NCBI RefSeq assembly: GCF_006345805.1
Contig: NC_043003.1
Span: 52,576,001-52,640,000 of the forward strand
Direction: 5' to 3'
DNA length: 64,000 bases
Source of the DNA: Octopus sinensis
Lineage: Eukaryota
Each line of letters begins with the position of its first letter. The first letter of the stretch is position 1. Below, in pieces: positions 1 through 64,000 of this stretch. Position numbers and translations under genes: made by a program. Under the pieces are notes generated by a model, which ran no database searches, was not told the DNA's origin, and worked only from the letters and a program-made list of their open reading frames with translations.

Positions 1-14
1 TTATCTGGTGGTCA

Positions 15-1180
15 ATGAGGAAACTAGGGATAGATGAATGGTTAGTGAGAGCTGTGCGAGCCATGTACAGAGACGCTGCTAGTAAGGTGAGGGTTGGCAA
101 CGAGTACAGTGAAGAATTCCGGGTAGAGGTTGGGGTCCACCAAGGTTCAGTCCTCAGTCCCCTCCTATTTATCATAGTCCTCCAGGCAATAACGGAGGAA
201 TTCAAGACAGGATGCCCCTGGGAGCTCCTCTATGCTGATGACCTTGCTCTAATTGCTGAGTCACTATCAGAACTGGAGGAGAAGTTTCAGGTGTGGAAAC
301 AAGGATTAGAATCGAAGGGCCTTAGAATCAACCTAGCCAAAACCAAAGTCCTAATAAGTAGGAAGGTGGACCAATCACAAACGACTTCAGGTAGATGGCC
401 CTGCTCGATCTGTAAAAAAGGTGTAGGTAGAAACTCTATAAGGTGCACCAAGTGTAAGCTATGGACACATAAGAGGTGCAGCAATGTCAAAGGAAGGCTA
501 AGAAAATAGTTTTTGTCTGTGGCAGATGCTCAGGAGCAATAAACACTGGAAATGTGCAGAGACCAACTTCTACCACGTTCCAGGGAGACAAACTAGAAGT
601 AGTTGATAGCTTCCGCTACCTAGGAGACCAAGTCAGTAGCGGGGGTGGGTGTGCTGAAAGTGTAACTGCTAGAGTAAGAATAGCCTGGGCAAAGTTTAGA
701 GAGCTCTTACCCCTGCTGGTGACAAAAGGCCTCTCGCTAAGAGTAAAAGGCAGACTATATGATGCGTGTGTACGTACAGCCATGCTACATGGTAGTGAAA
801 CATGGGCCATGACTGCTGAGGATATGCGTAAGCTTGCAAGAAATGAAGCCAGTATGCTCCGATGGATGTGTAATGTCAGTGTTCATAATCGTCAGAGTGT
901 AAGTACTTTGAGAGAAAAGTTGAACCTAAGAAGTGTCAGTTGTGGTGTGCAAGAGAGACGGCTGCGCTGGTATGGTCATGTGACGAGAATGGCTGAAGAT
1001 AGTTGTGTGCCAAAGTGCTACACCCTAGCAGTTGAGGGAACCTGTGGAAGAGGTAGACCCAGGAAAACCTGGGACGAGGTGGTGAAGCACGACCTTCGAA
1101 CTTTAGGTCTCACCAAGGAAATGACTGAAGACCGAGTCCTATGGAAGTGTGCTGTGCATGAGAGGACCCGGCAGGACTAG
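15..1180 (+). pseudogene. RTE reverse-transcriptase ORF (partial) broken by one frameshift near 500
   Basis: ORFs 15-509 and 476-1180 join into one RT reading. Comparison with the copy at about 17545 (AGGTTAACAGGGAAAATAG) indicates a 4-bp deletion here (AGGCTAAGAAAATAG). Confidence 0.85.
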
Positions 1181-3600
1181 TCAGGCCATATCCCGTGGCC
1201 CCTACCTGGGACGTAGTCGATCCACCTGGGCATACCTTCCTTCTTGTGACACTTGTGAAGACCTGCTGAGGCAAGTGAAAATCAATCAAAATAGATGAAC
1301 ATCAATGGAATTTGTATCTTTGTGGTACCAGTGCCTGTGGCACACAAGAAAACCATCCGAACGTGGCCGTAGCCAGTACCGCATCGACTGGCCTCCGTGC
1401 TGTGGGAACATGGTGGCACATAAAAACACCATCCGAAGACCCGGCAAGACTAGTCAGGTCATAACCCGTGGCCCCTACCTGGGACGTAGTCAGTCCACCT
1501 GTACATACCTTCCTTCTTGTGACACTTGTGAAGACCTGTTGAGGCAAGTGAAAATCAAAACAAATCAAAATAGATAAACATCAATGGAATTTGTATCTTT
1601 GTGGTACCAGTGCCGGTGGCACACAAGAATCCATCCGAACGTGGCCGTAGTCAGTACCGCATCACTGGCCATCGTGCTGTGGGCACATAACAAACACCAT
1701 CCGATCGTGGCCGTTCGCCAGCCTCATCTAGCACCTGTGTCGGTGGCACATAAAAACACCATCCGAAGACCCGGCAAGACTAGTCAGGCCATAACCCATG
1801 GCCCCTACCTGGGACGTAGTCAGTCCACCTGTGCATACCTTCCTCCTTGTGATACTTGTGAAGGCCTGTTGAGGCGAGTGAAAATCAAATCAAATCAAAA
1901 CAAATCAAAATAGATGAACATCAATGGAACTTGTATCTTTGTGGTACCAGTGCCGGTGGCACACAAGAGAAAACCATCCGAAAGTGGTCGTAGCCAGTAC
2001 CGCATCGACTGGCCTCCGTGCTGTGGGCACATGACAAACACCATCCGATCGTGGCCATTCGCCAGCCTCATCTAGCAGCTGTGTCGGTGGCACATAAAAA
2101 CACCATCCGAAGACCTGGCAAGACTAGTCAGGCCATAACCCATGGCCCCTACCTGGGATGTAGTCAGTCCACCTGTGCATACCTTCCTTCTTGTGACACT
2201 TGTGAAGACCTGTTGAGGCAAGTGAAAATCAAATCAAAACAAATCAAAATAGATGAACATCAATGGAATCTGTATCTTTGTGGTACCAGTGCCGGTGGCA
2301 CACACTTTGTGGTACCAGTGCCGGTGGCACACAAGAGAACCATCTGAACGTGGCTGTAGCCAGTTCCGCATCGACCGGCCTCCGTGCTGTGGGCACGTAA
2401 CAAACACCATCCGATCATGGCCGTTCGCCAGCCTCATCTGGCACCTGTGTCGGTGGCACATAAAAAACACCTTCCGAAGACCCGGCAAGACTAGTCAGTC
2501 CACCTGTGCATACCTTCCTTCTTGTGACACTTGTGAAGACCTGTTGAGGCAAGTGAAAATCAAATCAAATCAAAATAGATGAACATCAATGGAATTTGTA
2601 TCTTTGTGGTACCAGTGCCTGTGGCACACAAGAAATCCATCCGAACGTGGCCGTAGTCAGTACCGCATCGACTGGCCATCGTGCTGTGGGCACATAACAA
2701 ACACCATCCGATCGTGGCCGTTCGCCAGCCTCATCTAGCACCTGTGTCGGTGGCACATAAAAACACCATCCGAAGACCCGGCAAGACTAGTCAGGCCATA
2801 TCCCATGGCCCCTACCTGGGACGTAGTCAGTCCACCTGTGCATACCTTCCTCCTTGTGATACTTGTGAAGGCCTGTTGAGGCAAGTGAAAATCAAAATGA
2901 AATCAAAACAAATCAAATCAAATCAAATCAAAACAAATCAAAATAGATGAACATTAATGGAATTGTATCTTTGTGGTACCAGTGCCGGTGGCACACAAGA
3001 AAACCATCCGAACGTGGCCGTAGCCAGTACCGCACCGACTGGCCTCCGTGCTGTGGGCACGTAACAAACACCATCCGATCGTGGCCGTTCGCCAGCCTCA
3101 TCTGGCACCTGTGTCGGTGGCACATAAAAACACCATCCGAAGACCCGGCAAGACTAGTCAGGCCATAACCTGTGGCCCCTACCTGGGACGTAGTCAGTCC
3201 ACCTGTGCATACCTTCCTTCTTGTGACACTTGTGAAGACCTGTTGAGGCAAGTGAAAATCAAAACAAATCAAAATAGATGAACATCAATGGAATTTGTAT
3301 CTTTGTGGTACCAGTGCCGGTGGCACGTGGCACACAAAAAAACCATTCGAACGTGGCCGTAGCCAGTACTGCATCGACTGGCCTCCGTGCTGTGGGCACG
3401 TAACAAACACCATCCGATCGTGGCCGTTTGCCAGCCTCATCTGGCACCTGTGTCGGTGGCACATAAAAACACCATCCGAGCGTGGCCGTCTGCCAGCCTC
3501 GTCTGGCACCTGTGTCGGTGGCACATAAAAAACACCATCCGAGCGTGGCCGTTTGCCAGCCTCGTCTGGCACCTGTGTCGGTGGCACATAAAATCACCCA
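1165..3600 (+). repeat. Tandem array of RTE ORF-end/3' UTR units (273-367 bp): 6 complete units plus a terminal unit
   Basis: Anchor GACCCGGCAAGACTAG at 1165, 1438, 1768, 2112, 2479, 2775 and 3142. Confidence 0.93.
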
Positions 3601-3767
3601 CTACACTCTCGGAGTGGTTGGCGTTAGGAAGGGCATCCAGCTGTAGAAACACTGCCAGATCTGACTGGACTGGTGCAGCTTTCGGGCTCCCCAGACCCCA
3701 GTTGAACCGTCCAACCCATGCTAGCATGGAAAGCGGACGTTAAATGATGATGATGATATATGTATAT

Positions 3768-3801
<34 letters not shown>

Positions 3802-4038
3802 CAGTGGATCATATATCTGAAAAAGAAGCACACTCTGAATGTTAGACCAATAAATGTTCTTACAGGAAGTTAATAATATGCCCAGTCATACAGTGACCAA
3901 TTGTTTTACAAGTGCTTAGCTTTATAGACAACTTCTTCACTGGGAGTTGGCTATAAAGCTAAGCAGTCTATGAATGCAAAACAATCAATCACTTATGATT
4001 GGGCATATAATTAACTTACTGGAAATATATATTATACA

Positions 4039-4201
4039 GGCGCAGGAGGGGCTGTGTGGTAAGTAGCTTGCTTACCAGCCACATGGTTCTGAGTTCAGTC
4101 CCACTGTGTGGCACCTTGGGCAAGTGTTTTCTACTATAGCCTCGTGCTGACAAAAGCCTTGTGAGTGGATTTGGTATATGGAAACTGAAAAAAACCTGTT
4201 T

Positions 4202-4250
<49 letters not shown>

Positions 4251-4453
4251 TTGTGTGTCTGTGATTGTCCTCTACACCATCGCTTGACAACCAATGTTGG
4301 TGTGTTTATGTCCCCATAACTTAGCAGTTTGGCAAAAGAGACTGATAGAATAAGTACAAGGCTTACAAAGAATAAGTCCTAGGGTCAATTTGTTCAACTA
4401 AAGGCAGTGCTCCAGCATGGCCACAATCACATGACTTAAACAAATAAAAGAAT
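4039..4453 (+). mobile_element. tRNA-derived SINE family A with internal (TG)n/(TA)n tract
   Basis: A-box-like GGCTGTGTGGTAAG, B-box-like GAGTTCAGTCCC, CORE-like GGCACCTTGGGCAAGTG; at least 15 related copies in the window. Confidence 0.85.
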
Positions 4454-5214
4454 ATGTGTGTGTAGTCTTTCAGTTTCTGTCTAACAAATCCACTTACGAG
4501 ACTTTGGTTGGCTCAGAGCTATAGAAGATATTTACCAAAGGTGCTACACAATGAGACTGAACTCAAGGTAATGTGATTAGAAAGGAAGCTTCTTAACCAC
4601 AAAACCATGCCTACGCCTAAGAACTTTGTTAGGAATATTTCTTAGTTTTTTTTAACCTCTTTGTTAACAAACAAACTATAAAATTCATTCAGGCATAACA
4701 GTGAAACCATTTCAAGATGTGCATTCAATGAGAATATTAAATACATCAAAGAACACGATAAATCAACCAACAAATAATTTGTAAAAGAAACACTATACAC
4801 CATACAAAAAAAAAGAAGAAAAAAAAACTAAAATCTTGAACAGTAATGTTATTACAGTCTCCTATACCAAATGTCACTAAATTACACATTTAGCACAGAG
4901 AGAAAAAAATTTAGTGAGAATTTAATCTTAAGAACCAGCACAATGTGGTAGTCCTGAAATAGATAAGAGAAAAAAAAAATACAGGTGCAGGTATGGCGGT
5001 GTAGTAAAAAAAATTTGCTTTCCAACAACATGGTTCAGTCTCACTGCATGCCACCTTGGGAAGGTGCCTTCTACAATAACCACAGGCCTTGTGAGTGATT
5101 TTGGTAGACGTGGAAACTGAAAGAAGCCTGACATGTCTGTCTGTCTGTCCGTCCGTCCGTCCGTCCGTCCGTCCGTCCGTCTGTCCGTCCGTCCGTCCGT
5201 CCATCCATCCATCC

Positions 5215-5253
<39 letters not shown>

Positions 5254-5649
5254 AACACTATTGCCCAAGGTTCCCGTGGTCTTTTCTGTAGGCTTTTCTA
5301 TCCACAGACAAACCTAATCTGTTTTCCCTTTTTACATTGACATTTCTGTGATACATGATCCCTATTGATTGGCCACACTTTTTTGTTTTTCATGATCCCT
5401 ATTGATCAGAATTCGCCCCCATCCCTTTATTTTTATTTTTTCCTTCTTCCCAAAAAGAAAAGCTCTACTTTGTATTTTGTCCCTTCTGTGTTCAGCCCTG
5501 CATGGCCAATAAAGAAATCTATCTGTCTGGGTGGGTGTCTTTGTGTCTGTGTTTGTCCCCTGCTTCCCACCATTTGACACCTAATATTAGTGTGTTTATG
5601 TCTCCATAACTTAGTAGTTCAGCAAAGTGACCAATAGAAGTACCAGGCA

Positions 5650-5696
<47 letters not shown>

Positions 5697-5697
<1 letters not shown>

Positions 5698-5925
5698 TAC
5701 CTGTTTTAGTCATAAGACAGCAGCCATGCTAGTGCACCACATTGAAGAAATTTAGTCAAACAAATTAATCCAGAGCTTTTTATTCATCATCATCATCGGA
5801 AAACGGATGCTAAACAATGATGATGATGATGATGATGAATAAAAAGCTCTGGATTAATTTGTTTGACTAAATTTCTTCAATGTGGTGCACTAGCATGGCT
5901 GCTGTCTTATGACTAAAACAGGTAA
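5697..5925. repeat. Perfect inverted repeat, 101-bp arms and 27-nt spacer
   Basis: 5697-5797 is the exact reverse complement of 5825-5925; the spacer is the RTE 3' terminus. Confidence 0.95.
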
Positions 5926-6541
5926 AATGATAAAAAAGATATATCATACTTTGCATCTAACACTTACAATTTGATATAGTTGGCCTAATGCTTTTCTTTC
6001 TTTGAACATTAACAAATGCAGTGTCAAAGATTTTAATTGAAAATTCTGATAGTCATTTAAATGAATAAAAATGAAATATTCAGGATGAGCAGAACTGAAA
6101 GATTACAAATTGAGAATGGTTTAAAAGAGTTGCTATGTGTGTTGACATCATTGCATTAAGCTCAGTTTTCCATGCTTGAATGGGTTGAGCAGATTATCTG
6201 AAGCAGAATTTTATGGGTTGATGCCCTCTTGTCACCAACCATTTTAGCAGCCGCTTACAACATGTAGGGGCACAGTGTATCTATTCTAAAAACCAGGCTA
6301 TACATGCCATAATTGCGTAAAAGAGTATATTCAATAATTGAGAAGTTATTTGTAAACAAACCTTTCCAAGTTTTAAAAATTAATTTTGAGACTCTACTGG
6401 AGCCATTGGTAAATCATTGGGGGCAAATGTTTGATCTATGTTTGTTCAAGGATTTAGAATATTGGAACAGAAGACACAAATCAGCAAAAAATACATGAAC
6501 ACAATCTGACAATAATTTATTACAGAAGAATTATAACTCAC

Positions 6542-6670
6542 CTTCCACCAAATAAAGTAGGTAAAGTCACTTCATATGCAGCTAGTTTCCAGATAACCCA
6601 GCGGTAATGATTAAAGAACCAGGCTCTAGATATCAGATTAGGATCCACAGATTCAATTGTTAAGAATGAT
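6542..6670 (-). CDS. BRCA2: BRCA2 helical-domain exon (129 bp, phase 2 to 2), counterpart of the 5' part of human exon 17
   Basis: Translates RSFLTIESVDPNLISRAWFFNHYRWVIWKLAAYEVTLPTLFGG, containing the diagnostic VDPxLISxxWxxNHYRWxIWKLAAxE motif. Acceptor TTTTTGCATTCAG|, donor AAG|GTGAGT. Confidence 0.96.
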
Positions 6671-6778
6671 CTGAATGCAAAAAATGAAAACAGTTATCAA
6701 AAAATAGAATCATCATCATCATCATCATTTAATGTCTGTTTTCCACACTGGCATGAATAAGATAGTCAGAAAGGACCT

Positions 6779-6996
6779 TATTTCTTTATTGCCCAAAAGG
6801 GGCTAAACGAGGACAGACAAAGCGATTAAGTCGATTACATCGACCCCAGTGTGTAACTGGTACTTAATTTATCGACCTTGAAAGTATGAAAGGCAAAGTC
6901 GACCTCGGCGGGTTTTGAACTCAGAATGTAACGGCAGACGAAATACCACTAAGCATTTTGCCTGGCGTGCTAACATTTCTGCTAGTTCACCGCCTT
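6779..6996 (-). mobile_element. tRNA-derived SINE family B
   Basis: Reverse complement of the family consensus GGCGGTGAGCTGGCAGAAACGTTAGC...GAGTTCAAA...GAGGTCGACTTTGCCTTTCATCCTTTCGGGGTCGATAAATTAAGTACCAG. Confidence 0.85.
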
Positions 6997-7713
6997 GAAA
7001 GGACCTGACAAACGAAAGCAAAATGCCCCTTTGACTAAGTGATGGGAGAATTTGAGAGTAGAGAAGTGGCTTTATATCAGGTGCTGGGGAGGTTAAAGTA
7101 TGTTAGAAGGACAAGTGCAGGCATCTTGCTATGAGAAGATACATGGTTACCCTGCTCAGTATCTTCCCTTTGAGGGTGAGCATAGGATGAAGATAAGCTG
7201 GAAGTGATGGTGTGTCAGAGCCAAACCACAAGGAGCAAAGAGGTGAGCGCAAGAGAGGACATGGACAGCGAATTAATATAACACTATCTTCAGTCTATAT
7301 TACTGAAAAAGTGCATACTGGAATATTCTTTGACAAATTATAGTTATATACTTAATTCTTACTATTGTAGAATAAATTATTAAATACATATATAAGAAGA
7401 TTCAAGAATTCTTTTTGCATTTTAATTATGTATATAGATGCAAGCATGGCTGTGTAGTTAATAGTACATGCAGACATGGTTGTGAGGTCAAGAAGTTAGC
7501 TTCACAACTGTAGTTTTGAGTTCAATCTCATTGTGTACCATCTTGGGTAATTGTCTTCTGCTGCAGCTATGAGCTGATTAAAGCCTTGTCAGTGGATCTG
7601 GTAGATGGAAACTGAAAAAAGCCTGTTATATATCTCTGTGCATGTGTGTATATGTTTGATTCTGCTTGTCTTTATACTGTGTACTAAATGTAAACAAATG
7701 CCATCGCATAATG

Positions 7714-9247
7714 TATGAAGTGATATCAAGAAGTTCCTGGACTAATTCTGTAGCATGCCAAGAGCTAGCAGTGACCATCATGAGGCAGTGACCTCACAAA
7801 ATTTTACTTCGCAAGTTGTGAAGTTTGTGTTTTTGCGACCACATGTATGCTGTAGTCTGCAACTTTTGTTTGTCATGGACAGGAAGTTGGAACAAAACAC
7901 TAATGTGAAATTTTGCGTTAAACTTGGGAAGTCTGCTACAGATACACTAAGCATGATTTGGCAAGCTTACGGTGAAGAGGAAATGGGTCATATGCAATAT
8001 TTTGAGAGGCATGAGTGCTTCAAAAGCAAAGAACATCCCTGGAAGATGATGAGCGATCTGGAAGACCTGCCACATATATCATCCTCAGGAATGTGAAGAA
8101 AATTCATCAGCTATAGGCGCAGGAGTGGCTGTGTGGTAAGTAGCTTGTTTACCAACCACATGGTTCCGGGTTCATTCCCACTGCGTGGCACCTTGGGCAA
8201 GTGTATCTACTATAGCCTCAGGCCGACCAAAGCCTCGTGAGTGGATTTGGTAGCTGGAAACTGAAAGAAGCCTGTCATATATATGTATATATATAGGTAT
8301 GTGTGTGTGTGTATATGTTTGTGTGTCTTTGTTCTTCCAGAACATAACTTGACAATCAATGGTGGGTATGTTTACGTCCCCGTAACTTAGCAGTTCGGCA
8401 AAAAGAGACCAATAGAATAAGTACTAGGCTTCCAAAGAATAAGTTCTGGGGTCGATTTGCTCGACTAAAGGCGGTGCTCCAGCATGGCCGCAGTCAAATG
8501 ACTGAAACAAGTAAAAGAGTAAAAGAGCTTGTGCATGAAGATTGTCAGAGGACAATCAATGATATTTTGAAGTATTTGAGGAAGGACATTCAGTGAAAGT
8601 GACTAGATTTGTGGAGTGTGAAGAATTGGAATCTTCATGACAGCAATAGACCCTGTCACTGAGCTCTCTTCACTCATGAGTTTCTTATTTCTTTACTGCC
8701 CACAAGGGATTAAACACAGAGGGGACAAATGAGCACAGACAAACAGATTAAGTCGCTTGTATCGACCCCAGTGTATAACTGGTACTTAATTTATTGATCC
8801 CAAAAGGATGAAAGGCAAAGTCGACCTCGGCGGAATTTGAACCCAGAACGTTCACACGGACGTAATACCGTCAAGCATTTCACTCAGCGTGCTAACGTTT
8901 CTGCTAGCTTGTGAATTTCTTGCCAGAAACAACATGGTATTGCTTCTGCACCTGCCCTATTCGCCAGATTTAGCAACTGCAGACTTCCATCTTTTCCCTA
9001 AGATGAAAATGTAGCTCAAAGGTCACTGTTTTAACACTATTGTCAAGATCAAGAGTGAATCATAGAAGGTCCATGACTTGCTTATGGGAAACGACTTCCA
9101 GGCCAGATTCCAAAAGTGGCAGGAACGCTGGGACCAGTGTACAGCAGTGAAAGGTGATTATTTTGAAGGGGATAATGCTAAAATTTAGGTAAATAAGTTA
9201 TTTTTGATTAAACATAACTACTCCAGGAACTTTTTGATATCACCTTA
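7714..9247 (+). mobile_element. Decayed mariner element with both TIRs, interrupted by SINE A (8116-8527) and SINE B (about 8687-8910)
   Basis: TIRs TATGAAGTGATATCAAGAAGTTCCTGGA / CTCCAGGAACTTTTTGATATCACCTTA; N-terminal KFCVKLGKSATDT and C-terminal PYSPDLATADFHLFPKMK. Confidence 0.85.
8116..8527 (+). mobile_element. SINE family A, near-consensus copy nested in mariner
   Basis: Full head, microsatellite slot and (GTAAAAGA) tail. Confidence 0.85.
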
Positions 9248-10182
9248 CACATTTCCTTTTCTTTTATAACTACCAGATTAACAAAAGGAAAACTTTATAT
9301 TTTTAGAATATATGAAACAAGAGCTAACTAAAAGTCTGAAAACAAGCATGGATATTTAGGGGAAACTTTGCTTTGAACTAGCAAATAGTTAAGTGTGATT
9401 TTCTCCATTAAGTTTGTTCCCAACCCATATATATGGCTGTGTGATAAGAATCTTGCTTCCCAACTATACGGCACCTTGGGCAAGTCTTTGTGTGTGTGCA
9501 TATTTATCTATGTACATGTGTTTTTGTCTGTGTTTGTCGCCCACCCACTCCTTGACAACCAGTGTTGCTATAAAATTTAATCCTTACAACAGGAAACTAA
9601 CTTCAGTAGACTTGTATCACAGGAAGAATGTATCCGAAACTGTTATATTTATACAAAGCAAATGGGATAGGCATGAATTGAAATCTAACAAGCATGACAC
9701 ATAAAGGAGATAAGAAGAAAAAGAAAACTGAAAAAGAGAGAAAAGATGAGGTAGTATCTGTGCCTGAGGGCAGATACAGACCTCTCCCCTCAAACAAGTG
9801 GAACATCAAGAATGACAGCTGGAGGGAGAGAGGGCTGTACTAGCACCAGGCTGGTATCCATTTTCAGTTGAAGCAAAGTGAAATGATGTGCCTTGCTTAA
9901 GGGCATAAAATACTGCTTGGTTTAGGAATTGAACTCACAACTTCAGGATCTTAACTGCAACAGCTTAACCAGCAGGCAACACCAGTCAAGAACTAATGTC
10001 AATTTAAATAACTATATCTTCACCCAACACACCTTGGCAGCACTTAGGATTGTTTAGAGCCACTTGTAGACAGTAGCTAAATATTTGGATTGCTCTTAGT
10101 GCAATGACCACCAAGTGGCAGAACCAACTTCTGAACAACAAAGACATGAACACACCTATGTATGAAGTGTAAGAGCCATGTA

Positions 10183-10677
10183 GGTACAGGGATGGCTGTG
10201 TGGTAAAAAGTTTGCTTCCTAACCACATGGCTCTGGGTTCATTGTCAGTGAATGGCACCTTGGGGAAGCTCCTTTACTACAACCCTATGCTGACCAAAGC
10301 TGTGTGAATGGATTCAGTCAATGGAAACTGAAAGAAGTTCATTGTATATGTGTGTAATATATATATATATATAATATATACACACACACATGTGTGATGT
10401 ATGTGTATGTATATATATGTATGTGTGAGTGTTGTGTGTGTGTGAGTGTGTTTGTGTGTGTGAATATTTATCTATGTGCATGTGTTTTTGTCTGTGTTTG
10501 TCCCCCCACCACTGCTTGACAACCAGTGTTGGTGTGCATGTCCCTGTAACTTAGGAGTTTGGCAAAAGAGACTGATAGAATAAGTACTAGGCTTAAAAAA
10601 TAAAAAGCCCTGGGGTTGAATTGGTCGACTAAAACCCCCAGCATGGCCGCAGTCAAATGACTGAAACAAGTAAAAGA
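10183..10677 (+). mobile_element. SINE family A
   Basis: Same head, body and tail, with an expanded internal (TA)/(TG) tract. Confidence 0.8.
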
Positions 10678-11034
10678 CACATACATAAGTGCATGCTTGT
10701 GTTCCTTGTTTTGACATCATGTGATAGTTGTAAAATGATTGTTACTGTCATACAAGCAATGTCATTCTTTGCCAATATTCTGTGATTCCAAGGTGGAAAA
10801 CTAGCAGAAACATTAGCACACTGGGCGAAATGCTTAGCGGTATTTCATCTGTAGTTGAGACGCTTGCTTTCCAACCATGTGGTCTCGGGTTCAGTCCTGC
10901 TACACAATACATTGGACAAAATACATTGGCAAGTGTCTTCTACTATAACACCTGGGCAGACCAAAAGCTTTTGTGAATAGATTTCATAGATGGAAACTGA
11001 AAGAAGCCCATTGTGTATGTGTATATGTACTCCA

Positions 11035-11257
11035 TTAAGGTGATGAGCTGGCAGAAACGTCAGCATGTTGTACAAAATACACAGTGGTATATCATCTGTC
11101 TTTATGTTCTGAGTTCAAATTCTGCCGAGGTCGATCTTGTCTTTCATCCTTTCGGGGATGATAAATTAAGTACCAGTTGCATACTGGGGTTGATCTAATC
11201 GACTGGCCCTCTCCCCCAAAATTTCGGGCCTTGTGCCTAGAGTAGAAAAGAATATTC
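11035..11257 (+). mobile_element. SINE family B, alternative 3' end (CCCCCAAAATTTCGGGCCTTGTGCC)
   Basis: Matches the family B head and central domain. Confidence 0.8.
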
Positions 11258-11609
11258 TGCGATTCTGTGAATATTATTTTGCTTGGAAACAGGTGAGTGT
11301 TTGTGACAGGAAAGGCATTAGGCTGTAGAAAATCTGCCTTAATGAACTCTATCTGACCCATGCATACATGGAAGAAAAAAGGTCATTGAAATGATGGTGA
11401 CTAGATCTCATGACTTCTTTTCCTGCCACTTATTTAACAATCTAAGTCAAGTAATAGATGAAAACACATTTTTTAATTGTAAGTCTAAAAATGTTTTTGT
11501 CAAAAACCCATCCCAACCTTTATGTTATAAATATCGAAAAATGGGATAGCCAACTTGCTGGCTCTTGTCAAACTGTTCAAGCCATACTATCATGAAGAAT
11601 GGATTTTAA

Positions 11610-11643
<34 letters not shown>

Positions 11644-12589
11644 CTGTATCTGAAGGTTGAGTACTTAGTGTTCAGATTTCTTTGTCAAGTGTAGTGCTTC
11701 ATCATTCAAATTATTTTGAATTACTCACATATAATCCTATAGCTTTGAGATTTCAATGATGTAAAAATTAACACTTCCTTCTCCAAGCCTTCTCAGTTAT
11801 CCAAACCACCAAGATCACAGGCCAGAATAAAGGTTTCCTTTGTCCTGTCAAAAAGTGATTGATCATCTCCCTTTGACCTACGACCCCAGCCATGTCAGAT
11901 GAAGTTCAAATGAACAGGAGCTGACCTATTTAGGTACAAACTCTGCTGCAGTATGTCTATCCTAGCTGCCATGATTATTATAAATACAGTGGTCAACAGA
12001 CAGACAAGAAGAAAGGCCTAGCAGGCAAACGAGCAAGATTTTAGCAGACTGAAGAGACCAAGAGAAATATTTGATGTTCCAAGGTAGACTGCTGTCTCAG
12101 ATGAACTATGCATCTGCTCACCTGATACACACATTTAACCACTACAATGCTACTGTTTATTGTTAGGATTACACTGTAGTATAAGTATGAGAGGCTGGAT
12201 CTGGCTAGTCTGAACATAAAACAGGTTGAATATTTGGGCCAAATATGGCCAGTTTTACTCTTTAGCACTTATACTGGCCATGTCTAGTCAAAATATCTAC
12301 CTGATTTATGCTTAAACTGGCCACATCTGGCCTCTCATATGTATCCCATAATGTCATTCTAAATATAAACAGTCACATCATTGAAATTTCGAAGCTACAA
12401 GATAATGCATAATTAATTCTAAAACAATGTGAATCTATAAATATTACATTTGACTGAATAATCTGAATGGTAAACCATTACACTGATTCATGAAGAGTTT
12501 TGGCCAGTTTGCTAAGCAGACCGAAACTTCAAAGTTGCTGTCAACACTATTCTTGTAAATGAATAATAAATATATACTTTAAAATTTTC

Positions 12590-13030
12590 ATTGTGTCTTG
12601 CAACCATTTCAATAGTTCAGAGAGTCAACAACTATTGAAAAGGTTGCAAGATGCAACAAAAATTTTAGGAAAATAAATAAGTAAATGAGTGGAAACTTTA
12701 CCAGTGAGTGTGTTAAATTATAAGGCACTAAAAGAGAATGACTCTCCCCAGACACAACAAAATATGCTTCAACACACGAACTCACATAAAGAATCTTGCA
12801 AACCAAATCAAAAGGCGAAATATATATATATAGGGAGAGTTTACGAAAAAAACAAAAAACAAAAACAGGTGGTGTACAAAACAGACAGATGTATTAGCAT
12901 AATGCTCAGGAATAGAAAAAGTCTTTACGTTTCGAGCCTACGCTCTTCTACAGAAAGGGACACAGAAAAAACAAGGAGAGAAAAAAAGGATAGAAAAAAA
13001 TGTGCGTAGTGGCTAACGATCTATCATGTC
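12590..13030 (-). mobile_element. Penelope-like element fragment with hairpin end and hammerhead-like motif
   Basis: Contains GCTCGAAACGT in a minimal hammerhead context (12921-12957); 12590-12830 is homologous to 53521-53870. Confidence 0.55.
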
Positions 13031-13052
13031 GACTGTCCTCATATATATACAT

Positions 13053-13112
<60 letters not shown>

Positions 13113-13121
13113 GTATATATA

Positions 13122-13570
13122 TGAGGACAGTTGTGTGAGGAAGTTCCACAATCTAATAGTGGAAGGAACCTATGGAAGGGGTAGACCCAGGAAGACATGG
13201 GATGAGGTGATGAAGCATGACCTTTGAATGTTGAGCCTCACAGAGGCAATGACAAGAGACTGAGATCTTCGGAGATAAGCTGTGATTGAGAAGACCTGGC
13301 AAATCAAGTGAAATCGCAGCCATGGGCCGATGCCAGTATTGCATGATTGGCCCATTTAAAAGTACCCTTGTAGCATTGGGTGATATGATATGCTCAAGAA
13401 AACCTGTTGAGTCAAGTAAAATTGAAAACAAAATCATAGCTGTGGCTAGTGCCACCTGACTGGCTTCTGTGCCAGTGGCATGTAAAATGCACCATGTGAA
13501 CGTGGTCAACGCCAGTGCCCTGACTGGCTAATGTGCCAGTGGCATTCAAAAAGCACCATCCAAATGTGGT
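13122..13570 (+). mobile_element. RTE LINE 3' fragment following a (TA)n tract
   Basis: VEGTYGRGRPRKTWDEVMKHDL followed by the family 3' UTR. Confidence 0.8.
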
Positions 13571-14049
13571 CGATGTGTATCCTTAGGTGTTTTTCAAGAA
13601 GTATCTCATTAAAATAAACTCTGTTTCGTACAACTTATTTCTGCATGTGTACATTTTGGGATTTGTTGATAGAAATGGCAAATTGAGGGATACTGCTTCA
13701 TTCTTATAGAAGATCAATGACAAAGAGCAGATACCAAAAGATACAATAAAGTATTTAATAATTATTCTCGTTAGATGGGTTGAAATGATTGTATTGATCA
13801 CTAAAGATTCTAATATATTCCATCTTCTGTCTCTCTCATTAATTACATACCCGACAAACACTGAGGAATACCTGAGGTAGATCCAGTGACATTTATAATG
13901 ATACTGCGGATGACATCAGCCAGCCATAGGCAGTGAATGAGCTTAACCGGCAAACTACACGGTGTATGCCGTATGCTTGATTAACTACTAACTATATACA
14001 TATATACAAAGGAGAGTCAAATATTATATGCACTCTTGTTTTTTCAATG

Positions 14050-14605
14050 TATTAGGTTGTTCTGAAAATAATGGCTGCTCTAAGTGTTGCATTTTAAAAT
14101 GCATTTTTATCATAGTATCTTAACTATATTTTATGTGAATTTTGACATACTTAATAATTGATGCATGCTCTTTAATAATTTTCTGCTTATTTCAGACAGA
14201 AAACATTCTTGAAGCATAGGCACCCTTAATTATCAACATGACAAAAAAGGATCTTCGCTTACTTTTCTTGCATGAGTTCAAGCTTGGGCACAATGCCTCC
14301 TAAACTCTTGCCAATATCAAGAGAGCATGAGGAGAGGGGTCCACAAGTGATTGCACAGTATGAAGGTGGTTTCAGAAATTCTGTAGTGGTGATGAGAGCC
14401 TTGAAGATGAAGAAGGTAGGAGATGGTCATGCAGTTTTGACAATGAACAATTGAAAACAACTTTTGAACAAAAACCCACGTCAAAGTGTCAGAGAAATGT
14501 CGCAGGCACTTGGTGTCAGTATTGCAATGGTCTCATGCAATCTGCAGAAGGTTGGTAAGGTGAAAAAGCTTGATAAGTGGGTACTGCATGAGCTCAATTA
14601 AAATC
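14050..14605 (+). mobile_element. Mariner (Hsmar1-like) 5' fragment
   Basis: TATTAGGTTG terminus; MTKKDLRLLFLHEFKLGHNA and WVLHEL (WVPHEL motif). Confidence 0.75.
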
Positions 14606-14607
14606 AA

Positions 14608-15432
14608 ATGTCCAACTCGAGAACCCAGTTTCCACAAAAACTGTTCGCTGGGAGCAGCACAAATCCAGATTTCACAGGTGGACTGCAATCAGAAAACCAC
14701 TACTTTCAAAAACAAATGTTGCCAAGCATTTAGAGTACAGTAAAAACCTACAGAATTGGTCCCTAAAGCAGTGTAAGAATATTTTCTTGGATGAGTCATC
14801 CTTCACCTTATTTCTGACCATCCTTTACCTTATTTCTGACCACCGGTCGAGTATACGTGCGGAGTTAGCATTTGACCCAGACTCCCTTCTTCCAACTGTT
14901 AAACATAGAGGAGGATCTGTGATGATCGGGGGGTGGGGGTGGGTGGGGGGCTATATCTTAGAAATCCGTCGGACCAATAGTTTCCCTTCACGGCAGAATG
15001 AATAGTCAAGTCTGATCAAATTCATGCTATGGTTGTACAGCTGTTTCCAGAGGGAAACACAGTCTTTCAGGATGATAATGCACCAATTCACACAGCTAAA
15101 GTTGTTACTAAATAGCATGAGGAACATTCTAGTGAAGCTGAACATCTTATCTGGCCACCACAGTCCCCAGATCTCAATATTATTGAACATTTATGGTGCA
15201 TTTTAGAAAAACAAGTAAGGAGTCGATATCCTCCACCATCATCACTACAAGAACTGGAGACTATTTTAGCTGAAGAAAGGACAAAAATTCCTTTGGAAAC
15301 AATTCAAACTTTGTACGAGTCCATACCTCGTAGAATTCAAGCTGTAATTACTGCCAAAGGCAGTCCTACCCCATATTAAAATAAATTTGTTTGAAATTTT
15401 AAGGTGTTTCCATTATTTTGTCCATCCCCTAT
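14608..15432 (+). mobile_element. Tc1-family transposase 3' fragment with terminal repeat
   Basis: DESSF, TVKHRGGSVMI, FQDDNAPIH and WPPQSPDLNIIEHLW (DD34E motifs); ends GGTGTTTCCATTATTTTGTCCATCCCCTA. Confidence 0.85.
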
Positions 15433-15454
15433 ATATATAGCCGCTGTTACATCT

Positions 15455-17200
15455 GTCTCCTCAATGTTGATGTAATTGATGGCTAGTGTCTCCTTTTTTA
15501 GAGCTGCAATATTTAGTAATTCAGCAGGATTTGTTTTTATTATCTACTTGTGTCCAAGGGGGAAAGTGAAGACACTTTTAAATTGTTCACTGAGTATCTC
15601 ACTCATCCTTCCTGGGTCCACTGTCAGTGAGTCATTCTCTTGGAACAATGGTCCTATTTTATATTGTATTGTAGCTGTTTCCTGTTTCCTTAGTGAATTT
15701 ATAGAAAGCTTTGGGATTTGTTTTTCATGCTTTCCAAAGCACTCTTCTCTCTGCTCTTTCCCTTTCACGAGGGTTTGATCTTGTTTTTAATTTCTAGGAG
15801 TGTCTGTATTAAGATACACTCCTCCCTATCCTTCAGTTGCCTATTCAGTCACTTTGAGGTCTTTGACCTATTTCTCATAAGGACATTTCTGTCCCTAGGA
15901 ATCCCATGTTTCAGCCATCATCATCATCATCATCATCATCATTTAAAGTCCGCAGAGTTTCTACAGCTGGATGCCCTTCTTAACACCAACCACTCCAAGA
16001 GTGTAGTGGGTGCTTTTACGTGCCACTGGCACAAGGGCCGGTCAGGCGGTACTGGCAATGGCCACGCTCAAATGGTGCTTTTTATGTGCCACATGCACAG
16101 GAGCCAGTCCAGCGGCACTGGCAACAACCTTGCTCAAATGTTTTTTCATGTGCCATCAGCACAAGTGCCAGTAAGGCGACGCAGGTAACGATCATGTTAA
16201 AATGGTGCTTTTGACGTGCCACCGGCACGGAAGCCAGTTTGTTGCTCTGGCAATGATCACGCTTGGATGATACTCTTAGCGCTCCACTAGCATGGATGCC
16301 AGTCATCTAATTTGATTTCGATTTTGATTTCACTTGCCTCAACAGGTCTTTGCAAGCAGAATTTAGTGTCCAATGAAGGAAAGGTATGCATAAGTGGGCT
16401 GGTTACACCCCTGGCATATGCCATGAGGTTATGGTCTCACTTGAGCTTGCTGAGTCTTCTGAAGCACAGCATAATTCCAAAGGTCCCGGTCACTAGTCAT
16501 TGCCTCGGTGAGGCTCAATGTTCGAAGATCATGCTTCACCACCTCATCTCAGGTCCTCCTGGGTCTACCTCTTCTACAGGTTCCCTCAACCGCAAGGGTG
16601 TGGCACTTTTTCACACAGATATCCACATCCATTCTCGCCACATGGGCATACCAGCATAATAATCTTAGCCTTTCTTTCTGGGATATATTTAGTGCATATA
16701 GCTTGCACTATTGACATAGACTAGATGAGTTTCAAATCAACATCTTGCATACATAGAATGTTGGACCAGTTTCGTTTGTGGATCTCTTTGCAGATTGATT
16801 AACATTTTGCTTTATAGAAATTCAGGTTGGATAAGGCTTGAGTCCTCCTGATAAGGTAAACACCAGCAGTTCATGCAGGACCATACATAGTTAGTTCAAC
16901 AGTGATGTGATCTGAGAGTGCTGTTGGTGTCACCTTCACATGGATAAGGTCCACATTCTTTATGAAGCAGAGGTCCAATATATTGTTTCCCTTGGTTGGC
17001 CTGATTATCACTTGCTCCATGAACAGCATATTAGTAAGTTCAAGTAATTACTCTACATGCTTTTGTTCATGCAGTGACATCCTAGAGATGTGGTCTTCTG
17101 GCCATTTAACATGTGGGGGGTGTTGAAGTCACCAGGAAAAATAAGTTGATGTTCTGATCTATCTATCTAGGCTTGAAACATAAAAGACTTTTTCACCTTT
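15455..17200 (-). mobile_element. Decayed CR1/L2-group LINE (endonuclease and pre-RT region) interrupted by an RTE fragment (15916-16652)
   Basis: GDFNTPHVKW...PTKGNNILDLCF-like region at about 16900-17110; IGPLFQENDSLTVDPGRMSEILSEQFKSVFT at 15560-15660. Confidence 0.65.
15916..16652 (-). mobile_element. RTE LINE 3' fragment
   Basis: (CAT)n tail on the plus strand, family 3' UTR, and the GRGRPRRT-like ORF end. Confidence 0.85.
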
Positions 17201-17262
17201 TTCCCAAGTGTCAAACTAATACACCTATCTTTGTCTTTTGTTTATCAGTATATTTCAACTAT

Positions 17263-17298
<36 letters not shown>

Positions 17299-17300
<2 letters not shown>

Positions 17301-18326
17301 ACTGAGGGTTCCTCTATGCTGACCTCAACTAGAGAAGAAGTTCCAGATATGGAAGCAAGTTCTAGAATCAAAGGGCCTTAGAGGTAACCTAGCAAAAATC
17401 CAAGTCTTAGTAAGTAGTAAGGTAGACAAATCACAAATCCCTTCAGGTAGATGGCTCTGCTCAATCTGTAGAAAAGGTGTAGGTAGAAACTCCATAAGCT
17501 GCACCTAGTGTAAACTTTGAACACAAAAGGTGCAGCAATATCAGAGAAAGGTTAACAGGGAAAATAGCTTTTGTATGTAGAAGATATACAGGCACAATAA
17601 ATGCTGAAAATAGGCAGAAAATAGACTCTGAGAGCATAGATGTGAAATTAAGATTAGGATGGGCAAAGTTCAGAGAGCTCCTACCTCTGCTGGTAACAAA
17701 GGGCATCTCTCTGAGAGTGAAAGGTAGAATGTTTGTTGCCTGTGTGTGAACAGCTATGCTGCATGGCAGTGAAACATGGGGCTGTGTCAGTTGGGGACAT
17801 GCGTAGGCTTGAAAGAAATGAAGCCAGTATGCTTTGGTGGATGAGCAATGTCAGTGTGTATGTTCAACAGAGTGTAAGCATCTTGAGAGAAAAGTTAGGC
17901 ATAAGAGGAATCAGATGTGGTATGCAAGAGAGATGACTGCACTGGTATGGTCATGTGATGCACATGGATGAAGACAGCTGTGTAAAGAAGTGCCAGTCTC
18001 TAACTGAGGAGGGAACCTGTGAAAGAGGTAGACCCAGGAAGACATGGGACAAGGTGGAGAAGCATGATCTTCGAAATTTGAGCCTCACAGAGGCAATGAC
18101 TGGTGACCAAGATCTTTGCTGATGTACTGTGTTTGAGAAGACCTGTCAAGCCAAGTGCACCTGAGCTGGCGGCATGTAAAAGCACCCATTACACTCTCAG
18201 AGTGGTTGGCATTAGGAAGGGCATCCAGCTATAGAAAACCATACCAAATCAAGCTGGAATCTGGTGCAGCCTTCCAGTGTGGTCAAACCATCCAACCCAT
18301 GCCAGCATAGACAATGATGATGATGA
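17299..18326 (+). mobile_element. RTE LINE fragment (RT C-terminal part, internally deleted) with 3' tail
   Basis: PHD-like segment, ARVRLGWAKFRELLPLL-like and RNEASML motifs; (GAT)n end. Confidence 0.85.
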
Positions 18327-19089
18327 GGATATATATGTGTGTGTGTGTGTGTGCTTGTATATATATAATACACACACATATATATGTATGTATATATATG
18401 TGTAAGCGAGTAACAAAGAAGTATAAGTGTTAATTTGTTAAAGCCGTTTTGAGCTACTCCTTTAATTGATCAATGAAAGCATTACGTTATTACAAAAAAC
18501 CCCCCATTCTCATCAGATGACCGCATAGACCACAAACGTATAGGACAAGTTAGATAGTTAGACATATTCATATCATCAAGGGAGATCAAATATTTACAAT
18601 AATTCCACTGCTAAATTTTTTTGGCAGAATGAAAAAAAGGACAGTGCAACAACAGACAAGCCAGAAATTAGCATAGGCTAGAATGGTGGGGTGGGATGAA
18701 TGAGAGTAGTGACTCCATTATCTACATATTCAGTACAATAGGGAGATTGTAGCCTTCAAAACATCTAAAATTAGATCCTTAGGGAGTTATAAATTAATTG
18801 GTATCATGACAAACCATTCCACTATCTGAGGAAATGGAACTTTACATCTAGCCATATCAACACCAAAGGGTAGGTCACGGGGTGCTAATTGAGAATGTCT
18901 GATTGAGGAGTTGTGATAAGAGAAAAAGAATCATTAGCATGCAGGGCGAAATGCTTAGCGGTATTTCATCTGCCATTACGTTCGGAGTTCAAATTCTGCT
19001 GGGGTCGAGTTTGTCTTTCATCCTTCTGGGACTGATTAAATAAGTACCAGTTATGCACTGGGGTTGATGTAATTGACTTAATTCCTTTG

Positions 19090-20517
19090 TCAGCTCCTTT
19101 CAAGTGTTGGGCCTCACAGAAGCAATGACCAAAACCTTTGTCTCAAAGTGTTGGGCTCCACCAAAGCAATGACCGAGACCTTTGGCATTATGTCGTGCTT
19201 GAGAAGATGACCCATCAAGCCAAGCAAAATCACAGTCGTGGCAAATGCTGGTGTCACACAAATGGCATCCATTTCACTCTCAGAGTGGTTGGCATTAGGA
19301 ACGGCATCCAGCAGTAGAAACCATGCCAAATCAGACTGGAGTCTGGTGCAGCCTCCCAGCTTGCCAGCCCTCGTCAAACCGTCCAACCCACGTCAGCATG
19401 GACAACGGATGTTAAATGATGATGATACATACACACATACATGTTTGTTTGTTTGTATGTATATATGTATGTATGTATTTATTTATGTGCATGTGTGCGA
19501 ACAGCCATGCTACATGGCAGAGAAACATGGGCTGTGACTGCTGAGGACATGCATAAGCTTGCAAGGAATGAAGCCAGTATGCTCCGCAGGATGTGTAATG
19601 TCAGTGTGCATACACGACAGAGTGTAAGCACCCTGAGAGAAAAGTTGGATTTAAGAAGCATCAGATATGGTGTGCAAGAGAGACGACTGCGCTGGTATGG
19701 TCATGTATTGTGAATGAATGAGGCCAGTTGTGTGAAAAAGTGTCACACCCTAGCAGTTGAGGGAACCTATGGAAGAGGTAGACCCAGGAAAACCTGAGAT
19801 GGAGTGGTGAAGCATGACCTTCAAACATTGGGCCTTACTGAGGCAATGACTAGTGACCGGGACCTTTGGAGATATGCTGTGCTTGAGAAGACCCGACAAG
19901 CCAAGTGAGACCATAGCCAGTGAGTGTAACCAGCCCATTTATAAATACCCCTCATTCATTGGACAATAAACCTTGCTTGTGAAGACCTATTGAGGCAAGT
20001 GAAATCAAAATCAAAATTGCTGACATGGGCTGAAGACAGTACCGCCTGATTGGCACTTGTGCCAGTGAAATGTTAAAAGAAGCATATCCGAGTATGATTG
20101 TTGCCAGGGCCATGGATTGGCTCCCGTGCCAGTGACACGTGAAAAGCACCATTTGAGCGTGATCATTGCCAGTGTTGCCTTACCAGCACATGTGCCGGTG
20201 GCACGTGAAGAAATACATTTGAGTGTAGTCATTGCCATTGCCGCCAGACTGGCCCCATGCAGGTAGCACGTAAAAACACCTTTTGAGTGCGGTCATTGCC
20301 AGAACCACCTGACTGGCCCTCGTGCTGATGGCACGTAAAAAGCACCCACTACACTCTTGGAGTGGTTAGCGTTAGGAAGGGCAACCAGCCATAGAAACTT
20401 TGCCAGATCAAATTCAGCCTGGTGCAGCCTCTGGCTCACCAGTCCTCAGTCAAACCATCCAACCCATGCCAGCATGGAAAGCGGACATTAAACGATGATG
20501 ATGATGATGATGACGAT
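19090..20517 (+). mobile_element. Two head-to-tail RTE 3' fragments (19090-19426 and 19487-20517)
   Basis: Each ends in CCATGCCAGCATGG...TTAAA(GAT)n; the second encodes ETWAVTAEDMHKLARNEASML. Confidence 0.85.
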
Positions 20518-20778
20518 GCATAAAAGTTGGCATTTACCATTCTCATTTGAGATAATCTCAATGAAAAAATTGTGTTATTGTGATTACATTCCTGATGAAT
20601 GTTATATTACATTACATAGCTCTGCATCTTCAAAGCTGTAAAATAAAAACTCCCTCACTTGTAAGATTGGAAAGGGAAGAACATCTGGCCATAAAAATAC
20701 TACACTCAAATGAATACTTGCCCATCCTAAGCTAATATAGAGAAAAAAACAAACCTATAATAACTGAATATATATGTA

Positions 20779-20807
<29 letters not shown>

Positions 20808-20810
<3 letters not shown>

Positions 20811-21050
20811 GAGGTGGAATGGCCCAGTGGTTAGGGCAGTGGACTCGCAGTTGTATGATCGTAGTTTCAATTCCCAGACCGGCCGTTGTGAGTGTTTATT
20901 GAGCAAAAACACCTAAAGTTCCATGAGGTTCCGGCAGGAGGTAGTGGCGATCCTGGCTGTACTCTTTCGCCACAACTTTCTCTCACTCTTCCCTCCCGCA
21001 TCTTGCAGTTCACCTGTGACAGACCGGCATCCCGTCCAAGTAGGGAACCT
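20808..21050 (+). mobile_element. tRNA-derived SINE family C
   Basis: A box TGGCCCAGTGGTTAGG, B box GTTTCAATTCC; 3' GACCGGCATCCCGTCCA motif shared with 28570-29075. Confidence 0.7.
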
Positions 21051-22327
21051 CTCCCACATTATCACTCTGTTTTTCCTATATATTCTTCCTATCACTCACC
21101 TTCATATTCTTCAACTTCCCTTTCTTATTCCCACTCTGTTGGTCAAGTAGCTTGAGCAAATGCAGACAACATAGGGTAGTGAGAATCTCAATAAAAGTGA
21201 GCGTACTACTTCTGATGCCATGATAATATACACTCAGCACAGTTTGTGAAATTGCTGATGAATAAGCAGAGACATCTAAGGACAGAAAGGTCCCTTTATT
21301 TTGTTTTGAGGACATGACAACCTAAACAGGCTGGCATCACAATAAAATGCACTGAACACACTCTGTAAAGTTGGCAATGAACAGAGACGTCATACAATCA
21401 GGAAGACTCTCTTGGCTGGTTTTGTTGAGGACACAGCAACCTGTCCAATCCATGCCAGCATGGAAAGCAAATGTAAATTTGATGATTATATTGATAATGT
21501 GATGATGATTTATAAAATACAAAACATTATTGCTTATGATTAGAAAAAAATACTAATTTTTACAAGATAGTCAATTGAAATAATCTTAGTGGATTAAAAT
21601 GGATTATTTTTGTTGATTGAAAGTGATAAAACCAACGACAAGTGGATCAAACTATTGAAAAGTATTTGGTCCATCATCATATCCTTTCTGCCAATATGTG
21701 GAATCAGACTTCAAATATAAACCAAAAAGAGCATCTCCTAATATTGCCAATCAGGAATACAGTAGAGCAAGATAGAAACAGTAAAAGTAATACTGCTTTA
21801 TAAATATAATAATTTCTGTTATAAAAAGAAATTGTAAAGGAAATAAACTAGCTCATTTGGTGAAGTCTGTCACAGAGATTTCTGTTTCAAGACAAAATTT
21901 AAATCCATTTAACTGTTAAAGAACCTTAGGTTTCTTGAATACGTTCTTAACTTTTTAGAAATGAAACCTACATTGAAGAAGACAAAGTCATTTTTTATGA
22001 GATACATAAAGAATTATTGTCTAACTTTAAAAAAATCTGAATATTCAAAGACAAACAAAGAATATGTTCACTTGAAAAGACTAGCTCTTTTGCCATTTTA
22101 AGCAATAAGTAGTTAGAAAAAAACACCAGGAAAACTTCTCACTGTATCTTCTAGAAGAATCAGTACAAGATTTATTAACAGGAGTATAAGGGCTTCTCAG
22201 TTGTTCTTACAAGTGATTCAGCTATATTTAATCAAAATTTTCAGCTACAGATTATGAAGCAGTTATGGCATAACATTTTAATTCTTTAACAGTGGAATAC
22301 TGCAGTCATTATTTTAATGTGATGTAA

Positions 22328-22725
22328 GGCGTTGAGCTGGCAGAAACGTTAGCACGCCGGGCGAAATGCTTAGCAGTATTTCATCTGTTGCTACCTTCTG
22401 AGTTCAAATTCCGCTGAGGTCGACTTTGCCTTTCATCCTTTCGGGGTCGATTAAATAAGTACCAGTTACACACTGGGGGGTCGATATAATTGACTTAATC
22501 CCTTTGTCTGTCCCCTCTGTGTGTAGACCCTTCTGGGCAGTAAAGAAATAAGAATCGTTATCATGCCGGGCAAAATGCTTAGCGTTATTTCCTCTTTCAT
22601 CACATTCTGAGTTCAAACGCCACCGGGGTTGACTTTGCTTTCATCCACTCGGGGTCGATAAATTAAGTACCAGATCCCCTCCCCCAAAATGCCAGGGCTT
22701 GTTCCTCTAGTACAAAGGATTATTT
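22328..22725 (+). mobile_element. Tandem pair of SINE B copies
   Basis: Full copy 22328-22553 followed directly by a 5'-clipped copy with the alternative tail. Confidence 0.8.
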
Positions 22726-23563
22726 TAGTGTGATGTCTGAGTACAAAAAAACATATCTAAATGACAGAATTGTTAAATTCAAACTATAAGAATAATAATA
22801 TTTCAGCAATTTTGAAGCAATTCTTTTTTAAAACATATCCCCAAGTATTCATAGAATTTCATTTTTTATAATGGAGTTAATTTATTTTATACCTGTTTTC
22901 CATGCTAACATGGGTCAGATGAATATATTATCGAAGCATTTGTTTTTCAATCATGCATTTTTCCTGTTGCTAACCCTTACCTATTTTCCAAATAAGGTTT
23001 TTTTTTTTATTCGACACATTTTCGAAGGTGCCAAACCAGCAGATGATTTGTTGACAAGGAATAAGCCTACATAATTATTTGAAGCTCAGTGATTTTTTAA
23101 GATGCCCAAAAGTAAACAAACACATTAGCACACACACACACAACCTATGCCAGTATGGAAAATGGTCATTAAATGATGATAATGATGATATTAGAATCAA
23201 TCAAATTGATAGTATTCTCTCAAAATGGCCTTGGTAAAGGGAAAGAAATAAAAAAAATATCTAAATTCAGTTATGAATATATTTGCATGGTGGTGTCTTT
23301 TTACTTGCTAGCTTCGGTTAGACAAATATAATATTGAAATATTGTCTCACAGCTGGATGCCTTTCCTGACGATAACCTTTACTGATTTTTGTGTAAGAAA
23401 TCTTTTATTTCACACATCTTCAATGGCATAAAACTAGTAGAGCATTTGTAGATATGGGATATGATCAAAATATGACTGCTTGTAGCTCTGTAGTTTTCAG
23501 AGATGTGCAAATGTAAACAAACTGACATACATACAAGTGCACTTATACCCACATGCACATGTA

Positions 23564-23786
23564 TATGATGAGGTACTGAAAAGTTCCTGGCTTTGGGTAA
23601 AAAAAAATACAGAAAGATCAGTTAACTATGATTTTATTCAACATATTCCCCTCTCAGATTCACGTACTTATTGCAGTGGTCCTTCAGTTTTTCTAAGCCC
23701 TGTAAAAGAACTCAGAAGGTTGGGCTTCCAACCAGGCCTTTCACGATACCCTTAAAGCCAGGAACTTTTCAGCACCCCTTTGTGTA
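23564..23786. mobile_element. Mariner-type MITE
   Basis: TIR TGAAAAGTTCCTGGCTTT / AAAGCCAGGAACTTTTCA with TA flanks. Confidence 0.75.
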
Positions 23787-24025
23787 TATGATGGATTTCT
23801 CTCACTATTCATTTGCTAAATCCATTCACAGAGAGTCATTTTTTCAACGTATCATGCAGTGGCATTAAACCCAAAACTACATGGTTGTAAAGCGAACTTC
23901 TCAATCATAGAGCCATGTGTATTTATGTATATGTTTTGTAAATACAACTAAAAAGGGAATGAAATAGGTTCAACTTTGCCACAGAAGAAATAACAATCAA
24001 GAAATGAAAATAACGAAACATTCAC

Positions 24026-24204
24026 CTAAAGAATTCTTTTTTGCCAGCACTTCCGGAGTCATTGGGTACCAATAATGCACCATCACCAATAACAAATTTA
24101 TCAAAGTAGCTAATATCGTAGAAGTCAGACAGTTGAAAATGATAATTCTCCGCATTTGTAGAGTTGATGTTTAAAACACTTTGTCGTACACCAAAAGCAA
24201 AGAG
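24026..24204 (-). CDS. BRCA2: BRCA2 helical-domain exon (179 bp, phase 0 to 2), counterpart of human exon 16
   Basis: Translates LFAFGVRQSVLNINSTNAENYHFQLSDFYDISYFDKFVIGDGALLVPNDSGSAGKKEFFR, aligning with human LYTYGV...INSKNAESFQF...[22 protein letters not shown] (from memory). Canonical AG/GT boundaries. Not in the ORF track. Confidence 0.95.
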
Positions 24205-25296
24205 CTGTAAAGTAAGAAATTGAAAAGTTAGAAGTCAATGCATTTTAGAGAAATTATACGTGTATGACTGAGTGGAATGTAATGCTTAGCAATAGATGAT
24301 AACAAAGAATAAGGGAGAACTCAATAATGCATAAGAGTATATTGTATTTGATGGCATAAAAGACACACAGGCATATAAGACACATTCCAAATTAAGTGGT
24401 GCATATTCAGGAAATGCTTTTTGTGCATTGAAGCCTATGGAGACCCAGCTTTGCATATAGGACTCTGAGTGAATTTTTCGGAAACAGTTTTTGAGAAAAA
24501 AAAAAGTACATCTTGTATGTTATAAAATACAGTATATGTTGCGACAGAAGAAGATATGCAAGAGTTTCACTATGTTAAAGTTTCTATGAATTGAATTGCA
24601 CAATCAGAGTAATCTTTCCAAATACATGAATCTTATAGTGAATACTACATGGTCATTATCTCTATACTGCTGCCTTGAATGATAACATTCCTTATCGTAT
24701 ACATAACATCATAATGTGTAGATGGTACTCCTTGGAATTTATGTTATAATTATCTCTGTTGAGCAGAGCAAGAACTATCTAAAGCTTTACTATATAATGG
24801 GTAGATATTCAGTCACACATTGTGATACTTTTGGCAAGTGTCTGCTATAGTAGACAGACATATTGTATATATGCATATCTATCTGTCTGCCTGCATCTCT
24901 CTCTCTATATATATATGAATGTGTAGATACATAGCCAGATGTACACACACACACACACATATGTATAGCTATCAAAGACTTGTGGTCTACAGGTACAGAT
25001 GTGGCTGTGTAGTAAGAAGTTTACTTCCCAATCACATGATTTCAGGTTCAGTCTCAATGCACGGTTCTTTGGACAAGTGTCTTCTAGAATAGACACACAC
25101 ACACATGCACGCGTACACACACATGCATGCACACGCGCACTCATACACACACACGCACTCGTGAAGTTTTGGTATCCAGAAGACCCAAAATGGCAGGTAA
25201 TGCTATGTAAGTGCTAAGGAAGGACTGTAGTTAGACTCCTAATTTGATAATAGTATAAGTGAGGAGTCTAGTGTGGGTCATGAGTGAGCATGTATA

Positions 25297-25573
25297 TGTT
25301 AAATAAAATGAGACAACAAAGCTAAGGCAGTGTGAAATTTCTAGGACATCTATAAAGAGAAAGGTAGTCTTACAGTTGTTTCTGGGATATCCCTCCATCA
25401 GAGACGATATGAGAGAGTTAAATAGAGAGAACTCTACTATTTCCCTCTATTAACTCTCTCATGTAATCTCTGATGATATCCCTCATAACTCTGAAACAGC
25501 TGCAAGACTACCTTTCTCTTTATAAATGTCTTAGAAATTTCACACTGCCTTGGCTTTGTTGTCTCATTTCATT

Positions 25574-25578
<5 letters not shown>
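25297..25578. repeat. Imperfect fold-back (hairpin) element, about 280 bp
   Basis: Arms TGTTAAATAAAATGAGACAACAAAGCTAAGGCAGTGTGAAATTTCTA... and ...TAGAAATTTCACACTGCCTTGGCTTTGTTGTCTCATTTCATTTAACA pair almost to the centre (about 25437). Confidence 0.85.
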
Positions 25579-25631
<53 letters not shown>

Positions 25632-25632
<1 letters not shown>

Positions 25633-26109
25633 TTCACTGATGTGGCTGATGACAGCACTGCCTGACTGGCATCAGTGCTAGTGGAACATTAAGAACATCA
25701 TCCAAGCAAGATTGTTGCCAGGGATGCTGACTGGTACATAAAAAGCACCATTAGAGTGTGATCGTTACCAGCATCACCTTACTGGCACTTGTGCTGGTGG
25801 CACATGAAAACCAACATTCAAGCAAGGTCGTTGCCAGTGCTGTTGGATTGGCTCCTGTGCAGGTGGCATGTAAAAAAACACCATTTGAGCATGGCCATTG
25901 CCAGTACCGTCTGACTGGCCTTCGTGCCAGTGGCACATAAAAGCACCCACTACACTCTCGGAGTGATCGGTGTTATGAAGAGCATCCCGCTGTAGAAACT
26001 CTGCCAGATCAGATTAGAGCCTGGTGCAACCATCTGGCTTGCCAGTCCTTAGTCAAACCGTCCAACCCATGCCAGCATGGAAAGCGGACGTTAAACAATG
26101 ATGATGATG
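25632..26109 (+). mobile_element. RTE LINE 3' UTR fragment inside a (CA)n tract
   Basis: Family subrepeats and (GAT)n tail; (CA)n on both sides. Confidence 0.85.
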
Positions 26110-26353
26110 ACACACACACACAAGCATATACCTATCTAGTTAATGTATACAACACAATATTTGTTACTATTTTAGATTCTCTGAATAAAAAAAAACTTTC
26201 TTTAGAATAAAATGAGCATTAAATGAAGAGCCAGCACTTCAACATATCAACAGAAGAGAATATGTTTATAACTTAATGATAGAAAGATGTTGCATGAAAA
26301 GTATTATATGTTAAAGTTTTTAAGCTGACAAAAGAAAAATTATTTCAACTAAC

Positions 26354-27290
26354 CTGCTGATGTGAATATTGAACAAAAGAAGTGTCTTTTAAGAAGTCCA
26401 CAATCTTATGTTGTCTTTCCGATTGTTTTTGGGACATTAATAAACCAATGTTGGGTTGGATATTTTTCTGCTTTTTCTTTATTATTATAGCATCTTGTTC
26501 ACATCGAGCCTTTTGAAAGCTAATTAAATTTTCAGATTTGGAAAATTCTGAATTCTTGTTTTCAACGTTGGAAGCTACAGTGGAAGACAAGAGAGATGGA
26601 TCATTTTTTTCAGGATTTATATCACCACTATTAATATTCCAATGAATTTTGTGATCTTTTATAGGTAATTCCTTACTTTTATTTTTCTGATGACAAGGTT
26701 TACTAAGTCCAGTTTCTGAATTTTCTAGACTGTTTTGAGGGTAATTAGGATTTTGCTTTTCATGGTACAAAGAAGCTGGATTTGTTTTTCTCATTTCAGT
26801 ACCTTCAAAACTTTTTGAGGCTAAACGTTTTCTTGTTATTTCATTAATATTACATGGAATTACATTTTCAGGTTTCTTTTTTCCAGTTGTATTTGATGAT
26901 AGATCTTGACAAGAAAATGATTTGGAAGATTTTATATAAGGCAATGTAACTTTGTCTGCAGCTGTATCACCAGAAACTTCCGAATATTCAATATCTGATG
27001 CATCACTTTTGTCAGAACTTAGTGTTGTACTCATGTCTGTTGGAAGTGATTTGAAATTACTACTGTTATTTGAACAAATGCTTTCTCTAGAACATGATGT
27101 GCAAGCTGAAGGTTGACAACCTTTAAATATTGGTTTGTTCATTGATTCTTTATCTTTATTGTCCAAGATCGATCTTGCTTTAATATGTCTTTTACTGTCT
27201 GGCAGTGAAATGCCTGTTTTACGATAAGGAGTTCTGAAGTCAGATATTTTTGTGTTCTGTGCTATGATAGCAGTAGATTTCACAGAATGG
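26354..27290 (-). CDS. BRCA2: BRCA2 exon (937 bp, phase 2 to 0), counterpart of human exons 14-15
   Basis: Long open frame; acceptor CTTGTCTTTTCAG|, donor CAG|GTTAGT. C-terminal ARCEQDAIIIKKKQKNIQPNIGLL...YSHQQ resembles the start of the helical domain (human ...IKKKQRQRVFPQPGSL...CSHKQ, from memory). Confidence 0.85.
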
Positions 27291-28407
27291 CTGAAAAGAC
27301 AAGTGTAATTCATATATGATACTTTACAATAACTTTTTAGTAATTTAAGGTAATTTAAATAATTTTAATCAGGAAAAAATTCCATGTAGAGCTTTTCATA
27401 ATTTTTAGCATGCTTAATAACTTAATTACTATTATTTTATTAGTAATGAAAGAAGCTTACAAAATCCATACTTTGTGTTATTTGAAGTACAACCATAGAA
27501 AAATACCAAGGCATACCTGTTGCATGAAAACTGAATAGCAGAGAGGTAGCCAATGTACTTAACACATAAAGCACGATTGGCCATGATTGTGGCCATCAGG
27601 CACTTGTCGACAGACCATAATCATGGCCCAGATAGATGCATTTAATTTATGGGCATTTATTGGGGTCTACTGTCACTCAAACGTACCAATACCCACCAGA
27701 ATGCAAGATGACTATTAGTTCAACTATTATATACTAAGAAGATATTTTAACTATTTTTTTGTGTTTTCATGTGTGCATGGTAGTCTCATTTTCATAAAAT
27801 GTGTTCAGCAGTCCATGCTATGTAAATGCAAATTCCAATGCTTTATGGGTTAACAGAATAATCCAAGAAATTTTAATAAATTAAAATAACACACTGGTTG
27901 ACAAGAATAATCCTTATCTGAATTACTAATTCTGGTAAAAAGGGTAGGGGTCATAAATTTTAATTAATGAAAGTTATCTAGGCATGGTTGTATGGTAAGA
28001 AGTTTGCTCTTGTTGGAGTGTTGGGTGGTTTGGTGGTAGTGGTGGTCAACTGAGGTCCATCAATTGTAGCAATCATGTGTGCGAGGGTATATAGCTCAGC
28101 TATGTCTGTAGCCATGACAACTGTTGCACTATTTCCTGTGCCACACTTAAAAAATATTGTTGCTCAACCACTGCAGCTTGTACTGCATCTGTATATAACT
28201 TCTGTCTGGCATCCTTTTCTGCAGGTTTGAGCTGGGATATAGATTTTTGCAGGTGTGGTTGCTTCTTTCATTGGGTGAGTGATGGATTTTGCTCCAGCGC
28301 TGGATGTGCAAAGTGGCAGTTTGTCTCACTCCTTGTATGCCAGCAGACACCTCTTTTGTGGAACTAGCAGATAGACCTTTTACATATACATACATTCATA
28401 TATATAT

Positions 28408-28450
<43 letters not shown>

Positions 28451-28519
28451 ATATATACACACACATATATACATATATATATATATATAAATATGTACAC
28501 ATATATATATACATATACA

Positions 28520-28557
<38 letters not shown>

Positions 28558-28569
28558 CATACATACATG

Positions 28570-29075
28570 TGGAGGTGCGTGGCTTAGTCGTTAGGGTATT
28601 GAACTCATGATCATAAGATTGTGGTTTCGATTCCTGGATTGGGCGATGCGTTATGTTCTTTAGCAAAACACTTCATTTCACGTTGCTCCAGTCCACTCAC
28701 CTGGCAAAAATGAGTAATCTTGCGATGGACCGGCGTCCCGTCCAGGTGGGCAATTTCTATGCCACTGAAACCGGCCACTATGAGCCTGGCTAGGCTTTAA
28801 TAGGGCGCATTTATTATTGCAGAGGCACGTGGCTTAGTGGTTCGGGTGTCAGCACCATGATCGTAAGATTGTGGTTTCGATTCCTGGACCGGGCAACACA
28901 TTGTGTTCCTGAGCAAAACACTTCATTTCATGTTGCTCCAGTCCACTCAGCTGGCAAAAATGAATAATCCTGTGATGGATCAGCATCCTGTCTAGATAGG
29001 GAAATTATGTGCCATGGAAACCACCAAACCAGCCATTATGAGTCAATGTGACTTGAGAAGATAGCCTCTACCTTA
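28570..29075 (+). mobile_element. Tandem pair of SINE C copies
   Basis: Two homologous tRNA-headed units at about 28570-28812 and 28821-29075. Confidence 0.7.
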
Positions 29076-30264
29076 CCTTTTTGCACATGAGTTCTACAGC
29101 TGAATGCTCTTCCTAACGCCAACCATTTTATTGTACATGCTGGGTGCTTTTCTTCATGCCACCAGAACTAGTGAGGGGGTGTGGGTTTATGCTAGGAGAT
29201 GAGTGGGTTAAAGTATGAGAGGTGCAGGGGTGAGAGGAGCAAGTTCTTGCAGTGAAGCTATGAAGAGATAAATGATGGTAACGAGGTATCCAGGAGGCCC
29301 CACAAGGTATGAGGTGAACAGAAGTGAGTGGAGACAGAACAGCCAGGAGTGAAAATGGGTGGGTGGAGGTTTGCATGAGTATAAGGGGGAGAGAAAGAGA
29401 GGTAGGTAACAACTATATAGACTGGGTAGAGTTGAAGGGTGGATGTACGGAGAAGTGGATAAAAGGAGGATGACAGAAGGATGCAGAAGAGTAAAGAGCA
29501 GGGGGTGGGGTGGAAGCAGAGCAGGGGGTGGGGTGGAAGCGGAGCAGGATAGTAATGATGGTACAGTTAATTAACAGGGGAGGATGACAGGAATGATAGG
29601 TGGGTTGGGTAGACTGTAGGAATGGAAAAGGAGAGAAGCAGGTGTAAATGTGTGAAGAGAGGTAATATGGTGATTAGTGAGGTGGGTGAAGAGAAAAGTG
29701 TTAATGGATAAAGAAGTGTTAAGAAGTGAAATGGTTCCAGGTAACAACAAAAACAAAATGATATCAAGGGAGAGGTGCAGTGAAAAAAGACGACAGATGG
29801 AGCAGAGATAACAGGATATGAGAGGAGATTGATTGGACGAAGCTTATCCAAACTGTCATTCAATACTGTGTGGCTGCTGTTAGAGCATGAACAGTTTAAG
29901 CATTTGTATGGTACATGATGCCTTTAAATCATGTTCTTTGTCATAGTCATGATGTAGTGTAGTGGTTACTTTTTTTCTTCATATGAATACAGTTTGTATT
30001 AGCTGAAAAGAAGGATGTTCAAAATAAGACACTATTCTTTTTGTTCACTTCTCCAAAACAAAACTAATACAGTTGGAAGCTTTTCAAATCCTGTCTTGCT
30101 CACACACTGCATTAAATTAATGATGAAAACAAAGATAAATCTTTTGAGAATATGTTCTCAGCCAATCGAAACACTCAGAGAAGCCGGTTGTTAAAATCAA
30201 AATAGTTATTAACCATACAAATTATTAACCACACTAAAAAAAAAAAAGTATATCAAATTTCAGG

Positions 30265-30920
30265 GCTCTGCTGTGTGGTAGGAAGCTTACTTCCCAACCA
30301 CATGGTTTTAGGTTCAGTCCCTGATATTTTGGGCATCTTCTACTATGACCCTAGGCTGAACAGAGCCTTGTGAATGGATTTAGTAGATGGAAACTGAAAG
30401 AAGCTTTAAGGCGGCGAGCTCGCTGAAACGTTAGCATGCCAGGCAAAATGCTTAGCAGTATTTCGTCTGCCATTACGTTCTGAGTTCAAATTCTGCCGAG
30501 GTCGACTTTGCCTTTCATCCTTTTGGGGTCGATAAATTAAGTATCAGTTACACACTGGGATCGACATAATTGACTTAATCCCTTTGTCTGTCCTTGTTTG
30601 TCACCTCTATGTTTAGCCCCTTGTGGGTAATAAAGAAATAGGAAACTGAAAGAAGCTCATGATATGTGTGTGTATGTATATACATGTGTGTGTGTATGCA
30701 TGCAGGTGTGTGTGTGTGCGCGCGCATGTGTTTGTGTTTGTCCACCCACCACTGCTTGATAACTGGTATTTGTTTGTTTACATCCCTGTAACTTAGTTGT
30801 TTGGCAAAAAGAGACTGGTAGAATAAGGATTAGGCTTAAAAATAAGTACAAAAGTTGATTTGTTCAGTTAAACCCTTCAAGACCCCAGCACAACTACAGT
30901 CCAATGACTGATACAAGTAA
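30265..30920 (+). mobile_element. SINE A interrupted by SINE B (30408-30642)
   Basis: GGAAACTGAAAGAAGC appears on both sides of the SINE B insert, as a target duplication would. Confidence 0.75.
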
Positions 30921-30997
30921 AATATTTTAAAAAAAAATAAGAGCTACTTAGAAATTTGCCAATGAAATGAAAAATACTCAAATGAAATTATCTTTAC

Positions 30998-31079
30998 CTC
31001 GTTGTTCCTTGGAAAATGTTTGGTGAAAGTAAGGACTGGAAATTACAGTCCTTCTTATCTGAACTAAAATCATGGAACT
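30998..31079 (-). CDS. BRCA2: Putative BRCA2 exon (82 bp, phase 1 to 2): QFHDFSSDKKDCNFQSLLSPNIFQGTT
   Basis: Acceptor TTGTTTATTTTAG| and donor GAG|GTAAAG; supplies exactly the 1-to-2 phase shift needed between the 36211 donor and the 27290 acceptor. Confidence 0.62.
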
Positions 31080-31259
31080 CTAAAATAAACAAGTGTAGAA
31101 AATGAATAAAAATAAAACTGAAAATTAGTAACAGATCAAAATGTCTGAAAGAAAAGTAGATAGTTATGGATAAAATCTAAGAGAAAGAGGCTGTTTGTAA
31201 AATACTATATACTGTACAAACCAGAATAATTGAATATAAAAACATGAAAAAAAAGTATT

Positions 31260-31945
31260 TTAATCGTTTGACACCAATTAGCCTGAAGCCAGTCTTGGTT
31301 ATATGATACAAAGTCTCTGTTTTAAAGGAATCTTAATCAAAACCTTCCATCAGAAATTCATATTAAGGTGGCGAGCTGGCAGAAACATTAGCACACCGGG
31401 TGAAATGCTTAGCGTATTTTATCTGTGGTTACATTCTGAGTTCAAATTCCACCGAGGTCAACTTTGCCTTTTTATCCTTTCAGGGGTCGATAAATTAAGT
31501 ACCAGTTACGCACTGGGGTCCTTGTTTGTCCCCTCTATGTTTAGCCCCTTGTGGGCAATAAAGAAATGAAGGCAGGGAGCTGGCAGTATCATTAGCATGC
31601 CGGGCGAAATGCTTAGCAGTATTTCATCTGCCGCTACATTCTGAGTTCAAATTCCGCCGAGGTTGACTTTGCCTTTCATCCTTTCAGGATCGATTAAATA
31701 AGTACCAGCTACGCACTGGGGGTCGATATAATCGACTTAATTCGTTTGTCAGTCCTTGTTTGTCCCCTCTTTGTGTAGCCCCTTGTGGGCAGTAAAGAAA
31801 TAAGAATTTCATATTGATTTATATTTCAAACACCAGTCCAATAACGACAAAGTTATTTTAATAAATTCTTTATTATTTTCAAAATTAAATGAAACAAAGA
31901 CTGAGTTTTAAGAGAAATATAGTAACGAAAGGATGAAGAAGAACC
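31260..31945 (+). mobile_element. TTAA-type MITE split by two tandem SINE B copies (31366-31568 and 31570-31803)
   Basis: Flanking halves are homologous to the intact MITE at 54572-54797. Confidence 0.65.
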
Positions 31946-32481
31946 ACATTTTGAAACTTCAGTATATCAAATTATATTATATGTTCCAAATACACATAAT
32001 ATTGCTATAGAATAAAAAACGGAGGATACACCCTAAATTCTTGGTAGCATGTTGTAGGTATCAGCTTACTTCAGTTCTGAATTTTATCAATTTCTATCAT
32101 GCATTAATCAACTTCATTATACTGAAATTCTATAAATATTTATGATGTCTTTGGAGAATTACATTTAAAATGTTTAGAGTAAGTCAGTGTTAAGAAACAT
32201 AGCTACTGCATTCTCTGGTTGCTAAGCTTCAGAAAAATTTCAGTCACTGTTGGGCTTAAAGGATAGTTTAATAAGCAAAAGAATGTCCAAATTACTGTTA
32301 CTTAATTTTTGTAGGCTGGTTCATATTAAGTATCTTAATTCTGTGAACAGTAAGAAACAGTAGCTACTTGAAATTAGAATAGTTTCTCAACAGCTTGAAG
32401 ATTTTCTCTTAAATCAAGTATTTCTTGTATATATAATCATTACCAAGAATTGGGTTCTCTTTAGGGTTAGTGAAATATCTC

Positions 32482-32716
32482 TCTCTTTTTACTCTTTTAC
32501 TTGTTTCAGTCATTTGAGTGCGGCCATGCTGGAGCACCGCCTTTAGTCGAGCAAATCGACTCCAGGACTTATTCTTTGTAAGCCTAGTACTTATTCTATC
32601 GGTCTCTTTCGCCAAACCACTAAATTACGGGGATGTAAACACACCAAAATCGGTTGTCAAGTGATGTTGGGGGTGGGGACAAACATAGACACACAAACAT
32701 ATACACATACACATAT

Positions 32717-32749
<33 letters not shown>

Positions 32750-32913
32750 CAACGGGCTTCTTTCAGTTTCCATCTACCAAATACACTCATAAGGCTTTGG
32801 TCAACCCGAGGCTATAGTAGAAGATACTTGCCCAAGGTGCCCCGCAGTGGGACTGAACCCGGAACCATGTGGTTGGTAAGCAAGCTACTTACCACACAGC
32901 CACTCCTGCACCT
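32482..32913 (-). mobile_element. SINE family A
   Basis: Reverse complement of the family consensus. Confidence 0.85.
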
Positions 32914-35900
32914 GTTTACATTTTGTGCAAATGTCTCACTGCCACACATCATTTTGTTTTTGCATAATAGAGTTTGCTTATGTACTCAACATAAAAAAAA
33001 AGGAAAAAAAAAAAAAGAAAGAAAAACCCATCATCATTTAGCATCCATTTTTCATGCTTGCATGGGTCAGATGGAACTGGTTGAGATAGATTTTCTACAG
33101 TCTGATGCTCTTCCTTTTGTCAAACCTCATGTTTCCAAACAAAGAAATGTTGTCCCATATCTAGACATGTTTTTTTTTTTTTACAGAAGACTGGAAATGA
33201 ACAACCTTGCTTGTATGATGATGATGATGATGTTCATTTACAACCATCATGTGATGTCTAGACAAAGGTACACACACACACTGTGAGCTGTTTTCAGTTT
33301 CAATCAATAAAACTTATTTACAAGGCACTGACTGGCCTAGGGGTCATAGAAGAAAATACTTGCCCAAGGTGCTGTGGGACTGAACCCAGACCCCATGATT
33401 GGGAAACACAGCCATCCATATTAGTTCCAATATTTTTAAAATAATTTTTTTTTTCATAATTCTTATTTTTATTAGGAAATAGAGCAGTGCTTATGACCTT
33501 TATAGACATTCTTAAAAGGGAAAAGTTATGGTCAATGTTAGCTTAGAACCTCAAAATGCTTGCTTGATCTACAAGGAATAGCAGCCAAATATTTTACAAA
33601 TCACACTCTGATGTTTCATGTAAGGACAGAACATCAGACAATGTAATCCTACGTGCTGTTAAAAGCTGAGATAAACATAGCTGAAATGAGTTTTATCAAT
33701 GATCTGTTCAATTAGAATTGATTTGGGGTTAAATAACATAAGAGACAACAATATGAACAAGGAAGGAATAAGATGTTTGGCGTGGGTTTTGAGTTGTATG
33801 ATAAAGAAGATAAAAGAAAAGTCCAGTGTATCAGGTGGGCTTGTGAGAGATGGTGCACAGACCGATATTTCAGTGAAGCAGAAGCTGTAGTAATAGTACA
33901 AGCAGTAAAGAGAGGAAATAGCTTATCTGTGGGATAGAGGATTGTATAATGGAGCTGATTAGTCAAATGAATTTTTCTTCAGATGCCGTCTGCAACGCCT
34001 GTGTATGTAGCACCTTCAGTCCCAGATAGATCAGTAGAACTCAACCGTATGTTGCACAAAAGCAATGTAATGAGTAATCAACTGATTATGGCTCAAGTAC
34101 GTCATGATACTCAAGAGGAAGCTCAGACATCATCAGATGTTGTGAAGGCTAGCCTTTGTAGTTGATTTTTAAGGGTTTTAGCTTTATATAATACATAGTC
34201 AACCTGTAAAACTGTTTCCTTGATATGTGTAGCGATGTGTCTTTTCAAAATTTTGCCATAAAGGCATAACACAGAGGGAGTAGCTTGCGGGCTGGACGAA
34301 AACATCGATGAGATGAGTGATGAAAAAGGATGATATTGATGGGAGAAGACAAAAGACACCTGGCGATCTTTTGCTTCTCTAAAACATTATTCTGTTTTTT
34401 TTTTTAACACAGTAAAAAGAATACAAGGTATTAAACCTCTTACTTTAGTTCCCATAGTTCATTATAAATTGAGGCACTGAGCCTCTTACAAACAATAAAC
34501 TCAAAACAAAACAAGAAACTGAGGCATTAAACCTCTTACTTTAATGGTGATACACAATACGAGTCACTAAGCCTCTTAATAAATGCGCCTTGCTAATAAT
34601 GAACAAGGTTATGTCTGGGTTAAGTTCCCTTTGGAAGATGCTTTTCACATCTCAATTCACTCAAGACACTGCATACAGCATGAGAAGCAGTATTTTACTT
34701 ACTAAGGTGGTGAGCTGGCGGAATATAAATCCAAGGGAAATGACGACTGATGGCATGAAAAAGGAGAGAGTATGAATATGAGTGTTACAGGGGAAACAGA
34801 GTGAAAGGATAATAGGGAGGGAAATTATGGATTAGAGGTACTGTTAGTTACACACTGGTAGTGGCAGGGGGCTGAGTAGAAAAGACACAGCATGAGCAGT
34901 ATGTTAGGATAGCAATAAAGATGTATCATGTCATTGAGAGCGTGATGGCTAGTAACAGAAATGGTTGACAGGAGGAGTGGTAGATGACAGATAAGAGTCA
35001 CATAGGAAAGAGAATGATAGTTGTATAAAGGGTGATAGAATATAAATAGATCTGAGGTCAGCATTCACTATTGCTCATTACACAGGGTTTGTAATGCAAA
35101 GGAGGAAAGAAAAAGTAGAAGAATGGGAGTGACAGTGAGATAAAAGGTAGGGTGATAATGAGTAACAGTACAAGGATTTGTGAAGAGCACAGAGAATGGT
35201 AGGTCAGAAGGTAGTAAGTAGAACAAGAGATGAAGACATAGGACTACACTGGACAAGAGACCCAGTAATACAATATATCCCAACCTCTATCAACATATTT
35301 TAGCTGTTTTGCCATGCTTGCACTTGAGAACAAGTCTTTTCCAGCACAGTGTGTCACAATCATGGTTCTCTGTCATCTTTTTAAGGTTCAGCTTCTTGAG
35401 ATCATGCATAACTACTTTGTTCCATGTCTCCTCCCACAGGTTCCATTCATTTCAAGTATTCAACAGACATCCTCCATATGCATCACATGAGCATATCAGC
35501 AGTCTTCTCTCTTGCACACAACATCTCATACTTCTTATATCCAGGTTTACTCTCAGCTCACTTGTGCTTCATAATTCCTGCATACTAACATCTTTACAAT
35601 ATGTGGACCATGTTTGCTCCAGTTTTCTTCCAGCCGTACAGGTCTGTATTTAAAACCTAACATCCTGTTGCTATCATCATTGCACTTTGGACACAAGCAT
35701 CATACCAGCAACCCTTCATTGCCAACTTTCATTGTGTTGACAGCATTTCTGTACTGGCTTATATGACCCTCATAAGCCATTTGTCTATCCCTAACTTCCT
35801 TAGTGATTACTAAAAGCATCTTATATATTTGATGATATAAGATGATCTTTTCTTCAAAAAATGTCTCAAAAAAATCACCCGGGGTACTAAATACGAAGTT

Positions 35901-36210
35901 GCTTTAAATATTACATGCTTTAATGCACTAAAAAAATTTTTTTCTTGAATATGCACTTTTGACATTGAAGTGCAACAAATATATCCATGCATCTTTAATG
36001 CCATCAAATAAGGTAATTAGTCCATAATTACTGAAAAACATTGCCACATTTTTTAATAAAGAATACTAAATGGCTGAACAAAGTATTTTCGGAGGTATTA
36101 ATTTATCTGGCTGTCATTATATTCTTTTAATCTATGAATCTTACAGAAGCAATCTTGATTTTAAACACAATTGTAAACATTCACAACAATTAAAAAATGT
36201 ATTTATTTAC

Positions 36211-36291
36211 GGATAGGATCTGTAACCACAGGAAGAATTCTCTGCCGGTCTTCAGTTTCATGTGAAACAGAGGGTTTCCAGATAGCAGAAT
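36211..36291 (-). CDS. BRCA2: Putative BRCA2 exon (81 bp, phase 1 to 1): NSAIWKPSVSHETEDRQRILPVVTDPI
   Basis: Acceptor CATTTTCAG| and donor C|GTAAAT; open frame; continues the phase-1 donor of the BRC exon. Confidence 0.6.
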
Positions 36292-36384
36292 CTGAAAATG
36301 TTTGCATTACATTACTAACTTGTATAATTTGATAAATAAAACCAACAAAAATCACATAAATTTAAATAATTGTTCAAAACATAG

Positions 36385-37033
36385 ATCATCATCATCATCA
36401 TCGTCGTTTAACGTCCGTTCTCCATGCTAGCATGGGTTGGACGGTTCGACCGGGGTTCTGGGAAGCCAGAAGGCTGCACCAGGCTCCAGTCTAATTTGGC
36501 AATGTTTCTACAGCTGGATGCCCTTCCTAACGCCAACCACTCCGTGAGTGTAGTGGGTGCTTTTTACGTGCCACCTGCACAGGTGCCAGGCGGGGCTGGC
36601 AACGGCCACGGTCAGATTGGTGTATTTTATGTGCCACCGGCACGGAAGCCAGTCGAGGCGGTGCTGGCATCGGCCACGAGTCGGATAGTGCTTTTTACGT
36701 ACCACCAGACCAGGGATCCTGGCTGGTTCAATTCGATTTCGATTTCGCTTGCCCCAACATGTCTTCACAAGCAAAGGGGGTTGGCAAGGGTGCCTGTCGT
36801 ACGGTCGCATTGGAGTATTTTACGTGCCACAGCCACGAGTCGGATAGTGCTTTTTACGTACCACCAGACCAGGGATCCTGGCTGGTTCAATTCGATTTCG
36901 ATTTCGAATTGAACCAGCCAGGATCCCTGGTCTGGTGGTACGTAAAAAGCACTATCCGACTCGTGGCTGTGGCACGTAAAATACTCCAATGCGACCGTAC
37001 GACAGGCACCCTTGCCAACCCCCTTTGCTTGTG
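36385..37033 (-). mobile_element. RTE LINE 3' fragment whose 5' end is a fold-back palindrome
   Basis: (ATC)n tail at 36385, family 3' UTR, then a duplicated segment and its inversion. Confidence 0.88.
36766..37033. repeat. Perfect inverted repeat, 130-bp arms and 8-nt loop
   Basis: 36766-36895 is the exact reverse complement of 36904-37033; loop TTTCGATT. Confidence 0.96.
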
Positions 37034-37532
37034 TACAATAATATATATAAAATGCATTAAAATTGGCCTCATGACAGCTATTTTTAATAAAATCTCTGTG
37101 ACTAATTGTTATCAGTATGATAATAAATTTTCAGCATATAAACTGCAATATTTGAGATAAGCCTGCTTCAGTGTACTTGTAGATAAGAGTATTTAAGCAT
37201 GATTTTTTTCTTTTATTTCTTAATCAGAAGGCAATGTCAGGTCATGATATTCTGCTAAGTTTCTGTGATAACAGGGAAAAAAGAAACATTGACTCATGGG
37301 TTATCCTCAGACTAGTCATCCTATACAAATATTTGCAACAAACTGGAATTCCTCAAACAAGGAACCTGAGAACAAAGTAATGGTGTTAAACTGGGTAACA
37401 GATTAAGTGGGCTAGCATACATCCATGGATAAAACAGTTGATGATAATTGGACTGAAAAGTAGGGCAAATGAAAAGAATTGTGTGTGTGTGTGTATATGT
37501 GTGTGTTTGTGCATATATATAATATATATATA

Positions 37533-37900
37533 CTCTCTCTTTTACTCTTTTACTTGTTTCAGTCATTTGACTACAGCCATGCTGGAGCACCACCTTTAGT
37601 CGAGCAGATCGACCCCAAGACTTATTCTTTGTAAGCCTAGTACTTATTCTATTGGTCTCTTTTGCCGAACCACTAAGTTACGGAGACGTAAACATAGACA
37701 CACAAACATATACACACGCACACATACATACATACGACAGGGCTTCTTTCAGTTTCTGTCTACCAAATCCACTCACAAGGCTTTGGTCAGCCTGAGGCTA
37801 TAGTAGAAAACACTTGCCCAAGGTGCTCTGCAGTGGGAATGAACCTGGAACCATGTAGTTGGTAAGCAAGCTAACTTACCACACAGCTACTCCTGCACCT
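37533..37900 (-). mobile_element. SINE family A
   Basis: Reverse complement of the family consensus. Confidence 0.8.
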
Positions 37901-38407
37901 AAAATTACAGAATCTTTTTTACTCTAGGAACAAAGACCGACAGGACGAAAGGAAATATCGACCTCGGCGGAATTTGAACTTAGAACATAAAGACATGAAA
38001 TATTACTAAGCATTTCGCCCGGCCACATATAATATAGGACCAGATATGATTGTGTGGTACAAAGTTCATTTCCCAACCACACGGTTTTGGATTCAGTTCC
38101 ACTGTGTGACACTTTGGGCAAGTCTCTTCAACTATACCCAAATGATCAAAGGTTTGAGAGGATTTGGTGAATGTAAACTATTACGGGGGCGAGCTGGCAG
38201 AATATTTAGCACCCTGATTCAAATGCTCAGCAGTAGTTTGTCCATCATTACTAAGTCCAAAATCTGCCAAGGTTGACTTTGTGTTTCATCCCTTCAGAGT
38301 CAATAAATTAAGTACCAGTGAAACACTGGGGTCAATGTAATTGACTAGTTCCCTCCCTCAAAATTTCAGTCCTTGTGCCTGTAGTAGAAAGGATTATCAT
38401 CATTTAT

Positions 38408-38772
38408 TATTACCTCCACCTTACAGAAGGTGGAGGTAGTGTTTTCAGTCGTGTTTGTTTGTCCATGGACAAGATATTTCAAGAATTGCTGGATGGATTT
38501 GGATGAAACTGTCAGGGATGTTTAGCCTAGTGACTGGCACAAACTGATTAGATTTTGGGATCGATCTAGTACTGGACAAGGATTCTGGATTATTTTTCCA
38601 TTTTTTTTACTTAATTTTTGAGAGCGGTCGGGTTCATTTTTAGTATTCTCGTTTGGGAGAGCAGTTGAGTTTATTTCAGATATTCTCATTTTAAAAATCA
38701 TCTCTGGCTAAATGTTTGAGAAGAGGGTGGTATTGCCTTGGTGGAGGTTTGCACTCTCTGAGTGGTCTTGTT
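38408..38772 (+). mobile_element. Helentron/DINE-like non-autonomous element
   Basis: Subterminal TACCTCCACC...GGTGGAGGTA hairpin, short TGTT/TGTC tract, and a 3' GGTGGAGGTTTGCACTCTCTGAGTG end typical of this class (from memory). Confidence 0.5.
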
Positions 38773-39089
38773 GTTGTTGTTATTGTTGTTGTTGTTATTG
38801 TTGTTATTGTTATTATTATTAATATTATTATTATTATTATTATTATTATTAAGCAGTGAGCTGGCAGAATCGTTAGCATGCTGGGCAAAATGCGTAGCAG
38901 TATTTCACCTGTCTCTATATTCTGAGTTCAAATTCTGCCGAGGTCGACTTTGCCTTTCATCCTTTTGGGGGTCGATAAAATAAGTACGAGTTGAGCACCG
39001 AGGTCAATGTAATTGACTAACCCCCACCCCCAGATTTCAGACCTAGTGCCTATAGTAGAAAGGATTATTATTACTATTATTATTGATAC

Positions 39090-39430
39090 GGAAACTGTAG
39101 CTGTGATACCAGTGCCGGTGGCATGTAAATGAACCATCCGAACGTGGCCATTGCTAGCGCTGCCCCAACTGGCCTCCGTGCCGGTAGCATGTAAAAAGCA
39201 CCATCCAATTGTGGCCGTTGCCAGCCTCGTCTGGCACCTGTGCAGGTGGCACGTAAAAAGCACCCACTACACTCACGGAGTGGTTGGCGTTAGGAAGGGC
39301 ATCCGGCTGTAGAAACACTGCCAGATCAGACTGGGCCTGGCGCAGCCTTCTGGCTTCCCAGACCCCAGTTGAACCATCCAACCCATGCTAGCATGGAAAG
39401 CGGACGTTAAACGATGATGATGATGATGAT
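39090..39430 (+). mobile_element. RTE LINE 3' UTR fragment
   Basis: Family subrepeats and (GAT)n tail. Confidence 0.85.
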
Positions 39431-39739
39431 TATTATTATTTATAACAGTCTGATTTGGATCCATGCATGATGCTGAATCAAACTGTTTTAATAGAAATAC
39501 ATGTAACTCCCACTAAATGTATTGAAGCCTTTTACTTTCATTTGTCTATTCCCTCATGTATATGTATGTGTGTAAGAGAGAGAGAAAGAAAGAGAGTTAG
39601 CAAATGTGCATATGTTTGTGTCTCCTTATGCTGACATCACATGACAGTTTTAAGCAAATGTTGTCACTTACACTGTCATGCAAGTGGTGATCTTCATTTC
39701 CAATCTTCCAGGAAAACATATATGGTCATGGAAGAATCC

Positions 39740-40027
39740 CATGACTTCAGGAAACATTTTTTCACGCTGAGAGTTGCTGAAGCGTGGAACAAACTGCCGG
39801 CATCAGTTGTTAGTTGTCGGAGCACTGCATCCTTCAAAACTTCCATGCTTTCTGAGATTCGCCAACACTACACCTGATTTTCTACCCTCCATACACACAC
39901 AAGCATCATACATTGTTCGCTTTCCAGACATTTTTACATTACTACATGTACTTTATATGCACTTTCTGACAAGTTGTGGTGCACCTGAGCACTGTATACA
40001 AAAATTTCATTATTACATTATTATTTT
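39740..40027 (+). mobile_element. CR1-like LINE 3' end fragment
   Basis: Highly similar to the reverse complement of 44113-44415 (HDFRKHFFTLRVAEAWNKLP, then an ATT tail). Confidence 0.88.
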
Positions 40028-40150
40028 TAATATTAGCTGACTTGGAAATAGGTGGCTGTTAGCAACAAGAAGGGCCATAGAAAATGTGCTTCAACAAATT
40101 CTGTCTGATCCATGAAAGCATGAGAAAGTGGATGTTGAAAATAATGATAT

Positions 40151-40368
40151 CTCTTTACTCTTTTACTTGTTTCAGTCATTTGAGTGCGGCCATACTGGAG
40201 CACTGCCTTTTAGTCGAGCAAATCGACCCCAGGACTTATTCTTTGTAAGCCTAGTACTTATTCTATCAGTCACTTTTGCCAAACCGCTAAGTAACTGGGA
40301 TGTAAACATACTAGCATTGGTTGTCAAGCGTTGTTGGGGGGGGGGGACAAACACAAACACATACATAC

Positions 40369-40417
<49 letters not shown>

Positions 40418-40573
40418 AGGCTTTTTTCCGTTTCCGTCTACCAAATCCACTCAAAAAGTTTTGGTCGGCCCGAGGCTATAGTAGAAGACACTTTCACAAG
40501 GTGCCATGCAGTGGGACTGAACCCGGAACCGTGTGGCTGGTAAGCAAGCTACTTACCACACGGCCACTCCTGC
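40151..40573 (-). mobile_element. SINE family A
   Basis: Reverse complement of the family consensus. Confidence 0.85.
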
Positions 40574-40633
<60 letters not shown>

Positions 40634-40735
40634 TGGTTTAAGATACATGGCATATTTTGTAAACATACCTGTTTAAGTAACATAACAGCTTGAAACTATT
40701 AGTTGATCTTTCAGTTGCAGATTTAATTTGACATA

Positions 40736-41545
40736 TCATCATCATTGTTTAACATCCGTTTTCCATGGTGACATGGGTTGGACGGTTTGACTGAGGTCTG
40801 GTAAAGCCAGTGGCTGCACCTATCTGATCTGGTGCATGTTTCTACAGCTTGATGCCTTCCTAATGCCAACCACTCTGAGAGTGTAGTGGGTGCTTTTTAT
40901 GTGCCCCCAGTATGGGAGCCAATCAGGCAGCCCTAGCATTAATCACATCCTTTTTATGTGCCACTGGCATGGGATATAATAAGAGGGCATTGGCATTGAC
41001 CACGTTTGGATGGTGCATTTTACATACCACTGGCATGGGAGCCAGTCAGGTGATCTTGGCATCGACCGCGTTCGAATGGTGCTTTTTATGTGCCACCAGC
41101 ATGGACACCAATCAGGTGGCATTGGCCATAGCTACGATTTTGGTTTTACCTGACTCAACAGGTCTGCTCAAGCACATCATATTGCCCAGTGCATCAAGGG
41201 TACTTTTAAAATGGGCTGGACATGCAACACTGGAATAGGCCATGGCTGCGATCTCACTTTAGTTGCTAGGTCTTCTCAATCACAGCATATCTCCAAAGGT
41301 CTCGGTCTCCTGTCATTGCTTCCATGAGGCCCAACATTCGAACGTCATGCTTCTCCACCTCATCCCATGTCTTCCTGGGTCTACCTCTACCATGAGTTGC
41401 ATCCAATTTAAGTGACTGGTACTTCTTTATGTAGTTTTCTATATCCATTTGTTTCACATGACCAAACCAGTGCAGTCTTCTCTCTTGCACACTGCATGTA
41501 GTTCTTCTTATGTGTAACTGTTCTCTCAATACACTAGTGCTATGT
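40736..41545 (-). mobile_element. RTE LINE 3' fragment
   Basis: ERRLHWFGHV...GRGRPRKTWDEV...AVIEKT on the minus strand, followed by the 3' UTR. Confidence 0.85.
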
Positions 41546-42158
41546 TGCACACATGTGTGTGCGTGTGTGTATGTGTAAACTTGCTGGGTCTTCTAGAGCT
41601 TACAGCCTTTGCAGTTTCTCTTTGACTAGTGAGACTGAAGCCATTGATGTTCCTTGCATGAAAGCTAAAATCAAGGAGGAAATTCCAGAGGATTGCCAAT
41701 CTGTGAAGCAAGGAACAATCATAGTCGTTACTACAGGGCCTGGAGATTTGGACACATCAAAACTGATGAGAGAAAATGAGACAAGTAGAAGAAAGATGCC
41801 TGAATAGTGTTGGAATGAGCCCAACTGGATCCAAAGAGCAGAGGCCTTTCTGGCAAACTAGAAAATGCAGAGAGAAAAGAACAGTACATCTGTAGGTCAG
41901 AGGCTAGGTGAGCGTCTGTAAGCGACTTTATGCCAATCAATATAGGTTGCCATTTTTGGACACAGTCTAGAATGGCTATGTGTGCAGCAACATCACCCTT
42001 AATGAGTGGACGTCATCTGAGCCTTGTAAATATCACTAACTGTACAGGGGTGAGCTATCTTCTGGCTCTGTCTCCATTATTTAGAGATATTAGAAGGGAA
42101 TGCAATAGGGTTAGTTGGCAGGACCAAAACGGTTGCATTTCTTAAGAATGGTAATACA

Positions 42159-42460
42159 TCTTTATATATAAAAGTGAAGTTGTGTGTCTGTCTCCTACGA
42201 TTTAGATTCCTAACTACTCCCACATTTTGCAGTGCAGTGTAACCAAAACCGGGTATCTTATAGTCGTGATTCATATCGAGCCCTTCTGGGTATTAGCGCA
42301 CGTCTACGATGAGTCTATGATTTAAAAAAAAATTTACCATCATTTTTTTCCCATTTTTAATGCCTTTTTTTTTGCTATCATATAAGGGAAGTAACTCTCT
42401 AAAAATGCTTATATAGTTATTTCCCTCACAAACCCGAGCAACGCCGGGCGATACTGCTAG
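42159..42460 (+). mobile_element. Non-autonomous Helitron
   Basis: Starts A|TC, ends with the CCCGAGCAACGCCGGG hairpin plus CTAG|T; no TSD, inserted between A and T. Confidence 0.8.
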
Positions 42461-43281
42461 TAAAATATAAACAAAAATTTATCATTAAAGATGAGATCTA
42501 ATAGTCTGTAAAACTAAAATCATGTTTTTGTTGTATCACATGAAGGTAATTTTTCCAATAATAAACAAATGCACTGGTTCTATTTATTGGTCAATTCATA
42601 ACATTTGTTCAGTTAACTGATCGATTGTTTGATTAATCATTCAGTCAATCAATCAATCAATCAGCTGAGTTTGCCAAAATCCTTTTGTTGCCATTCATGA
42701 TGTTATCAATGACATACTCTCTCTACAGCCGCTTGAAGACCAGTGCTGGCAGGATTACGTCCCTGTAACTTAGCAGTTCAACAAAAGAGACAGACAGAAT
42801 AAGTACCAGGCTTAAAAGAAAAGTGCTAAGGTTGCTTCATTCGAATGAAAATTCTTCAAGGCAGTGCACCAGCATGGCCTCAGTATAATTACCAAACCAA
42901 GTAAAAGATAAAAAGATTTTGGATGCAAAGGCCTCTACTTCTGCATTATAATGTTTCAAACGAACAACAACACTCTTATTATCTTGCTGTTTTTAATTTT
43001 AGTTTAATGTTTTACCAAATAATGAAATCAGGAGAACCTATCAGTTTACTTTATAATAACAAAAATCCACATTAGACTAAACTATGCTGTTTGCTGTTGT
43101 ATAGTCAGGACATAAACATGTGTGAAGGAGTAAATCTTCTCTACTTCAATGTTTGGGTGTATGGAAGAAACAAACAACATGCAACACCCACTCTCTCTCT
43201 TTCTTTTTATCTCTGCCTGTCTTCCTATGAAGAGTAAGCATCTTTCTTCTTACTTTTTCTTTTCATAGTCTTTCACTATGA

Positions 43282-44097
43282 TTAACTCTTTAGTATTCAA
43301 ATTACTGTTAAAAGTATTGCGTATTTATTTACATTGTTTTGAATTAATCATGCATTATCAGAGATTTGAAATTTTGATATGATTGTTTATTTTCAAGGAA
43401 ACATCATCATCATCATCATCATTTAACATCCGCTTTCCATGCTAGCATGGTTTGGATGAATTGAGTGAGGACTGGCGAACTAGATGGCTGCACCAGGCTC
43501 CAATCTGATCTAGCTGAGTTTCTACAGCTGGATGCCCTTCCTAATGCCAACCTCTCCGAGTGTAGTGGGTGATTTTACATGCCACTGGCACAAGAGCCAG
43601 TCAGGCAGTGCTGACAACAGCCACACTCAAGTGGTGTTTTTTACGTGCCACTTGCACAGGAGCCAGTCCAGCGGCACTGGCAACGACTTCGCTCGAATAT
43701 TGTCTTTCATGTGCCACTGGCACAAGTGTCAGTAAGGCAATGCTGGTAACGGTCACGTTTGAATGGTGCTTTTTACGTGCCACCGGTACAGATGCCAGTC
43801 AGCTGCGCTGGCAGTGATTATGCTTGGATTGTGCTCTTAGCGCTCCACTGGCACTGGTGCCAGCCATCAAATTTGCGAATTTGATTTGATCTTGATTTCA
43901 CTTGCCTCAACAGGTCTTTGCAAGCAGAGTTTAGTGTCTACTGAAGGAAAGGTACGCATAAGTGGGCTGGTTACACCCTTGGCATAGGCCTAGGGTTATA
44001 CATTATAGGATATGTATGGGAGGCTGGATCTGATTAGCTTGAACATTTGGAAGAATATTTGGGCTGGATATCGCCGGTTTAAAAGCTGAAGGGTTAA
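43282..44097 (+). mobile_element. piggyBac-like (TTAA) MITE split by an RTE 3' fragment (43403-43997, minus)
   Basis: TTAACTCTTTAG...CTGAAGGGTTAA ends; halves are homologous to the intact copy at 57157-57374. Confidence 0.7.
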
Positions 44098-44112
44098 AAC
44101 TTTATAGCCTTT

Positions 44113-46868
44113 TATAATAATAATAATAATAATAATGAAATTATTGTATACAGTGCTCAGGTGCACCACAACTTGTCAGAAAGTGCATATAAAGTACATG
44201 CAGTAATGTGGAAATGTCTGGAAAGCGAACAATGTATGAGTCAGATACATGCCTGTGTGTGTATGGAGGGGAGAAAATCAAGTGTAGTGTTGGCGAATCT
44301 CAGGAAGCATGGAAGTTTTGAAGGATGCAGTGCTCCGACAACTAACAACTGATGCCGGCAGTTTGTTCCATGCTTCAGCAACTCTCAGCGTGAAAAAATG
44401 TTTCCTGAAGTCATGGGAGCTGTGCTGTTTTCTTACTTTGTAAATATGTCCACGGGTGTTAGATGGGTGGAGTTTGAAAAGGTGCTCAGAGTTATTGTTT
44501 GTACGATGGTTGATAATTTTATGGGTGTCTGCCAAGTCAGCTGCCAGACGTCGGAGTTTCAATGTGTCCATGCCCAGGGAAGTAAGGATATGTTCAGGAT
44601 ATGACAAATGCCTGATGGAGGGTATTCTTTTGATTGCACGTCGCTGAACAGCTTCCAGACGATTGATATCCTGGGCAAGATAGGGGTTCCAGACCGGTGA
44701 TGCAAATTCCAGGTGAGGTCTTACCATAGCTATATAAAGCCGCAGATAGATAGCCGGAGAGCGGCTCACAAAGGATTTGGTGAGTGATGCCAAGACACCC
44801 TCAGCCTTCTTGACAATTTTAGCAATGTGTTTTGTCCAATGCAAATCACTGTCGACAATAACACCCAGGTCACGTTCACATGAAGACTTTTTGAGACTAG
44901 TGTTGTGGAGGGAGTAGGTGGACGCTGGGTTTCTCCTCCCAAAATGCATGGTGGTACATTTGTCCACAGCCAGCTTGAGTTGCCAGTCCATGATCCACTG
45001 CTGCATTGTGTCCAGGTCTGCTTGCAATAGAGATCTATAGTGTACAGGATTTGACCTCTTTATTTCGAGGTACAGCTAGATGTCATCTGCATATTTCAGC
45101 ACTGTGGCATTCTTTAAGTTGGCATCTATGTCATTAACATATGCAACAAATAAAAGGGGGCCAAGAACAGATCCCTGTGGTACACCAGATGTCATCTCAT
45201 AGGGCGAAGAGTGCTGTCCTAGAACTGTGACAACCTCTTTTCGGCTGAAAATAAAGGACTTTAACCAGTTATAGAGTTCGTCTCTTACACCCAACGCAGA
45301 AAGCTTCACCATAAGTCTTTTGTGTGGCACAGAGTTAAAAGCCTTAGCAAAGTCCAGGTAAACAACATCCACCCAGGATCCGCGATCAGTGATTTGGGTA
45401 ACGTCCTCAAGAAACTCGATGAGTTGATTACAGCAGCTGGAGTTAGGAATAAATCCGAATTGTGACGGCTGGATGAGGCTGTGAGACTTCCAGAAGTTCC
45501 AGAGGGTTTCTCTGATACAGGATTCCATCAGTTTGGCGATGCAGCTGGTAAGACTGACGGGGCGATAGTTGACAGGCGATGTGCGGTCGCCTTTTTTGAA
45601 CAGAGGGATGACATTGGCAGTTTTCCACTGTTCTGGAGTAACACCATTGTCAAGACAGAATTGGAAGAATAGAGAAAGTTGGCTTAGAAGAAAGTACCCA
45701 CCGCGTTTGAGAAGTAGGTATGTAACACCATCGAGACCAGGAGAGGCATAATTGCATTTATTCTTTAGGTGGCGTTGCAGCATTGCTGGTGTAAATTGCA
45801 TAGTAGATATAGAGTCCGATGTCAGTGGTGATGAAGATGGAACATTTTGGTCTTCGACAGTAAAGATGCCAGCATAGCATCCAGCAATGATTTCTGCACA
45901 TTCTTCGGGATTGCCAGTAATCTGTCCTGTGTGGGGATTGCGAAGGGGACCAACTGGAGAGTGGGGTCTCTGCTTTGAGTGCACGTACTTCCAGAACACT
46001 TTGCTGTCAGGGTTAGCTGCAATGCGTTGTTCAAATTCAAGCACTGCCTTTTTTGTCACCTGCTTGAGGTGGTTGGCTGACCTATTGTGCTTTTTCCTGT
46101 TGCTCTCTGATTTGTGCAATTTGTATTCCCGTTCAGCATTACGGCGTTCTTTCCTGGCAAGTCGGACTGCTGCAGTCTCCCAAATTGCACTATTGGGTGG
46201 TTTTTTGTGCTTGCGTGGTACTGATGCTGCACATGCTGCCCATATTGAATTCAGAATGTTCTGGAGTATAGTGTCCACATCTCCAGAGGCATAAAATTCG
46301 TGCCAGTTTGGGCGTTGCAGCTCAGTACAATAAGAGCTCCAGTTTGCTTTATTCCAGTCAAAGCGGGCAGTCTGAAGATGGTTGTGTTTTTTGTTACAAC
46401 CAATCAGAGACAAGGCGGCCATGATCATGGAATGATCAGAGTCACCTAAAGGTTCTTCGATAGTGACACTAATGATTGTTTCAGGAGAAGCGGTAAGTAG
46501 CAGATCCAAAGTGTTGTTACCCCTTGTGGGGGAGGTAACAACTTGGGACCAATTTGAATTCAGCACCAGTTCAAGGAAATCGTCTGCACCTTGCGGCCAA
46601 CGGAAGGCCTCCCAGTCAATCTCAGGGAAGTTGAAGTCCCCCGCAATATACACATATGTGGCTGTTTTCATGGCAGCAGCTCTGAGGATATCAAAAAGCT
46701 GTGCGTCTTGGCGATAATTTGGAGGACGGTAAACGACTCCGAGCAGAAGTGTTGACATGGTCATGTGTATATTGCAGAAAAATACCTCCTGCTGAGATTG
46801 GATCAAATCATCACAGGGGATTGCCGATAGACTTGATCGAACATAAATCATCACACCCCCTCCACGGC
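44113..46868 (-). mobile_element. CR1-like LINE, 5'-truncated in the endonuclease domain, ORF2 intact apart from one stop codon
   Basis: AGDFNFPEIDW, PTRGNNTLDL, NYRPVSLTS, YLDFAKAFNSVPH, GVPQGSVLGPLLF, YADDI*LY, VRPHLE, LEAVQRRA; (ATT)n tail. Confidence 0.93.
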
Positions 46869-47022
46869 GATTAATGCGGATTAATGCGACGATTAATTTT
46901 ATTTCTTTATTTTGACAACATAAGTATTCCATTCTATATTAAATAGTCTGGAAATTTATTTCGTTCAAAGGTTTCAATGTAAAAATATTTTTATGCTCTA
47001 CCAAATTATCTCAAACTGAAAC

Positions 47023-47230
47023 TATTAGGTTGGTGCATAATTATTGAGGCTTTTTTCAATAAGTTTTATTCAACAAAAACAATAACAATATTTAACAAAA
47101 ACATCTTTACATGATTATTCTGGAGCACATTCACCATCTACTTCAATTTCTACTTGGTGTTTTGTTTAAATTTTTTTGTTGAATAAAATTTTTTGAAAAA
47201 AAGCCACAATAATTATGCATCATTCTAATA
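47023..47230. mobile_element. Mariner-type MITE with long TIRs
   Basis: TATTAGGTTGGTGCATAATTATTG / CAATAATTATGCATCATTCTAATA. Confidence 0.75.
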
Positions 47231-48390
47231 TAATGTAGTCTCTAGGGCAAAGGGGAACAACTTTTGATAAACCCAAAATTAAGTTTTAAAAAAGTGAAAG
47301 CACTTTATTGTTCACTGAGAATTTAATAACACAACTGTAAACTTAAAATCATCACTATCATTTAGTGTCTGTTTTCCATGCCGGCATGGGTTAGACGATT
47401 TGATTGGAACAACGTAATTGAACATTTTAAAAAGGATAAAGTTAGCACTCAGACCAAGACAAACTTATCATTTTATGTATCGCTGGCACAGGTGCCTTTT
47501 ACGTGCCAATAGCACTGGCCACAACCATGATTTCACTAAGCTTGACATGTCTTCTCAAGCACAACAAATTGCCAACAGTCTTGGTCACTTGTCATCACTT
47601 CCACGAGACTCAACGTCCGTCAATGTTGAGTCTCACAGTACTTTAAAGGTTGTAATTATTTTATCAGCTCCTTTTGCTGAACTGCTAAGTTACAGGGTCT
47701 TAAACCAATACTGGTTATCTCATGATGGGAGGACTAACACAATCACACACACACACACATGATGAACTTCCATAGTTTTTGTCAAAAAAATTCACTCACA
47801 AAGCATTGGTTGACTTGGGGCTGTAACAGAAGACATTGTCCAAGGTGTCACACAGAAGGATTGAACCTGAGACCATGTGATAGGAAAGTCAGCATCTTAA
47901 CCATGTAGCCACACTTGCATGAATAACAATATTTGCATAATACTTTAAAGAAAACACATTACAGATGTCACATAGTCTTCCTAGCTTAAAACCGACTGTT
48001 GGAAATGGACAACACATAAAAGCTAAATCTTCTATCAAAATAATCATGTGAATATTGGAACTTCCCATTGTGGTTGCATAATAAGAAGTTTGCTTTCTAA
48101 CCACATGGTCCCATGTTCAGTCCCACTGCACAGCAGCTGGGGCAAATGTCACATATTATAGCCCCCAGGCTGACCACAGACTTGCAAGTGGACTTGGTAA
48201 ACCAGTGGCTCTTGACTACATTTTTTAATCTATGGACCCATTCAATTACTATTTTATCCTGGTGGAATAAGATTAATTTTATAGATACTTCTTCCAAAAT
48301 TCTAAAATATTGCTTTTCACACAATGACTTGGATATGTTGAACTATGTAAAACATAAGAGAAAGAAACTGAGCTGATTCTTGCAATAAAG

Positions 48391-48858
48391 CAAGGGTTCC
48401 CAACCTTATTTTGCTTGTGGACCCCATGAGAGCTATCTTATCATCTGTGGATCCCATATATGCACATGCAAATTTTTGAAATAAAATATTTGTTTGTAGG
48501 TTAGTAAAAACTAACAATGAAACAATTTCGTTATAAAAATAACATAAATTCAAATAAAATCTTGAAAATTTCAATAAATACAGGTTCCTCTCCTAGTAAG
48601 CAAAATTTATGTATGGACCAACAAATTACAGTTTTTTACTCGTGGACACCTTTAAAGCTTCTGTGGATCCCAGTTGGGAACCCCTGATCTAAAGCAACAT
48701 TTTTTTCATGCATACTTAATATACTACTTTGGATTCCCAATTTACCAATTTGTTTGCTTGGAACCCCAAAAAACATGGACTGCAAAGTTGATCCCCACCC
48801 CACCCAAAATCTTATATGGACCTCAAAGGGTCATGTGGACCCCAGTTGAGAACCACTG
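48391..48858. mobile_element. Two adjacent hAT-like MITEs
   Basis: CAAGGGTTCCCAAC...GTTGGGAACCCCTG (48391-48686), and a second unit ending GTTGAGAACCACTG (48858). Confidence 0.6.
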
Positions 48859-49141
48859 TGGTAACTGGAAACTGAAATAACCTGTTGTGTCTGTCTGTCT
48901 ACATACATATAAATGCGTGTGTGTGTGTGTGTGTCTTTGTATCCCCCCACCAACGCCACTTGATAACTGGCATTGGTTTGTTTACATCTCACAACTTAGC
49001 AACTTGATAATAAGATACTGAGAGAATAGGTGCCAAGCTTTGAAAAAAAATAAGCACTGGGTTGATTTGTTCAACAAAACCCTTCAAGACAGTGCTGAGC
49101 ATGGTTGCAGTCTAATGATTGAAACAAGTAAAAGATAAATA

Positions 49142-49517
49142 GGTGTAGGAGTGGCTGTGTGGTTAGTAGCTTGCTTACAAACCACATGGTTCTGGGTTCA
49201 GTCTCACTGCGTGGCACCCTGGGCAAGTGTCTTCTACTATATCCTTGGGCCAACCAAAGCCTTGTGAGTGGATTTGGTAGATGGAAACTGAAAGAAGCCC
49301 GTTGTACATATATATATATATATGTGTGTGTGTGTGTATGTTTGTTCCCTTCAACATCGCTTGACAACTGATGCTGGTGTGTTTACGTCCCCGTAACTTA
49401 ACGGTTCGGCAAAAGAGACTGATAGAATAAGTACTAGGCTTACAGGGGTTGATTTGCTCGACTAAAGGCGGTGCCCCAGCATGGCTACAGTCACATGACT
49501 GATACAAGTAAAAGAGA
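49142..49517 (+). mobile_element. SINE family A, about 60 bp from the BRC exon donor
   Basis: Matches the family consensus. Confidence 0.85.
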
Positions 49518-49576
49518 TATAATTTTAAGGTAAATGTAAAAAAAAAATATAAATTGAAATGAAGATATACACTTAC

Positions 49577-52500
49577 TCGTTTTACTGTTTAACTTTAAAA
49601 GCTTTTGGTCTTCCTGTTGCAAATTTTCAAATATACTTGGATATGGTGGGTCAATCTCATTTTTTTCATAAGCATCGGTAAAATTTCTCTCGATTTCAGA
49701 CTGGTTTGGTTTTACTGATGATATATGACTATGTAACATTTCATGCTTTAATACTTTACTTGCAGAATTCTCTTCATCATTGCTCTTAGAGAGAATCTGT
49801 TTTGCACATTTGATAGAATTCTCTGAAACGCTAACATTTTTACCTAAAGCTGTTTGAAATGCCACAAAATGCCCAGTTTTATTATTCTCTTCATTACAGT
49901 TCTCAGAGAAAATCTGTTTAGCACATTTGACAGACTTCTCTGAAACGGTTACATTTTTACCTAAAGCTGTCTGAAATGCTACAAAACACCCAGCTGTATT
50001 GTCGTGACAAGTGGAGATAGATTTCTCAATTTCTTTTTGTTTAGAGATATGATCTTTTTCAGGAACAGCTTGCCTTGTGTTATTTTTAATAAAATAAAAT
50101 TCCTTTTCCATCTTTTCAACTGCAGATGTCATCGCTAGTTCATCTGAGATATCATCATTCATTTGGTTCTCAACAGGAATATCATCAACATGCTGCATTT
50201 GTTTATTGGTATTATGAAGTTTTATCTCATGTATAGGGAATGCTGATCTTAAAGGTTGGTTTTCATATATTTCCATTGATTGTGCTAATATATCATCAGA
50301 AATTTCAGAATTTTTTGATATTATGCTCTCACAATTCTCTTCTTTTTCATTATGAATGGATACTGATTTTGAATTCTCAGAGGAGCACTTAGATCTTTTG
50401 CAAACTGAGGTAGAGTTTTCATCAGATATTTCTGAAAAGTTTCTTTTTTTACTATCAGATGTTTCAGGTGGATCAAAAGTAGTATCTTCAGAAAAACTTT
50501 TCTGAAGCTCATCTAATAATTGGTCACATTGTTCTGAAATTTCTTCATTTGAAGAAATTACTGATTTCTCTTTCACTAAATCTGACAAAGTGTTACTGAC
50601 AGATGCCATTGTATCTGTTCTAACTTCAGACGAGTTTAAATCAGTAAACAAAAGATCATTTACCACATTTTTCTCAAGAGATTGTTTTATTTCAATCACG
50701 GACTTTTCATTTAATATATTTTCTGTTTTCAAATTAGAATGAGAATTGACAAGTAATTGTGGCCTGTCCTTATTACAAAGCTTTCTATCAGATGCTGAGG
50801 TAGAAGATACTGTCATGTTTGAAGATGAAAATTCATGAGCCTGAAGGCCTGTTGTACCTGGTCCAACAAATTCATTTTCACCTGCCAATAATGCTTGGGT
50901 TTTTGTGTCTTTTTCATCACCAATTATCTTAAAACCATCAGATGGGGAATTTTGAATATTTTCTTCTAACTGTTCATTTGTTATTGTGGTAGACACTCTT
51001 AAATGACCATCACCGTCAATTTTACCATCATCTATAGCTTCAGCTACAGTTACATAATCTTTAATTTCTATAAGATTATCACCCAACTGTCTTTCATTAC
51101 TGATATTTTGTTCCTTTGTTTTATTACCTAGATGTTTCTCTGTTAAATTAATCAATGGAATAGTGCTTTTCAATTCATATTTACCACTAGCTGCCTTTTC
51201 AATCATGTTCTCTGAACATGTACTTTGGTTTTTAAGAAGAGAATTAGTACTAGGTTTCTTTTCTTCACACAATACATGGCAGTCTTTATCATTGAGCTCA
51301 ACATTCTTAATAGTATTGTTACTGAATTTATTTTGAAGTAATGCAGGTTTATTAATTATTCTTGGAGATTTAAATGGACAAAATCTTTTTGGCAATTGTT
51401 TGTCAGAACAAGATTTTATTGAAAGTTTTCTTTTAAGACTTCTACTTTCTTCAAATTTCTTTTTCTTCATATTCTGCATATCCCTAACCAATTCAATAGA
51501 TTCTAAGTCACTGTTTTTTGTAGAATTTAATGCTTCAGAAAATAAATCAGATTTTAGATACTGTGCATTGTCAGTGATGTAGCGTTCAACCTTCTTGAAG
51601 TTTTGCTCATTTATTTGAACTGTTTGCATTTTGGCTGTAGAAAATCCCTGAAATTCCTCAACAGTTTCATCACTCACATCCACTAAATCCTGTGCTTTTT
51701 GTAAGCTCTTTTCATTTATTTGAATCTTCTGCCCTCTAGCTGTAGAAAAACCATGGAATTTCTCAACAGTTTCATCATTCTCATTCAATAAATTTTGTGC
51801 TTTTTTTATGCTTTTTTCGTTTATTTGAATCTTCTGCCCTTTAGCTGTAGAAAATCCTTGGAGTTTCTCAACAGTTTCATCATTATCATACACTAAATGC
51901 TGTGCCTTCTCTAAGCTTTTGTGGTTTAACTGAATCTTTTGCCCTTTAGCTGTAGAAAATCCTTGGAATTCCCCATCAGTTCCATCATTCTCATTCACTA
52001 GATTTTGTACTTTTTGTAAGCTCTTTTGGTTTATTCGAATCTTCTGCCCTCTAGCTGTAGAAAAACCTTGGAGTTTCTCAACAGTTTCCTCACTGTTAAT
52101 TAGTACATTCTGTGCCTTTTCTAAGCTCTTTTGGTTTACTTCAATCTTCTTCCCTTTAGCTGTAGAAAAACCTTGGAGTTTCTCAACAGTTTCCTCACTG
52201 TTAATTAGTACATTCTGTTCCTTTTCTAAGCTCTTTTGGTTTACTTCAATCTTCTTCCCTTTAGCTGTAGAAAAACCTTGGAATTTCTCAACAGTTTCAT
52301 CATTCTCAATCAATAAATTGTGTGCCTTTTGTAAGCTTTTTTGGTTTATCTGAATCTTCTGCCCTTTAGCTGTAGAAAACCCTTGAAATTCCTCAATGGT
52401 TTCATCACAGTCATTCATTAAACTTTGTGCCTTTTGTAAACTTTGTGGGTTTATCGAAATTTTTTGTCCTTTAGCTGTAGAAAAACCTTGGAATTTCTCA

Positions 52501-53438
52501 ACAGTTTCATCATTATCATTCAATAAATTTTGTGCGTTTTGTAAACTTTTTTCATCAATTTGAATCTTCTGCCCTCTTGCTATAGAAAAACCTTGGAATT
52601 TCTCAACAGTTTCATCACTATCATTCAATAAATTTTGTGCTTTTTGTAAGGTTTTTTCATCAATTTGAATCTTCTGCCCTCCTGCTGTAGAAAATCCTTG
52701 GAGTTTTTCAACAGTTTCATCATTACCATACACTAAATTCTGTGCCTTCTCTAAGCTTTTTTGGTTTAACTGAATCTTTTGCCCATTCCCTGTAGAAAAC
52801 CCTTTCTCTTTCACTAAATTTTGTGCCTTTTGTAAGCTTTCTTCATTAATTTGAATCTTCTGCCCCTTGATATCTTGATCATTTTGTTCTACTTTTTCTA
52901 AGATCACTTCTCTCTGACCTGGTTGCTTATTGCTGTCAACTTGTATAATGTCTTTTGACAATTTAGTATTCAATTTATCATTATAACAGTGATAAGAAAT
53001 TTCAGGTATATGCTGAAATGGAATGGTAGTATCATTGAAACTCTCTGAGAAATCTTCTGATGATTGCCAATAGACGATTTGACTGGCTGTAAAGTGATCT
53101 TCAACAGAACCACTGAATTTATGAAAATCTTTTAACTGTTTAGAGTGGGAGGGACGAACATTAGTTGTTTCTGAAACATTTTCACATTGGTTTCCTTCAC
53201 TAGATTTCTTTGTGGCAATACCTGAAGAAAACCCAGCTTGCTTCTGGAGTAAGGAAGATTTATTTTTAGAAGATTGCAATGAATTATACCGAGGTAATAT
53301 GGGGACAGTCTTTTGGATTTTATCAGCTGTTGTTTGCTGCATTGGTTTCTGTTTATCACAAGTTACCGAAGCTATTTGTTGCTTGTTTTTAACATTATCA
53401 GAAGCAGGGAGATTGTCATCTAAATAAATTGGGATATT
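49577..53438 (-). CDS. BRCA2: BRCA2 large BRC-repeat exon (counterpart of human exon 11), about 1287 aa
   Basis: Uninterrupted 3.86-kb frame. Twelve GFSTAxGxKIxIxxxSLxKAxxL repeats and two FQTALGKNVxVSExSxKCAKQI repeats match the BRC FxxA consensus. Donor ACGA|GTAAGT at 49577; acceptors TTTTATTTTAG| at 53438 (phase 0) and TTTATTTAG| at 53419 (phase 1). Confidence 0.93.
51570..52874 (-). repeat. Coding tandem array of 105-bp (35-aa) BRC-like repeats: 12 units plus a leading half unit
   Basis: The TAGAAAA (Phe-Ser) anchor recurs at exact 105-bp steps from about 52792 to about 51637. Confidence 0.95.
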
Positions 53439-53520
53439 CTAAAATAAAAGTGTAAAAATGGGAAATAGAGTTTTAATTAGAGCATCCAATATGAATTAAA
53501 TTACAACAAATCATATAAAT

Positions 53521-53870
53521 TTCGTTTTTGGATTTGGTTTGCAAGATTCTTTATATGAGTTTGTGTGTTGAAGCATATTCTGTTGTTTCTGGGGAGAGTC
53601 ATTCTCTTTTGGTGCCTTTTATTTAACACATTCACCGGTAAAATTTCCACTTATTTCTTATTTTTATTTTCTAAAATTTTTGTTGCATCTTGCAACCTTT
53701 TCAATAGTCTTGACTATTTTTCAAGAGTTAAGACTATTGAAAAGGTTGCAAGACACAATGAAAATTTTTGAAAATAAAAATAATAAATAAGTGGAAATTT
53801 TACCGGTGAGTGTGTTAAATAATAAGGCATTAAAAGAGAATGACTCTCCCCAGACACAACAAATCATATA
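53521..53870. mobile_element. Fold-back element homologous to the Penelope-like piece at 12590-12830
   Basis: About 140-bp imperfect arms (TGGGGAGAGTCATTCTCTTTT...TTGCAACCTTTTCAATAGTCTT and the reverse complement) centred near 53722. Confidence 0.75.
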
Positions 53871-54239
53871 AATCTTTCAAGAAAATAGCTGAATGAAAGA
53901 TGTTTGAATATGGAATATGTTTGGCAAGACATTATTCTAATTCATTAAAAATATCAATAATCAGCATTAAACAAATAAAACCAATTTGGTTAGAACTCCT
54001 ATTTATCATCTTAGTTAAACAAAAATAGACTAAAGGTGAAAAGGAATCACTGAAAAAGAAAATTAATTATTGTTTACTTCTGAAAATAATCATCTTTAAT
54101 GATTTTTAAAAATAGCCAGGTAACTAATTTGATAACAGTTATGCCTTTAATTGTACAAATTTTGCAACTCATACACCTCAAGCACAACTTTTCACGATTT
54201 CTCCACAATAACTCACCATTGAGGAATACAACAAATTCA

Positions 54240-54253
54240 GGGAATGTAGGCAG

Positions 54254-54287
<34 letters not shown>

Positions 54288-54452
54288 TGTGTACAGTGCT
54301 CAGGTGCACTACAACTCATCTAAAGTGTATATATAATCAGGTGTAGTTTTGGCGGATTTCGGAAAGCATGAGGGCCTTAAAGGATGCAGTGTCATGGCAG
54401 TCAACAACTGACGTAGGCAGTTTATTACATGCTTCAGCAACTCTGAGCATGG
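54240..54452 (-). mobile_element. CR1-like LINE 3' end fragment, diverged subfamily
   Basis: GTACAGTGCTCAGGTGCAC and CTTCAGCAACTCT shared with 44113-44400; (ATA)n tail. Confidence 0.75.
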
Positions 54453-54571
54453 AAACAACAAAAGAAACAACAAAAAGAAACAACAAAAAAAGAAACAACA
54501 ATAAAAGAAACAACAAAAAAGATCACTAAAAACCTCAGTATGTGTCCCTATATTTACTACTGAACTCATCT

Positions 54572-54797
54572 TTAACTCTTTTGATACCAACCTTCCTGAA
54601 ACTGCTCCTATTTCCATGATACAAACTACCTATTTTAAAGTGATTTAACCAAAACCGGCCATCAACATTTCATGTTAATTTATGTTCCAAACATCAGCTT
54701 AATAATAACAAAGTTATATTACTAACTTCTTGTTTTTAGTATCACTTGAAACAAAGGCATCTTATTTCAGCAGAAATATACTAACAAAATGGTTTAG
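54572..54797 (+). mobile_element. TTAA-type MITE
   Basis: TTAACTCTTTTG...CAAAATGGTTTA ends; homologous split copy at 31260-31945. Confidence 0.6.
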
Positions 54798-55214
54798 CTT
54801 ATTAATTACAAATCTGTTTGTTATTAATAATGTTCAGTCTGTTTGTACTGCCTTGTAGGAAAGCGATATTTTAACACTACAATAAAACCAGAGAACATGG
54901 TCTTAATATTTCTTTTTTTGCCTATGCCTTAATCAAAGGAGGAAGTTATAATACAGGTGACCAGGTGCTAAATATTTCAAAGATATTTATGGTCATGTGA
55001 TGGTGTTAAAGTCTACCATCTAAGAACAAGAACAGCTTGACCTTCAGACACAGTTTCCATCTTCTGAATTTCACTCACAAAGCTTTGATTGATCTGAAGC
55101 TATCACAGAAGATGCTTATCCAAGGTGACATACAGTGGAATCAAACCTGAAACAAGTAATTGCAAAGCAAACTTGGCAATCACATGGTCAATCTTAATTC
55201 CACTGACATTAGCT

Positions 55215-55641
55215 GAGTTACTTTTACAGACCCGTTGTGCTTGAAGAGACCTATTGAGTCAAGTACGTCAACGTCAACACCAACATCAAAATAAAAATCA
55301 AATGGAAATTGTAGTTATGATGCCTGTGCCGGTGGCACATAAAAAGCACCATCCGAACGTGGCTGATGCCAGTACCGCCTGACTGGCAACCATGTCAGTG
55401 ACATGTAAAAAGCACCAACCAATCGTGGCCGTTTGCCAGCCTCCTCTGACCCCTGTGCCAGTGGCACGTAAAAAGCACCCACTACACTCATGGAGTGGTT
55501 GGCATTAGGAAGGGCATCAAACCGTAGAAACACTGCCAGATCAGACTAGAGCCTGGCGCAGTCTCCTGGCTTCTCAGACACCGGTCGAACCGTACAACCC
55601 ATGCTAGCATAGAAAAAGGATGTTAAACGATGATGATGATG
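55215..55641 (+). mobile_element. RTE LINE 3' UTR fragment
   Basis: Conserved stem-loop at 55239-55264, subrepeats and (GAT)n tail. Confidence 0.85.
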
Positions 55642-56419
55642 TGTATATGGGTGGGTGGGGTGAAAAATGGGAAAACAATGAAAGTCAATTAAATGGAAAA
55701 ATAAGAGTGGAAATGATGTCTTGAGCACAGCTCTTTGTCAGACAAAGGAAGAAGTCCAAAGAGGAAGAAAAGGAGGGAGGAGTAGGTAGCCTGGAGAAAA
55801 GCATGTTCATTGTTACATGGACCAAAAAATAATTGACCAGAAGTTGGAGAGAGATAGAAAATGTGGGTTTTGAAGGTTGGAGAGTGCAAAAGTGGCCATT
55901 GTGTGTGTGAGATCAGTGATTACTTTCAATTTCAGAGTAGATTAGATGAAAATTTGTTACTCTGAATAAATAGACATTGCTGGTAATGTATTTACTAGTG
56001 TTGTTCAAGCTTATGTCCTGCCTTTCAACAACCAATAAAGATCCAATAATATACAGATATTAAAATAAAAAACACTTGTTATGTTTAAGATTCTTTTAGC
56101 TGCACAATGAAACTATTTCTAATCATCTCTTTGAAGAGTGTTTGATAATACTTGTTAAAGTACTTTATCTACAAACCCTTTGATGCATTATACTCATTTA
56201 ATATGAAGCTGTTTTATGACCTTCATACATCAAATCAAAGCAAGAGAGAGTCTGATTATCTGTTCCTATTTATTTACTACTGATTATATTTTTATCTTTA
56301 TCTTTGTACAAGAGTGTATAAACAGCTGAGGTTAATCATAGCTGTTTGCACCAATCATCATTGTCTAATGAGCCTAATCAAGACAGAACTCACAACCTTC
56401 CCAGCTCGAGCTAGCAAGG

Positions 56420-56830
56420 CTAGCCTGAGTGGGTAGTAAAAGGCCTGATGGTATGACAATTTTCCTATTCTGTGGTGGTAGGCCCCTCATGTGGGATGCC
56501 ACATGCTGTGAATCCTTCTCCAGCAGCAATTTGGTGTGTTCAGATACCAGCCCAGGCTCTGTTGCTCATCAGGCCAAGAAGAGCCAGCTATCGAGGTATC
56601 CATCACTCTCTGACAGGTTTATGGTTGAGCCTGTGGCAGTGGAGACCTCTGGTGTTCTTAGCCCCTTGGACAATATCCCTGGTCACTATTATTGGAGTGG
56701 AGTCGGCTATCCGCATATGTGAATGCTGTGAGTCAGAGTGGTTTTTCCAGCACATCTCCCTTGCCATCCTCTGGGGCAATACCTTCTCCATTTTGTCTGA
56801 TGGGACACTAAGGTATTCTGACAAGACATT
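56420..56830 (+). mobile_element. Decayed CRE-like non-LTR element, restriction-like endonuclease domain
   Basis: KRPDGMT...LMWDATC...PVAVETSG...FQHISLAILWGN resembles the RPDG...WD.T...P.AVET.G...QR.SIAI.RGN pattern. Confidence 0.7.
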
Positions 56831-57156
56831 TTAGATATTTCTCTGTTGTGTGAAGCGGAAATATATGATAATTTAAGCAGAGCCTTTCACATCACCCGTT
56901 ATTTTACTTATTACACATCCTTCACTCACAGCTCCTTTTTAGAGTTCAGAAGCCTCCATTACCATGCCAAAGTCACACATTTCATATCCCTAATATAGAG
57001 CAGTGACATCTAGGGTAGGAGAGTCTGTAACATTTCCTACCAACCAGCAAAGATCTCAATTAAACAAAGGATAATATGAATTCATTTCTTTGCTATTTAC
57101 TGGGTCTAGGGAAAGAGACCTACAAAGGTCTCCCTGGAATGGTAAAATTGATACCA

Positions 57157-57374
57157 TTAACCCTTTAGTATTCAGATTACTCTTTGAAATGTAACACTTT
57201 ATTCATGTTGTTTCGAATTAATTATCTTGTAACTTTGAGATTTCAATGAAGTGATTGTAAATTTTTACGATGACATTCTAGGGTAGGTGTGAGAAGCCAG
57301 ATCTTGAGAACTTGAGCATAAAATGAGTAGAATATTTTGGTTGGATATAGCCGGTTTAAATGATAAACGGTTGA
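57157..57374 (+). mobile_element. piggyBac-like (TTAA) MITE
   Basis: TTAACCCTTTAG start, TAAACGGTTGA end; several partial homologues (about 12181-12480, 43282-44097). Confidence 0.7.
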
Positions 57375-57704
57375 TGTTCCTCTTGGATTTTCGTTAGTAG
57401 AATCTAGCAGGAAAGACATGAGCAAAGAAGGAAATCCAGTGAACTAACATCCTGGGAAGGAAAAACTAGGCATAGTGATTAGTATAGGGTTTGGATGGGT
57501 TGGTTACAATAAAGGTGATGAGAGAAAGACAAATGAGTGGGACAGGAATACATGAGGGGAGGCAGCAGGAGTCCAGTCAGCACTGAGGAGAAACAGAAAT
57601 CATTATGGTATCAGTAGAAGAAGCAGAGAGAGGAGACAGTGCACCCGTGGGCCAGAGGCTGGAGGTGTATCTGTGAGTCACCCTTTTCTGGAAATGGCCT
57701 AGGA

Positions 57705-58035
57705 CAGGGCTGGCCAACCTGAGGTCCATGGGCCACATGCGTTCCGCAGACTTTTATCTTGTGGACTATTTGATGCTTTCTTGAAATGGGTTTATTTAAA
57801 CAAACATTAAAAAAATTTTATCAAAAATAAAAGATTGTAATGAAAAATAAAAAAGTAAGATACTACTATTTTTGCAATGATAATATTTCATATTGAATCA
57901 ACAATCAGTCATTCATTATTGTAATAATAGCATGAGAAAGCAAAATGCTTTCCATTCTGTCAGTACACAAGCGGCCCTCGAAATACTTTCTGTAATTAAA
58001 GTGGCCCACAATGTAATTTGAGTGGGCTAGGCCTG
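57705..58035. mobile_element. hAT-like MITE with 8-bp TSD
   Basis: CAGGGCTGGCCAAC...GGGCTAGGCCTG; flanks GCCTAGGA / GTCTAGGA (7 of 8 match). Confidence 0.7.
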
Positions 58036-58397
58036 GTCTAGGATGTCTTTCTGTGAAGCAGTAGCAGCACCTTACATGTAAGAATTATAGTCCTTTCTGG
58101 GATTTACCTAAGCTTTGCAGAGTAGTAATAATTACTGGGAATTGAAGTATGTTCTGGCCCTAAAGAGAAGGGTTGGAACTTGAATGCAATTCTCGCGATG
58201 TTAAGGACGTACTTTTGCTATAAAAGATTCTCAGTGATGGTGAGAACCAACAATTGGAGCAATTGTGAGGGCCCTAAAGTACTGTTCAGCAAAATACTAC
58301 TCTGTTTGTGAGATCAGTGGTAAAACATCACAAAGTTTCATTTTAAGTAATGGATGTGTTCTCTGCAAAATATTTGGGACTGTATCTTTTATTTATT

Positions 58398-58773
58398 TAT
58401 TTCAGTCATTAGACTTTGGCCATGCTAGAGCACTGCCTTGAAGAATTTTTAGTCAAAAGAATCAACCCCAGTATTAATATTTCTTAAACCTGATACTTTT
58501 CTATCTATCGGTTATTTTTGCCAGACTGCTAAGTTATGGGAACATAAACATACCAACAACTAACTGTCAAGTGGTAGTGGAGGAACAAAGACACACACAC
58601 ACATACATACAAACAATGGGCTTCTTTCAGTTTCTATCGACCAAATCTACTCAGAAGGCTTTGGTTGGCCTGAGGCTATAGTAGAAGACACTTGCACAAG
58701 GTGCTGCACAGTGGGACTGAACCTGGAACCACATGACTGGAGAACAATCTTTTTATTACACAACTGTGCTATA
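58398..58773 (-). mobile_element. SINE family A
   Basis: Reverse complement of the family consensus. Confidence 0.8.
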
Positions 58774-58955
58774 AGGTGACTACAGTAACCATCTAATTTG
58801 TTAAGTCTACAGGAAATAGCCTGTGTCTGAGAGCCACAGCAACATATCATTTGGCAGACAACTAAATAAATACATGGAAAATAGAAAAAAATTCTAAAAA
58901 ACTGTGATTACAATGTACAACAAAAGTCAAATTATTGATGAATTAATTTCAATAC

Positions 58956-59038
58956 CTTATTTTTGGATAGGTCAGGAAATGCAGAAAGTTCTTTTATTTG
59001 TGAGATAGTAGAATCCTTCTTGCCTTCTTGTGGATCAT
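58956..59038 (-). CDS. BRCA2: Putative small BRCA2 exon (83 bp, phase 1 to 0): DDPQEGKKDSTISQIKELSAFPDLSKNK
   Basis: Acceptor TAATTTCAG| and donor AAG|GTATTG; open frame; phases join the 63579 donor to the 53438 acceptor. Confidence 0.55.
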
Positions 59039-60414
59039 CTGAAATTATATACATAGCCATATATATATATTTATATATATATAATACAAATAAGAAAATG
59101 GAGAAACAAATTCATCTCGTTCATCAACTTATGGATATTACAATTTTACATTATTTATTAATTAGACAAATGAAAACATCAAAAGCAAACAAAACATTAT
59201 ATAAATCAATGGGTAATATAATAATAAAAATAATACAAATACATATTTTAAAAGTCATATTATAAATGATTGAAATTCATAAACTACTTCTTACAGCTGT
59301 TTCAGCCTATGGTCATATACATAGGCGGATAAACAAAAGAAAAAGGCACGCAACACATTTAGTAAGAGCTACAACATGTATTACTTAAATATGGAGTTGT
59401 TTGAATATAAGTTTCTGATTCTAAGAATGAATGATAAATTCAGTATTTATGGAAGCAAATTATCTAAAAAACTCTCTTCTGAGAAATGATTTAATTAATG
59501 GGATTTTTGTGAGTAGAATGTTACACATATCAGGGGATAAAAAGTGAGTTGAAAATGTCCATGTAGGTACACGCTGCATTGTACTGTTTGAATATAAGTT
59601 TCCGATTCTAAGAATGAATGACAAATTCTGTGTTTATGGGACCAAATTATCCAGAAAGCTCTCTTCTGAGAAATGAACAAAGGCTTTGGTATTGTGGACA
59701 ACAGCAATAGTTTCACTGAAGTTCTCAACAACAAAAGACAACTGGTTCTTGATGTGAAACATTCCTGTTCTATACTAAAGAAAAAATATCTAATTAGAAA
59801 TGGTTTAATATCAAAATTCTGGATTGACTAAAGAAAATATGGACAGGTAAAGTAGTTGAATATATGGTTGTTTTACTCTCTGCTGTGGCAGTAATGGTGT
59901 AATTGAGAATTGAAATAAGATCTCAAAGGCTAACAATCTTTGATTTCTAATACAAATGCAATATTTCCGCGGGGGAGAGAGCAATAGAGGAAGGGAGGGA
60001 GAGAGAGAGAGAGAGAGCAAAAATGTAACTGCGTGTGGATGGAATAAATGAAGAACTGAGCATTTATTTCACCAGTGTAGAAATTTAATGTCACTTATCT
60101 AATTAACACGTGTGATTAGTGAGAATTTGAGCACTGAGCCTTGATGTACTAAACTAGTCACAGCAGAAAAGCCACCTACCCCCTCTTTCCTTAAAGTTAT
60201 GCATTCCTCACACCCCGCTTTGTGTGTGTGTGTGTTGTATCTATGTATTTACAAAAGTATGTATGCAGTGTTGCATGTATATGACAGCTGTAGTAACATT
60301 ACCATCCCATTACCACCACTGTTCTTGCCTTCATTGATATAAGTCATCATCTCTCTGTTACTATCTCCCTCAGACTAATATTTTTTGCAACCTTCTCATT
60401 TTATTAAATAAATC

Positions 60415-60588
60415 ACCCAACGCCCCTGGGGGGGGGCATATTATAGATTTTTATTGAAATCTAATTAGCCTATTATTGAACTGGATATTAGTGTAACATA
60501 TGCAAAATTTCGTGAATATCGGTTAGCTGGTTTAGGCATGAAGATGGTAACAGTCAGACAGATAGAAATTGCCATTTATATACGTAGA
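60415..60588 (-). mobile_element. Helitron/DINE-like 5' fragment
   Basis: The minus strand begins A|TCTACGTATATAAATG, followed by a TCTGTCTG tract and CCGATATTCACGAAATTT. Confidence 0.45.
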
Positions 60589-61634
60589 TAATGTTATTTG
60601 ACATAAAATGTCTTGTTAAAAGTTAAGCAAGTGGAAAGCTAAGCTAGTTTACAAGGAAGTGTGTGTTGTTATGTAGATGAGGAGAGGTATTGCTTAATAT
60701 TGTCTACACTATTTGTTTATTTATTTATAATTGATTCAATCAATTTTACAGATAAAGTTAATTTCCACAGATAACACAATTCCTTCATTTTGACAAGTAG
60801 CCAATATGCTGTGACTAAAACGTAACTACCAGCCAATTACTAGTGCAGGAACAAACTGACTGCCAGACTAACAGCAATATAGAATAAGTAAATAAAATGA
60901 ATAAATAAATAAAGTTCACCCTATGGCCCCACATATTTGTTCAAAAATTAAATGGTCAAAGGTGCCATTTTCTAGCACATTTTCAATTAACTTGAAACTT
61001 TGATTTCTTTTTACTGATAAAGAGATGCAAATATCAAAAACCTCAACCATAAAAAAATAAAAATAATAGATAAAAAATAATAATAATAATGATGAAATAA
61101 AAAAAAATTACGAATTACTTTCAGTTTCTTTCATATCAAAAGATAGATAACACTTTAAAAAACCCACCTCATGAAATTTGTTGGCGTTGCATGTGTTCTG
61201 TTGGCACTGGTTAGGTGAATAGATTAGCTGAACAAAGACAGGAAAGTCTTGAAATACACAATGATATGTAACAGAAGGTGGCGAAGGTAAAGTGCTTTTA
61301 TGCCACTCATTTCTGACTTTTTATTTTTTACCAAAAATTTCCTCGGATTTCTGTTTCTGATATAGGAGAATATGATTTTGCCCAAAAATCATATTTTCAA
61401 AATTTTAACTTCAACCTTCCCTACCCCAAGTTGAAAATATTTCTCTTCCAAACTGTTCAGAATAAGTCAAACCCAATCCATCATCATTGTGACATGGCCC
61501 TATAGACATAATGTTATGATATGAAACATAGTCACTTTGAAAATTGTTACCAAAAGAAAACAGATGGGATTCACACTCATTACGTGTGTGAGTCTGTGTA
61601 TGGCTGTGTCTTCTTGTTTTGACATCATGTATCA

Positions 61635-62240
61635 TCATCATCATTGTTTAATGTCCACCTTCCATGCTAGCATGAGTTGGATGGTTTGACAGGAGCTGGC
61701 CAAGTAGAAGACTGTGTGTCTGTTTTGGCTCAGTTTTTACGGCTGGATGTCCTTCCTAACACCAACCAAGCCACAGAGTGGGCTGAGTGCTTATGTGGCA
61801 TCAGCACAAGTGAGATCAGTCTTGGTTTTTACAGCTGGATGCCCTTCCAGATGCCAACCACTTCACAATGTGGACTGAATGCTTTTCACGTGGCACCAGC
61901 ACTGACAGGTCATCGACTAACTTGCAAGATAAAGAACCTTTGAAAGGAGAGGGGGAATTAGAGGAGGTGATTTTGTGTCAGATGATGAAAGGTTATAGTG
62001 AGGCAGAGGAACAGATACAGGTGTCCTGCTGTAGAGGAGATACACAATCAGAGAGAGAGAGAGAGTTAACAAGAATGAAGACAGAAATACGTGTGCCTGC
62101 TGCAAAAGGAAGACATGGTTATCTAACCAGAGGGGAGAGTAAGAGAATTCCTTTCCAATATTCCGAAAAATCATATTTTGAAAAATATTACCTTATTTGG
62201 GAACAGATGTGGGTTAGCAACAAGAAGGACATCTGACTAT
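61635..62240 (-). mobile_element. RTE-related 3' UTR fragment(s)
   Basis: (CAT)n tail and TCCATGCTAGCATG end; 61930-62140 is similar to 7010-7150. Confidence 0.65.
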
Positions 62241-62997
62241 AGAAAACCAGCCTCAACAAACTCTGTCTGACCCATGCAAGCACAGAAAGTGGATGTTAAA
62301 TGCTGATGAAGAAGGCCTGGGTAAAGTTTTTAAAGTGGACCAGCAGTGACTACACCTGCAAGTCTCTATGTTCCATAACATTGCTGATACCCAAGGGAGA
62401 ATGGTAAGAGGGTCAACACAGCTTAGCACCAGTCTCATTGCAGGTATTGCCATCAAAATACATAGTCTCAACTAAAACACAAGGAATCTAGTATAACATT
62501 TTCAGTTTCACTAATCCATTGTTCTGTGCAGGGAGTAAAGTCAGGAGAACTAATGTTCTGGAAAGAGTGGCTTGGATATATTGATATGAGTGAACCTGGA
62601 AACATAATATGGGTGATGAGAGAAAATAATGAGTGAGTTGGGAGTATCTGAATAGATGTGGCATGAGAACAGCAAGCTATTAGGAGCAGAGGTCTCTATT
62701 GCATTGCAGATGTAGGAAAAGCAGAAAAAGGAGACAATATATTTGTAGACCAGAGGTGCTCTTTCTCTGGATGTGTGTGTGTGTGTAACAACAGTACTAT
62801 TTCAGATATAGGAGTAGTACCTCATTCTGTGTTTCACCTGAGCTTTTATGATGCAGTTTCCACTATACTGAAGGCATATATTTGCCAAGAGACATTAACA
62901 GTGATGAATGAGCCTTAGACAAACATAAACAATTCTGTCACAAAAACACAAAATTAGCTGCAACATCAATAGCTCCAAAACTCTATGCTGGGATAAA

Positions 62998-63226
62998 TAT
63001 TGGGTTGTCCGGAAAGTTTGTGCCGTTTTATAGTAGCTTACCTTTCAACTAACCCTCCCAGGCACCTCAATTCTGGGAAGAGGGTATTTTCAAGTTAAAG
63101 GAAAGATGGAGATGCATTGTGCAACAAAATGGTTCATATTTGGTTGATTAAAAATGTAATGGCAAGTATTTATTGTCCTTTTTCTTTCCTTTAAAAATCG
63201 GCATGAACTTTCCGGACAACCCAATA
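62998..63226. mobile_element. Internally deleted mariner element
   Basis: TIRs TATTGGGTTGTCCGGAAAGTT / AACTTTCCGGACAACCCAATA; retains the transposase C-terminus GIFKLKERWRCIVQQNGSY. Confidence 0.85.
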
Positions 63227-63578
63227 CCACCAACAATAAATGCAGCAGAAACAATTACTGCTGCATTCTGACTAAGTCTCTGTTACAGCTACCACTAGGA
63301 TTTATAAGCTTATAGATACAGATATGACTAGAGAGAGAATACATGTCAATTCTTCAATGTACCCATATAATTAACCACTGCATGTTGTAATATGGTGTAT
63401 TGTCCTCAGCTAAGCAGAGATATGGAATAACTGGAACTATAGATATCTGGATGCTTGACTGAATATAACCTCACATCCTTCCACACAGATGTTAACTTAG
63501 ATTACATATTCTTTCAAACTGTTCTTAACCTAGATTACACAATCTTCCACACTTGAATATGAACTTGGATAATATTAC

Positions 63579-64000
63579 CTTTCATAGTGTTGTTGGTTTC
63601 AGCAGCACAACTTTCCTCAGGATTGTTGGTTTGGACACCAGCACAACTTTCCACAGAGTTCTTGGTTTCAACAACACAACGTTCCAACGAGGTGCTAGTT
63701 TGAATGGCAGCACTATCTTCCAAAAAATTCTTAGTTTCAACAGTGGCACAACCTTCCACAATGTTGTTGACTGAGACAGCAACAAAACCTACCATAGGAT
63801 TGTAAGTTTGATCAGCAGTACAGCCTTCTGCAGCGTTCTTAGTTTGGACAACACAATCTTCCACAGAAATGTTGGGCTGGACAGCACAATTTTCCATAGT
63901 ATTCTTCAATTGGACAGTATTACTCCCTGCAGTGTTCTTGGTTTGAAAAACGCAGCCTCCAACAGAATTGTCGGTGTTCATAATACAATCTTCAACAGTT
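63579..64000 (-). CDS. BRCA2: Putative upstream BRCA2 exon (5' end outside window) with 11-12-aa Cys-containing repeats
   Basis: Frame is open to the window edge (TVEDCIMNTDNSVGGCVF...ETNNTMK). Donor AAAG|GTAATA at 63579/63578 is phase 1, matching the phase-1 acceptor of the 59038 exon. No sequence homology recognised, so assignment rests on strand, position and phase. Confidence 0.5.

Follow-up and report, generated by a model that had tools for sequence, protein, structure and literature searches.

The window analysed here, a stretch of 64,000 nucleotides of Octopus sinensis DNA, carries on its minus strand a 1,315-codon open frame (53438..49494) that stays intact across a regular 105-bp tandem repeat. 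This raises the question of which gene the frame belongs to, whether the repeated units are genuine RAD51-binding BRC repeats and how such an array arose. We consider it very probable that the locus is the main BRC exon of a BRCA2 orthologue in an Octopus of the O. vulgaris group and that the units are bona fide head-to-tail BRCs, likely to bind multiple RAD51 molecules and evolving as a birth-and-death array.

Identity to O. bimaculoides BRCA2 is 84% over the protein of this exon and 96% over the DNA-binding region, and the identities to other molluscs are 75% (Argonauta) and 38–40% (Mytilus, Haliotis and a chiton). An annotated public protein (P0105; 3,187 aa) contains the open frame of the window exactly, and the complete 12-unit protein is already in the public annotation. 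Both P0105 and the cluster representative P0018 contain PF09169, PF09103, PF21318 and PF09104, corresponding to the helical domain and OB1–OB3 of the C-terminal DNA/DSS1-binding region, which lies mostly beyond the window. Further BRCA2 exons were located in the window, and on these identities, exons and domains the gene is assigned as a BRCA2 orthologue, as an earlier reading of the letters without database searches (the sequence-only reading) had proposed. The exons are as follows.

63580..63999, minus strand: upstream BRCA2 coding exon, continuing past the window end (tblastn of P0018, 100% identity)
58956..59045, minus strand: upstream BRCA2 exon (tblastn)
49577..53438, minus strand: BRCA2 large BRC-bearing exon, 3,862 nt (open frame; exact match to the annotated protein P0105; splice-site context)
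36209..36307, minus strand: downstream BRCA2 exon (tblastn)
31000..31083, minus strand: downstream BRCA2 exon (tblastn)
26279..27292, minus strand: downstream BRCA2 exon, about 1 kb (tblastn)
24025..24222, minus strand: downstream BRCA2 exon (tblastn)
6541..6660, minus strand: downstream BRCA2 exon, opening the conserved C-terminal region and matching O. bimaculoides at 100% identity (tblastn); the remainder of the gene 3' of it lies beyond the window

Sequence context places the minus-strand splice sites of the large exon at 53438 (acceptor ...TTTTAG/AAT, the slash marking the junction) and after 49577 (donor ...ACGA/GTAAGT). We take this exon to be the counterpart of vertebrate exon 11.

Within it, Tandem Repeats Finder reports a period-105 repeat at window positions 51610–52804 (11.4 copies, 83% matches, 0% indels, score 1394). 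The repeat corresponds to 12 units of the form GFS(T/I)(A/G)xG with GFS starts at 52802, 52697 and so on to 51647, spaced by exactly 105 nt and all in frame, which is the constant-period head-to-tail arrangement of a T. brucei-type array without indels. As one period is exactly one motif long (35 residues), the array units are spacer-less. The unit that leads the array is truncated: its FxxA half is missing, and in O. vulgaris and O. bimaculoides it is 8 aa longer (comparison with P0260 and P0001). A separate 117-bp two-copy tandem of second-type BRCs (FQTALGK; FVAFQTALGKNV...), with starts at 49985 and 49868, lies 556 aa downstream. The 12 in-frame units, their exact spacing, the leading half unit and the lack of spacers had all been described in the sequence-only reading and were seen again in the repeat and frame analysis, and its count of at least 14 BRCs in the exon stands, as 12 array units plus the two downstream. 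Its span of 51570–52874 locates the array, but the start at 51570 falls inside unit 12, which reaches 51543. The repeat features are listed below with Pfam scores; B, V and A denote units of O. bimaculoides, O. vulgaris and Argonauta, and W those of O. sinensis.

52803..52883, minus strand: truncated leading BRC unit (NDQDIKGQKIQINEESLQKAQNLVKEK; KGQKIQINEESLQKAQNLVKEK at 52868..52803); 19.2 bits, model positions 10–29 only
52698..52802, minus strand: BRC unit 1, GFSTGNGQKIQLNQKSLEKAQNLVYGNDETVEKLQ, FxxA = FSTG; 24.5 bits; orthologue of B1 and V1
52593..52697, minus strand: BRC unit 2; 25.8 bits; 93% DNA identity to unit 3
52488..52592, minus strand: BRC unit 3, FSIA; 16.1 bits; copy of unit 2, without a separate O. 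bimaculoides counterpart; second duplication in O. vulgaris (V3/V4)
52383..52487, minus strand: BRC unit 4, SINPQ type; 19.7 bits; orthologue of B3 and V5
52278..52382, minus strand: BRC unit 5; 26.1 bits; orthologue of B4 and V6
52173..52277, minus strand: BRC unit 6, KKIEV type; 22.5 bits; 1 nt different from unit 7; not present in O. vulgaris or in annotated isoform P0115
52068..52172, minus strand: BRC unit 7, KKIEV type; 28.7 bits; identical to V7 at 35/35 residues
51963..52067, minus strand: BRC unit 8; 27.1 bits; aligned to human BRC4 in PDB 1N0W
51858..51962, minus strand: BRC unit 9; 17.6 bits; 92% DNA identity to unit 1; without an O. bimaculoides counterpart
51753..51857, minus strand: BRC unit 10; 27.7 bits; DNA identity 91% to unit 5 and 89% to unit 2; without an O. 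bimaculoides counterpart
51648..51752, minus strand: BRC unit 11; 33.8 bits; orthologue of B6 (94%) and V11 (35/35)
51543..51647, minus strand: BRC unit 12, degenerate terminal unit (GFSTAKMQTVQINEQNFKKVERYITD...); no match with Pfam alone, 17.0 bits with an iterated HMM; orthologues B7, V12 and A10, its position being kept in 4/4 octopods
51360..51389, minus strand: conserved motif KRFCPFKSPR shortly 3' of the array; K[RG]F.PFK.PR also in other invertebrate BRCA2 proteins
49884..49988, minus strand: second-type BRC, cluster 2 copy 1 (FVAFQTALGKNVTVSEKSVKCAKQIF); 34.8 bits
49767..49871, minus strand: second-type BRC, cluster 2 copy 2; 38.7 bits; 117-bp tandem with copy 1 (Tandem Repeats Finder 49767–50000)

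A search of the PDB with the KRFCPFKSPR region gave no match.

The whole exon matches the Pfam family PF00634 in 13 stretches (E = 1.6e-62). Scored singly against the PF00634 gathering score of 20.3 bits, eight of the 12 array units pass (22.5–33.8 bits), units 3, 4 and 9 lie slightly below (16.1, 19.7 and 17.6 bits) and unit 12 gives no match. With the downstream pair, which outscores every array unit, 10 separately scored BRCs exceed the gathering score. A GFSSGIA stretch further upstream (53214–53234) was considered as another BRC, rejected for want of a Pfam match and left out of the count.

In human BRC4, the FxxA module plugs into the RAD51 oligomerization pocket. The corresponding octopus module is FSTA in 10 units, FSIA in unit 3 and FSTG in unit 1, with both F and A retained in 11 of 12. 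When unit 8 is aligned residue by residue with the BRC4 of 1N0W, its F, T, A, G, K, I, S, L, K, N and L fall on BRC4 positions, the FxxA motif being aligned with F1524 and A1527. A second module, L-[LVM]-x-[DE], occupies the site of human LFDE, with a hydrophobic pair in all 12 units. Its leucine is present in nine units, being V in the KKIEV-type units 6 and 7 and Y in unit 12; the Phe position is always L, V, M or I, and the acidic fourth residue is found in eight (missing from units 1, 6, 7 and 11). Across units 1–11 the residues G1, F2, S3, G7, K9, I10 and T30 are invariant, G1 being encoded by three different codons, and the pooled pN/pS of 0.41 indicates purifying selection on them. Together with this selection, the retained FxxA and hydrophobic/acidic modules suggest RAD51 binding.

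AlphaFold2 modelled the array alone with a mean pLDDT of 42 (low confidence) and a weak periodic hairpin-plus-helix pattern only. A PDB sequence search with the array returned only BRC4 peptides, apart from a designed 35-residue toroid repeat (4yxx, E = 0.99); the latter match was attributed to chance, and a solenoid fold was rejected.

The octopod relatives indicate how the array has changed. It is open and in frame in all four species compared, with 12 units in O. sinensis, 12 in O. vulgaris, seven in O. bimaculoides and about 10, irregularly spaced, in Argonauta. O. sinensis and O. vulgaris, with 98.8% identical flanking protein, match unit for unit (33–35 of 35 residues identical) apart from V3/V4 and W6/W7, and seven O. 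sinensis units have one-to-one counterparts in O. bimaculoides. DNA identity among units 1–11 is 73–93%, the exception being W6/W7 (99%). The likeness of W1 to W9 (92%) and of W2 to W10 (89%) suggests duplication of a two-unit block. We infer an 11-unit ancestor of the vulgaris group, from which O. sinensis and O. vulgaris each gained a different single unit. By unit orthology, turnover is recent, its recent parts being W3, W9, W10, the W6/W7 pair and one O. vulgaris unit. The independent, recent cephalopod expansion envisaged in the sequence-only reading is not supported in that form: only these parts are recent, and the array as such is common to Octopus and Argonauta, with seven units matched in O. 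bimaculoides. The count of seven in O. bimaculoides could reflect assembly collapse, and the W6/W7 pair could be an assembly or haplotype artefact. Database and motif searches found no squid, cuttlefish or Nautilus orthologue.

The array would thus evolve through birth and death of in-frame 105-bp units, gained and lost by unequal crossing-over or replication slippage, such that unit identities persist across species while copy number drifts (from seven in O. bimaculoides to 12 in the two sister species, with 11 for the ancestor of the vulgaris group). Unequal crossing-over is known to change BRC copy number in Drosophila (PMC2882388) and T. brucei (PMC2408642). Because the F-S-T-A module and the second hydrophobic/acidic module are retained, the most likely function is the binding of several RAD51 monomers per BRCA2: a single molecule may bind, hold and deliver several RAD51 (possibly DMC1) monomers. 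RAD51/DMC1 binding, its stoichiometry and any gain from additional units are inferred; with a zero-length linker, simultaneous occupancy of all units is not evident. The high-avidity or filament-scale RAD51/DMC1 binding put forward in the sequence-only reading would likewise be hypothetical. It is conceivable, if improbable, that arrays with a motif-length period (35 aa here; 30–33 aa in mussel, annelid, leafhopper and protist) act differently from the dispersed human BRCs, serving as a ruler that aligns RAD51/DMC1 monomers and pre-forms a filament nucleus, with unit number (7, 11 or 12 in Octopus) tuning recombination capacity in a design that evolved repeatedly in invertebrates. Such a ruler would be suggested only by the anatomy of the array.

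The annotation invites another explanation of unit number, namely regulated splicing within the exon, in which the AG/GT at unit boundaries (CAAG/GTTTTT) would act as both donor and acceptor and yield BRCA2 with 8–12 BRC units. Sixteen isoforms are annotated, 13 of which drop 105, 210, 315 or 420 nt (also 186 and 291) within the array, and for seven of the 13 a GT-AG placement falls exactly at unit boundaries. However, no GT-AG, GC-AG or AT-AC placement exists for P0106, P0109, P0110, P0111 and P0113, and the candidate sites are weak (GTTTTT donors; a purine-rich stretch 5' of the AG). Gaps flanked by direct repeats are, moreover, typical of reverse-transcriptase template switching, aligner ambiguity and allelic copy-number differences, and we judge regulated in-exon splicing to be quite unlikely. 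The case calls for caution in annotation, as 13 'isoforms' drop whole or partial array units and at least five of these cannot be splice products.

Slightly less credible still is the proposal that RAD51 is bound by the two FQTALGK repeats, the array units being either relics adrift or devoted to some other role (DMC1 alone as partner, for instance, or a structural spacer). The absence of the LFDE Phe from module II in every unit, the superior Pfam scores of the downstream pair and a unit number that closely related species let vary from 7 to 12 would all suit this proposal. Against it stand the pN/pS of 0.41, the invariance of F, G, K and I positions, the synonymous differences in codons for conserved residues, the retention of FxxA in 11 of 12 units and a frame kept open in four octopod species, as does the unit 'tail' DETVEKFQ, whose conservation is unexpected for a drifting relic. 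That all or part of the array was over-expanded by tandem-repeat mis-assembly, as the T. brucei reference illustrates (15 BRCs predicted against 11 per allele in the sequenced strain; PMC2408642), is the least probable alternative and a very slim one: it could explain W6 and W7, which are one base apart, with a single KKIEV-type unit in O. vulgaris and an annotated isoform (P0115) equal to the gene minus exactly W6, but the other units, just 73–93% identical in DNA, are therefore easy to assemble uniquely, the reading frame is unbroken across the array, and O. vulgaris, assembled independently at chromosome scale, likewise shows 12 units, 10 of which pair one-to-one with those of the window.

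Public predicted BRCA2 proteins from many invertebrates and protists, other molluscs included, contain compact arrays of 10–32 units, constant in period and nearly free of spacers: Ruditapes philippinarum (clam; 19 units at 40 aa), Owenia fusiformis (annelid; 32 at 33 aa), Macrosteles (leafhopper; 22 at 33 aa), Diploptera (18 at 45 aa), Dryococelus (15 at 37 aa), Lytechinus (sea urchin; 13 at 38 aa), Gigantopelta (snail; 14 at 39–45 aa), Mytilus (mussel; runs at 30 aa), Porites (coral; 10 at 49 aa), aphids (10 at 47 aa) and Carpediemonas (protist; 17 at 33 aa). The rarity outside T. brucei implied by the sequence-only reading is contradicted by these examples. Since periods and unit sequences differ among them, separate homogenizations or expansions are indicated; Mytilus, Pecten, Gigantopelta and Haliotis have their tandem run in the second (FQ[TS]A) cluster, whereas octopods expanded the first (GFSTA). 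Our literature searches found no paper on the compact BRC arrays of other invertebrates or protists, no comparative survey, and nothing relevant on BRC repeats in octopus, mollusc, cephalopod or other invertebrates.

As BRCA2 proteins of invertebrates commonly carry arrays that are compact and change fast, the octopus array is a clear but ordinary example. For octopus biology it belongs to a well-annotated, ordinary DNA-repair gene, and its wider value is comparative. The view in the literature of regular tandem BRC arrays as a T. brucei oddity (PMC2408642) is outdated, given their presence in many invertebrate phyla. Three Octopus species offer a graded comparison (7, an inferred 11, and 12 reached by two routes) in which orthologous units can be traced, and which could be used to probe the effect of BRC number and zero-length linkers on RAD51 loading.

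The tandem BRC array of T. brucei BRCA2 (Hartley & McCulloch, 2008, PMC2408642; Trenaman et al., 2013, PMC3553974) is like that of octopus in being a head-to-tail, constant-period array of about a dozen BRCs in a bona fide BRCA2, in differing in copy number between close relatives and in having a reference assembly that needs checking. The two differ in unit length (44 aa in T. brucei, against the motif-length 35 aa in octopus) and in unit likeness, the T. brucei units being virtually identical (14/15) whereas near-identity in octopus is confined to W6/W7. Sister trypanosomes lack the T. brucei expansion, whereas the octopus array is common to octopods with stable unit identities, and octopus BRCA2, unlike that of T. 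brucei, has a second, distant BRC cluster. In Drosophila, the BRC number of dmbrca2 ranges from 3 to 11 among species and is 7, 9 or 11 within D. pseudoobscura, with homoplasy (Bennett, Mercer & Noor, 2010, PMC2882388); the attainment of 12 units through different duplications in two Octopus species is the same phenomenon in another lineage, with another unit length and sequence. Human BRCA2 exon 11 (BRC1–BRC8) resembles the octopus exon in holding all BRCs in one very large exon, and the 29-residue alignment of unit 8 with BRC4 from the BRC4–RAD51 structure (PDB 1N0W) keeps the pattern FxTA...G.K..I...SL.K..NL. The eight human repeats are dispersed and strongly diverged, unlike those of octopus; in agreement with the eight dispersed BRCs cited for human BRCA2 in the sequence-only reading, our own HMM finds eight in a primate and in a rabbit, at start-to-start spacings of 81–214 aa. 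The Phe of human LFDE, finally, is replaced by L, V or M (or I) in the octopus units.

The exon that carries the repeats encodes a protein 84% identical to the breast cancer type 2 susceptibility protein of O. bimaculoides (P0001), further exons of the same gene were located by tblastn, and the window gene's own annotation, a 16-member protein cluster, contains the BRCA2 helical and OB-fold Pfam domains, which together confirm the gene as BRCA2. The longest member of this cluster, P0105 (3,187 aa), includes the window's open frame exactly. The exon bearing the BRC (RAD51-binding) repeats corresponds to exon 11 of vertebrates.

Features of the BRCA2 locus in the window
63999-63580 and 59045-58956, minus strand: upstream BRCA2 exons (tblastn)
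53438 to 49577, minus strand: BRC exon, acceptor TTTTAG/AAT, donor ACGA/GTAAGT
52803-52883 (also given as 52868..52803), minus strand: truncated leading BRC unit, FxxA half absent, ahead of the 12 units
Starts 49985 and 49868 (repeat 49767-50000), minus strand: second-type BRCs (FVAFQTALGKNV..., FQTALGK), a separate 117-bp two-copy tandem
45076-46932, minus strand: LINE-type retrotransposon fragment, 618-aa open frame (PF14529, PF03372 endonuclease and PF00078 reverse-transcriptase)
36307-36209, 31083-31000, 27292-26279, 24222-24025 and 6660-6541, minus strand: downstream BRCA2 exons (tblastn of P0001)

The intron that follows the BRC exon holds the LINE-type fragment, which runs in the direction of BRCA2, and the intron preceding the exon contains an (ATA)n microsatellite and tandem repeats of 15-18 bp that are rich in A (54256-54287, 54453-54520). 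The exon at 63580-63999 holds degenerate short repeats (..VQTKN..E.C..) with an internal self-similarity of 42% over 110 aa (tblastn) and no match to a Pfam family.

The open frame that encloses the array is 1,315 codons long (53438..49494, minus strand). Tandem Repeats Finder assigned 51610-52804 a period of 105 with 11.4 copies, 83% matches, no indels and a score of 1394, and GFS starts at 52802, 52697 and onward to 51647 define 12 in-frame units (W1-W12) spaced by exactly 105 nt. The sequence-only reading of 12 spacer-less units in frame, with a leading half unit and two further BRCs downstream, is thus borne out. Compared with O. vulgaris and O. bimaculoides, the window's leading unit lacks 8 aa (24 nt), its tail being KEK versus K[KE]NDETIE[EK]FQ in those species. 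The exon matches Pfam PF00634 with E=1.6e-62 in 13 stretches. With units scored singly against a cut-off of 20.3 bits, eight of the 12 (22.5-33.8 bits) and both downstream repeats (34.8 and 38.7 bits) exceed it, units 3, 4 and 9 fall slightly short (16.1, 19.7 and 17.6 bits), and the degenerate terminal unit 12 gives no match when scored alone. The leading half unit scores 19.2 bits over model positions 10-29. An upstream GFSSGIA was rejected as a further BRC on the same scoring.

The BRC is defined by two modules, FxxA and LFDE (PMC9162458). When unit 8 is aligned over 29 residues with BRC4 of the RAD51 complex 1N0W, F1524..A1527 lie opposite the octopus F-S-T-A, and L1545-F1546-D1547-E1548 opposite L-[LVM]-x-[DE]. 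Across the array, the F and A of FxxA are retained in 11 of the 12 units, the hydrophobic pair of the second module in all 12 and its acidic fourth residue in eight; the Phe of LFDE is retained in none. For units 1-11 pooled, pS is 0.353 and pN 0.146 (pN/pS 0.41), and G1, F2, S3, G7, K9, I10 and T30 are invariant, with G1 encoded by three codons. Ratio and invariant residues are the signature of purifying selection on every copy since duplication. The C-terminal tail D-E-T-V-E-K-F-Q of each unit is also conserved, so that no residual spacer is left between units. From motif conservation and selection we infer that the units may bind RAD51/DMC1 multivalently. AlphaFold2 modelled the array alone at low confidence (mean pLDDT 42) with a weak periodic strand-strand-helix pattern, as would be expected from a string of linear motifs and proving nothing. 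Directly after the array lies KRFCPFKSPR (51360-51389), a region with no PDB match; K[RG]F.PFK.PR is present in at least 10 other invertebrate BRCA2 proteins and may resemble F-x-P-P-F-K, the 'PhePP' motif through which human BRCA2 binds DMC1.

Thirteen of the 16 public isoforms of the window gene (P0018, P0104-P0117) differ only by in-frame deletions within the array (51543-52883) of 105, 210, 315 or 420 nt, and also 186 and 291 nt, mostly whole 35-aa units. Alternative splicing would accommodate seven of these, for which a GT-AG placement is possible at the unit boundary CAAG/GTTTTT; the candidate sites at these boundaries are weak, one isoform requires two deletions, and P0111 and P0113 'restore' the full leading-unit tail via non-canonical gaps of 186 and 291 nt. 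Since no canonical junction placement exists for five of the 13, the sequences suggest ambiguous transcripts or alignments, template switching by reverse transcriptase, or alleles that differ in copy number, and not splicing.

Setting aside the degenerate W12 and the W6/W7 pair, which differs by a single base, units of the array share 73-93% DNA identity. The closest pairs are W2/W3 (93%), W1/W9 (92%), W5/W10 (91%) and W2/W10 (89%), and the W1-W2 and W9-W10 blocks are 90.5% identical, a likeness that suggests a two-unit duplication. The BRCA2 of O. vulgaris (CAI9725761/2) also has 12 units, which pair one-to-one with those of the window at 33-35 of 35 residues with two exceptions: the W3 type has two copies versus one in the window, and the KKIEV type one versus two. 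The simplest reading would be an 11-unit common ancestor followed by one independent single-unit gain in each species. Each of the seven units of O. bimaculoides has a clear counterpart (B1=W1, B2=W2/3, B3=W4, B4=W5, B5=hybrid of W6/7 and W8, B6=W11, B7=W12), so W3, W9, W10 and the W6/7-W8 split are either younger or were lost or collapsed in that species. As units resemble their orthologues more closely than their paralogues, the array has evolved by unit birth and death and not by rapid homogenisation. The protein segment between the two BRC clusters is 98.8% identical in O. vulgaris, 91.1% in O. bimaculoides and 45.7% in Argonauta hians, which places the window in the vulgaris group of Octopus. 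Argonauta carries about ten GFST units spaced 35-77 aa, which makes the array older than the Octopus/Argonauta split; of the independent, recent cephalopod expansion first proposed, only W3, W9, W10, the W6/W7 pair and one unit in O. vulgaris would be recent. Argonauta also has four FQTALGK units at 40 aa, versus the two-copy 117-bp tandem of the window, so the second cluster varies in copy number as well. At 90% identity, O. vulgaris BRCA2 also clusters with P0261, a protein of 42 aa encoded on a 3,975-bp contig of a JGI metagenome; the contig probably represents DNA of the host that entered an environmental or associated sample.

A phmmer search with the array against 1.84 billion cluster representatives returned 597 matches at E<=1e-3, some of which could be named, with 82 of them reaching E<=1e-30. 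A BRC HMM built iteratively from the window units was run on fetched BRCA2 proteins, and recovered the eight dispersed BRCs expected in mammals.

BRC arrays in other lineages (total BRCs; tandem run; period)
Owenia fusiformis (annelid): 38; 32; 33 aa
Macrosteles (leafhopper): 26; 22; 33 aa
Ruditapes philippinarum (clam): 23; 19; 40 aa
Lytechinus (sea urchin): 24; 13; 38 aa
Diploptera: 22; 18; 45 aa
Dryococelus: 17; 15; 37 aa
Gigantopelta (snail): 22; 14; 39-45 aa
Mytilus: 17-22; runs; 30 aa
Porites: 15; 10; 49 aa
Aphids: 10-11; 10; 47 aa
Biomphalaria: 11; 7; 46 aa
Carpediemonas (protist): 17; 17; 33 aa

Constant-period arrays thus occur across many lineages and the octopus array is not unusual; the supposed rarity of such arrays outside T. 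brucei does not hold. Compact arrays are the rule and not the exception in invertebrates, a wider pattern that is more notable than the octopus case. Octopods, bivalves, Haliotis, Gigantopelta, a chiton and the brachiopod Lingula (proteins P0020-24 and P0265-268) share a layout of a GF[ST]TA-type first cluster, a 300-560 aa spacer and an FQ[TS]A-type second cluster, which suggests an ancient lophotrochozoan arrangement and is reminiscent of the two functional BRC classes of human BRCA2. The same array is not found throughout Mollusca: the tandem run lies in the first cluster in octopods and in the second in Mytilus, Pecten, Gigantopelta and Haliotis. The octopod array thus elaborates an old scaffold in a lineage-specific way and is no unique invention.

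Our literature search found no paper linking BRC repeats to octopus, mollusc or cephalopod. In T. brucei, BRCA2 is predicted to contain as many as 15 units of 44 aa, of which 14 are identical; in the strain that was sequenced there are really 11 per allele, the number differs among strains, and BRCs elsewhere are described as dispersed and degenerate (PMC2408642). Drosophila species carry between 3 and 11 BRCs, D. pseudoobscura by itself varying among 7, 9 and 11, and unequal crossing-over and homoplasy have been demonstrated in D. yakuba (PMC2882388). The octopus feature belongs to this known kind, BRCA2 tandem BRC arrays that alter their copy number by unequal exchange.
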